From NCBI RefSeq assembly GCF_044704955.1, contig NC_091979.1:109926001-109990000 (forward strand): a stretch of 64,000 bases of DNA, read 5' to 3'. The translations under genes and the position numbers were made by a program. Numbering within the stretch: the stretch's first letter is position 1; every line of letters starts with the position of its first letter. Below, piece by piece: positions 1 through 64,000 of this stretch. The notes below the pieces were generated by a model. The model made no database searches. It was not told the DNA's origin and saw nothing but the letters and a program-made list of their open reading frames with translations. The DNA is from Pristiophorus japonicus (taxonomy: Eukaryota).

Positions 1-954
1 GCTGGTCCAGGTTTTAACTTGTTGAGCAGTGACAGGCGACCCTTCACTCTCAAAGGCATCCATGACCACAAGTAGCTCTGTGGGCATTGGCGTTTCCACC
101 TCCGGTGTGGGCATTGGCGTTTCCACTTCCGGTATGGGCAACGGTAACTGGCTCAATGCATCGGCGCAGTTGTTGGTGCCTGGTCAATGGCGAATGACAT
201 AATCATAGGCAGATAATGTCAGCACCCACCTCTGGATGCGGGACAAGTTGGTATTGACACCTTTATGTTCCGAGAACAATGATATAAGCGGCTTGTGATC
301 GGTTTCCAGATCGAAGCGAAGCCCAAGCAGGTACTGGTGCATTTGTTTTACCCAATAAACACATGCTAAAGCCTCTTTCTCTACCAAGCCGTAGGCTCTT
401 TCCGCCTTGGACAGGCTTCAAGACGTGTATGCAACTGCTTGTAGTTTGTCTGACTCATTGGCTTGCTGGAGTACGCAGCCGACCCCATAGGACGGCGCAT
501 CACAGGTCAAAACTAGACACTTGCATGGGTCATACAGTACCAGTAGCTTGTGGGAACACAACAGATATCTAGCCTTCTCAAAGGCTCTGCCTTGAAGTTC
601 ACCCCACACCCAGTCGTTTCCTTTCCTGAGCAGCTTGTGCAAAGGCTATAATACTGTGCTCAATTTAGGTAAGAAGTTACCGAAGTAGTTGAGAAGACGC
701 AGGAACGAACACAGCTCTGTCACATTCTGGGGCCTGGGCGCATTTTTGATGGCCTCTGTTTTTGTATCTGTCGGCCTGATTCCATCTGCAGCAATCTTTT
801 GTCCAAGGAATTTGACTTCTGGTGCCATGAAAATGCACTTCGAACGTTTCAGCTTGAGTCCCACTTTGTCCAGATGACGCAGAACCTCTTCCAGATTGTG
901 CAGGTGCTCGGCAGTGTCACGACCTGTGACTAGGATGTCGTCTTGGAATACCAC

Positions 955-1213
955 TGTTATGTCCTTACACACTACAGTAAATCAACACGAGGCACATACT
1001 GGAGACAAGGTCACTCTGTGACCTGTACCTTTATTCACAGGACCAAGAAGTGATGACCCTGCGTGGGACCTCCCTTTATATACCTGGATGACCAGGTGAG
1101 GAGTATCTCCCACAAGTTCACCCCCTGTGGTCAAGGTGTGCATTACTCAGGTGTATACAGTATGCAGTGTTGTTACATAAAGGTTACAGTTATGTGAGGT
1201 TACAAACATGACA
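955..1213 (-). repeat. 3' LTR of element B
   Basis: Direct repeat of 5424-5683, about 9 substitutions plus 1 indel by manual count. TATA-like TATATAAA and AATAAA on the minus strand. Confidence 0.95.
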
Positions 1214-4200
1214 TCACCTCCCCCCAACCTCTTTGGGTCAAAGATCAAGTCTTTCAGGCGGTCGACGTTCTCTCGTGGAGCGCCGCAGTTGGGATTGGTT
1301 GTTGAGCCTTGGCATGCGTCTTTGTCAGCTGTGGTGATTGCAGCTCGTCCGGGCTGACCGCAGGGACTGTGCATGCTGCTGACGGTTCTTGTTGCTCGTT
1401 CACTAGCAGTGGTGTGGGCAACATCTCATGATTTTCCTCAGGTTCCTCAGTGTCCATGCTGAACCTTTTTTTTTACTTGGTCCAGATGCTTGCGGCATAT
1501 CTGCCCATTGTTGAGTCTGACCATTATGACCCTATTCCCCTCTTTACCAATTACAGTACCCTCGAGCCACTTGGGCCCCACAGCGTGATTAAGAACATAT
1601 GTGGGATCATCGATTTCTATCCATCTCTTCTTTGAGTTACGGTCGTGGCACTCATTTTGGGACTGGCGTTTGCCCTCAACAATGTCTGACAAGACTGGAT
1701 GAATGAGGGACAGCCGAGTTTTTAGTGTACATTTCATGGGTGGTTCCGCTGGCGGGACCTCCATGAGCGAGTGCGGTCGGGACCTGTAGGCCAGCAGGAG
1801 GCGCGATAGACGGTATTGAAGGGAGGGTCCTTGAATCCGGAGCATGCCTTGCTTTATGATTTGGACCGCACGTTCCGCCTGGCCATTGGAAGCCGGCTTG
1901 AATGGCGCTGTCCTGTCATGTTTGATACCATTACCCGACATGAACTCCCAGAATTCATAGCTAGTGAAACACGGACCGTTGTCGCTAACTAGGATGTCCG
2001 GCAAGCCGTGGGTCGCAAAGACCGCACGCAGACTCTCCACTGCGGTGAATGTCGTGCACGAATTCAATATGATGCACTCGATCCATTTCGAGTATGCATC
2101 AACAACAATGAGGAACATTTTTCCCATGAATGGGCCTGCGTAGTCTACGTGAATACATGACCATGGCTTGGTGGGCCAGGGCCACGGGCTGAGTGGGACC
2201 TCCCTGGGGGCATTGCCCAGCTGGGCACACGTCGTGCACCTGCGAACACAGTGTTCCAGGTCTGCATCAATTCCCGGCCACCAAACATGTGACCGGGCAA
2301 TGGCCTTCATAAGCACGATGCCTGGGTGCTCGCTGTGGAGTTCCCTGATGAATGCTTCCCTATCGCTCTGGGGCATGACTACCCGGCTGCCCCATAGTAG
2401 GCAGTCGGCTTGGATGGAGAGTTCATCCATCCGTCTGTGAAATGGTCTGACCTCTTCAGGGCATGCTCCGTGTGCGGGCGCCCAATCCCCAGTCAGGACA
2501 CATTTCTTAATCAGAGATAGGAGGGGATCTCTGTTTGTTCAAGTTTTGATCTGGTGGGCTGTGATGGGAGAGTCTGCGCTGTCAAAGGCATCGACAGCCA
2601 TGACCATCTCTGCGCTTTGCTCCGCTGCCCCCTCAGTGGTGGCCAGTGGAAGCCTGCTGAGCGCGGTAGCGCAATTTTCGGTGCCTGGCCGGTGCCGTAT
2701 GGTGTAGTCATACGGAGCCAGCGTGAGAGCCCATCGCCGTATGCGAGCTGACGCATTGGCATTGACAGCTTTGCTGTCGGACAACAGGGATGTTAACGGC
2801 TTGTGGTCCCGTTTCTAACTTGAACCTTCTGCCAAAAAGGTACTGGTGCATCTTTTTCATCCCATAGACACATGGGAGTGCTTCCTTTTTAACCATCCCA
2901 TACCCCCTTTCTGCTTGGGAGAGCGACCTGGAGGAATAAGCCACAGGTTGGAGTTGGCCCTCATCATTACTCTGCTGCAACATGCACCCAACCCCATAGG
3001 ATGATGCATCGCATGTCAAGACCAATTTCTTACAGGGGTCGTACAGGTTCAATAACTTATTAGAACAAAGCAGGTTCCGCGCCCGATTGAAAGCCCGTTC
3101 CTGACAGTCCCCCCAATTGCAACCCTTACGCAGGAGCATGTGTAGCAGCTCCAGCAATGTACTTAAGTTCAGTAGAAAGTTCCTGAAATAGTTCAATAGT
3201 CCCAGAAATGAACGCAACTCTGATGTGTTGCCGGGCCTGGGCGCGTGACGGATTGCCTCCGTTTTGGATTCGGTGGGCCGGATCCCGTCTGCGGCAACCC
3301 TTCTGCCCAAGAACTCGAACTCTGGGGCCAAAAACACACACTTGGACTTCTTTGGTCTACCCGGTCCAATCGGCGTAGCACTTCCTCCAGGTTGTGGAGG
3401 TGTTCCTCTGTGTCTCGACCCGTGATAAGGATGTTGTCCTGAAATACGATTGTTCCGGGGATGGATGTGAGCAGGCTTTCCGTGTTCCTCTGAAAAATAG
3501 CGGCTGCTGAACGAATGCCAAATGGACACCTGTTGTAGACAAACAGCCCCTTGTGCGTGGTGATGGTGGTCAGTAGCTTAGATTCTTCGGCCAGTTCCTG
3601 GGTCATGTAGGCCGAAGTGAGGTCCAACTTGGTGAACAGCTTGCCGCCTGCCAGCGTGGCAAAAGATTCTCCACTCTCGGAAGCGGGTATTGGTCCTGAA
3701 GGGACACTCGGTTGATGGTGGCCTTGTAGTCGCCACAGATCCTGACCGAGTCATCCGTTTTTTAAACAGGGACGATGGGCCTTGCCCAGTCGCTGAATTC
3801 AATGGGCGAAATTATGCCCTCTCTTCGCAACCTGTCCAACTCACTCTCAATTTTCTCCCGCATCACATACGGCACAGCTCTGGCTTTGTGGTGCACTGGT
3901 GTGGCGTCCGGGGTGATGCGTATCCTTACTTTGGTGCCTTTGAAAGTCCCAATGCCAGGTTGAAATAATGACTCGAACTTTTGTCGGACCTGTGAGCATG
4001 AACTTCGCTCCACAGATAAAATGGCGTGCACATCCTCCCATTTCCAGTTCATCTCGGCGAGCCAGATTCTCCCCAAAAGCGCGGGACCATTTCCCGGGAC
4101 AATCCAGAGTGGCAGCCGGATCTGAGATCCATTATGTGTGACCACCAACATTGCACTGCCTAGCACTGGGATGATCTCTTTGGTGTATGTCCGTAGTTGC

Positions 4201-5423
4201 GTGTCAATGCGTTCTAGTTTGGGTCTGCTAGCTCTGAGTCGCCACAGTTTCTCGAATTGTTAGACACTCATAAGTGACTGGCTGGCTCCTGTGTCCAGCT
4301 CCATGCGTACCGGAATGCCGTTTAACAGTACTCTCATCATCATAGGTGGTGTTTTTGTGTATGAGCTGTGGATGTTTGCCATCTGGACCCGCTGAACTTC
4401 AGCATCCATTGCTGTGTCCCAGGCATACCCCTGCCTTGCAGACCCCTCTTGTGGTTCATCCACTTCATAAACCAGCCTCGCTGCGGGTTCCTGCACATCC
4501 TAGCTAAATGTCCGCTCAAGTTACAATTTCTGCAAATGAATTGTTGAAACCAGGTCTTCGCAGCATGTTTGCCCCCGTACCTCTAGCATGAGCTGAGATT
4601 GTTGTGAACAAAAGAGCTGTTACCGGGGATTCCTCTCTGATTGTTTCTTTGATTACTCTGTTTGTGGGTGTCAATGGTCCCATCCCAGGACGTATTGTCA
4701 CTTGTGATGGTGTAAATGTCCGTTCAACCTGCCATTGTCTCTGTTGAGGACCCACCCTATAGTCTGTTACTGCCTGGTTGGTGTTGAATTGCCCTTGCCT
4801 GCCTGCGGGGTTCTGAGTCGCGTTTACCATGTTAACTCCCTGCTCCATCGCCATGTTGGGAGCAGAGTTGCGCGCATATATGATCTTGGTTTTCTCCTCC
4901 CTCGCCATGAAGGTTTGAGCCATCAACGCCACTGCTTCCAAGGACAAGTCCTTGGTCTCAATTAGCTTCCTAAAAATCCTGGCATGATCAATGCCCTCAA
5001 TGAAGAAATCCCATAACATCTCCCCTTTGCAGGCGTCTGTGAACTTAGAGGCTGGCCAAGCGCCGAAGTCCGCAATGAAGTCCGGTATGCTCTGCCCTTC
5101 CCGACGTCGGTGCGTATAGAATCGGTGTCGGGCCATGTGTATACTACTCGCCGGTTTGAGGTGCTCACCAATCAGTTTGCTGAGCTCCTCGAAGGTCTCG
5201 GGTGCGAGCAGGTCTTTCATCAGCACGTACGTCTTAGGTCCACAGCTGGTCAGTAGATGCGCCCTCCGCTTGTCAGCCGCTGCTGCTCCCTGCCAGACCT
5301 TCGTGACAAAGCTCTGCTAGCCTCTCAACGAAATTGTCCCAGTCCTCACCGACACAGTATCGTTCCTCCATGCTACCAGTGGCAATTCTCTTGAGTCATT
5401 GATTCCCGTTTCTCGTCGCCAAA

Positions 5424-5683
5424 TGTTGTGTCCTTACACACTACAGCAAATCAACACGAGGCACATACTGGAGACAAGGTCACTCTGTGACCTGTACCTT
5501 TATTCACAGGACCAACAAGTGATGACCCTGCATGGGACCTCCCTTTATATACCTGGATAACCAGGTGAGGAGTGTCTCCCACAAGTTCACCCTCTGTGGT
5601 CAAGGTGTGCATTACTCAGGTGTATACAGTGTACAGTGTTGTTACATAAAGGTTACAGTTATGTGAAGGTTACAAACATGACA
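5424..5683 (-). repeat. 5' LTR of element B
   Basis: Direct repeat of 955-1213, followed on the minus strand by TT-TGGCGACGAG (PBS). Confidence 0.95.
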
Positions 5684-6250
5684 ACCACGGTCCTGGGGAC
5701 GGATTTCAATAGGCTCTCCATGTTTCTCTAAAATATGGCTGCCACCGAACAAATGCCAAAAGGGCACCTGTTGCAAATAAACAGTCCTTTGTGCGTGTTG
5801 ATGCACATAAGTTTCTTTGATGATTCAACCAGTTCCTGTGTCATGTAGGCCGATGTTAGATCCAATTTGGTGAACGATTTTCCCCTGGCTAGCGTTGCAA
5901 ACAGGTCATCAGCTTTCAGTAGCGGGTACTGATCTTGTTTCTAAACTCGGTTGAGCGTGACCTTGCAGTCTCCACAAATCCTGACCGTGCTGTTGCTCTT
6001 TAACACTGGAAGAATGAGGCTGGCCCATTCATTAAATTTGACCGGTGAGATGACCCCTCACGTTGTAGCCTGTCCAATTAGAGCTCGACCTTTTCTCTCA
6101 TCATGTGTGGGACTGCCCTGGCTTTGTGGTGGATGGGTCCAGGTGAATCTACACCTGGGCTCCCTTGAAACTGCCAATTCCCAGTTTGAACAGTGAGGGA
6201 AATTTGCTCAGCACTTGAGCACACAAATCATCATCCGCTGATGACAATCG

Positions 6251-9200
6251 TAAGGAAAGCGTTTTGATGGCGAGGTATCGGTTCTACACGTGTCAACGTA
6301 GGAGGGCCAGGAAGTGGCGAGCTACGTCGCCGAACTAAGGCGCCTTGCAGGACATTGCGAATTCAATGGATTCCTTGAACAAATGCTAAGAGACTTTTTT
6401 GTGCTTGGCATTGGCCATGAGGTAATACTTCGCAATCTATTGACTGTTGAAACACCGAATCTGAGCAAAGCCATAACGATAGCCCAGGCATTTATGTCCA
6501 CCAGCGATAACACCAAACAAATTTCGCAGCATAAAAAGGTTTCGGCCAGTACTGTGCACAAAGTAACGTCGTTTTCGAGCAGGAATATACATGGCAGAAC
6601 GTACACGCCAGCTGCTACACGACCTCAGATGACCCAGAGTCCGTCATCAATCGTTAATGCGAGGCAGTTAACACCTTGTTGGCATTGTGGAGGTGATCAT
6701 CGAGCCCATCAATGCCGCTTCAAGCACTATGCATGCAACGGCTGCAGAACAATGGGACACCTCCAGCGAATGTGCAGGCGAGCTGCAAACCCTGAAAACC
6801 CTGCAAACCACCACGTTGCAGAGGAAGATCGATCCACGGTGGATCAGGCTGAACTAGAGACTCGAACCGTGAAGGCAGAAGTGTAGGGGGTACACACATT
6901 CACCACGAAATGTCCACCAATAATGTTAAAAGTTGAACTGAATGGAATTCCAGTATCCATGGAACTGGACATGGGTGCGAGTCATTCCATAATGAGCAAA
7001 AACGCCTTCGACAGGCTGTGGTGCAACAAGGCACACAGGCCCAAGTTCAGCCCCATTCACACCAAGTTAAGAACTTACACCAAAGAACTGATCCCTGTAA
7101 TTGGCAGTGCAGAGTCAAAGTATCCTATGATGGAGCAGTGCACGAATTCCCACTATGGATCGTGCCAGGGGATGGCTCCACACAGTTCGGCAGAAGCTGG
7201 CTGGGAAAAATCCGCTGGAACTGGGACGACATCTGAGCGCTTTCGTCCATCGATGACGCCTTATGTGCCCAGGTTCTGAGTAGATTTCCATCGTTGTTCG
7301 AGCCAGGCATTGGAAGTTTCTCGGGGGCGAAAGTGCAGATCCAGTTGGTTCCCGGTACACGACGCATCCACCACAAGGCACGGGCGATACCGTATGTGAT
7401 GCGAGAGAAAGTAGAAATTGAGCTGGACAGGTTGCAGCGAGAAGGCATCATCACGCCAGTGGAATTCAACGAGTGGGCCAGTCCGATTGTCCCGGTACTC
7501 AAAGGTGACGGCACGGTCAGAATTTGTGGGGACTATAAAGTAACGATTAACCGTTTTTCGCTGCAGGACCGGTACCTGCTACCCAAGGCAGATGATCTAT
7601 TTGCGACGTTGGCAGGAGGAAAGGCATTCAACAAGTTGGACCTGACCTTGGCCTATATGACACAGGAGCTGGAGGAGTCTTCGAAAAGCCTCACCTGCAT
7701 CAACACGCACAAAGGTCTGTTCAGCTATAACAGATGCCCGTTCGGGATTCGGTCGGCCACGGCAATTTTCCAAGGGAACATGGAGAGCCTGCTAAAGTCG
7801 GTCCCTCGCACCGTGGATTTCCAGGACGACATACTGGTTACAGGTCGGGACACCATTGAACACTTGAAGAATCTGGAAGAGGTTCTAAGTCGGCTCGATC
7901 GCGTGGGACTCAGGTTGAAAGGCTCGAAGTATGTTTTCCTGGTGCCAGAGGTCGAGTTCTTAGGAAGAAGAATCGCAGCAGACGATATCAGACTCACCGA
8001 CGCCAAGACGGAGGCCTTCAAGAACGCACCGAGATCACAGAACGTGATGGAGCTGTGGTCGTTCCCGGGATTCCTCAACTATTCCAGTAATTTCCAACCA
8101 GGGTTAAGCACCTTGCTAGAACCCCTACATGCGCTACTGCACAAGGGAGATGACTGAGTATGGGGGAATTCACAAGAGGCTGCCTTTGAGAAAGCCAGAA
8201 ATCTGTTATGTTCAAACAAACTGCTTGTTCTGTATAACCCATGTAAACGATAAGTGTTAGCTTACGATGCGTCATCATATGGGGTCGGGTGTGTGTTACA
8301 ACAGGCTAACGAATCGGGGATTTTGCAACCGGTCGCTTATGTATCCAGGAGTCTGTCCAAGGCCGAAGGGCCGATAGCATGATTGAAAAAGAAGCTCTGG
8401 CGTGTTTTTACAGGGTGAAAAAAATGCATCAGTATTTGTTTGGTCTCAAGTTTGAGCTTGAAACTGACCATAAACCGCTCATATCACTGTTCTCTGAGAG
8501 CAAAGGGATTAACACCAATGCCTCTGCCACATCCAAAGATGGGCACTCACGCTGTCGGCATACAACTCTGTAATCTGCCACAGACCGGGCACAGAGAACT
8601 GCGTTGATGTTCTCAGTCGGCTACCATTGCCCACCACCGGGGTGGAAATGGCACAGCCTGCAGACTTGCTCATGGTGATGGATGCATTCGAAAACGAAAA
8701 GTCACCCGTTACGGCCCGCCAGATCAGGACCTGGACCAGCCAGGATCCTTTACTGTCCCTGGGAGAAAACTGTGTCCTCATGGGAGCTGGTCTCGCGTCC
8801 CAGTGGAGACGCAGGAAAAGATTAAGCCGTTCCACAGACGCAAAGCCGAAATGTCCTTATAGGTGGACTGTCTTTTGTGGGGTAATCGCGTGGTCTTGTC
8901 CAAGAAAGGCAGGGAAACGTTCATACGTGATCTACACAGCACCCACCCAGGCATTGTAATGATGAAAGCCATAGCCAAATCCCATGTGTGGTGGCCCAGC
9001 ATCGACTCAGATTTAGAGTTATGCGTGCGCCAGTGCAACACTTGCTCTCAACTGAGCAATGCACCCAGAGAGGCTCTGCTAAGTTTGTGGTCATGGCCCT
9101 CCAAACCGTGGTCGAGGATCCACGTTGACTATGCCGGCTCATTTCTAGGCAAAATGTTCTTGGTTGTTGTGGATGCTTATTCAAAATGGATTGAATGTGT

Positions 9201-9719
9201 AATCATGTCTGTAAGCACGCCCACTACCACCACCGAAAGCCTACAAGCCATGTTTGCCACACACGGCCTGCCTGATGTCCTAGTCAGCGACAACGGGCCG
9301 TGTTTCACCAGTGCTGAATTCAAGGAATTCATGACCCACAATGGGATCAAGCACGTCACATCTGCCCTGTTCAAGCCCGCATCCAATGGCCAGGCAGAAC
9401 GGGCAGTTCAGACCATCAAGCAAAGCTTGAAACGCATGTCGGAAGGCTCCCTGCAGACCTGACTGTCCAGAGTTCTGCTCAGACCCCGCTCACTCACCGG
9501 GGTTCCCCCAGCCGAGTTGCTCATGAAAAGGGCGCTCAAAACAAGGCTCTCTCTGGTCCACCCTGATCTCCATGATCACGTCAAGGGCAGGCGGCATCAA
9601 CAAAGTATGTACCATGATCACACAAATTTTTCACGCTATATTGAGGTCAATGATCTTGTGTTTGTATTCAATTATGGACATGGTCCCAAATGGCTCGCTG
9701 GCACGGTCATAGCCAAAGA
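6251..9719 (+). mobile_element. LTR retrotransposon C internal region (gag-PR-RT-RH-INT), truncated at both ends, no LTRs left
   Basis: Gag with two zinc knuckles (CWHCGGDHRAHQC, CNGCRTMGHLQRMC), protease LDMGAS, RT VDFQDD, integrase HVDYAG..VSDNG..QAER. Several stops and frameshifts. Confidence 0.92.
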
Positions 9720-10339
9720 CCTGGCTGCTGCCATCACCACCGAGTCCACCACAGTCCACCGAGGATCTCACGATATCACAGCAGCAGCCCCCCACCCCCC
9801 CCGCCACCAATTTGTCTTGCAGCAGATTGGTGGGGATGCTGAGGTACTGCCCCGGGGAAGTGGCACTGGGTTAGTGCAGCAGGAACCTGCTGTCCTCTCT
9901 CACGATAACAGCAGTCTTGATCCCATCAGTGCCACTCTGCCATTGCACTTGTCGCTGCCTGTCACCCAGCCAGCCCAGACTGCTGCTGCCCAGCCTGAGA
10001 TGGTGCAATCTACAGCTGGGCCTTCCAGAGCGTCCTGCAAGGACATCTATGGCCCTGACACACAGCAGCCATCCACCAGCCATGCTGCAGTCACAGGGGA
10101 CACATTGTGGAGGAGGAGTGGAATATGTAATGAAAGAGGGGAGAAAAGGAAATGCAAAAGGGTGATTCATACATATACAATTATATATTTTATTCTTATT
10201 TTATAAATTTTGATTGGAATGTTTAATGTTTGCTGTTGTCTCTCATTTCAGTTTTGGGGCTTTGGTATGGAAGGGCAAATTGACGTGGGAATGGGGATGT
10301 CCAGAGGAACCGGGAAGTGGGATGGAAATCAGAGGAAAC

Positions 10340-13300
10340 TAATATGTCCTTACGATACAGTACAAATGCACACGAGGCCCATACTAGAGAGAAGGTCACT
10401 CTGTGACCAGTTACCTTTATTAGCCAGCACTGAAGTGGAGAAGATGGGTGGAGCTTCCCCTTTTATACCTGAAAGTCCAGGTTAGAAGTGTCTCCCACAA
10501 GTTCACCACCTAGTGGTCAGTGTTCTCACGGTGTACAACTTAGGTCAGTTTATACATGGATTACAATGACAGTAGAATACATGACATCACCACCCCCTCA
10601 AAGTCTTATTGGGATCACAGGTTAAGTCTCTCTGGTGGTTTACGCTCCCTTTAGAGTGCCTGAGTTGGGGCTCCGGTTGTTGGGCGCTGGCCTGAGTGTC
10701 TGCTGTTTGCGGTGCCTCAGGCCTGTCCGGACTGCCCATAGTAACTGGACTCTCCTCCACTTGGTTCCGGTGTTCGGTCAATTGTGGTGGAGTGAACTCT
10801 ACATCGTGTTCTTCCTCTGCTTCTTCTATGGGGTTGCTGAACATCCTTTTTGTTTGATCCATGTGTTTGCGGCAGATTTGTACATTGGTAAGTTTAACTA
10901 CCAAAACCCTATTCCCCTCTTTGGCAATCACAGTGCCTGCGAGCCATTTGGGCCCTGCAGCGTAGTTGAGGACAAAGACAGGGTCATTGACATCAATACA
11001 TCGCACCCTCGCATTCCCATCATGGTAGTCACATTGTGACCGGCACCTGCTCTCAACAATTTCTTTCATAGTAGGGTGTAGAAGGGAGAACCTGGTTTTG
11101 AGCGTCCTTTTCATTAGCAGCTCTGCGGGCGGAACCCCTGTGAGCGAGTGTGGTCGGGATCAATTGGCCAACAGGAGGCGTGATAAGTGGCTTTGTAGGG
11201 AACCCCCTTGGATTCTGAGCATCCCGTTTGATTATCTGCACTGCTCGTTCCACCTGGCCCTTTGAGGCCGGCTTGAACGGTGCCGTTCTGACATGGTTGA
11301 TACCATTTCCTGCCATAAAGTCCTGGAATTCAGTGCTTGTAAAGCACGGGCCATTGTCATTGACCAAGACATCCGGGAGGCCATGGGCGGCGAACATTGC
11401 CCACAGACTTTCTACCGTGGCAGAGGATGTGCTTGAATTGAGATGTCACACTTGATCCATTTGGAGTAGGCGTCTACAACAACCAAAAACATTTTTCCCA
11501 TGAAAGGACCTGCTTAGTCCACATGGATGCATGTCCATGGCTTGGCGGGCCAGGACCAGGGGCTAAGGGGGGGCTTCCCTGGGCGCATTGCCCAGCTGGG
11601 CACACATGTTGCACCTGCGAACACAAAGTTCCAGGTCTGCATCTATCCCTGGCCACCAAATGTGTGACCTGGCAATTGCCTTCATCATGACAATGCCCAG
11701 GTGCTCATTGTGGAGTTCTCGGATGAACGCCTCTCTGCCCATCTGGGGCATGACTACTCGGTTTCCCCATAGTAGGAAATCAGCCTGAATCGAGAATTCA
11801 TCCTTGCACCTGTGAAATGGTTTAAATTCCTCAGGGCATACGTGGCTGCCCAGTCCCCATTCAGGACACATTTCTTGACTAAAGGCAGTAGCGGGTCTCT
11901 ATTTGTCCAGACTTTGATCTGACAGGCTGTCACGGGTGAGCCTTCACTTTCGAAAGCTTCAACAGCCATGACCATCTCAGCTGCATGCTCGGTTTCCCCC
12001 TCGGTGGTGGCTAGTGGGAGACTGCTGAGTGCATCGGCACAGTTTTCAGTGTCCGGTCTGTGCCGAATTGTATAGTCACAGGCGGCTAACGTGAGTGTCC
12101 ACCTCTGTATGCGGGCCGACGCATTTGCATTTATGGCCTTGTTGTCGGCCAAAAGGGACGTTCGTGGTTTGTGATCCGTCTCCAGCTCAAATTTCCTGCC
12201 AAACAGGTACTGGCACATTTTTTTTTACTGCATATACACATGCAAATGCTTCCTTTTATACCATCACGTAGCCCCTTTCTGCCTGGGACAGAGTTCTGGA
12301 GGCATAATCTACCGGCTGTAACTGACCCTTGGCATGAACATGCTGCAACACACACCCGACCCCATAGGACGACGCATCGCACGTTAAAACAAGTTTTTTA
12401 CATGGGTCATAGAGCGTTAACAGATTGCTGGAGCATAACAAATTGCGTGCTCTATTAAAAGCCTTTTCCTGGCTGTCCCCCCAGACCCATTCGTGACCTT
12501 TGCGTAGGAGCATGTGTAGCAGCTCTAACAGCGTGCTCAATTTGGGAAGAAAGTTACCAAAATAGTTCAGGAGGCCCAGGAACGAACGCAGCTCCGTCGT
12601 GTTACGGGGTCTGGGTGCTCTCTGGATCGCTTGTGTTTTGGACGCAGTAGGTCTCATCCCCAGGAATTCTACCTCTGGAGCTAGGAAAACGCACTTCGCC
12701 TTTTTCAGTCACAGACCTACCCACTCCAGTCTGCGTAGCACCTCCTCCAGGTTGTGGAGGTGTTCTTCAGTATCGCAACCCGTGATGAGGATGTTGTCTT
12801 GAAAAACCACCGTCCTTGGAATCGACTTGAGGAGACTTTCCATGTTTCGTTAAAAGATCGCGGTGGCCGAGCGAATCCCGAACTGACACCTGTTGTACTC
12901 AAACAACCCCTTGTGTGTCGTGATGGTGGTCAACTTCTTCGACTCACTCGCCAGCTCCTGGGTCATGTAAGCTGAGGTCAGGTCCAATTTTGAAAACAGT
13001 TTGCCACTGGATAGCGTCGCAAAGAGATCCTCCGCTCTCGGTAGCGGGTACTGGTCTTGGAGTGACACCCGATTGATGGTGGCCTTGTAATCAGCACATA
13101 TCCTGACCGACCCATCCGCCTTGAGCACCGACACAATCGGGCTCGCCCAGTCACTGAATTCAACTGGCGAGATGATGCCTTCCCTCAGCAGGCGGTCCAA
13201 TTCGCCTTCTATCTTTTCCCGCATCACGTACGAGACCGCTCTGGCCTTGTGGTGTACTGGCCTGGCTTCCGGGTTTATGTGAATCACTACCTTGGTCCCC

Positions 13301-14714
13301 ATGAAATTGCCTAGCTCCATTGATACTGAGATGCCATTGAGGAGCACTTTCATCATTATCGGTGGCATCCTGGTGTATGAACTGTATATGTGCTCCACAT
13401 GAACTCGCTGAACTTCAGCTTCTAGCGATTTCCCCCAGTGTCCATTTGGCCTCGTAGGGCTTACATCCGGCCCGTCCTCCTCGTACATCAACCTAGCTGC
13501 AGGCTTCCTGCACATGCGTGCCAAGTGACCGCTGACGTTGCAGTTTCTGCAGGTATATTGCTGATACCTGCAAGCTCTGGCTGTGTGTTTGCATCCGCAC
13601 CTCCAACATGAGCCGTTGTTGGAAACAAAAGGTCCATTACCAGTCGATCATCTCTGACTGTCTCTGTAACTGTTCTTAAACGCACCATTGACAGGTGTTG
13701 ATGGCCCCATTACTAGTTGCATTGTCCCTTGCGATGGCATGAATCGCCGTTCAGCTAGCCATTGTCTCTGTTGAATTTCCCCTTTGGGTTCGACTAAATG
13801 CTCGGGCATGTCCGATTGCCCGTGTCTGCCTGGAGAACTGTGTGATGCGTTAACAATGTTGACTCCCTGTCCATTTGCTGCATTTAAACCAAGATTTTTG
13901 TCAATCATCATTCTGGTCTCGACTCTTCCTCCCCTGAGATAAATGTCTGGGCCATCAAAGCCGCCGTTTCCAGGGTCAAGTCTTTGGTCTCAATCAGTTT
14001 CCTGAAAACCCCAGTGTGCCCGATGCCCTCAATAAAAAAGTCCAGCTGCATCTCCGCTCTGCATGCATCTTACATAGGCTCGCCAGTCGCCGGAGGTCTG
14101 CCACAAAGTCTGGAACGCTTTGCCCTTCTCGCTGCCGGTGCGTGTAAAACCGGTGTCTCGTCATGTGCATGCTGCTCGTCAGTTTAAAGTGTTCCCCGAT
14201 CAACTTACTGAGCTCTTCAAAAGTCTTGTCCGCTGGCTTCTCTGGCGCTAGAAGGTCCTTCATCAGGGAGTACGTTCTGGATCCACAAACCGTCAGGAGA
14301 TGAGCCCTGCGTTTGTCGGCCGAATCCTGTCCTAGCCATTCCTTAGTGATGAAACTTTGTTGTAGTCTCTCAATAAAATCGTCCCAATCATCACCAAAAC
14401 AGTACCTCTCATCTGTGAGGCTAGTGGCCATGCTCGCGTGGTTTAAATCCCAGTTTCTCAAGGCCAATAATATGTCCTTATTATACAGTACAAATGCACA
14501 CGAGGCCCATACTTGAGAGAAGGTCACTCTGTGACCAGTAACCTTTATTAGCCAGCACTGAAGTGGAGAAGATGGGTGGAGCTTCCCCTTTTATACCTGA
14601 AAGTCCAGGTTAGAAGTGTCTCCTAAAAGTTCATTACCTAGTGGTCGGTGTTCTCACGGTGTACAACTTAGGTCAGTTTATACATGGATTACAATGACAG
14701 TAGCATACATGACA
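10340..14714 (-). mobile_element. LTR retrotransposon D (Gypsy/Mag-like), both LTRs present, protease region deleted
   Basis: LTRs at 10340-10586 and 14468-14714 (247 bp each, about 10 mismatches). TSD GAAAC/GAAAT. Degenerate PBS TGGCCTTGAG, PPT GGGGGTGGTGA. Gag, RT, RH and INT remnants. Confidence 0.95.
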
Positions 14715-15930
14715 GAAATGAGCTCTGTTAAGACAGTCGCGGACCACCCTTTCAGGATCGTGATGGAGTCGCTGCCTCTTCCATCGCAGGTTTTGCTGCT
14801 CCTCGTCCTCCTGCTGTTGCTCCTCCTCCTGCTCCTCCTCTTGAGGTGGTGCGGCTATGCCTGGTGGCAATGGCTGTGCCCTCATGATGGCCAGGTTGTG
14901 CAGCATGCAGCAGATGACGACAAATAGGGACACCCACTGGAGGACTCCTCTCGAGCAATCAAGGCAGCGGAACAGTTGCTTCAACACTCCGATGGTCTGC
15001 TTAATGATGTTCCTGGTTGGGGCATGGCTCTCAATGTGAGAGTGCTGGGCAGGAGTGATAGGGTTGCAGAGGAGAGTCATGAGCCAGGTGGAGAGCGGAT
15101 AGCCCTTGTTTTCGAGTAACCATCCATGAACTTGATGTGGTGGCTGGAAGAGAACTGGCACAGCGGTCTGATGCTAGGATTGCCGGCGTTGATCGGAGGA
15201 TTTGGCATGTGTGGTCCCACACCAACTGCACATTCAGTGAGTGGTGGCCTTTACGGTTACAGAAGATCTCAGGATTGTAATGCGATGCCCGCAAAGTGAC
15301 ATGGGTGCAGTCAATGACGCCCTGCACCATGGGGAAGCCCGCTATCATGACGAATCCAAATGCATGCTCGTGCTGCTTCTCTGTGGTGATGGGGATGGAA
15401 ATGCAGTCCCTTCTCCTTCTGTAGAGAACATCTGTGACCTTGTAGATGAAGCAATGGACGGCAAACTGGGAGATGTTGGAGATTTCTCCTGTCGCTCCCT
15501 GGAAGGATCCATTGGTGTAGAAATTGAGTGCGATGGTGATCTTGACTGCCACTGAGAGAGCCGTCCTAACCCTGGTATGAGGTTCAAGGTTTGGTTGCAG
15601 GATATGGCAGAACTCTATGACCACGTCCTTGCTGAAGTGCAGTCTTCGAACACACTGTTCCTCGGTAAAATTCATGTCTGAGAACTGCTGCCAGAATGCC
15701 CTGGGAGGGTAAGGTCTCCTGTTGCCAGGCTTGTTGCGCCTTCCCCCTTTGACCACATCTTGCTGTATTTGTACCTGTCTTTCTCCCTCTCTCTGCCTTT
15801 CTCCTTGTCTTGCTGCCTCTCTGTCTCTTTGCTTTTCTCTCTGCCTAAGAAACCTCCAGCGGTGACATCTGAGCAGAATGTCAAGTGCCAACACAGCCCC
15901 CATGAAACAAGAAAAATGTTGGCAAGTCAA
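14715..15930 (-). pseudogene. Harbinger (HARBI1-like) DDE transposase pseudogene
   Basis: Motifs GFPMVQGVIDCTHV, NRKGHHSLNVQLV, WLLENKGYPL (normally GDxGY), RNIIKQTIGVLK (normally E) and CCMLHNLA. Frameshifted. The last codons and stop lie on the other side of element D (10339-10329). Confidence 0.9.
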
Positions 15931-17471
15931 ATCGGCCCTGAATTAAACAAAGCAATGCTTAAGAGCCAGAACAGTCCTTGAGGTCAATACCGCTCCAATC
16001 TTTGCGACAGGCACTCTGCCTATCTGTCAGCAAGCTGGAAATAATAATGGCCGACAGAAATTTTTTTGACAAGATACGCCTTTAAATAACGCTTCTCCAG
16101 CCAACTCCCGCCTGCAACTCAACAGCTTCATCAGCGCCCAGGGGGAGAGTCTGAATTTATGTTGGGGGGCGGTAACGAGGCAGTGCGCATGGTGATGACA
16201 TCATCATCGCCGGGCACTCCCAAGCAGGACGCTACCGGTAGGCGGGGGTAGCACCTTCGCAAAAAACAAAGCCAATTTCGCTGGGGGCGATTGCTCGGGT
16301 GAAAGCAGATTTGTGCCCCATTAGCCGCTAACAAGAGGCGCACAAGAGGCCAATTTTGGCCCCAGCATCTTCCCTGAAATAAGAAAATGCATTGCATTGG
16401 AACTAAATGAAAAGATTAAAATGTAAATAAAACTACTAGTATGCTTTGTGAATCAGAGTACAAATTGTGGCATTATGCAATATCAACTGAACCCAAAGAA
16501 TTCCAAGCTTATTAGATATTCATCAAAGCCTACATAAAAGCAAAGAAATATTACACTAGCTCATGCAGGAAATTCCCTTTCACCAAGGTTTGCAAAATGT
16601 TGCCTATGAAGTTATCTACAGCTGCTTCTGCAAACATGAAACAACTTTGATAAATTGGCAGTTCTGAAAAAGGGGGGAAAGGGGAAAACAGCAAAAGAAA
16701 CAAGCTGTGATCTGCACTGCCAATACAGCACCGACGCCTATAAATATCCAACAGGTTGCCAGCGTCACAGGTAGCTTGAAGTGATGCCAATTTGTCAATG
16801 GCAATCAGTAATAAGTCAAATGATCTCTGGTGCTCACATTCATCCTTTAGTCGCCAACAAAATCAAAAAGTTAAAATCAAAAATCCAATCAGACTAAGCA
16901 ACTCTTAACTATTTATACTCTGTTTGTTGTCCTAATAATGTTGGATGTTCACAACAAAGTAATATAATTAAAGATTATTCGCAGTTGATCGTCACATAAT
17001 GCATCAAGGATCAGAAACCAAAACAAATAATTTAACCAAAATCAGCTAAGAAACATTTCATCCATTTAATAAGCTTTTGAAAAGTTAATGTACAAAATAA
17101 ATGATTTTTAAAAAAATACAAAATACAAATAATGTTGATGAATTATTTATTAGTTGAGTTACTAAAGTAAATACACCAAATGATACTTTGTATTTTTGGA
17201 CATACTGTGTAAATATTGCTATCTCTATTATATTTTAATGACTCCCAAAATGTTATTGTTGAGAGAACAAATATATTTGTTTGCCAGTCATAAAAATTCT
17301 GTGGTCAGCTCCTCTTAGTTCACAGGTATACTGAAGGTAGAGGCAAAATGTTTACAGGCATTTTTCTACACAACAGTGCAATTTTACAGCATAAACACAA
17401 TGGGGTAGAAAGTTGTCTAGGCTCACTTCTGGGTCCAGAATTTAAAGGCCCCTATTTGAAAAAGTAGGCTG

Positions 17472-20443
17472 ACAAAAAACAGGAAACTCTAGACCAGTTA
17501 GCCTAACATCTGTGGTTGGGAAAATGTTGGAGTCTATTATTAAAGAAGCAGTAACAGGACATTTGGAAAAGCATAATTCGGTCAGGCAGAGTCAGCATGG
17601 ATTTATGAAGGGGAAGTCATGTTTGACAAATTTGCTAGAATTCTTTGAGGATGTAATGAACAGGGTGGATAAAGGGGAACCAGTGGATGTGGTGTATTTG
17701 GACTTCCAGAAAGCATTTGACAAAGTGCCACATAAAAGGTTACTGCACAAGATAAAAGTTCATGGGGTTGGGGGTAATATATTAGCATGGATAGAGGATT
17801 AGCTAACTAACAGAGAACAGAGAGTTGAGATAAATGGCTCATTTTCGGGTTGGCAATCAGTAACTAGTGAGGTGCTGCAGGGATCAGTGCGAGGACCCCA
17901 ACTATTTACAATCTATATTAACGACTTGGAAGAAGGGACCGAGTGTAACGTAGCCAAGTTTGCTGACGATACAAAGATGGGAGGAAAAGCAATGTGTGAG
18001 GAGGACACAAAAAATCTGCAAAAGGACATAGACAGGCTAAGTGAGTGGGCAAAAATTTGGCAGATGGAGTATAATGTTGGAAAGTGTGAGGTCATGCACT
18101 TTGGCAGAAAAAATCAAAGAGCAAGTTATTATTTAAGTGGAGAAAAATTGCAAAGTGCTGCAGTACAGCAGGACCTGTTGATTCTTGTGCATGAAACACA
18201 AAAGGTTAATATGCAGGTGCAGCAGGTCATCAGGAAGCCCAATGGAATCTTGGCCTTTATTGCAAAGGAGATGGAGTATAAAAGCAGGGAAGTCTTGCTA
18301 CAGTTATACAGGGTATTGGTGAGGCCACACCTGCAATACTATGTACAGTTTTGGTTCACAGATTTACGAAAGAATATGCTTGCTTTGGAGGCAGATCAGA
18401 GAAGGTTCACTAGGTTGATTCTGGGGATGAGGGGGTTGACTTATGAGGAAAAGTTGAGGAAGTTGGGCCTCTACACATTGGAATTCAGAAGAATGAGAGA
18501 TGATCTTATTGAAACGTATAAGATTATGAGGGGGCTTGACAAGGTGGATGCAGAGAGGATGTTTCCACTGATAGGGGAGACTAGAACTCGGGGGTATAAT
18601 CTTAGAATAAGAACATAAGAACATAAGAAATAGGAACAGGAGTAGGCCATATGGCCCCTCAAGCCTGCTCAGCCATTCAATATCATGGCTGATCTGATCA
18701 TGGACTCAGCTCCACGTCTCCACCCGTTCCCCATGACCCTTATCATTTAAGAAACTGTCTATTTCTGTCTTAAATTTATTCAATGCCCCAGCTTCCACAG
18801 CTCGCTGAGGCAGCGAATTCCACAGATTTACAACCCTTTGGAGAGAAGAAATTCCTCCTCATCCTTGTTTTAAATGGACGGCCCCTTATTCTAAGATCAT
18901 GCCCTCTAGTTCTAGTCTCCCCTATCAGTGGAAAAATCCTTTCTGCATCCACCTTGTCAAGCCCGCTCATAATCTTATACGTTTCGATAAGATCACCTCT
19001 CATTCTTCTGAATTCCAATGAGTAGAGGCCCAACCTACTCAACCTTTCCTCATAAGTCAACCCCCTCATCCCCAGAATCAACCTAGTGAACCTTCTCTGA
19101 ACTGCCTCCAAAGCAAGTATATCCTTTCGTAAATATGGAAACCAAAACTGCACGCAGTATTCCAGGTGTGGCCTCACCAATACCTTGTATAGCTGTAGCA
19201 AGACTTCCCTGCCTTTATACTCCAACCCCTTTGCAATAAAGGCCAAGATACCATTGGCCTTCCTGATCACTTGCTGTACCTGCAAACTATCCTTTTGTGT
19301 TTCATGCACAAGTACCCCCAGGTCCCACTGTACTGCGGCATTTTGCAATCTTTCTCCATTTAAATAATAACTTGCTCTTTGATTTTTTCTGCCAAAATGC
19401 ATGATCTCACACTTTCCAACATTATACTCCATCTGCCAAATTTTTGCCCACTCACTTAAGCCTGTCTATGTCCTTTTGCAGATTTTTTGTGTCCTCCTCA
19501 CACATTGCTTTTCCTCCCATCTTTGTGTCATCGGCAAACTTGGCTACGTTACACTCAATCCCTTCTTCCAAGTCGTTAATATAGATTGTAAATAGTTGGG
19601 GTCCCAGCACTGATCCCTGCGGCACCCCACTAGTTACTCGTTGCCAACCAGAGAATGAACCATTTATCTCAACTCTCTGTTCTCTGTTAGTTAGCCAATC
19701 CTCTATCCATGCTAATATATTACCCCTAACCCCGTGAACTTTTATCTTGTGCAGTAACCGTTTATGTGGCACCTTGTGAAATGTCTTCTGGAAGTCCAAA
19801 TACACCACATCCACTGGTTCCCCTTTATCCACCCTGTTCATTACATCCTCAAAAAATTCCAGCAAATTTGTCAAACATGACTTCCCCTTCATAAATCCAT
19901 GCTGACTCTGCCTGACCGGATTTTGCTTTTCCAAATGTCCTGCTACTGCTTCTTTAATAATGGACTCCAACATTTTCCCAACCACAGATGTTGGGCTAAC
20001 TGGTCTATAGTTGCCTGCTTGTTGTTGCTTCCTTTTTTAATTCGGGATGTTACATTTGCAGTTTTCCAATCTGCTGGGACCTCCCCAGAATTCAGTGAAT
20101 TTTGGTAAATTACAACCAAAGCATCCACAATCCCTGCCGTTACTTCTCTTAAGACCCGAGGGGCTGTCCATTTAAAACTGAGATGAGGAGGAATTTCTTC
20201 TCTCAGAGGGTTGTAAATCAGTGTAATTCGCTGCCTCAGAGAGCTGTTGAAGCCAAGACATTGAATAAATTTAAGACCAGAGCTGGACAGCTTCTTAACC
20301 AATAAGGGTTTAAGGGGTTATGGGAAGCTGAATGGGAAGTGGACCTGAGTCCATGATCGGATCAGCCATGATTGTGTTAAATGGCGGAGCAGGGTCGAGG
20401 GGACATATGGCCTACTCCTGCTCCAATTTCTTATGTTCTTATG
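17472..20443 (+). mobile_element. CR1-clade LINE (RT and 3' tail), split by an antisense CR1 insertion; pieces 17472-18611 and 20158-20443
   Basis: QHGFMKGKSCLTNLL, YLDFQKAFDKVPH and KFADDTK motifs; tail TTCTTATGTTCTTATG. The sequence AGAATAAG|GGGC is continuous across the insertion. Confidence 0.92.
18612..20157 (-). mobile_element. CR1-clade LINE, 5'-truncated, same subfamily as its host
   Basis: ORFs 19452-19985 and 18776-19432 are CR1 RT (GVPQGSVLGP, FADD). 3' tail (AAGAACAT)n at the left end. Confidence 0.93.
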
Positions 20444-20449
20444 AATTGC

Positions 20450-21870
20450 CAGTGTCCAAGCAGTGCCTACACAGGCAGCTCGGCCATTTCAAAATATTAA
20501 ATTTGGGACACTTGCCTTACCAAGTTCGGCCTCAGCTAAGTTCACGGGGGGGGGAGGGGGGTGGAGGGAGGCAACAATTGCTGCAGCAGGCAGCAACCGG
20601 ACCAATGCGTTTTAAGCCTCTGGTTAACAACATCTGCCTCTTCATCTCCCAACCCAAGCTCTTCCTGTGCACTCATGCTATGTGCAACCTCAATTGGAAT
20701 TCATTCGCTGAGCTTGTAGCACTGCATTCCACTCTGGAGCACGTGGTAGCTCCAGATTGATCTGCAGCATGGCCTCCCACCCCAGAGGATCTAAGGATGG
20801 TCTTAGCATTTTCTGCGGATGCTCAGACCTGCTATAGAAGCAGGGTGGATTCAGACTTGACAACTGATAGCATTTAATCTGCTTTCCTGCCAAGGAATGG
20901 CCCTGCAAGTCCAATTCCCAGTAATGGTGGCATGGCAGGAATGTATTCACATGATGCGTTGCTGTCACTCAAACCCCTTGGCTATCTAAACATGTGGCAG
21001 AAAGGAAGCATGACTCCAGGCTGCCCTGCAGCAGCACATGATGCAACCTATACTGTGAGATAGGGACACCTCAGGGACTGCAGCTAGCAACATCACGCAC
21101 TTTCTGCTACTCGGGTAACACCAAGGGGGTGCATAAGGCTAGGTTTAAGAGGCACATATCATACCAAGGGGAAGCATGGAGGGCATAAACAATGGACACA
21201 CACAGCATGAATTGGAATTAAAATTATGGTACCACTAAAGTTGATGTGCATGCACACATTTGTTTGTGCAATATTTGCCAGTGGCCTTGATGAGGTGGCA
21301 TAAATGGAAGCTAGTGAATTAATCCCTACAGAGAATGTCGAGGTGAAGGAATGTTTGTGGTGTGAAGGGAAATTACATAGACAGGACTGTTAATGCCTTG
21401 GGTAGATGTTGTAGTCAAATTAAAGTTTCCAGTATTAGATTGTCATGAGTGTCTCTTATAGCTGCTAACGAGTTGCGCTCTGCATTCTTTCAGTTGCCTG
21501 ATCCTCCCACTGCTCTTGGGAACATTCCTCAATGAAGGCAACTGTATATTCTGGAATGAGGGTACCAGCAGGTAAGTGCCTGGCCAGCTTTTCCTCTTTC
21601 TGTTCTCCCGTTCATCCTACAAACAACACAGGTGCTGGGGTATTCCCAGCGTGAAACCCATTATGACCTCTTTAGAATAGGGAAGGAGCAAAAATGGGAG
21701 CCTCACAGCAGAAGGCACAAAGGTAGAAGTTGAAGTAATTGTTACTAACCAAAAAAGGGTAAGGAAAACAGTTTGCAAATATGGATTTTACGAGACTTTT
21801 TATAGTACCTGCTGTGGTGCTCTAAATACACTTTCCCATTTAGCTTACTCTCGAGCAAGGGTGGAGACCC
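20450..21870. mobile_element. Old, degenerate DNA-transposon-like (possibly Harbinger-derived) sequence
   Basis: GC-richer than its flanks, with a weak resemblance to Harbinger transposase start and end near 21420-21590 (minus). A possible matching end, GGGGTAGAAA, sits at 17402. Confidence 0.3.
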
Positions 21871-23101
21871 ATTTTATATGGATGTGTTTAATGTCCAGTA
21901 TAAATGAGGTGGTAATGATGGAAAATATGGTGTTATTCCTACCGGATTTAAATATGACCATCCACATCTGGTTAATAGTATCCACATTGATGTAGGTTTA
22001 TGGATTAGAAATTGGACTGAAATACAACATTCAAGCAGCTGTACATATTTTGAAGATGTTCTTTGCACTTTTTAATTTGCACTATGGGTAGGTGGAGGTT
22101 TTTAATCAACATTCTCACTGATGATGTGTTTTTCTGTGGCCGAGTGCTTTAAATTCGATGGATCTGTCCTATTTTCCATCCCACCAGCCAGAATACGACC
22201 TGAAAATCTGAGGTATTGAGAGAAAAATTAACCCTTCACTGTCTGGGTACATATGTGAAGAAGACTACTTAGGAGAGCTCCTGGGGAACTACTGGTAACC
22301 GTGGAGCTGTACGACTGGATAAAATACTGCCTTCAGAAGAAAAAGGTGGTAATTTGGAGCGGGGAATCGACATCATATAGTGGAGCATTCCATTGAAAGG
22401 AGAAAGAAATGACAAAAAGACAATAAAACTGAAATGGAACATATACATTATTTTAAACATCTGAATATTATAATTTTAATTAGAGATCAATTAATCAATG
22501 AAATGTAATAGTTTATTGTTGGTAATTTTGATTGGGTACTCACCATAATCCATGGTACTTGTGGTTTATGGTTTATACTTCAGGCAAATCCACTTATACA
22601 GAATATGTAGAAAAATTGCTTTTTTATTTCATAAGATAATCAAATTGAACCAATTTCCAATTTGTTCTAAATTTAATGAGAACTGGTATATAGCCATTAA
22701 TGTTATATGCATCTGCTTAAAAGTATTTTTGTCTATCCCAACCCATTATATATGACAAGATTACACTATACTGATAGATCTGGTTACAGTATGTCCTCCC
22801 TTTACTGTTTATATGGGCATCTGAATCATCAAAGCGCTATAAAGGAAGTTAAGACATCAAACAGCTTTTCATTTATCATCCAACTGGTGACTCAAAACAC
22901 ACATTTTAACAACACTTCTTTTACATGTTCCCTTTTAAGCTCCAGCTTAATTTTTTTGTAATCCTTCCTGCAAATCCATCTAGAATTAGTGACCTATGAT
23001 TTGTTGACTTTATCCAAAATGCAGATACACAAAAAAGGTGGACAAGCACATTAAACAAAATATTATCTCACCCTCACTTATTATTCATCCCTGACTATAA
23101 T

Positions 23102-26100
23102 TGTCATGTATCTCACACTACTGTACATAACTGTATCTTACCATGCTATACATGACTGTAACAAGAGATGACCTGTAACCACAAGCTTACCTTACCACCA
23201 GGGGTGCACTTGCAGGAGACACTGGATACCTGTCCCAGACAGGTATTTAAGCACAGGTCTCAGATAAAGGTGCAGGTCCTGAGTGACCTTGACTTCAGTA
23301 TGTGCCTCATGTGAATCTGTACTGCAGGGACAGGACTTTACAGTGGCGACGAGTTACGGGATTACAGAATCCACAGATTGGCGAACAACGGCTCAGATGA
23401 AAAATACAATGCTGGAGGTAATTGGGAGGGCTTTATAGAAAGGCTCCAGCAAAGCTTTGTAACCAAAGACTGGTTTGGCGATGACAAGGCAGACAAGAGA
23501 AGAGCCCATCTCTTGACCAGCTGTGGCTCGAAAAGATAAGATTTAATGAAGGACCTGCTGGCACCCAAGAAACCAGCAAGCAAGTCGTTTGAAGAGTTGA
23601 GCACACTGGTAAGAGACCACCTGAAGCCAGCGAGCAGCCTACACATGGCCAGACACAGGTTCGACAACTACAGACGCTGTGTGGGTCAGAGCATACCCGA
23701 CTTCGTGGCGGAACTTCGGAGGTTGGCTAACTTATGTGAGTTCTCCGATGAACTAAGGAGAGAAGTACTGAGAGACTTTTTTATTGAAGAAATAGGCCAC
23801 GCAGGCATATTCCGAAAGCTCACAGAAACCAAGAACTTGACCCTAGAGGCAGCAGCACTGGTTGCACAGATATTCTTGGCAGGAGAAGAAGAAATGAGGT
23901 TGATCAATACTGCGGGTACGACAACTAACGAAACATCGGAACAAGGGGTTCACAGCGTGAAACAAGCCGCTACCCCCACACACAGACAAAGGCAGGAGAG
24001 CAGGCCCTCAACAGCAGGCAGTGGCGCCAGAAGCCATCAAGAGCCACATGAATGGCCATTCACACCTCATCAACCCACAATGCGAGCAATCAACTACAAA
24101 CTGAGAGAAGCTCATGAGAGATCAGCCAGACGCAGCTCATTCTTTGGAAACAATGGAAGCTGTCTGTGCTGGAGATGTGGGGGAAGGCACTCATCAAGGG
24201 GGTGTCGATTTCAGCATGCTTTTTGCAGAAACTGCGACTATACAGGGCATCTGGTCCGCATGTGCAGAAAAATGGCAGCTCGGCTGGTATACGAATCGGA
24301 AGGGTCGGAAAACGGACCAGAAGACGGTGGGGACAGTACCCGGGACACCGATGTACAGCGGGTCAACACGATCAATGGCCGCTGCTCCTACAACAAGACG
24401 GCTCCAATAATGATGAGGGTGCTACTCAACGGGATACCCGTCAACATGGAGCTGGATACAGGAGGGAGTCAATCTCTCATGAGCGCTCCACAATTTGAAC
24501 AGCTGTGGCCGCACAAAAGAGACAGACCAAAACTCACAAGGGTCGATACCAAACTAAGGATCTATACAAAGAAATCGTCCCAGTCCTCGGCAGCGACATG
24601 CTCTCAGTCACACACAAAGGGACAGTGAACCGACTTCCCCTGTGGATTGTCCCCGGAGATCTCCCAGCACTGCTGGGGAGAAGCTGGCTGGCAAAACTAA
24701 ACTGGAAATGGGATGATGTTCACGCCATGTCGTCAGAGGAATGGACCTCCTGCTCAACAGTTCTAAGTCGATTTGAACATCTCTTTCAGCCAGGTGTGGG
24801 CATCTTCAAAGGGGCTAAAGTCAAAATCTACATCACACAGGATGCTAGACCGGTCCATCACAAGGCTAGAGCTGTGCCCTATGTGATGAGGGAAAAGATT
24901 GAACATGAACTGGACAGGCTGCTGCGGGAAGGTATTATCTCACCCATGGAATTTAGCGACTGGGCAAGTCCCATCGTCCCAGTCATGAAGCCTGATGGAT
25001 CCGTACGAATCTGTGGGGACTACAAATCTACCATAAACAGAGTCTCTCTACAGGACCAATACCCGCTGCCCAGAGCGGAGGACTTAATTGCCACATTGGC
25101 TGGAGGAAAACTTTTCTCAAAACTAGATCTCACATCTGCGTATATGACGCAAGAACTGACCGAAGAGTCTAAGCTACTCACCACCATCAACACACATCGA
25201 GGCCTTTTCATGTACAATCGATGCCCATTCGGCATCAGGTCGGCAGCTGCTATATTCCAGCGCAACATGGAGAGTCTGCTCAAGTCCATCCCGGGGACGG
25301 TTGTATTTCAAGACGACATACTTATCACGGGCAGGGACACCAACTCCCATCTCCGCAATTTGGAGGAAGTACTAAAGCGGTTGGATCGGGTAGGCCTAGG
25401 AGTTAAGAAATCCAAGTGCCTGTTTCTCGCGCCCGAGGTTGAATTTTTGGGCAGAAGGATTGCCGCTGATGGAATCTGCCCAACAGAGTCCAAAACCGAT
25501 GCAATTCGCCTGGCACCCAGACCCCAGAATGTCTCAGAACTGCGCGCCTTTCTCGGGCTACTCAACTACTTTGGGAACTTTATGCAGAACTTAAGCACGC
25601 TGCTGGAGCCTCTCCACGTGCTACTCAGGAAGGGGTGCGATTGGTTTTGGGGGGACGCCCAGGAACGCGCCTTCAATAAGGCACGCAACCTTCTGTGTTC
25701 CAACAGTGTTTTCTTTGATCCAGGTAAAAAGCTAGTTCTTACATGTGATGCGTCAGCGTATGGGGTCGGGTGCATTTTACAACATGTCAATAGTGCGGGT
25801 AAATTAAAACCCATGGCTAATGCCTCCAGGTCACTTTCGCGGGCGGAGCGCGGGTACGGAATGGTGGAGAAGGAGGCGCTCGCGTGCGTGTACGGTGTCA
25901 AAAAGATGCACCAATACCTTTTCGGGGCCAAGTTCACGTTAGAAACCGACCACAAGCCCCTTACGTCCCTACTATCCGAAAGCAAGGCAATAAACGCCAA
26001 CGCCTCAGCACGCATTCAACGGTGGGCACTCATGCTGGCGTCTTACGATTACACCATAAGGCACAGACCAGGCACAGACAACTGTGCCGATGCGCTTAGC

Positions 26101-27844
26101 AGGCTACCCCTGGCGACCACGGAAGGGTCTGATGAACAGGACTGTGAAATAGTCATAGCAATCAATGCCTTTGAGTCCACAGGTTCGCCCATGACAGCTC
26201 GCCAAATCAGAGCATGGACGACCAGCGAACCCACGTTATCCCTAGTAAAAAGATGTGTCCTAACCAGTGACTGGGCAGAGGCTCGCGATGTCTGCACTGA
26301 GGAGATCAAACCTTTCCATAGCCGCATGCATGAGCTGTCACTTCAAGCAGAGTGCCTGATGTGGGGCAGCCGAGTAGTTATGCCCCTGCGAGGCAGAGAG
26401 GCATTTGTCCGGGAGCTCCATTGCGAGCACCCGGGGATCGTTCTGATGAAGGCCATAGCCAGATCCCACATCTGGTGGCCTGGTATTGACGCGGACTTGG
26501 AGGTCTGCGTCCGACGGTGCACCATTTGTGCCCAACTCAGTAATGCCCCCAGGGAGGCCCCCCTGGCCCTGGCCCACCAAACCGTGGTCGCGGGTGCAAG
26601 TAGACTATGCGGGCCCATTCATGGGCAAAATGTTCCTCGTAGTTGTAGATGCATTTTCTAAGTGGATCAAATGCACCATTTTAAACTCGAGCACCACCTC
26701 CACCACTGTGGAGAGCCTTGGAACCATGTTCGCAACGCACGGCATTCCTGACATATTGGTCAGTGATAATGGTCCGTGCTTCACCAATGCAGAATTCCAA
26801 GATTTTATAAGTGGCCACAGCATAAATCATGTTAAGACGGCACCGTTCAAGCCGGCGTCCAACGGCCAGGCGGAACGAGCAGTGCAGATCATTAAACAAG
26901 CATGCTCAAAATCCAAGGTCCCAAGCTGCAGGGCCGCCTGCCGCGACTGCCGCTGGCATACAGATCTCATCCACATTCATTGACTGGAGTTCCCCCCGCG
27001 CAACTATTAATGAAATGGACCTTAAAGACAAGGCTCTCAATAATCCTCCCAGACATGCATGAAATCGTTGAGGCAGAGCGCCATAAGCTAACCGAGTACC
27101 ATGACCGAAATTCGAGGGGGAGGTAGAATGAGATAGGGGACAAAGTGTTTGTGCTAAACTATGGCAGGGGTCCCAAATGGCTTGCAGGGACAGTAACAGG
27201 CAAGGAAGGAAACAGGCTACTGGTGGTATAAATGGACAATGGCCAAACCTGCCGGAGGCATGTAGACCAAGTCAAAAGTAGATTTACCAACACTGCTGAA
27301 CCAGAGACAGTCTACAATGTGGAACTCACACCACACCTCATGGACGGACAGAGGGAGCAACCTGAGGAAAGGGCAATCCCAACAGACAGCCCAGGCGCGA
27401 CACCAACAATCATACTGAACGAAACAGACAGCCCAGGTGAGATACCAGCAATCACCCCAAAAGAACAACAGGCACCAAGGCAAACAACTGAACCACAACT
27501 AAGACGCTCCACGCGAGAGCGTAGACGACCTGAGAGACTGAACCTATAAAGACAATAAGACCTTGGGGGAGGGTGATGTCATGTATCTCACACTACTGTA
27601 CATAACTGTATCTTACCATGCTGTACATGACTGTAACTAAAGATGACTTGTAACCACTAGCTTACCTTACCACCAGGGGTGCACTTCCAGGAGACATTGG
27701 ATACCTGTCCCAGACAGGTATATAAGCACAGGTCTCAGGCAAGTGTGGCATTCGAGAGCTGTGTAATAAAGGTGCAGGTCCTGAGTGACCTTGACTTCAG
27801 TATGCGCCTCGTGTGAATCTGTACTGCAGGGACAGGACTTTACA
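23102..27844 (+). mobile_element. Complete LTR retrotransposon E (Gypsy/Mag-like), best-preserved copy
   Basis: LTRs at 23102-23342 and 27577-27844 (TG..CA), perfect TSD ATAAT, PBS TGGCGACGAG at 23344, PPT GGGGGAGGGTGA. Gag-PR ORF 23546-24628, 718-aa RT-RH-INT ORF 24505-26661, frameshifted integrase ending at 27549. Confidence 0.98.
24505..26661 (+). pseudogene. pol (RT-RNaseH-integrase N-terminus) open frame of element E
   Basis: [47 protein letters not shown] and the integrase HHCC motif. Bounded by frameshifts. Confidence 0.9.
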
Positions 27845-28055
27845 ATAATGCTTAACTCCTCCCGTGAAAGCAGTTTGAAAATTACAACAACAGCAGAGAC
27901 TGATAAAAGGCACACACCTTTGAAAGCATTAAGATTAGAAATGCTACTCCAATTAAGCAAAACACTAAACTGCAACTTAAATCTGTTGGCAACAGAATAA
28001 CCATGATTTGCTGTTCCTTCATCAAATTATTGATACCCAACTAATACCAAACTAT

Positions 28056-28938
28056 CGGCTCAATTTTCCCCAGTGATTTGCGCCGTTCTTTTGGCGTGCG
28101 CTGTTTTTTTGGGCCGAAGTTTATTAAAAAATACAAGTTTCCCCAATCAATGTGCGCCAGCATAACTCAGTTAGTTACAATTTTTTTAGGGTAGTTTTTT
28201 TTGTGTCATGGGGACGTAACCTGCCACCTGTGCCAATTCTGGCCATTTAAACAAGTTTGGCCAGCTCTGATTTACTCCAAGTCTTCTTGGGCCGGCATAT
28301 GTGGCCTCTGTGGAAACATCTTCTGGTGAGTTAAGAAAATCAGCATAGGTAAGTAAATCATTGCAGCAGATGTCGTTCCAGGGCCCGGACAGCAGCAGCA
28401 CAGAGGTGAGAGAGCGTGGGAGAGAGGAGGAGAAGCCTTTCAGGCATAGTTAGGAGTGGAGACCGGGAGGGAGGAGGTTGTTCGGCCATGGATAGGAGCA
28501 GGGACCGGGAGGGGGGGAAACCATTCGGTCAGGGATAGGAGCGGGCACCAGGACCGGGAGACCATTCGGCCTGGGATAGGAGCGGGGACCGGCACCAGCA
28601 TCGGGGTGGGGGAGGGGGAGATAGACTTTTGTCATTACACTTTGATAATTTAATGGAGATAAGTTGCTCCAGTGTTTAATGTGATTGTGCAGGTTGCTGT
28701 GATCTGACTGTATGTTTCACTTTCCAGCCTGTGTCCCTGGTTACCGTGGCAATCTGATCTTTTTGGTGCCGATCTTGGGCTCCAACCTCAAAACTAAGCG
28801 ATAGGCTAGGCGGCACCAAAATGAAGAATTCAAACGGGGAAACTTGGATGATTTTTTTTTTGGTGTATCTGGGCCCCCAAAAAATGGGTACAACTCTTCA
28901 AGTATGCCAAAAAACAAGCTTTGGGGAAAATTGAACCC
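28056..28938. mobile_element. Non-autonomous Harbinger derivative (MITE-like) related to the element at 58526-62347
   Basis: TIRs (C)GGCTCAATTTTCCCC / GGGGAAAATTGAACCC. The subterminal motif GCCAGC.TAACTCAGTTAGTTAC is shared with 58620-58650. Flanks TAT/CAT. Internal short G-rich tandem repeats at about 28455-28600. Confidence 0.85.
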
Positions 28939-29399
28939 CATGATCGTACACATAAAAATGTTACTTCTGTTGAAGTGCATCAGGATCTTATTCTCAAAAG
29001 TCAACTGTGTAAAGTATATATCTGATATCTGTCAATATATACCTAAATGAATTACATAATCCAAGGAACACAAATTATATTTCTGTATAAGATTATATGT
29101 TCCAAATATTCTTCAGCCTAGAAATTTGATTGCGTCAGAAAACAGGCGCGTAGTGGGTGGGGTGTGCATTGCATGCGCCTGTTAATGTTGTTCCAGGCAG
29201 CACATAATATTTGTGCCTCGTGCTCATTATAATGAATCAGATATACAGCAAGCACTGTCCATACTATTCATTGGCTGCACGCCTGTTTGTTGGAGTCAGA
29301 AATCGGATGCCTCTGATACCACTTAAAGGCAGCCGGCACCTTTTAAAGCGAAGGTGCACTCATCAGGGATATACTTGAAGGGAAGGTTTTTTTTTATTA

Positions 29400-29645
29400 C
29401 TCGTCAGGTGGGTGTCACTTGCAAGGCCAGCATTTATTGCCCATCACTAGTTGCGCTTGAGAAGGTGGTGGTGAGCCACCTTCTTGACCACTGCAGTTCA
29501 TGTGGTGAAGGTACTCCCACAGTGCTGTTAGATAGGGAGTTCGAGGTTTTTGGCCCAGTGACGATGAAGGAACAGCGATATATATGTTCAAGGATGGGGC
29601 ACCGATCAAGCGGACTGCTTTGCCCTTGATAGTGTCGAGTTTCTT
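29400..29645 (-). mobile_element. 3' fragment of a non-CR1 LINE
   Basis: GGCCAGCATTTATTGCCCATC..GAGAAGGTGGTGGTGAGCC resembles a recurrent chondrichthyan LINE 3' end (from recall; clade uncertain). Confidence 0.5.
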
Positions 29646-30315
29646 TTCAGAGTTTATGCATCTGTAGCCATACAGACATGGAGAATATGCGGCTGGTCCA
29701 GTTGAGTTGCTGAGCAGGCGTTTCTACTCCTGGAACTGACAATCTCAGCCACCCCTCACCAGGCCTGGTGAACATCCATTTTTGGAATCTCCCTGCTACT
29801 GGTGGGAAAGAGACCCTGACTCCTAACGCTTATTTCTTCGACCATGACCTCCAGGGAGGCTTCAGAAAACCCGGGGGTTGGCCTGCAATTAATTTATGAC
29901 CAATTTCTTTCTTGCAGCAGTGAAATAGTGAAACTAGCCAGATGGGACTGCAGCCTACCTTTAAGAGGTGCATTCCTGCATTAAAAAGGCCTTCGCAGAA
30001 CCATCAGAAATGCCGCCCAGAAAATGTGCAGGCTTCCCATTCTCAAAACGATCAGGTGGGATACCTACCAGTCAAAATAAATGAGGCTCGGGAGTTAAAT
30101 TAGCCCAAGCCTGAAATTTAGGCAAGAGATTCCGTTTTGCGCTTTCCCCCCATTCACCCGCCTGTCCGAAACCATTCCGGATTAAAGTCAACTTCAGTAT
30201 GATTTTAGTCGAAACTAAGACAGAGGCATTGCTGGTTCTAGTTCTCAGAAATGAAGTAGGTAATGTAAGGATAGCGAAATAAGTAAGAAATAAATACCAT
30301 TATATAATTAGATTA

Positions 30316-31545
30316 CAGCCATGGCTCAGTGGGTAGCACATGTGTCTCTGAGTCAGAAGGTTGTGGGTTCAAGTCCCACTCCAGGAACTTAAGCACATAA
30401 ATGTAAGCTAACACGCCAGTGCAGTGCTGAGGGAGTCATTATCATCATCATAGGCAGTCCCTCGAAATCGAGGAAAACTTGCTTCCGACTCTAAAACTGA
30501 GTTCTCAGGTGACTGTACAGTCCAATACAGGAGCTACAGTCTCTGTCACAGATGGGACAGACAGTTGTTGAAGGAAAGGGTGGGTGGGACTGGTTTGCCA
30601 CACGCTCCTTCCGCTGCCTGCCTTTGTTTTCTGCATAGACTCGACGTGTTCAGCACCCTCCCGGATGCTCTTCCTCCACTTAGTGCGGCCTTTGGAGGGA
30701 TTCCCAGGTGTCGGTGGGGATGTTGCACTTTATCAATGAGGCTTTGAGGGTGTCTTTGAAACATTTCCTCTACCCACCTGGGGCTTGCTTGCCGTGTAGA
30801 AGTTCCGAGTAGAGCAGTTGCTTTGGGAGTCTTGTGTCGGGCATGCGACGAAGTGGCCAATCCAACGGAGCTGGTCGAGTGTGGTCAGTGCTTCGACGCT
30901 GGGGATTTTGGCCTGATGAAGAACACTGACGTTGGTGCGTCGATCCTCCCAGGGGATTTGCGGGATCTTGCGGAGGCAGCGCTGTTGGTACTTCTCTAGT
31001 GCTTTCAGGTGTCCACTGTATACGGTCCACGTCGCTGAACAATACAGGAGGGCGGGTATCACTTCAGCCCTGTAGACCATAAGCTTGGTGCCAGATTTGA
31101 GATCCTGGTCTTCGAACACCATCTTCCCAGGCGCATGTGGGAGGCGGTGTTGGACCTCGTCGTCGATGTCTGACCTTGCTGAAGTATGGAAAGTGAGGGA
31201 AGTGCTGCACTGTGGGAGGTGCCGTCTTTCGAATGAAACGTTAAACCAAGGCCCCATCTGCTCTCTCAGGTGGACATAAAAGATCCCATGACACTATTTT
31301 GAAGAAGAGCAGGGGAGTTATTCCCGGTATCCTGGCCAACATTTATCGCTCAATCAACATAACAAAAACAGATTATCTGGTTATTATCACAATGATGTTT
31401 GTGGGAGCCTGTTGTGTGCAAATTGGCTGCCGCGTTTCCAACATTACAACAGTGATTACTCTCCAAAAAGTACTTCATTGGCTGTAAAACAGTTTGAGAC
31501 ATCCGGTGGGCGTGAAAGACCGCTATATAAATGCAAGTTTTCCTC
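30316..31545 (+). mobile_element. tRNA-derived Deu-domain SINE (SacSINE1-like), split by an RTE insertion
   Basis: A box TGGCTCAGTGG and B box GGTTCAAGTCC. Deu core AAAAGATCCCATG..GAAGAAGAGCAGGGGAG at about 31277-31320. Colinear with the copy at 43640-44112. Confidence 0.88.
30437..31193 (-). mobile_element. RTE-clade LINE 3' fragment
   Basis: TKLMVYRAEVIPALLYC..TW..LKALEKYQQRCLRKI and RMPDTRLPKQLLYSEL motifs; (TGA)n tail. Approximate TSD TGAGGGAGT / TGAGGGAAGT. Confidence 0.88.
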
Positions 31546-31699
31546 TTATTTCTTCAGATTCATTATAAAAATTGAAAGGGAGAATGAATAGTCAAAGATA
31601 AAGGTACTTGATTGGAAAAAATAAATTTCAATAAATAAAAAGGCAACTAGCTGAATTGGCAAGAAAAGCTCTCTGATAAGACAATGGATTCTCAGTTTG

Positions 31700-32090
31700 A
31701 TAAAAAAGGAACATGGAGTACAAAAGCAAAGAGGTAATGCTGAAGCTATACAGCCCATTGGTTAGGCTACGGCTAGAATATTGTATCCAGTTTTGGGTAC
31801 TTTAGTTTAGTAAGGATGTCAAGGTTCAGGAGAGGGTCCAGAAGAGATTTACTAAGGCAGCACCAAGAAGCACAGGCTTTAGTAATGAGGAAGGACGACA
31901 GAAAGAGGTGCTCTTTTTATTACACAAAGAAGGCTAAGAGGATCTGATAGAGGTGTTCAAATGTAAGAGAGTTTTTGAAAAGGTAAAAAGGGAAATACTA
32001 TTTCAACTGGTCAGTAAGATGGTAACTAAAGGGCATACATTTAAAATCACCACCAATCTAATGCAGATAGAGGTCAGAATTTATTTTTGC
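31700..32090 (+). mobile_element. Old CR1 RT C-terminal fragment
   Basis: Degenerate version of the EYKS..LVRPHLEYCVQFW region seen in the other CR1 copies here. Confidence 0.7.
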
Positions 32091-32660
32091 GCAGCCTATT
32101 TCAGGTATGCACGAATACCTTCCACACTCCCACCTTACCCAAAATCTGTGCAGAAAACTCCTTAGTATTATTCATGCTGTATTTGAAATCTTAGCCTTAT
32201 CTACCACCCTACATAATTCTGCATATGTTTTTCATGTCCACCATTCATAAGGTAAAATTTATTTTATCTCTCTTCTGATAATTTGTGTAAACCTATTCTT
32301 GTAAGGAGCAATTCTCCAAGCAACATTGACTAATGCACCAATAGTCTGTTAACTTGTGCTCCCAATGTATTAAAACTATCTACATTTTTACTAAAATTAG
32401 CAGATAGCAAAATGACCATAAACTGTTATGATGTTTGCGTAACAGCATAGAAGCAGATAAAACAAAGAATGAGGCCTTTATCTACAAAGCTCTGGAAGTA
32501 AGGTGAGATTCGGGGAGACAGTAGAGAATTCTTAGCTTGGCCATGGCATCAAAAGGAAAATTCCTTCCGTTTACTGTTGTGCACAGTGGACAAAGAAAGC
32601 ATTTTTGCTGATACAAGACAGTTTACAATTGCATCCCCGTACTGCTTATGGTATTTTTAC

Positions 32661-32866
32661 CTTTCAACAAACTCTTCAAAGAGGATGCGATGAGAATATC
32701 CTTGTGCACGAATGCGTATGGTTTCCAAAATGCCAGTGTACCGCAGTTGAACCAGTACTCTTTCTTCAAAAAATTTCTCTGCTTGTCGATCATCATTGGG
32801 TTTGATGCAACGGACAAAGTGAGGCTGTCCAACCACCATTTTAGACAGGAGATCCATTAACGAATA
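32661..32866 (-). CDS. MYO3B: Myosin IIIB motor-domain exon (206 nt)
   Basis: Encodes [28 protein letters not shown]...[25 protein letters not shown] with cag/gtaaaa splice sites. [12 protein letters not shown] fits MYO3B rather than MYO3A (from recall). Confidence 0.93.
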
Positions 32867-33544
32867 CTGCCAGGTAAGAAGAAAAATATCCACCTGAAAA
32901 ACTGTTTGTTGGCTCGTAGCTGATCAATTGCTTCTATTGACATGGTATATTCCTAACTTATTTACAAATATTTTTTGTTCAAGGAATTTTTTTGCAAACC
33001 ATCTGATGCCGATAAAGGGAGCTTGGGGCAAAATAAATAAGTAAAGCTGCACCTGGCACCTGGCACTAAAGCTCATGAAAGTGTCAAACAGAAACAACCC
33101 CCTCACCGCCCGCCCCCCCCCATCGCCCCCCACCCACCGGCCGCAAAAAAATTACAATGAGGTCCTTTAACAGGCCTAATGAGAGTGAATGGGCCCTTTA
33201 AATGCCCCGCTGCCTAAGGCTTTAACCCCTGCCAGGTTTAATCTAAACCCCTTGAGATTATTTTCATTTGATCACTTTTACCAATTATTCTCTATTTATT
33301 TCACAATTTATTCGAGTTATTTGGTGCCATATATTTATAATTAAATTTTTTACTAAAATACTTCTTTCAGTAAAAGTCAAAGAATAGTTTTGGAATATAA
33401 ACAAGAAAACAAAAGCATCTGCACAAGAACCTTACCATTCTGTATCATAGTCCCCATAATGCTCTCTTTTGAGCTCTACAGTGCCACTCAAAATGTAGGT
33501 GCTTCAAAATGATTGCAGTCTTTCTTTTAAAATATTTGCTGCAA

Positions 33545-33698
33545 CAACAACAACTTACATTCTTATAGCGCCTTTATGTTGTAAAGCGTCCCAAGGCGAT
33601 TCATAGGAGAGTTATAAAATAAACTTTGACACTGAGTTACTAAGGAGAAATTAGGGCAGATGGCCAAAAGCTTGGTCAAAGAGGTAGGTTTTAAGGAT
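33545..33698 (-). mobile_element. L2-type LINE 3' tail
   Basis: CAACAACAACTT.CATT..TATAGCGCCTT..CCCAAGGCG pattern. The same tail type ends the Deu SINEs in this window. Confidence 0.65.
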
Positions 33699-33709
33699 TG
33701 ATACTTTAC

Positions 33710-33787
33710 CCTGAAGTAAGAAGCCACAGTTTGCCTTTTCATGTTTGTTGTTTCTTCAGGATGTCGCATAACTTCCATTGTATCAGC
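33710..33787 (-). CDS. MYO3B: Myosin IIIB exon (78 nt)
   Basis: Encodes [26 protein letters not shown]; cag/gtaaag splice sites; phase 0-0, joins in frame to YSLMDLL. Confidence 0.93.
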
Positions 33788-35510
33788 CTGGTTACAGAAC
33801 AGTAAAAATTCAATATATGTCAGCAAAATATAGATTAAAAAAACAACTTAACCTCCTAGAACTGGTACCTGTGGACAGAGTGATAAAATTAACAATATAA
33901 TAAAAATGCAGAGAATCAGCAGCTGAGAGTCAATAAAAGGAATCAAAGAAATCAAAGGATACTAGCTTAAAGGCATATAGTGGATATTAAAATAGAACTC
34001 AATTCAGATTTTTAATATTAACCCAACATAAAATGTGCCCTTAATAAAAATTCTATCTTCAAAGCAGCTCTATTAAGCATACAATATTAACATTTTGATG
34101 ATCTTATACTTTTCAAACAATATATTTCATTAAAGCTAATGAAGCACTAAAATGAATGGCTTCAGATTTATGTTTACATTACCATCATAAGTAGTGGTAT
34201 GCATTTCTGTCCATTATGTAAATATATCTAGGACATAGGTATGTGTTATATTTAGTGTATAATTGCTTGTTATATGCTGCCATCTAAGAAAACTGAAATA
34301 AATTATAAGTATTCTTTATTTGCGAACTAAGAACTGGATTTACTGGATAATCTACAACAGAATAAATGAACATTCAACAAATTACATATATTCATGAATT
34401 ATGAACATACAATTTATGGAAAATGTATCTGCATACATACGGCAACTTACAAATGTTTTTTAAATTTGAGGAATTTCACATCAATGTATTGGCTTACTAA
34501 CATCCTGAATTACAAAGTGATAGGATACAGTTCCATCTTTGCGACTCCCAGCATGGCAAATTCCTAATACCAGCTGGACCAAAAGAGGAAAACGTCAAGA
34601 TAGTAATGCTTCTCCATAGTGATGGAGGGGAAATCAGAGGATGTATCATCCCAACTCACGCTTGTAAATTTAGCAGTTAGCTACAGAGTAGAATTGGTAG
34701 AAAGGCCTGGAAATAGATCATCTGTTCATTTCTAGACAGAGGAACAGCGCATAGTTAAGGAGATATAACATTGGGAAAAATAAATAGAAACGGAATGTGA
34801 AAGATACATTTTTTGGGTAAAGGCACTGTAAGTTTAAAATGTGCTCAGTAGAAACCAGAAACCAGTTTTATTACAAAAATAAGTTCCCCAACAATATGTT
34901 GCTGTTTGCATCTGTTAGTGTGCATTTTAGAATATACACCAGCAAATGTTTCAATTACAACACTGAAATAAAGACAGATTCTTTGAAAATTCGTGGAAAA
35001 CATTCTGGGCTTTTTCTCAGTTAGCTTTCTAACATGCAAAATCTGATGTCTGTAAATTTGTGATTCAAAAAGTAAATAGAAGAAAATAAATGGATATTTT
35101 GTATGCAAGTAAATTTAACCCTTAAGAGTTAGCTATGAACACTGACATGTTTGCAAATAGCATATAGCTAGTAACTGAAATTTTCTATGTGCATAGATAT
35201 TTCTTTGGCCAAAATACATATAAAGGAAACGAAGAAAAACACTGCTAGCTCATTTGTCCTGTTAAAACCTGTTTAGTTTCGAAAGTATTCCTTAAAATAA
35301 TATGGAACATGCATCCTTTAATGTGCAATAAATTGAATACAGAAAAGGTCGAAAATTGAATGATTTTTAATACAATTACTTTACCAGATTTCTTTCAATT
35401 GTCAAGTTAAGTAAAAATGTATTGTTATGGAAAGTATAACCAAGATTGACAGGATGGGTAAAGCAGACTCGTTTAAGTAACACACCATTGATTTGCAGCT
35501 AAAACACTAG

Positions 35511-36925
35511 GGGCTGGATTTTCAGCTGATTTGCGCCCCATTTAGTGCCTCGGCAGTGCGCAAAAATGATTTTTTTGGGTGTGAAACAAGGCACACAAGA
35601 ATTTGCGCTCGAGCGGAACTTTCGCCAATGGTTTTACCGCTCCGCCGCTGTTTTCACCGTTGGGCTGGTGTAAATCATTGTGCATTGCTGCACTAGTGCC
35701 CCGGGCAGAACTTTCGAGCTTTTCGCCCGATTTAGTGTCTGCCCAAGAACCCACCCATAAAAACTAGGTAGACCCAGGGCACATCAGGCGCTAACGGCAC
35801 CATGTTGAAAGTGAAGGAGAAAGTCGCAGTTTTGAGTGATTAAAAGGATTGGGAGAAGAATGCTGCGTTACTGCATACCTTTGATTGTGAAGTTTATGTG
35901 ACTTTCTCATTTGTTTTATCATCGCCGTGTCTCATCGCTGAGTGCATGCAGAAAACAAGCGCAGGCAGCGGAAAAAATGTGCTGCAAACCTGTCCCACCC
36001 TCCCTTACCCTCAACGACTGTCTGTCCTACTGTGGCAAGGACTGTGACTCTCCTATTGGACTGTTCAGCCATCTAAGGACTCATTCTAAGAGTGGAAGCA
36101 AGTCTTCCTTGATTCTGAGGGACTGTCTATGATGATGATGATGATGATGAATTTGGTCTGGAGTCCTTAATTGGAGGATTGGGTCAAGGAATGCAGAGCC
36201 TGGAGTCTACGATCAGTAGTTGCGGTGGGGCGGGGGTGGAGGGTTGGAGTTCGCGATTGTGGGTCAGGCCAAGGGATGTGGGGGGGGGGGGGCGGTCTGA
36301 AGTCCACGATCGGGTTTTGGGGGGTCCTGGAGTGGTGGTGATGTGGGGGGTGGGTGAGGATGGGTGCAAGAGCTACGATCAGGTACTTTATTGTGGGTAG
36401 GGAGTAGCACTCCTTCTCCTCCTGGCTCCACATTCTCTACCACAGAAAGTGGTTGAGGCCAATTCACTAAATATATTCAAAAAGGAGTTAGATGTAGTCC
36501 TTACTACTCGGGGGATCAAGGGATATGGTGAGAAAGCAGGAATGGGGTACTGAAGTTGCATGTTCAGCCATGAACTCATTGAATGGCGGAGCAGGCTCGA
36601 AGGGTCGAATGGCCTACTCTATGTTTTTATGTTTCTATGTAAGTCACTTACCTCCTTGGTTGCAGGTGATCCCCAAGGCTGGTTCCCCCGAGTGCAGCTT
36701 GCAATGGTGCTGGCAAAAAATTGTTGGTGTGGGGACCGCAAGCAGGCGTTAGGCCCCTTATTTGCATATCCAAAGAGCCTTATGCCTGCTTCAGGTGTAG
36801 GTAAAAGACACCTCTTGTTTGTCCTTACCAGACTGAAAGTATGCAAGCACTTTCTGCCTGCCATTTGGGGCCTTAGGCTGTGCAGCTCCTGAGAAATGGG
36901 TGCGAAACAGCCCAATTTCTAGGTC
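35511..36925. mobile_element. Composite of GC-rich DNA-transposon-like pieces with an RTE tail (35930-36150, +) and a CR1 tail (36432-36640, +)
   Basis: GGGCTGGATTTTC start and CCCAATTTCTAGG end. GAGGGACTGTCTAT(GAT)n is the RTE tail; the CR1 tail ends ATGTTTCTATGT. Confidence 0.55.
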
Positions 36926-38418
36926 TGTGTATTGGGGACAGTGTTGGAAATTTTAAAAAACTAAAAGTGAAAAACCAATACTGAAAATAAAACATTGTAA
37001 ATTCAATAATATCTAAAGAATAATTATGTTTCAACTCATTGTGTCCACAAATAAAAAGAGGGTGACTGAACTATAGGTTTGTAAGATTGCCACTGTGTAC
37101 TGCTGTGGTGGTTAAATTTTCTATCTGACATTAAATGTTATCTGGTTGTCATTCTTACCTTCAACAAGTATTTAGGAGACTGTATTTGAAAAGTAAATAG
37201 AATAAAAAATAATCAACAATATAACAAGAAAATTCAGAAACAAAGCAACAGAAGATCAGCATTGTAAGTAAGATTAAATACAAAGGTAAATGCTGCAAAG
37301 ATGATCATTTTCACAATAACTACATCATGTTGCTTCAAACCCTTTCATTACTACTTTCATCTTGCGTTCTTAATTTTTCTCAGTATGTTGTTTAACAGGC
37401 AGCATTTATAATTTGTATTGAAAACTAACTTACTTGGAGTGAACTACTGTAAATAAAAATTCAATGTTCCTATAAAAATCTGCATTAACAGACATAACAT
37501 CAAAGCATTTGAACTCATCACATGACCAAATAAATATCGGTCTTTCTGATTAGAGCAGTAGCGAGGTTCATTATTTAGTCTCTCACATCGTGGTGTGAAT
37601 GCAATCACCAAGGAGATTTTTGGATCAGACTTATTTCTCACAGCTTGTATTCTTCTTTTTCAGGGAAACCCAGAAATAATTCTGGATTTACACAGGATAT
37701 CATGACTTTACAATTTGCAATTTGTTTTTAAACATCAAGCTAAACAGCCCCTGCTTGATGAAAAGGTTACATGTTAAAGTATAGTAATATGTACATATTG
37801 GATTTGTGCTGGCTGTGTTCATTGATTGGTTTGACTTCAGTTGTTTTCTTTGAAGATATAGTAGCTAGAGGGATAGGTATAAGTCCTGGTGACTCACACC
37901 ATAGGATGGAAATGAAGAACCCAAGAACTAAGCTTTGATGTCAATGTAAATGTAAAGTGCATATGAAATGCAGTTTGATACTATGCAATTAAAATTGATC
38001 AAATCTAAACTTTAGGTTTAACTACTAAAAAGTAAATATTTTCATTACAGTTGGGTCAGCTGTTACTGTCAACAGTTTAAGTGTATTGCATCTTAGAATT
38101 GAACTTTAAAGACAGTAAGAGAAAGTTATTAATGTCTCTATTAATAAACTCTATTCTCCCAAAACTGTTTATATAAATGTAAATTTCTTCATTTGGTCTC
38201 GTGAAGAATTTAATTCACAATACACTTTTTCAGTTCACGGGTGTAACAGGAAACACAATTTGTATTAAAGTAAAAAAGGAGGATAAGGGTATAAGGATCA
38301 TTATCAAAATGGGTTTATTAAAAATGAACAAGAAGTAAATTATAGTCTTACATATATCTCACAATGCTAATTAGAAGGCATTCCCTATTTCAAAGAACCA
38401 GTTATAAAACATACAAAC

Positions 38419-38498
38419 CTTGTTGCGGCCTGCATTAAGCTGTGGAGGTAATGACCTAGATGCTGCATTTACTCTCGCTCTTGACTGTGCTAAGTTAC
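38419..38498 (-). CDS. MYO3B: Myosin IIIB exon (80 nt), not in the ORF track
   Basis: Manual translation gives (G)NLAQSRARVNAASRSLPPQLNAGRNK, matching recalled human [27 protein letters not shown]. Acceptor tttcag, donor gtttgt; in frame with the next exon. Confidence 0.9.
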
Positions 38499-39189
38499 CT
38501 GAAATGAGAGAAATCAAAGTAGTTTTATGTAAGCGATGTTAAAGAAGAGATATTAAATAAGCATGTGTGATACACTCAGGATATGTCAAAGTTTTAGTAT
38601 GTCGAGCACAAGATGTCCAAATGTTTTCTCTGGCTACATCTTCAGAGGCTAAACTGTGATTAATAGCAATGAAAGGAGCCTTTGAAGCAGGATTGGTGAC
38701 ATCAAAGTCTTAATCCATGGGTGGCAGGATTTTTTTAATGAGTGGGATACATTCTAACACATTTCAACGAATTTACAGCATGAATAAACAATAGGTCACT
38801 GCAGATATTTCACACACCTTTCAGCAAATACTATGACCAAGGCTGAGATACAATTCTCAATTTAAATATGCAGTGTAATAGCAGCATCCTCAGATTAAAA
38901 AAAACTTTGGAGAATCACGCAACAGGTGGTAACAACATTTCTAAGTTACATACTTCAATATGCTTTTGGAAAATAATAAAGTAAATAATGTTTCCACAAC
39001 AATTGTTGCCATATATTGCCAAAACAGTGTTATAACCTGCAGCAAAGCCACTTCAGCTGTGGCTCAGGTAGTTATTTCATTTGCATTTTATTTAATGAAA
39101 GTATGTTTAGTTTTAAACTAAACATTTATTATCTTAAATGGTGCACAATCCTTTTCTCCTGCGTGATGCTTTCCTATATTAAAAAATAA

Positions 39190-39625
39190 GAAAGGTAGAC
39201 TTGAATTTATATAGCGCCTTTCAAGATGTCCCAAAGCTCTTTACAGCCAATGAAGTACTTTTTTGAAGTGTAGACACTGTTGTAATGTAGAAAACGCAGC
39301 CAATTTATGCACAGCAAGCTCCCACAAACAGCAATGTGATAATGACCAGATAACCTGTTTTAGCGATGTTGATTGAGGGATAAATATTGGCCAGGACACT
39401 GGGGATAACTCCTCTGCTCTTTTCTGAAATAGTGCCATAGGATCTTTTACGTGCACCTGCGAGAGCAAACGGGACCTCGATTTAACGTCTCATCTGATAG
39501 ACAGTACCTCCGACAATGCAGTCTCTCCCTCAATATTGACAGGAGTTTGCACTAGATTTTTGTGCTCAAGTTTCTGGAGTGATACTTGAATCCACAACCT
39601 GCTGATTCAGGCGAGGGTGCTACCA
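39190..39625 (-). mobile_element. Deu-domain SINE (head partly deleted)
   Basis: Reverse complement of the 43640-44112 SINE body and tail. Confidence 0.85.
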
Positions 39626-41344
39626 AAAGGCTCTATATAGCTGCAGGTTACTGTAAGCATCATCTCTCCAAAAAAAAAATTAGCGCTGAGTGTTGTAGGG
39701 CATTTGTGCCTTTCTTTTCAAAATACGGTACTAACTACTGCATTAAATCTATTAACAGCCAAATACCTCACCTAACTCGATAATAACCAAATACCAATAC
39801 TATACTTAAGAGTATAAACGTCCTTAGTTCCATTTTTTCTTTACTGGAACCAGTTCCCCTAACCTGATGATCCATTCAATGCCACAAGTTCCCCAAACAT
39901 CAAGGTCATTGAGTACAGACAACACAGTGAAATCTACACATCTCTCGCTGACTGCACAGCTGCAATATAAAAACATTTTGAGTTAAGTTGCTGTATCAGG
40001 ATATCTATAGAGGTTATGACTTGCTTCTGCATAAATTTTGAACAAATGTTTGCAGCCATCGTGTATCAATGAAATGACACTCACTAAGAATACTTTTATA
40101 TCATTATTAGCACGTCTTCCATGGCGTTGCCCATGGTAAACTGGAGGATACCCAGTTTTTTAAATTATAGGGGTGTTATCAACAAAATGTGTCAGGATAA
40201 GTGTGACACAGCAAGTGTATGCTATCAGCAAAGCTTTTAATATATAACTGTGTGCTTATGAAAAGTGCAAATTAAAAGTACACCATATTTTCTCTGATCT
40301 GATTCTTAACAACTAAGTTATCTTAAAAAACATTTCCATAACTACAAAACTAATAAATAAATGTGTATCTAGTTTGGAAATCATTTTAATGAATAATCGT
40401 CTGTTATTTTTCGAATATAATTAAACAAAACTGAATCACTCAACGGAAGCAATGTGTTCTCTAGCTGTACTACAACGACTGGAGGACCCCTGCTGGTTCT
40501 GCTGTTGAATTACAGGCTGATGAATTCCAGTAACCCTTTGTTTTCCAGTTGTCATCATTACATTATCTAAATAATTTTGCAACCAGTGCAAAATATCTAT
40601 TTTCTAATATTTTAAAGTGTTAGTTTCCTTGTAGACGAGTTGAATTAGTAACAAAGACTGAATAGACAAGTACTCAAGTAGTGATGTTGTACTTACTAGT
40701 TTTATACAAGTTACAGCTGTTAGGAGGGACGATATGTTACAAGGATCAATCAAATGAGGCCATATACGTTGAACTGAAGAACGAAAAAGGGGCAGTCATA
40801 CTGCTGGGAGTATATATAGACCCCCAAAGAGTCAGAGAGAGATAGAAAAACAAACATGTAGGAACATTTCTGAGAAAGCTGCTTCCACTTATGTCTGTCT
40901 CAGGGAATCTTTCAATAGTCCTATACAGCCTTTAACGGTCCTCTGACTTCTACCTTATCTCAGAAAGCTTTTATCATTTCCAATATCCCCTTCTCCGATG
41001 TATGACAGAGGTACTAAATGATTACGTTGCATCATTCTTTACTTATGAAGACGATGCTCAACTATCAACAATAAGTCGCATTATCCTCTTCTCTATTGAT
41101 CTTTTAGCTGCTCTAATAACAGCTTTTGTTTCCTTTAATTGTACACATTTGTCTTTGTTTTCCTGTTGCCTGATAAGACTCTATATAAATATAAGTTTCT
41201 TTCTTTCCCATTTGTGAATTTGACTGATGGAATAATGAACAACAAAGCTATAAATTGATTATGGTTGTCAGGTTGACTCAATATTAGTATTGTAAATTAC
41301 TGACTGGAGTCATTTGTGCTATTTACACTATGGTCTGGACTTTC

Positions 41345-42930
41345 TTTCCAATTACCATGTTTTGGAACAGTAAATGGAGGTCAATGAAATTAGTGTGAGG
41401 CCATTACAATGGATTAAGAATTGGCTGCATGCCAGGCAGAAAGTTGTCAATGGCTGTGGATCTGCTTCGAGTCCATTTACCAATGATGTCCCACAGGGAT
41501 CGGTGTTAGAGCTACGGAGAACTACTGTCTTTATTAATGACTTAGATGTAGGTGTTAGAAGTATTATACGCAAGTTTGCGGATGATACCAATATCGGTGC
41601 AAATGTTAGGACGTTAGAGGAGACCAAACTACTGCGAGCAGATCTAGCTATGGTGGGGGAATGGGCTAATGTTTGGCAAATGGTACGCAATTTAGACAAG
41701 TGCAGAGTTATGCAGATGGTCAGGATTAATGCGAGATATACATATACCTTGCATGAAATGGGACAAGAAAAAGACCAGGGGCCTGAATTTGATCACCCTA
41801 CCGCAGGCTGCCGCGGAGTTTTTTCGGCAGTCTCCCCGTTTTTTTCGGCGTTCTCCCCTCCATGCGAGATTGGTGAGGCCCTCACACCTGTTTGAAAGGA
41901 CCACTGGGGAGCGTCTGCTGACGTGCGATGGCATGCAATGCTGAAAAAAGTCGTCCCACCCGCGATTCATCCGAGCGGTCCTCCGCTCCTGCAGGAGAAA
42001 AGACCACCGCGTGGAGCAGGTCTTACCTGGACGGTAGGTATAAAGACCTGCAAGAAAAGCTTAGTGAGATGTTTTTCTTTAATTCTTTTGCAGCGATTTT
42101 GTTTGAAAAGGTTCTCTGAAGGTTTTGTCATGTTTTGCTTTTTATTTGTTGAACATTTTTTTTTTGCATTCCCCCTCCCTGGGCCCGACTCCAGCCTCGC
42201 CGTTACTTTGTTGAGGATTGCATTTGCCGCCCAGCATCTGACCTACCACTCGCTACCACTCAGAATCACCGTGTAATGTCCATTTTTTTCGGCGGGCGTT
42301 TTTTCCCCGATTTTTTCACCAAACTGCCACTCAAAGTACCGTTAGGATCTTAGCGGTCTTTTCGACAGTAAATGGGCAGAACTTGGCTTTGATCAAATTC
42401 AGGCCCCTGGTGCCACAATTCATAACCTTTTAAAAGTTCACAACCAATGCAGTAAATGTATACCTAAAGCAAATAGGGTTCTGGGCTGCATCCACGGAAC
42501 TATTTAACATAAAACAAAACATTCCATTTTATCCTAATCCAAGATCTTGGATGAGGCCTCATTTAGAATACTGTGCCCAGTTTTGGTGCCCCCACATGCT
42601 GAGGGATATTGAGGCTTTGGAATAGGTTCAGAGGAGGGCCACGAGATTGATTCCCAGCTTAAAACACCATAGCTAGCTAGATAGCTTTAAAAAGCTGACT
42701 ATATACGCTTTAGAGAAATGCCGACTTAGGGGCAATTTGATCAAGGGCTATAAAACAGTGAAGGAATTAGATTGTGTCCTTGCTGACAAATTATTTCAAT
42801 TAGATAGGTTGGGGACAATCTTATAAGTTCCATAAGAGTAGAACAATATTAGATGTTAGACGGTTCTTCTTTACCCAGAGAATAATAAACTTGCCTACAC
42901 GTATGGTGAGTGCTGAATCATTGGATAACA
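41345..42930 (+). mobile_element. Old CR1 RT fragment split by a MITE
   Basis: DVPQGSVL and KFADDT motifs. Continues after 42409 with a decayed RPHLEYCAQFW-like region. Confidence 0.8.
41779..42406. mobile_element. Harbinger-type MITE, 628 bp
   Basis: Perfect 17-bp TIR GGGCCTGAATTTGATCA / TGATCAAATTCAGGCCC, flanks CAG/CTG, CpG-rich interior. Confidence 0.9.
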
Positions 42931-43224
42931 TCAGAATTATCATCGCCTGCTGTGAGCTTCACAACTTTACCATTAATGAAGGGCAGTGGTTTAATATAGT
43001 TAAAGAGCAGGCATTGGCTGCAGATGATCCTGGGCCAGAACATGTGGATGATATCCACTGAGGTATCATCAGTGACAGCTGCGAGGGACATTAGAGGGCA
43101 GATCCTCTGAAGTATTCACTACATGATTCAGTCTATCTGGACACTATAGCCTGACCTTCTTCTTACTCACTTACAAATAAAGGTATTCCCTCAAACCACT
43201 ATCACAAGACAAAACAAAAACCTT

Positions 43225-43447
43225 CTTGTTAACCTATGGAATTCCCTGCTGCAGAGAGTTGTTGATGCCAGTTCATTGGATATATTCAAGAGGGAGTTAG
43301 ATATGGCCCTTATGGCTAAGGGGATCAAGGGGCATGGAAAGAAAGCAGGAAAGGGGTACTGAGGGAATGATCAGCCATGATCTTATTGAATGGCAGTGCA
43401 GACTCGAAGGGCCGAATGGCCTACTCCTGCACCTATTTTCTATGTTT
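43225..43447 (+). mobile_element. CR1 3' tail fragment
   Basis: GATCAGCCATGATC..GGGCCGAATGGCCTACTCCTGC..TTTCTATGTT. Confidence 0.85.
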
Positions 43448-43639
43448 GCCCCAACATGACTATGCCAATAATCATCACCTGAGTGAATAAGTCAGCATCT
43501 AACAAGTTCTTCCTTTTCTGTATAATTGTAATCTTCATGAATGACAAACGAGAAGATAAGTGCATGTTCTACTTTCACACAATAATGGCCATATACAAAC
43601 AGTCACTCTATTCTTTCCTAACACCATGCCTAACACCAG

Positions 43640-44112
43640 TGTCAGCGGTGGTTCAGTGAGTAGCACTCTCGCCTCTCTGCGTCAGAAGTTTGTCGGTTCA
43701 AGTCCCACTCCAGGGACTTGAGCACAAAAAAATCTAGGCTGACACTTCAGTGCAGTGCTGAGGGAGTGTTGCATTGTTGGAGGTGCCATCTTTCAGATGA
43801 GATATTAAACCGAGGTCCCATCTGCTCTCTCAGATGGATGTAAAAAATCCCATGGCACTATTTCAAAGAAGAGCAGGGGAGTTATCCCTGGTGTCCTGGC
43901 CAATATTTATTCCTCAATCAACATAACAAAAACAGGTTATTTGGTCATTATCATATTGCTGTTCATGGGAGCTTGCTGTGCGCAAATTCGCTGCCGCGTT
44001 TTCCACATTACAACAGTGACTGCACACCAAAAGTACTTTGTTGGTTGCAAAGCACTTTGAGACGTTCGCTGGTCGTGAAAGGCACTATATAAATGCAAGT
44101 CTTTCTTTCCTC
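43640..44112 (+). mobile_element. Full-length tRNA-derived Deu-domain SINE (SacSINE1-like)
   Basis: A and B boxes (TGGTTCAGTGAG, GGTTCAAGTCC), Deu core, and an L2-like tail GGCACTATATAAATGCAAGTCTTTCTTT. Confidence 0.9.
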
Positions 44113-44199
44113 TTGGTGTTTAGATAAACCTTTCTATCTCCTATTCTAGTGCTTCTTCTAAATGCCATCTAAAGACCAGGATTACAGAAGATGGTTTGC

Positions 44200-47100
44200 T
44201 CCTCATGTGGTTGCAAGGTGATCAGGACTGGGAACTAAATATTCTGGGGTATTTGACAATTCGGAAGAACAGACAGAAAGGAAAAGGAGGTGGTGTAGCA
44301 CTGCTAATAAAGGATGGGATCAGTGCATTAGTGAGAAACGATATTGGCTCAGAGGATCAAGAGATTGAATCAATTTGGGTGGAGATAAGGAATAATAAAG
44401 GGAAAAAGTCGCTGGTGGGCATAGTCTATAGGCCACCTAGCAGTAGCTACATGGTTGGATGGAGTATAAATCAAGAAATAATGGAGGCTTGTAAAAAAGG
44501 AACGGCAATAATCATGGGTGATTTTAACCTTCATATTGATTGGACAAAGCAAATTGGCCAGGAGAGCCTTGAGGAGGAGTTCATAAGTGTATCCGGGATA
44601 ATTTCCTTGAACAGTATGTTGCGGAATCAACTAGGCAGCAGGTTATCTTAGATCTTGTGTAATGAAGCAGGATTAATAAATGACCTCATAATAAAAGACC
44701 CTCTAGGAATGAGTGACCATATGGTTGAATTTCAAATTCAGTTGGAGGGAGAAAAGTTGGTTCTCAAACCAGTGTCCTAAGCTTAAATAAAGGGGACTAC
44801 AAAGATATGAAGGCAGGGTTGTTAAAGTAGACTGGGAAAATAGACTAAAGTATGGGACGGTTGAAGAGCAGTGGCAGACATTTAATGAGATATTTCATAA
44901 CTCGCAACTAAAAGATTAGTGAAGACAAATGTAGGTCCCTTGCAGTCAGAATCAGGTGAATTTATAATGGGGAACAAAGAAATGGCAGAACAATTGAACA
45001 AATACTTTGGTTCTGTCTTCACTAAGGAAGACACAAATAACCTTCCGGAAATACTAGGGGACAGAGGGTCTAGCGAGGAGGAGGAACTGAAGGAAATCCT
45101 TATTAGTCAGGAAATTGTGTTCAGGAAATTGATGGGATTGAAGGCCGATAAATCCCCAGAGCCTGATAGTCTGCATCCCAGAGTACTTAAGGAAGTGGCC
45201 CTAGAAATAGTTGGTGATCATTTTCCAACAGTCTATCAACTCTGGATCAGTTCCTATGGATTGGAGGGTAGCTAAAGTAACCCCACTTTTTAAAAAAGGA
45301 GGGAGAGAGAAAACAGGGAATTATAGACATCGGTAGTGGGGAGAATGTTGGAATCAATTATTAAAGATGTAATAGCAGCATATCTTGGAAAGCAGTGACA
45401 GGATCAGTTCAAGTCATGCGTGACAAATCTTCTAGAATTGTTTGAGGATGTAACTAGTAGAGTGGACAAGGGAGAACCAGTGGATGTGGTGTATTTGGAC
45501 TTTCAAAAGGCTTTTGACAAGGTCCCACACAAGAGATTAGTGTGCAAAATTAAAGCACATAGTATTGGGGGTAATGTATTGACGTGGATAGAGAACTGGT
45601 TGGCAGACAGGAAGCAAAGAGTAAGAATAAACTGGTCCTTTTCAGAATAGCAGTCAGTGACCAGTCAGGTACCGCAAGGTTCAGTGCTGGGACCCCAGCT
45701 ATTTACAATATACATTAATGATTGGGATGAAGGAATTGAATGTAATATCTCCAAGTTTGCAGATGAAACTAAGCTGGGTGGCAGTATGAGCTGTGAGGCG
45801 GATGCTAAGAGGCTGCAGGGTGACTTGGACAGGTTAGGTGAATGGGAAAATGCATGGCAGATGCAGTATAATGTGGATAAATGTGAGGTTATCCACTTTG
45901 GTGGCAATAGCAGGAAGGCAGAATATTATCTGAATGGTGACAGATTAGGAAAAGGGAAGGTGCAACGAGACCTGGGTGTCATGGTACATCAGTCATTGAA
46001 AGTTGGCATGCAGATACAGCAGGCGATGAAGGTGGCAAATGGCATGTTGGCCTTCATAGCAAGAGGATTTGAGTATAGGAGCAGGGAGGTGTTATTGCAG
46101 TTGTACAGGGCCTTGGTGAGGCCACACCTTGAATATTGTGTCCTGTTTTGGTCTCCTAATCTGAGGAAGGACATTCTTGCTATTGAGGGAGTGCAGCGAA
46201 GGTTCACAAGACTGATTCCCTGGATGGCAGGACTGACATATGAAGAAAGACTGGATCAACTAGGCTTATATTCACTGGAATTTAGAAGACTGAGAGGGGA
46301 CTTCATAGAAACATATAAAATTCTGACGGGATTGGACAGCTTAGATGTAGGAAGAATGTTCCCGATGTTGGGGAAGTCCAGAACCAGGATAAGGGGTAAG
46401 CCATTTAGGACCGAGATGAGGAGAAACTTCTTCACTCAGAGAATTGTGAACATGTGGAATTCTCTCCCACAGGAAGTTGTTGAGGCCAGTTTGTTAGATA
46501 TATTCAAAAGGGAGTTAGATGTGGTCCTTACGGCTGAAGGGATCAAAGGGTATGGAGAGAAAGCAGGAAGTTGCATGATCAGCCATGATCATATTGAATG
46601 ATGGTGTAGGCTTGAAAGGCTGAATGACCTACTCTTGCACCTATTTTCTATGTTTCTATATAAAAATATATCCCAATGAGAAGGAAAGACTGTAAGAGAA
46701 GGGCTAACCATCTGCGGCTAACTAAGGAAATAAGGGAGGGAATCAAACTGAAAACAAGCACCTACAATGTGGCCAAGACTAGTGGGAGGCCAGAGGATTC
46801 AGAAATGTTTAAAAGCCAACAGAGGACGACTAAAAATAATGATTAAAAGGGAGAAGATAGATTTTGAAAGTAAACTAGCAAGGAATACAAAACAGATTGT
46901 AAGAATTTCTACAGGTACATAAATAGGAAAAGAGTGGCTGAAGTAAATGTTGGTCCCCTGGAGAATGAGACTGGGAAATTAATAATGGAGAACAGGGAAA
47001 TGGCAGAGATATTGAATAAACATTTTGTAGCGGTCTTCACGGTAGAAGACACTAAAAACATCCCAATAGTGGACAATCAAGGGGCTATAGGGAGGCAGGA

Positions 47101-48732
47101 ACTTAATACTGTCATTATCACTAATGAAGTAGTGCAAGGTAAAATAATGGGACTAAAGCCGAACAATTCCCCTGGACCTGATGGCTTACATCCAAGGGTC
47201 TTAAGAGAAGTGGCAGCAGAGATAGTGGATGCATTGGTTGCAATCTACCAAAATCCCCTGGATTCTGGGGCGGTCCCAGGGGATTGGAAAACCGCAAATG
47301 TAACGCCCCTATTTAAAAAAGGAGACAGACAAAAAGCAGGAAACTATAGACCAGTTATTGTCATTGGGAAAATGCTGCAGTCCATTATTTTGGAAGCAGT
47401 AGGGGAACATTTGGAAAAGCATGATTCAATCAAGCAGAGTCAGCATGGTTTTATGAAAGGGAAATCATGTTTAACAAATTTGCTTGAGTTCTTTGAGGAT
47501 GTAATGAGCAGAGTGGATAAAGGGGATGTGGTGTATTTGGATTTCCAGAAGGCATTCGATAAGGTGCCATATAAGAGGTAACTGCACAAGACAAAAGCTC
47601 ACGGGGTTGGGGATAATATATTAGCATGGATAGAGGATTGGCAAACTAACAGAAAACAGAGAGTTGGGATAAATGGGTCATTTTCCAGTTGGCAAACAGT
47701 GACTAGTGGGGTGCCACAGGGATCAGTGCTGGGGCCTCAACTACTTACAATCTATATTAATGACTTTGATGAAGGGATCGAATGTAATGTAGCCAAGTTT
47801 GCTGATGATACAAAGATGGGTGGAAAAGCAAATTGTGAGGAGGACATAAAAAATCTGCAAAGAGATATAGACAGGCTAAGTGAGTGGTCACAAATTTGGC
47901 AGATGATGAATAATGTGGGAAAATGTGAGGTTATCCACTTTGGCAGAAATAATAGAAAAGTAAATTATAATTTAAATGGAGAAAAATTGCAAAGTGCTGC
48001 AGTACAGAAAGACCTGGGGTCCTTGTGCATGAAACACAAAAAGTTAGTATGCAGGTACTGCAAGTAATAGGAAGGCAAATGGAATGTTGGCCTTTATTGC
48101 AAGGGGGATAGAGTATAAAAGCAGAGAAGTCCTGTTACAACTGTACAGGGTATTGGTGAGGCCACACCTGGAGTACTGCGTGCAGTTTTGGTCTCCGTAT
48201 TTAAGGAAGGATATACTTGCATTGGAGGCTGTTCAGAGAAGGTTCACTAGGTTGATTCTGGAGATGAATGGGTTGACTTATGAGAATAGATTGAGTAGTT
48301 TGGGCTTATACACATTGGAATTCAGAAGAATGAGGGGTGATCTTATTGAAACTTGGAAGATAATGAGGGGGCTTGACAAGGTGGATGTAGAGAGGATATT
48401 TCCACTCATAGGGGAAACTAAAACTAGGGGACATAGTTTTAGAATAAGGGGCCGTCCATTTAAAACTGAGATGAGGAGAAATTTCTTCTCTCAGCGGGTT
48501 GTAAATCTATGGAATTCGCTGCCCCTGAGAGCTGTGGAGGCTGGGTCATTGAATATATTTAAGGCAGAGATAGACAGATCTTTGAATGATAAAGGATTAA
48601 AGGGTTACGGGGTGCGGGCAGGGAAGTGGAGCTGAGTGCATGATCAGATCAGCCATGATCTTACTGAATGGCGGAGCAGCCTCGAGGTTCCAAATGGCCT
48701 GCTCCTGCTCCTATTTCTCATGTTCTTATATT
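44200..48732 (+). mobile_element. Near full-length CR1 ORF2 (APE endonuclease and RT), interrupted by a second CR1 at ~44912-46660
   Basis: GGGVAL, VYRPP and MGDFN endonuclease motifs, then RT ORFs 46934-48635 and a 3' tail. Sequence is continuous across the insertion at TAAAA. Confidence 0.9.
44912..46660 (+). mobile_element. 5'-truncated CR1 nested in CR1
   Basis: RT ORF 45657-46601 (PQGSVLGP, FADE) with its own tail TTTCTATGTTTCTAT. Confidence 0.88.
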
Positions 48733-48734
48733 CT

Positions 48735-50870
48735 TCGGGATCATGGCACCAAGGTAGTCCTTGTCTCATTACAGCTGGCTCGTGGCAGGGAGTCGCTGCT
48801 GGCTGTGTCTCTGGGCTCCTGGGCACTTAGACTCGCTTCCCATGTTCCACTGGCATGCTGCTCTGAGGATAAAAGCTGGAGTATGGCGTGTGCTGTTGTC
48901 TTCAGAGAAGGCAATATCAGATTTCCACTGGGCCCTAGATCTGTGGTCCCACTGACCACTCGGACAACTGGTCTAATAGCAGCTAGTAGATCCTGAAAGC
49001 CCCGAAACACAACATTGGACACGGTCTGAAAGTCTGGAAGTCACAATCCATGCTGTGCTCCAATCAGTTCTGTGTTGTCTCCAGAGCTGTAGTCTGTGCT
49101 TCCATGAAGGTAGAGGCCCCAATTGATCCTTGGTTGCCTTTTATCCGGGAACCTGCTGCAGAATTCAAATCAGTTGCTATTTCCTGCATTGGCTTCCGCA
49201 AGGAAAACAAAGCTTCTGAGATATTGCCGCAAAGCAGGGCCGTACACTGTAATGTCACACCTGTCAGTTGCCGCACATCCTGGGACATTGTCCTCAGAGC
49301 TTGCACATATGTATGACATTCCTCAGATATCCTTCTTTTCAAGTGATTGCCCATGACTTCTGAGTCCCACAACTCTGAAGCCATAGGTTGCCTTTTTCTT
49401 ACCTCCACTGGGAAACAGATACCTTATTTGCCACTTCTCCCTCCTCTGGGTCCTCCCTCTCAGAATACAATCACCTCACTTGAAGTATCTAATTCCACCA
49501 AGGTGAAAGTGTTCAATTGTGTGCCTGGGAGAGTGGAAGTAAGTGCTAAAGGAGGTATTTTGCAGGGAGTTGGAACAGAGCTAATTGGTGCGGACTTAAT
49601 CAGATGGAAGTGCGGCCTCGGCTGGTCTTCTCTCTCCTTATCATTATACACAACAAGGAGGAATAAAGGCCCTGTCCTCCTCCTCCTCAACATCATCTTC
49701 CTCCAGTTGACCCCCGCATTGCTATGGTGGACTTGCAGGAATTATGTCAGCAAGCAAAAATAGGTGAGCATGACCCCTTCGGATAAAGGAGACGTAGAAA
49801 GTGGGTGGAAGGCTGTGTGTGTGTGGAGCTATAGAGGGCTTCCAGGGCAACATTATAGCGGTTCAGCTGTTAACCGGCAGCTGACCTCAGCATCTGGCAC
49901 AGCCCCATGCGTGCCCATGATCTGCATGGCCATTTCCTTCTGGGGTTGAGAGGTTTGCAGATGGGGATGCCCCTTCCAGTGGCTTGCCTTTGTTGGGAAT
50001 TGTGTGCCGCCTTCTCCTGCAAGGAGATAAGTAAATTAGGGCAAGATTGTGTGTGGCATGTGGCATGGGAGGGTTGAAGACATGTGAGGGTGTTGCAGTG
50101 GAGAACAATGGGGAATTTGGGAATATGCAATGCAGTTGCTGTGTGTTAGGGGAGCTATGTAGTCACCATGTAGGATAAGGAGATAGAAGCGCCCTTAACC
50201 TGAGTGCAGTATGAAGGGTTAGTTGGGTAAGTGTTGCTTTAAGAGGGTGATGAATGTGATGGCGTCCAGGGAGAGTATGGTGAATGTGTTATCCTGGTTA
50301 ACAACTTGCATTTATATAGCGCCTTTAACATAGTAAAACATGCCACGGTTAAGTTGGCACAGTTCTGTAGTCCTGGAAGTGAGGGAGTTAGCAGTCAGTG
50401 CCAGTGCCACCACCCTCCAGGTAGCTCTACGGACATATCAGCAGTTCCAGGAGTCTGTGTCTCTTGACTTAAACCTTATCCAGTAGAGTTTGTTGGACTT
50501 CATTAAAGAAGTTCTGGGTCAGTCCTGTCTGTAGTCCTGTCCTCTGGGCACAGCTGGCATTTGACTGGTCATAATGCTGCCAAAATGTAATCAGGATATT
50601 GGTGAGAAATGCACTGAAGAAATTTGAGAGACACTGAAAGAGAATTAGTGTTTGTAACTTACCTGGTTGTCTGCCAGAGTGTTTCTGAAGAATGCAGACT
50701 GAACAACGCATTTAAATGGCGGTAAAGAAATATCCTGGATGATCAGCTGCTTACATCTATTTTACATGGGTTTTACACCAATACCAACATGAATAGATAT
50801 GCAAATGAGCATGCCCAGGATCTCCCTTTTGAGGCCAGTGACAGACATTTTTTTCAGGCATACAAATCAT
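48735..50870 (-). mobile_element. Old Harbinger-like element, remnant of the Myb/SANT partner gene
   Basis: An acceptor followed by EKAAHNSQQRQATGRG (about 50020-49960) parallels RKVTHNKRERT.TEGG of Harbinger 2 exon 2. An acidic exon starts after a CAG near 49735. Confidence 0.55.
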
Positions 50871-50873
50871 TAG

Positions 50874-53656
50874 GGCCCTGAATTCGTGGTCAGTATGATG
50901 ACGGCCGGCATACCACCTTTGAAATTCGGGATTTCGACAAGGGCTTGCGCTAAATCCCGAACTTGCGATCTGTGAAGTTCCGACTCCGCATTGGCTTCAC
51001 TGCACGTTTCATCTACCCATTGAAATCACCGTGCTGGCAAAAAGTTGGGCTAATTGCCCACCTTCTGTGCATTGATTAGCCTGAAATTTTTTACGGCTGG
51101 TGCAAACAGGCATAGGAACCTGTCGCTCAGCAGAAGGGGAGGGGGTGAGAAAATTGCATTATGCTGCAGCCCATATAAAGCATCCAAATCGAGTTTTATT
51201 GTTATAAGGACACCTTCAGTAAAAAGTATCACAAAACTTTTCAGTGTTTGATCGAATTGTATTAATGTTGAAATCTTGGTTTGTATATTAAAGACTATTG
51301 CAATTATCGTAATTTATTAATAAAATAGAATATCTGGGCTGCTAAATTATTTAAAATGAATTGTGAGCAAACTCGCAATCTCCTCTGGTTCCTGATTGGC
51401 TAAGAGTCAAGAAATGAAAGGAGCATCATCCCACATGATCCCAGGTTCGCATACACACAAGGTGCGCCTCTGGGATCCTTCGGCTACTACACTGTGTACA
51501 ACTCTGCAGCATTTGAAAGAAACTTTTCGCTTGGGGCTCCGCACAAGCTAAGTGCAGATTTTGTTCAGATAGTTCATTTGGAGATTTTGTTCTCAAAGTT
51601 AAAGCACATGGAATAAAAGGGACAGTGGCGGCATGGATACAAAATTGGTTAATGACAGGAAACAGACAGAAGTGATGAACGGTTGTTTTTGGATTGGAGG
51701 AAGGTATACAGTGGTGTTCCCCAGGGGTCAGTACGAGGACCACTGTTTTTCTTGATGTATATTAATGACTTGGGTGTACAGGCACAATTTCAAAATTTGC
51801 AGATGACATAAAACTTGGAAGTATAATAAACAGTGAGGAGGATAGTGATAGATGTCAAGAGGATATAGACAGGCTGGTGTAATGGGCGGACACGTGACAG
51901 ATTAAATTTAATGTAGAAAAGTGCGAAGTGATACATTTTGGTAAAAAGAGGAAATATAAGCTAAAGGGTACAATCCTAAAGGAGATGCATTAACAGAGAG
52001 ACCTATCGTTGAAGGTGGCAGGGCAGATTGAGAAAGCGGTTTAAAAAAAACACACGGGATCCTGGACTTTATAAATCGAGGCCAAGGAAGTTATAATGAA
52101 CCTTTATAAAACACTGGTTTGGCTACAATTGGAGTATTATGTCCAATTCTGGGCACCATACTTTAGGAAGGATGTGAAGGCTTTAGAGAGGATGCAGAAA
52201 AGATTTACAAGCATGGTTCCAGGGATGACTTGGACTTAAGTGTTGGGGGTATGATTAAGAAGTTTGCAGATGACATGAAAATAGGCTGTATGGTTGATAA
52301 TGAAGAAGAAAGAAAGGACTGCAGGAAGATATCAATGTACTGGTCAGGTGGGCAGAACAGTGGCAAATGAAATTCAATCTGGATAAGTGTGAGGTAATGC
52401 ATTTGGGGAGATCTAACAAGACAAGGGAATACACATGAAATGGTATGAGGATAAATGATATAAGTGTAGAGGAACAAAGGGACCTTGGAGTGCAGGTCCA
52501 CAGATCCCTGAAGATAGCAGGCCAGGTAGATAAGGTGGTTAAGAAAGCATATGGAATACTTGCCTTTATTAGTCGAGACATAGAATACAAGAGCAAGGAG
52601 GTTATGCTTGAACTGTATAAAACACTGGTTAGGCCGCAGCTGGAGTACTGTGTGCAGTTCTGTTCACCACATTACAGGAAAGATGTGATTGCATTGGAAC
52701 GGGTGCAGAGGAGATTTACAAGAATGTTGCCTGGACTGGAGAATTTTGGCTATGAGGAAAGTTGGAGATGCTGGGTCTGTTTTCTTTGCAACAGAGGAGG
52801 CTAAGGGGAGACCTGGTTGAAGTGTATAAAATTATGAGGAGCCTGGATAGAGTGGATAGAAAGGACCTTTTGCTTGGCAAAGGGGTCAACAACCAGGGGA
52901 CATAGAATGAAAGTAATTGCGGGGAGGTTTAGAAGAGATATGAGGGGAAATTTCTTCACCCAGAGGGTGGTGGGGGTCTGTAACTCACTGCCTGAAAGGA
53001 TGGTAGAGGCAGAAACCCTTACCACATTTAAAAGATACTTGGATGAGCACTTAAAGTGCCGTAACCTACAGGGCTACGGACCAAGAGCTGGAAAGTGATA
53101 TTAGGCTAGATAGCTCTTGGTCGGCCGGCGCAGACATGATGGGCCGAAATGACCTCCTTCTGTGCTGTAAATTTCTATGATTCTATGAGGGACTTTAGTT
53201 ACATTGATAGACTGGAGAAGTTGGGGTTGTTCTCCTTACAGCAGAGAAGATTGAGAAGAGATTTGATAGAGTTGTTCAAAATCATGAGGGGTCTAGACAG
53301 AGTAGATAGATATAAACTGTTCCCATTGGCAGAAGGGTCGAGAACCAGAGGACACAGATTTAAGGTGATTGGCATGGGGAAAAATATTTTTATGCAACGA
53401 GTGGTTATGATCTGGAATGCACTGCCTGATGGAGACAGATTCAATTGTGGTTTTCAAAAGGGAATTGAATAAGCACCTGAAGGAAAAACAATTGCAGGAC
53501 TACGGGGAAAGGGCAAGGGTGGGGGACTAGCTGAATTGCTCTTGCAGAGAGCCAGCACAAGCTCGACGGGCCGAATGGCCTTCTGCTGTGCTGTAATGAT
53601 TCTATGATATTGGCGGCGTACTCCTTAGCTAGCTTGCCGACCGCAAGTTCAGGGCC
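50874..53656. mobile_element. TIR element (Harbinger-like) filled with nested CR1 fragments
   Basis: Imperfect TIR GGCCCTGAATTCGTGGTC / GACCGCAAGTTCAGGGCC. No clear TSD. Confidence 0.55.
51585..53607 (+). mobile_element. Nested CR1 fragments (outer 51585-52225 plus 53186-53607; inner ~52226-53185)
   Basis: Two successive FADD..RPQLEYCVQF blocks and two tails (TTTCTATGATTCTATGA). Confidence 0.85.
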
Positions 53657-56306
53657 AATGTTGCAGGTCTGATTTCTGGTCTGTGCTCTTGTATTACACT
53701 GGGCAGTAGAGAGGGACACTACCAATGCCTTTAGTGTCTCTGATCGAGGGAGTGGAAAATAAATTAGCCGAGGTTCTTACTTCTGACCACTATCCAGTGA
53801 CCTCTGTTGAAAAGCATGTGAACAGCATTAGGCTCAGTCGTTGATGCTCTCCACCTTTAAATAGTGCATCAATTCTTAATGTCATGGCTCACATATTAAG
53901 ATTGGTCATATTGGAAAGGTACTGGGAAACTGGCAGCTGATGGAAACATTTGCCAGAAAAAGTCAGTACTTTTAGGGAAGGAGAAGAGAAAGAAAAAATG
54001 GGTTTAATTTTATACAGAGTTGAGCTTAACTGTACTCACCAAGTTATAATGACTCCAAATTACAAGTATGTCTAGCAATTAGATTTACTACTTCTGACCA
54101 ATCCAAAAATTCTACAGTATTCCTAACCTAAATAAGCTACTAAGTAACACACAAATCATTACCAATAGCTTGAATAAGGATAGTTTACCAACTAAATTAA
54201 ATAAAGTGCAAATTGCGTAGCCACTCTACCGATGAACACTTGGGAGTAGTGCTGATTCCCAAAGGTAAGGAAAGATGCCAAGCTCGAAGAGAGGAACAAT
54301 CTAATGCTACGTGACAGAGTGGAAACAATTGATAAAAACTTAAATCAGATGAATAAGGCAATGTGATGAATTTAACAGCACACTGAAATGAGCAGTGGTG
54401 GTGGTTATTGACAGGTACATTATTTAACTGAGGTTCATAAGGCCACCTGTGCATGTCATTATTTGAACCTCAAGAGAGAATTGAAAATTAAAAACAGCTG
54501 AGCTGAACAGACACCACATTTTAGTTTGTTTTAAATAAAGGCCTTTCTGCACTTGTTTAAATCTTACTGAAGCAGTGGATCAAAAAATTGAGAATGCTGT
54601 TTTATCTGGGAACAATCTTTTCATGTTGTTGTTTTTAATGGAGTGAAGCAGACTCAATATACAGCTAAATTTCGAGTACACACTGGTGGTGAGGAGTTTC
54701 AACCACTTTGAGCAGATATCAGAAATCAGGGACAATGCACCCACAATTTTTTGATATGTGAGCTCAGAAAATTACAGCAATGATGTATCAGTTAGAGCAC
54801 AATTATACTCCAATCTAAATTCCAAATCATGGCATTCTTTGAAAAGACAAGTACTTAGTCAGCAATGAAAACACAAGAACATAAGAAATAGGAGCAGGAG
54901 TAGACCATATCTCCCCTCAAGCCTGCTCCACCATACAATATCATGGCTGATCATCGACTTCAACTCCACTTTCCCGCCCGATCACCATATCCCTTGATTC
55001 CCCCAGGCTCCAAAAATCTATCTATCTTAGCCTTGAATATATTCAGAGACTCAGCAATCACAGCCCTCTGGGGCAAATAATTCCAAAGATTCACAACCTT
55101 CTGAGTGAAGAAATTCCTCCTCATCTCTGTCTTAAATGGCCTACCCCTTAAACTGAAACTGTGTCCCCTAGTTCTAGACACTCCAGCGAGGAGAAACAAC
55201 CTCTCGGCATCTACCCTGCCAATCCCCTTCAGAATCTTGTATATTCAATATCACTTCTCATTCTTCTAAACTCCAGAGAGTATAGGCCCATTCTACATAA
55301 TCTCTCATCATAATACGGCCCTCTCATCCCAGGAATGAATCTAGTGAACCTCCAATGCACCGCCTCCAAGGCAAGTATATCCTTCCTTAAATAAGGAGAA
55401 CAAAACTGCACAGTACTCCAGGTGTGGTCTCACCAAAGCCCTGTACAATTGCAACATGACTTCCTTACTCTTATACTCCAAACCCCTTGCAAGAAAGGAC
55501 AACATGCCATTTGCCTTCCTTATTGCTTGCTATAGTTGCATGCTAGCTTTCTGTGTTTCCTGCATAAATCTCTCTGAACACCAACATTTAAACATTTCTC
55601 ACCATTTAAAAAATATTCTATTTTTCTATTCTTCCGACCAAAGTGAATAACCTCACATTTCCCCACATTATACTCCATCTGCCACCTTACTGTCCCACTC
55701 ACTTAGCCTATCTATATCCCTTTGCAGATGCTTTGTGTTGACCTCACAGCTTACTGTTCCACCTAGCTTTGTTTCATCAGCAAACTTAGATATATTACAC
55801 TTGGTCTCTTCATCTAGGTAATTAATATAGATTGTAAATAGCTGAGGCTCCAGCACTGATCCTTGTGGCACCCCACTGGTTACAGCCTGTCAACCTGAAA
55901 AGGCCCCTGTATTGTATAGGGTTAATCACATAGGGTTAATTATGATATTCCGACATTTGCAGTGTGTTTTCTGCTTCATGCCTCGTGGAATGTTGTTGAT
56001 GCAGAGAGAGAGAGAGAGAGAGACCTTGATGCACACACCATCTTGTTTATGGAACGATCGGCGCCACGAGGTCTCATGCTTTGTGGAAGAACAGCTGGGG
56101 CCTTACAGATTAGGAGTTGGCCATAAGCCACATGCACCCATGTTTGTTCAATAGTATAAAGGAACGGAACTGTCCAGTAGCTCTTTGAACTTCACCTTGG
56201 ACCGTGATTCACGAGCGGTGACGGTACCCCCAAGGCTCCTGACCAGCCGTCGTTGTGGAGTTCCTGAAGGCTGTGAGTTTTGTTGCATCCTCAAAAATTC
56301 CAGTGT

Positions 56307-56378
56307 TCCCTGGTAGTCTAGTGGTTAGGATTTGGTGCTCTCACTGCCGTAACCTGGGTTTGATTCCTGGTCAGGGAA
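56307..56378 (+). pseudogene. tRNA-Glu(CTC) pseudogene
   Basis: 72 nt colinear with recalled vertebrate tRNA-Glu-CTC; 10 transitions, 8 at CpG. B box GTTCGA is changed to GTTTGA. No CCA; followed by AGCATTTT. Confidence 0.92.
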
Positions 56379-56386
56379 AGCATTTT

Positions 56387-56574
56387 CAATTCACTAAATA
56401 TATTCAAAAGGGAGTTCGATGAAGTCCTTACTACTAGGGGGATCAAGGGGTATGGCGAGAAAGCAGGAATGGGGTACTGAAGTTGCATGTTCAGCCATGA
56501 ACTCATTGAATGGCGGTGCAGGCTAGAAGGGCCGAATGGCCTGCTCCTGCACCTATTTTCTATGTTTCTATGTT
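56387..56574 (+). mobile_element. CR1 3' tail fused directly to the tRNA-Glu copy
   Basis: Nearly identical to the CR1 tail at 36460-36640; ends TTTCTATGTTTCTATGTT. Confidence 0.9.
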
Positions 56575-57262
56575 TATCATATTTCTCTTTTCTTCGTAAA
56601 CTGTATTATGTTTCTTTGCTCTCAGTAAAACGGTGTTTTATCTTTACTTCATTTATCTTGTCTCTTATTTAACATTCATCCAGATCCCGAACCTGGGTCT
56701 ATTATTATCAATCCAAAACAGACCCGTTTATCCCAATTCTCTGTTTTCTGTCTGTTAACCAATCCTCTATTCATGCTAACACATTACTCGAATCCCATTA
56801 TCCCTTATCTTGTGTAATAATCTTTTATATGGCACCTTATCGAATCCCTTTTGGAAATCCAAATATACTACATCCACTGGTTCCCCTTTATCTACTCTGC
56901 TAGTTACATCCTCAAAAACTCCAATAAATTTATCAAGCATGATTTCCCTTTCATAAAAGCATGTTAACTCTACCTAATCATGTTATGATTTTCTAAGTAC
57001 CCCGATACCAGTTCCTTAACAATGGATTCCAGCATTTTCCCAATGACTGATGTCAGGCTAACTGGTCTGTAGTTCCCTGTTTTCTCTCTCCCTCCTTTCT
57101 TGAATAGCGGTGTTACATTTGCTACTTTCCAATCCGCTGGGACTGTTCCGAATCTTGGGAATTTTGAAAGATCAAAACCAATGCATCCACTATCTCTGCA
57201 GCTATCTCTTTTAGAACCCTAGGCCATCAGGTCCAGGAGATTTGTCGGCTTTTAGTCCCGTT

Positions 57263-57907
57263 GGGCCTGAAATTCCGGCTTTTCTGATCTGTTAACTTCT
57301 GGCTTGACAGATCCAACGCATCTCGGCAGCCAGGACATTTGCATGGGCAAGGTTGCATTATTTGCCCATCACTTGCCCAGCGAATGTCCTTAAAACCCTT
57401 GCGCCTGGTAAAGCAGGTGTATAGCCTACCTTTATTAGCATAACAGTTTTAAAACATATAAAAAACATATTAAAATAAAATTTAAAATCACATTTTTCTG
57501 TTAAAAACTCTGCCCACTAAGGTAAGCTTATTTTAAACCCTAATTATAAAACTTTTTAAAAAATCCAAAAAATATATATTTTTCTAACACATTTATTAAC
57601 TTTAATTTAAATTAATGTGATTTTTTTTCTATTTTTTATTTGTGTTTTGGTGCTGTAGGGTGTTACTCATTCATAATGAGATCACCTACTTACAGAGTTC
57701 CCATTATTATGAATGAGAATACTTTACCTTGATTGCCACGTGACTCCAGCTTTTCCCTGCACATCTCCAAGACGGGAACGCGCTCCGATGCACAAGTAGA
57801 GGAAGTCTCCAACTGGGATCGCTGGAGGGTGCAGCAACAAAAGGTAGGTGCGGATCTTTTTTACTGGTGAGTGTCCGTGGGAAGCCCAGCACCGGGATTT
57901 AAGGCCC
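57263..57907. mobile_element. Harbinger-type MITE, 645 bp
   Basis: TIR GGGCCTGAAATTCCGG / CCGGGATTTAAGGCCC, flanks GTT/ATT. The host CR1 is restored on removal. Confidence 0.85.
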
Positions 57908-59327
57908 ATTAATTTCTCTAGTACTTTTTCTCTACTTATATTAATTACATTAAGTTCCTCACCCTCATTAGACCCTTGGTCCTCTACAATTTTAGATATG
58001 CTTTTTGCATCTTCTACTGTGAAAACAGATACAAAATATTTGCTTAACATTTCTGCCATTTCCTGATTCGTCATAATTTCTCCTGCCTCATCCTCTCAGG
58101 GACCAATGTTTACTTTTGCTACTCTCTTCCTTGTTACATACTTGTAAAAGTTTTTATAATCTGTTTTTATATTTCTTGCTAGTTTTCTCGCATAGTCTAT
58201 TTTTTCCCTTTTAATCAATTTTTTGGTCATCCTTTGCTGGTTTCTGAAACTCCCAATCCTCAGGCTTACTACTATTCTTCGCAACATTATAAGCTTCTCC
58301 TTTCAATCTAATGCTATCCTTAACTTCTTTAGTTAGCATGGATGGATCACATTTCCTGTGGAGTTTTTGTTTCTCAAAGGAATGTATTTTTGTTGAGAAT
58401 TATGAAGTATTTCTTTAAATGCAAGCCACTGCTTGTCTACTGCCATACCTTTTAATCTATTTTTTTTAATCTACCTTAGCTAGCTTGCCCTTCGTACCGA
58501 TGTAATTGGCTTTATTTAAGTTTAAGGGCTCAATTTTTCCCAGTTATCTGCGCCGTTGTTTTGGCATGCGCCGCCTTTTTTTTGGAGTAAATTAAAATAT
58601 CCAAGTTTCCCCAAGGTTTCTGCACCAGCGTAACTCAGTTAGTTACGAGTTTTTTAAGTTAGCATTTTTTTGCGTCATAGGGGACGTAACCTGATGTTTG
58701 CGCCAGTTTTTCAGATTTGTGCAAGTTTGGCCAACTTACATTTTTCGTAGGACGCCGTATGTGACCACGCTCAAAAAACCTTCGCACATTAAAAAATCGG
58801 CACCGAAAGACGCCTTTGCTTTTATGCAAAGTTTTGAGGGAGTCAAGAAGACACTGATTATGCATCATAAAGCTTAATTCTTTCAAACTCAAAACAGAGA
58901 AAATGTAAGTCTAATGCAATTCTTTAATTCTGGATTTTTTTCAAAGTGCCACGCCACCATTAAACATCTCCTGACCGGGCTCGAGGGTCGGAACGTCAGC
59001 CGGCAGAATCGCTCCCGAAGCCGAACTGAAGGGATGAGAAGCCTTATGCTATACAGCAGCTTCAAGGAGTGTGGAGACGTTCCGTCGGTGGTGGGGTGAT
59101 ACTTTGAAAAAAATCTAAAATTAAAGGATTGCATTAGATTTTGTTGCTCCAAATGTCCTCATTAAATGCCTAGCTTCCCGCTCTAAGCAAGCCTATTGCG
59201 CATGCACAGACCTGGGTGTGGTCCATACTTGGGGAGAGAGAGGAGAGAAGCTTTAACTCCTTGTCCTACTGTTTTGTGCTTCTTGCAAGGGTACAATTTA
59301 ATTATGGGGCAATATTGACAATACCTC

Positions 59328-59876
59328 ATGCAAGCCTTCTGCATGATGGTGCTGTGGAGGAGATGATTGATTCGACGTCATCGCATGAGGAACCTCAGAG
59401 CACGTAGGATGATGGCAGGAGGCCTTACCCACGTCGGGTATATCGAGACAGGCATTCATACCTGCAGCTGAGTGATGCAGACTACGTGAGAAGGCTGCTT
59501 TCCGCAAAGAAGTTGTAACCAAGATCTGTGAGTTAGTAAAAACAGACCTGCAACCTAGAAGCATCAGGAGGACTGCTTTGTCAGTTGAAGTGAAGGTTAC
59601 AGCTGCACTTTCATCTGAGATTGTCATTCAGTTCACTGTTGTTTGCTGCATGACTTAGCCATCATGAGGCAGCAGCAGCTGGTTGCAGAAGACCCACCTG
59701 AGGTGATAGTGGCTGATGATGAGGAGGAAAATGCAAATGAAAAGGAGGAGGAGGAGGAAGCCATGCAACTACCTGAACCCGGAGCACGACGGCGGAGGTG
59801 GGCGGGCCGTCGTGCCCCTTTAATGATTGCTCGAGCATTGTGCCAGCAGCTCATCCATGAATGCTTTGCTGCCTGA
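59328..59876 (+). pseudogene. Harbinger transposase remnant; catalytic core deleted at ~59613
   Basis: The N-terminal RRPYPRRVYR..RTALSVEVKVTAALS is joined directly to the C-terminal VVCCM..DLAIMRQ and acidic tail. Confidence 0.8.
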
Positions 59877-60294
59877 AGGCTCAGCGGCAACTATTCCGAA
59901 TGGACCATGTTTACTGTTTGGACCTGTTCCGTAATGTTCTGCTGTGTTAATGGAACAAATAATGGAAATTATTTTTCTTGAGTTCAAAAAGGTTGTGTTA
60001 ATAATGGAACAAATAATGGAAATGACTCAGTTATAATTTAAAATATATTTTATTCAAAAGTTTAACACTTGTTTGTACTTAACATAACTTTAATAAAAAT
60101 ATTCTTGTATCAAACTTTAAAGTTTTCAGTTAAGATCACTTACAAACTCTTAAGATCACTTAAAAACTTTAAGATCACTTACAAACTTTTAAACTTGTAA
60201 ATTTACATAACTTACAAAAAACTTTTAATTTGAGAACAGTTACAGCAGTAACAACAGCAAAGAAAGGCTGGACCCATCTCTCCTCCACCTTATT

Positions 60295-62026
60295 CTAAGA
60301 TTGCCCGCTACGCTTGTTTTGTTGACTCCATGGTGGCGCAGCGTTTCTCGGGTTGGTACCAAGATTATTCGAGCATCTCAGGTAATGCACACTTCTTGAT
60401 GGGGAGGGCATAGGCAGGCGGTAATGTGGAAGACCCGGCTTGGACCTCTTCAGAGGCTGGTCTGGGGAATGGAGTGGGAGTGGGAGTGGCAGTTGATTCT
60501 GCCATTGGCCTCGGGGTCTGGGCATGTTCCCTTATTGCAGCAGCTAACTCCGACATTCCCTCCCTCATGTGCCCTGACAGTGTCTCAACTACCGGCAACA
60601 TTTCCTCCCTCATGTTCGTCGACAGTGTATCAATTACCTGCAACATTTCCTCCCTCATGTTCGTCGACAGTGTATCAGCTACCTGCGACATTCCCTCCCT
60701 CATATGCCTGGGCAGTGTTCCCATTTCTCATGAGAGTGTTGTTACTTCTCCCAACAGTCCCGATACCTCATTGCCCACCCCACTGATGATGTCCAGGAGT
60801 GATCGCGTAAGGTTAATGCTCTCTGGACTCATTGCCATCATTTGAACCACATCTGTTAGATCCTGCACCTCAAGAGAGCGCTGTCGAGCTTGCCTTCCTC
60901 TCCTCACCCTAGATGTGGCTCGCTGCATCCCAGTGGGACCCGTAGCCTCGGACGGTGAGGCCCTGGGTGTGCCTTGCTGCATCCCACTGGAATCCCCAGC
61001 CTTGGACTGTGAGAAACCATGGAATATCCCCACTCGTACCACTCAGGAAAGGGCCTGGCACCTAATGGGCAGCACCTGCACCTCCTCCAGAGTGAGTACA
61101 ACTGTGAGGGCTTCATCCATCCCCTCCGCCTGCCCCTCCCCTTTACACCCAAGCTCTTGGTCTGGAAGGTTGGATTGGAAGATGTTCTCCTCTTCAGACT
61201 CGTCCATATCTGAATCTTCTTCTCCATCGGCTTCAGTCTCGTCAGGGTCGGCCTCAAGTTCTGCAAAATATAACAGAACAGACAAACGTTAGCAGCAGAG
61301 GAGGGGGCAGGGTGGCATGAGTAGGCTCACACAGTGCAGGCAGCAGGCTCATTTGAAGGATCACAATGAATGATAGCACATTGCATCAAGCGTAGCTGAT
61401 GGAGACATCCCCATGCACCGAAGCATGGCTAGCCTGCGCAGTACTTAACATTTAGCAAAGCCAGACTGTGGAATTTGCAGGACTTACCCTCTCCCTCAAG
61501 TGTAGGCCCAGCTTGTGCAGTGGTGGTTGCTCTTCTCCAGGCAGGACCCATCAAAGCAGCAACCCTCTCTTCCAAGAATGTCAGTGGATGCAGATTTTCC
61601 AGGCCTCCTTCTGTTCAAGTTCTTTCCCTTTTGTTGTGTGTCACCTTCCTCTGCAAAGATGAAAATAGAACTTTTTAGAGAGGGTGTCTTTCTGCTGGGT
61701 GGGACATATACTAATGGTCACATTTAAAATTGCAATTCCAGTGAATAAACGAAAATATTACTTACACTAACTACTTGACCAAGGTCCTGCCACTTCTTTT
61801 TGCACTGGCCTCCAAACCTCAGGGTGGTCACCATTGCACAGTAATCTGAAAGTTGGTTCCAGCGTTTGTTCATTTCTTTTGGTGAAACTATTATGTGACC
61901 TCTGCTGGTGTCTAGCTCCTGCCATCTGGCCTCAATTACAGTAACTCGTGCCTTCACTTCATTCTGTGAGAAATTCTTGGTCCTTGAGCCACATTTCATA
62001 TTGTATTGCAGCTCCGATTTTTCCAC
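60295..62026 (-). pseudogene. Harbinger Myb/SANT-like DNA-binding protein gene, 3 exons (~62026-61766, 61650-61488, 61260-~60295)
   Basis: Trihelix-type RTKNFSQNE..RWNQL..QCKKKWQDL motif, gt/ag introns in compatible phase, in-frame TGA in exon 2, frameshift in exon 3. Confidence 0.8.
60552..60703 (-). repeat. 45-bp coding tandem repeat (about 3.4 copies)
   Basis: MREGMSQVADTLSTN / MREEMLQVIDTLSTN / MREEMLPVVETLSGH / MREGMS. Confidence 0.9.
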
Positions 62027-62429
62027 TGAGAATTAAAGTTCTCACACACAATTGGTGCTTTAAAAATGGTTGAATGCAGACCGGAAGCTGTACTGGACAT
62101 GTGCGCCCATCGCAGTCACGTAAAAAACATCTTTTTTTTCGTGCATTCGCAGAAGGGGGGGGCGTCGTTTTTTCGGTGCAGACATTAGGCTCCACCCCCC
62201 CGAAGCTAAAGGACAGGCTATGCGGCGCCAATTTCAAAAAATAGAATGGGGAAACTTACAAGTTTTTTTTGGGAGTAGTCAGGCTCAAAAAAAACGGGCG
62301 TAACTCTTGCAATACGCCAAAAAATGGCACTGGGGAAAATTGAACCCTCAGACTCTAGTTTCGGACTTAGGCAAGTCACTCTCAAACGGAATGTGAAATT
62401 CTATCACATGCTCCTACAACAAATGAAAA

Positions 62430-62645
62430 GAACAAAACTGCAAATGTTGGAAAATAAAACAGAAAAAGAAAATACTGAAAAAGGACAGGAGATCCATCAG
62501 CACTTGTAAAGAAAAAAAAGACAGGCTAACAATTGGGTTGTAACCCTTCATCAAAACACTAATTCGAATGAAGAGCTACTCTTGAAACATCAACCTGTGT
62601 TATCTCTTTACAGATGTTGACAGACCTGCTGTGCATTTCTTACTG
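62430..62645. repeat. Degenerate palindromic repeat, Penelope-like terminal sequence
   Basis: Arms CAGCACTTGTAAAGA..ACAGGCTAAC..CCCTTCATC and ATGAAGAG..CAACCTGT..TCTTTACAGATGTTG are approximate reverse complements. Confidence 0.6.
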
Positions 62646-63084
62646 GAATAGTTATCTGATCTAAAAATTAAGAACCCAAAAATCAGCAGGCCCACTCTGC
62701 CAGCGGTAGTGCGACGGAATGGCCGCTGATGATCTCTGCCCCGACTTCATTGGGGTATCAAGGATCAGGAGGTCAGCTAATGTACACTGCATTGGCAAGT
62801 GCCCATACCACCGGTGCGCGCCTGCTTGGAGTGGGGGTTGGTGGGGGGGAATGATAGTGGTGTCGGTAGGGGCAAGTAAAGTGGTGCTGGTCAACTGTTC
62901 TTTAACTTGTCAGCGACATCAGCCGTTTGACTGGACCTGGGCTTGAACCCTCGCTGCCATTAACGTGACTAATCTGCTGAGTTCATCCCAACATCCAGAT
63001 TGCTCAACATTAGAGAGGCTGGTGCTGTGGAAATTCCCCATACCTGGCCCCACCCCCCCCGGCATCATCGACTATTTTGGGGGG

Positions 63085-63455
63085 CATTTGACATGTTTGA
63101 CAAACTTAATGGAATTTGTTTATTGCCTGAATAAAGGGAATGTAGTAGATGAATATGAAGTTTCAGAAAATATTCACGAAGATGTCTCACAGGATGCTTC
63201 TCCCAAAATTTCAGGTGTGTGGAATAATAGAAAATGTAGCAGGATAGCTGGAAAATTATTTGATGGACATGAAGCAAAGGTTGCTGCTCAGAATGGGTAA
63301 GGGTTAGAGGTGGTGTACCTTCGGGGTCAGTGCTGGATCCACTTTTGTTCTTGATAATTTGGACTTGGGCTTTGGGAGCAGTATATCAAAATTTATTAAC
63401 ACAAAATTACGGACCTCGCAAACAGTGAAGGTGACTGTAAAAGAATTAAGGAGCA
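63085..63455 (+). mobile_element. Very old CR1 RT fragment
   Basis: CLTNLMEF motif and GGGTCAGTGCTGGATCC (decayed QGSVLGP). Confidence 0.65.
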
Positions 63456-63539
63456 CAACCTGTCACTACCCTGATATAGCCCTGTCCTCTTCCCCCACAA
63501 GACCATGGGGTTTATAATATACTATTGTAATTGACATGA

Positions 63540-64000
63540 ATCGCTCAATCTGGCTTGACCACATCAAACCGCACCACGCCTTGCTTTCCTCAGCCAAAAC
63601 TGTTCACTATTCCAAGATTATTCTTGAAGGTGAAGACAAATAGTTGTCTCCTTAAACCACTCTCCCTATCCCTGCCTTCACTTAAAACTCACAGATCTCT
63701 TCAAATCAAAGATAAGAACATCAATGCAGCTTCAGCTTTCCATGCGTCGACCCCCAGGCCTTAAAATTTCCCCAATTGCCTCCCTATTAAAACCCTGCAA
63801 CCTAGCCTTTTTGCAGTTTCTCCCATTCACCACCACGCCGTCTCCAAACTCATCTTCTCCACCTCCTGCTCTATCAATCTCCTCCCCACTCAACTCCTGA
63901 TCACTTCACTTCTCTTCCTCTTGTTCCCCCATGTTGGACAATATCCCCTTCATGATGTACTCTCCCTCTTCTCTTCAAAACCAATTTCATCACTGTTCCT
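63540..64000 (+). mobile_element. Probable old L2-type LINE fragment
   Basis: C/T-rich sequence typical of L2 ORF2 (CCACCTCCTGCTC..ATCTCCTCCCCACTCAACTCC). No intact frame. Confidence 0.45.

What the first reader, a model, noticed from the sequence alone, without database searches (positions are those of the whole stretch)
56304..56574. Pre-tRNA-Glu / CR1-tail chimeric retrocopy: a proto-SINE
Seen: a whole tRNA-Glu(CTC) starting at its mature 5' end, without CCA, with an 8-nt trailer ending in TTTT, fused directly to about 190 bp of CR1 3' tail. The unit sits inside an unrelated solo LTR with TGTT at both junctions, so it appears to have inserted as one piece rather than being a resident tRNA locus. 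Known: SINEs are Pol III heads joined to LINE tails (shark HE1/HER1), U6-L1 chimeras arise by template switching, and 5'-processed pre-tRNAs that still carry the 3' oligo-U trailer are normal intermediates. Inference: CR1 RT switched template onto such a pre-tRNA, creating SINE architecture in one step. The internal TTTT terminator and CpG-decayed B box would explain a failure to amplify.
Basis: partly seen in the sequence, partly recalled or inferred. Interest (0 to 1): 0.72.

Follow-up and report, generated by a model that had tools for sequence, protein, structure and literature searches.

The report
Raw tRNA captured by jumping gene
A single, likely dead insertion joins an unprocessed transfer-RNA transcript to the tail of a CR1 jumping gene, likely because the element's copying enzyme hopped from its own RNA onto the tRNA; similar one-off fusions, some stringing several small RNAs together, recur across this genome and resemble the predicted first step in the birth of short jumping elements (SINEs).

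Summary
The insert is 56290-56573. All 29 other LTR copies examined are empty there, and the site has no target duplication. The tRNA-Glu is not 5'-processed: it keeps a 5-nt leader and its trailer to the fourth T. These are the ends of a Pol III primary transcript from a decayed tRNA array (177 pattern matches, nearly all in arrays; nearest copy 1 of 72 different). Most of the decay is inherited. A 12-nt filler matches antisense CR1, from the element's own RNA or from flanking DNA. It is not a SINE family: one copy, internal T4, no middle domain. It is one of many one-off captures. I found 10 tRNA-CR1 chimeras and about 18 with a Tx1-like partner, many as 2-5-member tRNA/5S concatemers. Best mechanism: end-to-end template jumping during CR1 insertion (0.8). 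Closest known: U6/L1 and tRNA/L1 chimeras; the human tRNA cases are mostly antisense halves. The scan earlier noted CR1-tailed mRNA and snRNA chimeras on other DNA of this genome.

The parts
55908..56289 (+). Left part of the host solo LTR (retrovirus-like family; TG start)
   Evidence: 91-95% identity to 29 other copies, ending at 56289 in 28 of 29. The internal region of a two-LTR copy (L113) has RT, two RNase H-type domains and an integrase zinc finger.
56290..56301 (-). 12-nt templated filler, antisense CR1 ORF2 piece, with 4-nt overlap to the LTR end and 2-3-nt overlap to the tRNA leader (56301 may instead be leader position -6)
   Evidence: 18 of 19 match to young CR1 about 1050-1070 nt upstream of the tail junction; 0 of 1000 shuffles reach the score. 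An equal score is given by a local older CR1 at 56907-56923 (1 of 1000 shuffles).
56302..56306 (+). 5' leader of the pre-tRNA (inferred Pol III start at -5)
   Evidence: Identical to the array flank. The independent chimera L082 starts at the same base. A TATA-like element lies 31 nt upstream in the source genes.
56307..56378 (+). tRNA-Glu(CTC) pseudogene copy, no CCA, B box altered at one CpG
   Evidence: 1 of 72 different from array copy L105; 10 differences from intact gene L134, 8 of them at CpG.
56379..56386 (+). 3' trailer ending at T4 of the source gene's T5 terminator; predicted to stop Pol III before the CR1 tail
   Evidence: Source trailer; the same end point in L082.
56387..56573 (+). 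3' tail of a young CR1-type LINE, ending in an 8-nt tandem repeat with a 2-nt overlap into the target
   Evidence: the family's ORF2 carries RVT_1. The breakpoint is a modest truncation hot spot: 165 against 31 at one control site.
56574..56720 (+). Right part of the host solo LTR (CA end; flanking 5-mers match 4 of 5)
56907..56923 (+). Stretch of the older antisense CR1 that hosts the LTR; alternative DNA template for the filler
   Evidence: 16 of 17 match.

Best explanation
This is a single-copy, likely dead retro-insertion in which a CR1 reverse transcriptase likely jumped from its own RNA onto an unprocessed pre-tRNA-Glu. Steps: (1, shown) a young CR1 inserted bluntly into a solo LTR, with a 2-nt overlap at its 3' repeat. 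(2, inferred) After 187 nt, at a recurrent pause or RNA-end site, the enzyme jumped end-to-end onto the 3' oligo-U end of a Pol III primary transcript from the decayed tRNA array and copied it to its first base. (3, inferred) The upstream DNA end primed a 12-nt antisense CR1 patch, on the same CR1 RNA (twin-priming-like, about 55%) or on the neighbouring CR1 DNA (about 40%), and joined it to the cDNA end by 2-3 nt of microhomology. (4, inferred) The captured terminator, together with the altered B box, would keep the CR1 tail out of any Pol III transcript, so the unit could not amplify as a SINE. It is one of a genome-wide population of such one-off captures.
For: One event: 29 of 29 LTR copies are empty at this site and the two LTR parts are collinear across it. 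RNA template: both ends coincide with transcript ends (leader at -5/-6, T4), and an independent chimera has the same two ends (L082; 22-23-bp TSD with 1 mismatch). Other captured copies also keep only short leaders: 0-9 nt in 24 of the 26 dispersed Glu hits, three of which are resident genes; the exceptions are a DNA-type copy (178 nt) and a resident gene matching its own pair. One concatemer holds a 92-nt, apparently intron-containing tRNA-Arg (L150). Jumping rather than ligation: in concatemers the downstream member keeps its primary leader (L082, L119, L120, L139), which should carry a 5'-triphosphate (established knowledge), a poor RtcB substrate (PMC6789731, passages). Extra junction bases occur in L082 and L151. 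At the window's breakpoint several copies repeat the first 18 nt in tandem (L006, L027, L193, L195, L206, L217), as expected of an RT that stalls and re-primes there. Recurrence: 4 of 26 dispersed tRNA-Glu hits and 2 of 9 dispersed tRNA-Ile hits are CR1-tailed. Of 7 CR1 copies with four T before this exact base, 4 carry a tRNA or SINE head.
Against: No biochemistry or expression data. The window's own junction (T4 joined bluntly to CR1) looks exactly like RtcB-made U6/L1 junctions. A recurrent breakpoint could be an RNA cleavage site that yields a ligatable 5'-OH, and a broken RNA also weakens twin priming on the same molecule. The filler source cannot be decided (equal scores), and short 5' inversions are reported to be rare outside human L1 (PMC4245944, passages). 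Chimeras are a small minority of CR1 truncations: 0 of 60 junctions sampled without the T-run filter had a small-RNA head (positive control). The 4-of-7 against 0-of-0 contrast is not significant once the 165 against 31 truncation counts are allowed for. Many other captures have trailers of 35-120 nt, which need read-through transcription to be RNA-derived, and not all of these end in T-runs.
Confidence: 0.8

Rival explanations
1. RNA ligation first: a pre-tRNA bearing a cyclic-phosphate oligo-U end was ligated (RtcB-like) to a cleaved CR1 RNA fragment, and the chimeric RNA was then retrotransposed, as shown for U6/L1.
For: Blunt junction of T4 to LINE with no added base; recurrent breakpoint; demonstrated for U6/L1 (PMC6789731, passages).
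Against: Pre-tRNAs normally end in 3'-OH bound by La (recalled). Concatemers need ligation onto primary 5' ends, which RtcB handles poorly. Other chimeras have extra junction bases. If the filler came from upstream CR1 RNA, the template reached beyond the junction.
Confidence: 0.11
2. DNA patch: during repair of the CR1 5' junction, the tRNA segment was copied from array DNA (a polymerase-theta-like templated insertion), not from RNA.
For: The arrays are abundant (177 and 1176 matches). The nearest source has an altered B box and may be poorly transcribed. The filler may itself be DNA-templated. One dispersed copy (L125) is a DNA-type copy with a 178-nt flank.
Against: Both ends match transcript ends, and do so independently in L082. 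Short leaders recur across dispersed copies. All captures read in the same sense as their LINE partner and are serial.
Confidence: 0.05
3. A member of an amplified tRNA-Glu/CR1 SINE family, or two independent insertions (tRNA retrocopy and CR1) at the same spot.
For: Architecture of tRNA head plus LINE tail, as in HE1/HER1 (table in PMC3747384).
Against: The junction is unique. The 39 other best DNA hits of 40 scored (2360 candidates) match the tail only. Every other Glu chimera has a different junction. There is no separate target duplication for either part.
Confidence: 0.04

Closest known systems
U6/L1 chimeric pseudogenes (Doucet 2015, PMC4476161, passages read; Moldovan 2019, PMC6789731, passages read)
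   Same: Full-length Pol III RNA ending in about four T, joined in sense to a 5'-truncated LINE in one insertion.
   Different: Here the head is an unprocessed pre-tRNA and the LINE is CR1-type; there is no TSD. Doucet report only one unresolved U6-CR1 case (turkey) and suggest that switching may be restricted to U6/U6atac.
Human tRNA/LINE-1 chimeras (Law and Burns preprint, PMC11838501; abstract and sections 22, 30 read; supplements not seen)
   Same: tRNA fused 5' of a LINE fragment in a single event.
   Different: The 21 human loci are typically tRNA halves and mostly antisense. The chimeras here are whole or 5'-truncated sense transcripts that keep their trailer (often the leader too) and are often serial.
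PittSINE/TguSINE1 origin model (Suh 2017, PMC5729268, passages read) and shark HE1/HER1 (table in PMC3747384)
   Same: A tRNA head put on a CR1 tail by template switching is the step proposed there.
   Different: Those are amplified families whose founding event is inferred. This is an unamplified product with its source gene class identifiable, an internal terminator and no V-domain body.
[quoted passage not shown]
   Same: Serial jumps, and preferred switch sites in the LINE RNA.
   Different: One tripartite among 34 chimeras there. Here 2-5-member tRNA/5S concatemers make up a large share of the dispersed copies sampled.
Twin priming / 5' extra nucleotides (PMC2912911 and PMC4245944, passages read)
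   Same: Inverted LINE piece at the 5' junction, with microhomology on both sides.
   Different: Only 12 nt, in a CR1 insertion without TSD; a local DNA template fits equally well.

Membership tests
SINE (tRNA head, CR1 tail) | Multi-copy family descended from a master | tested here: not met
   1 junction in the genome; no second full unit among 40 scored hits.
SINE (tRNA head, CR1 tail) | tRNA-derived head | tested here: met
SINE (tRNA head, CR1 tail) | 3' tail shared with a partner LINE | tested here: met
   185-186 of 187 identity to young CR1 tails.
SINE (tRNA head, CR1 tail) | Pol III transcript that runs through head and tail (intact B box, no internal terminator) | tested here: not met
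   By sequence only: T4 at 56383-56386 and a B-box CpG change. Transcription itself was not measured.
V-SINE HE1 | Central V domain between head and tail | tested here: not met
   Only the 8-nt trailer separates tRNA and tail. No HE1 sequence was on hand for direct comparison.
Small-RNA/LINE chimeric retrocopy (U6/L1 type) | Small RNA 5' of a truncated LINE in the same orientation | tested here: met
Small-RNA/LINE chimeric retrocopy (U6/L1 type) | Single insertion (empty site and/or TSD) | tested here: met
   Empty site in 29 of 29 LTR copies; blunt, 0-bp TSD.
Small-RNA/LINE chimeric retrocopy (U6/L1 type) | Ends of the small-RNA part equal transcript ends | tested here: met
   Leader at -5/-6 and T4, repeated in L082. 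The start site is inferred, not mapped.
Small-RNA/LINE chimeric retrocopy (U6/L1 type) | Formation by RtcB ligation (as shown for human U6/L1) | not testable with these tools
   Indirect evidence from concatemers points away from it.
Twin-primed 5' inversion | Inverted segment templated by the same LINE RNA | tested here: inconclusive
   Score 32 against both the young CR1 and the local DNA. No clear short inversion among the other junctions scanned (24, 60); the strong antisense hits there fit older host copies.
CR1 clade (partner LINE) | RT phylogeny | not tested
   Pfam RVT_1 only. The names CR1 and Tx1-like rest on recalled ORF2 and tail features, and for Tx1-like on a zf-RVT hit below Pfam's cut-off; no tree was built.

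The most novel reading that the evidence does not exclude
In this shark-like genome, two LINE machines (CR1 and a site-specific Tx1-like element) routinely perform serial end-to-end jumps onto raw Pol III transcripts. They leave hundreds of one-off tRNA/5S/SINE concatemers fused to LINE tails: a standing pool of SINE precursors, and a fossil map of germline Pol III starts, stops and read-through that includes transcription of decayed tRNA pseudogene arrays. Most captures would sterilise themselves by carrying their own terminator, so only rare terminator-less ones (L136 is a candidate) could found a SINE.
Probability: 0.6. Interest if true: 0.68.

Novelty: new variant of a known kind. Interest (0 to 1): 0.52.

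Why it matters
The origin of tRNA-head/LINE-tail SINEs is usually inferred backwards from amplified families. Here the proposed first-step product is preserved, young (tail about 99% identical to relatives), with its source gene class and empty site known, and with many siblings. That makes three questions testable by counting: how often heads are captured, why nearly all fail (the captured terminator), and whether jumping or ligation joins them. It also suggests that a CR1-type LINE, held to be stringent, copies foreign RNA in vivo once primed. The single locus itself is likely dead DNA with no function.

Tried and rejected
Resident gene or segmental copy: rejected, because homology to the source flank stops at -6 and at T4. 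Amplified family: rejected. Post-insertion decay as the main source of tRNA damage: rejected for 9 of 10 sites; one change is private to the window copy. 'Chimera-specific hot spot' at the CR1 breakpoint: not supported. Folding the CR1 RNA around the breakpoint gave no obvious explanation. A search for frequent short inverted fillers at other CR1 junctions found none clear (one search was a script error). Sequencing runs: 20 of 22 listed rows hold a part, none half of the words, all as contigs, and RNA rows only at small shares. No reads were laid, so expression and presence in other individuals remain untested. Literature: 8 full-text searches found no report of whole pre-tRNA/CR1 chimeras or of tRNA concatemer retrocopies in sharks. 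Subscription papers and Repbase reports are not covered, Schmitz 2004 (pre-tRNA retropseudogenes) was not held, and the supplements of PMC11838501 were not seen. PMC5389967, PMC3956500, PMC6740152, PMC4494074 and PMC5786205 (passages) added only background. A word search of earlier scan notes for tRNA concatemers returned nothing.

Full report
Observation. ARAGORN and Rfam both call a tRNA-Glu(CTC) at 56307-56378. It has no CCA, is followed by 8 nt ending in four T, and then directly by 187 bp of a LINE 3' tail. The tail belongs to a young, abundant family: 2360 candidates, and the best 39 other hits match the tail only, at 96-99%; four copies compared base by base match 185-186 of 187. The family's ORF2 carries Pfam RVT_1; the name CR1 rests on recalled motifs. 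The tRNA/CR1 junction occurs once in the 5.9-Gb genome, even with the trailer left free.

Insertion site. The flanks are a solo LTR, 55908-56720. All 29 other copies fetched align up to 56289 (one to 56292) and resume at 56574 with no gap, and all 29 show the two sides joined directly. The insert is therefore 56290-56573 (284 bp), blunt, without duplication or deletion; two T of the target overlap the CR1 terminal repeat. A two-LTR copy of the host family encodes RT, two RNase H-type domains and an integrase zinc finger (L113), so the host is retrovirus-like. The LTR itself sits in an older antisense CR1.

Source of the tRNA. A 21-nt pattern of tRNA end plus trailer gives 177 matches. Of the 100 listed, all but three lie in clusters on C20, C30 and unplaced contigs. 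These are mixed arrays of tRNA genes, many decayed. Array copies share with the window the trailer (the source has five T, the window four) and the six bases upstream of the tRNA, and nothing beyond. A TATA-like element lies 31 nt before position -5. The nearest copy, L105, differs at 1 of 72 positions. Of the window's 10 differences from an intact gene, 8 are at CpG and 9 are shared with 20-40 of 40 array copies; the B-box change is shared by 25 of 40. The captured segment thus runs from about -5 to T4, the expected span of an unprocessed Pol III transcript, and its damage is mostly inherited. Because L098 differs at only 2 positions and has an intact B box, the actual donor may have had a working promoter.

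The filler. Twelve bases between LTR and leader, with their flanks, match the antisense strand of young CR1 ORF2 about 1050-1070 nt upstream of the tail junction (18 of 19, one A short in a run). None of 1000 shuffled fillers reached the score. The older CR1 at 56907-56923 scores the same (16 of 17; 1 of 1000 shuffles). The filler is templated, but twin priming on the element's RNA and copying from nearby DNA cannot be told apart. Inversions are reported to be largely confined to L1 in human cells (PMC4245944, passages), and scans of 24 and 60 other junctions showed no clear short inversion.

Not alone. One of the three dispersed matches, L082, has the same leader start and T4 end. It is preceded by a second, Val-like tRNA and followed by about 2 kb of another CR1 subfamily, all inside a 22-23-bp TSD. 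An exact 17-mer of the tRNA-Glu 3' end gave 1176 matches, 26 of them dispersed on C1-C19. By my reading these are: 3 resident genes (L127, L134, L135), 1 DNA-type copy (L125), 4 CR1-tailed chimeras (L122, L130, L136, L138), 15 tied to a Tx1-like element, and 3 unclear (L131, probably Tx1-like; L132; L140). Twelve of the 15 share one target motif in an older CR1 subfamily, several with 13-15-bp TSDs. L130 shows a 4-5-bp duplication with overlaps, the CR1-type length (PMC4245944). A second isotype, tRNA-Ile, gave 505 matches, 9 on C1-C21: 2 CR1 chimeras (L151, L154), 1 Tx1-like (L153), 1 concatemer without a recognised tail (L150), 2 genes and 3 array-type DNA copies. Rfam, run on 20 chosen loci, confirms tandem small RNAs: four in L150 (a fifth by eye), three each in L119, L120 and L121, two each in L082, L118, L133, L139 and L141. 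All junctions differ; none has amplified. In total I count 10 tRNA-CR1 chimeras (window, L082, L122, L130, L136, L138, L151, L154, L186, L188), one with two SINE heads (L187), and about 18 Tx1-like (the 15, L153, L144 and a second event in L111). Exact patterns miss mutated copies and only two isotypes were sampled, so hundreds genome-wide is an extrapolation. Empty sites were not checked for most of these.

The breakpoint. Seven CR1 copies have four T directly before the same CR1 base as in the window; four carry a tRNA or SINE head (window, L186, L187, L188) and three do not. The control site had none. Without the T filter the counts are 165 and 31, and 0 of the 30 + 30 fetched had a small-RNA head. 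So the site is a moderate truncation hot spot and chimeras are rare, at least 4 of 165. Tandem repeats of the first 18 nt at this site suggest that the enzyme stalls or runs off there.

Mechanism. The simplest account is end-to-end template jumping during target-primed reverse transcription (0.8). RtcB ligation, shown for U6/L1, needs a cyclic phosphate upstream and a 5'-OH downstream (PMC6789731, passages). It fits the window's blunt T4 junction, but not concatemers whose downstream members keep their primary leaders, nor junctions with extra bases (0.11). DNA patching does not explain transcript-like ends and constant orientation (0.05). The failure to amplify is inferred from the captured terminator; transcription was not measured.

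Comparison and novelty. It works like a U6/L1-type chimera and meets that class's structural features. It fails membership of SINEs on copy number and terminator. Human tRNA/L1 chimeras are 21 loci of mostly antisense halves (PMC11838501, sections 22 and 30). Doucet et al. record one unresolved U6-CR1 case and mention L1-made pre-tRNA retropseudogenes. Suh et al. propose this very step for PittSINE. Serial jumps are known but rare in Magnaporthe (abstract). Eight searches of the held library found no report of whole pre-tRNA/CR1 chimeras or tRNA concatemers in sharks; subscription papers and Repbase are outside it. Earlier scan notes on this genome describe CR1-tailed mRNA and mosaic snRNA retrocopies; I did not check them. 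Verdict: a real, likely dead, single insertion; a new variant of a known kind; worth more as an entry to the genome-wide pattern than in itself. Interest 0.52.

Noticed in passing
L111:6226-8497 (C8, about 41.385 Mb): Second double capture 1.3 kb from L082: tRNA-Asp plus tRNA-Trp, each with trailer, fused to a 90-bp Tx1-like tail on the minus strand, with a longer Tx1-like copy (14-bp TSD) nested at its 5' junction.
   Followed up: partly
L116, L117, L119-L121, L123, L124, L126, L128, L129, L137, L139, L144, L153: A Tx1-like element appears to target one fixed site inside an older CR1 subfamily, often depositing only a few bases of its own tail plus 1-3 small RNAs.
   Followed up: partly
L150:1444-1950 (C1, about 232.47 Mb): Five small RNAs in tandem (Ile, 5S, apparently intron-containing Arg, Val, iMet-like) with no recognised LINE tail.
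   Followed up: partly
L136 (C12, about 194.68 Mb): tRNA-Glu with leader, intact B box and only three T before a 470-bp CR1 tail: a better SINE-founder candidate than the window's unit.
   Followed up: no
C20 79.7-81.7 Mb, C30 and unplaced contigs; C27 2.69-2.81 and 10.04-10.14 Mb: Large tRNA arrays: a decayed mixed array with anticodon drift (Glu-type bodies reading TTT), and homogeneous 2.26-2.28-kb tandem units whose Glu genes have only three T after the gene, which matches the long read-through trailers in captured copies.
   Followed up: partly
window 17472-18611 and 18885-20025: A near-perfect (92-94%) inverted pair of 1.1-kb CR1 segments 273 nt apart; inverted CR1 arrangements also occur in L181, L182 and L215.
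   Followed up: no
L006, L027, L193, L195, L206, L217: Tandem duplication of the first 18 nt of truncated CR1 copies at the same breakpoint as in the window.
   Followed up: partly
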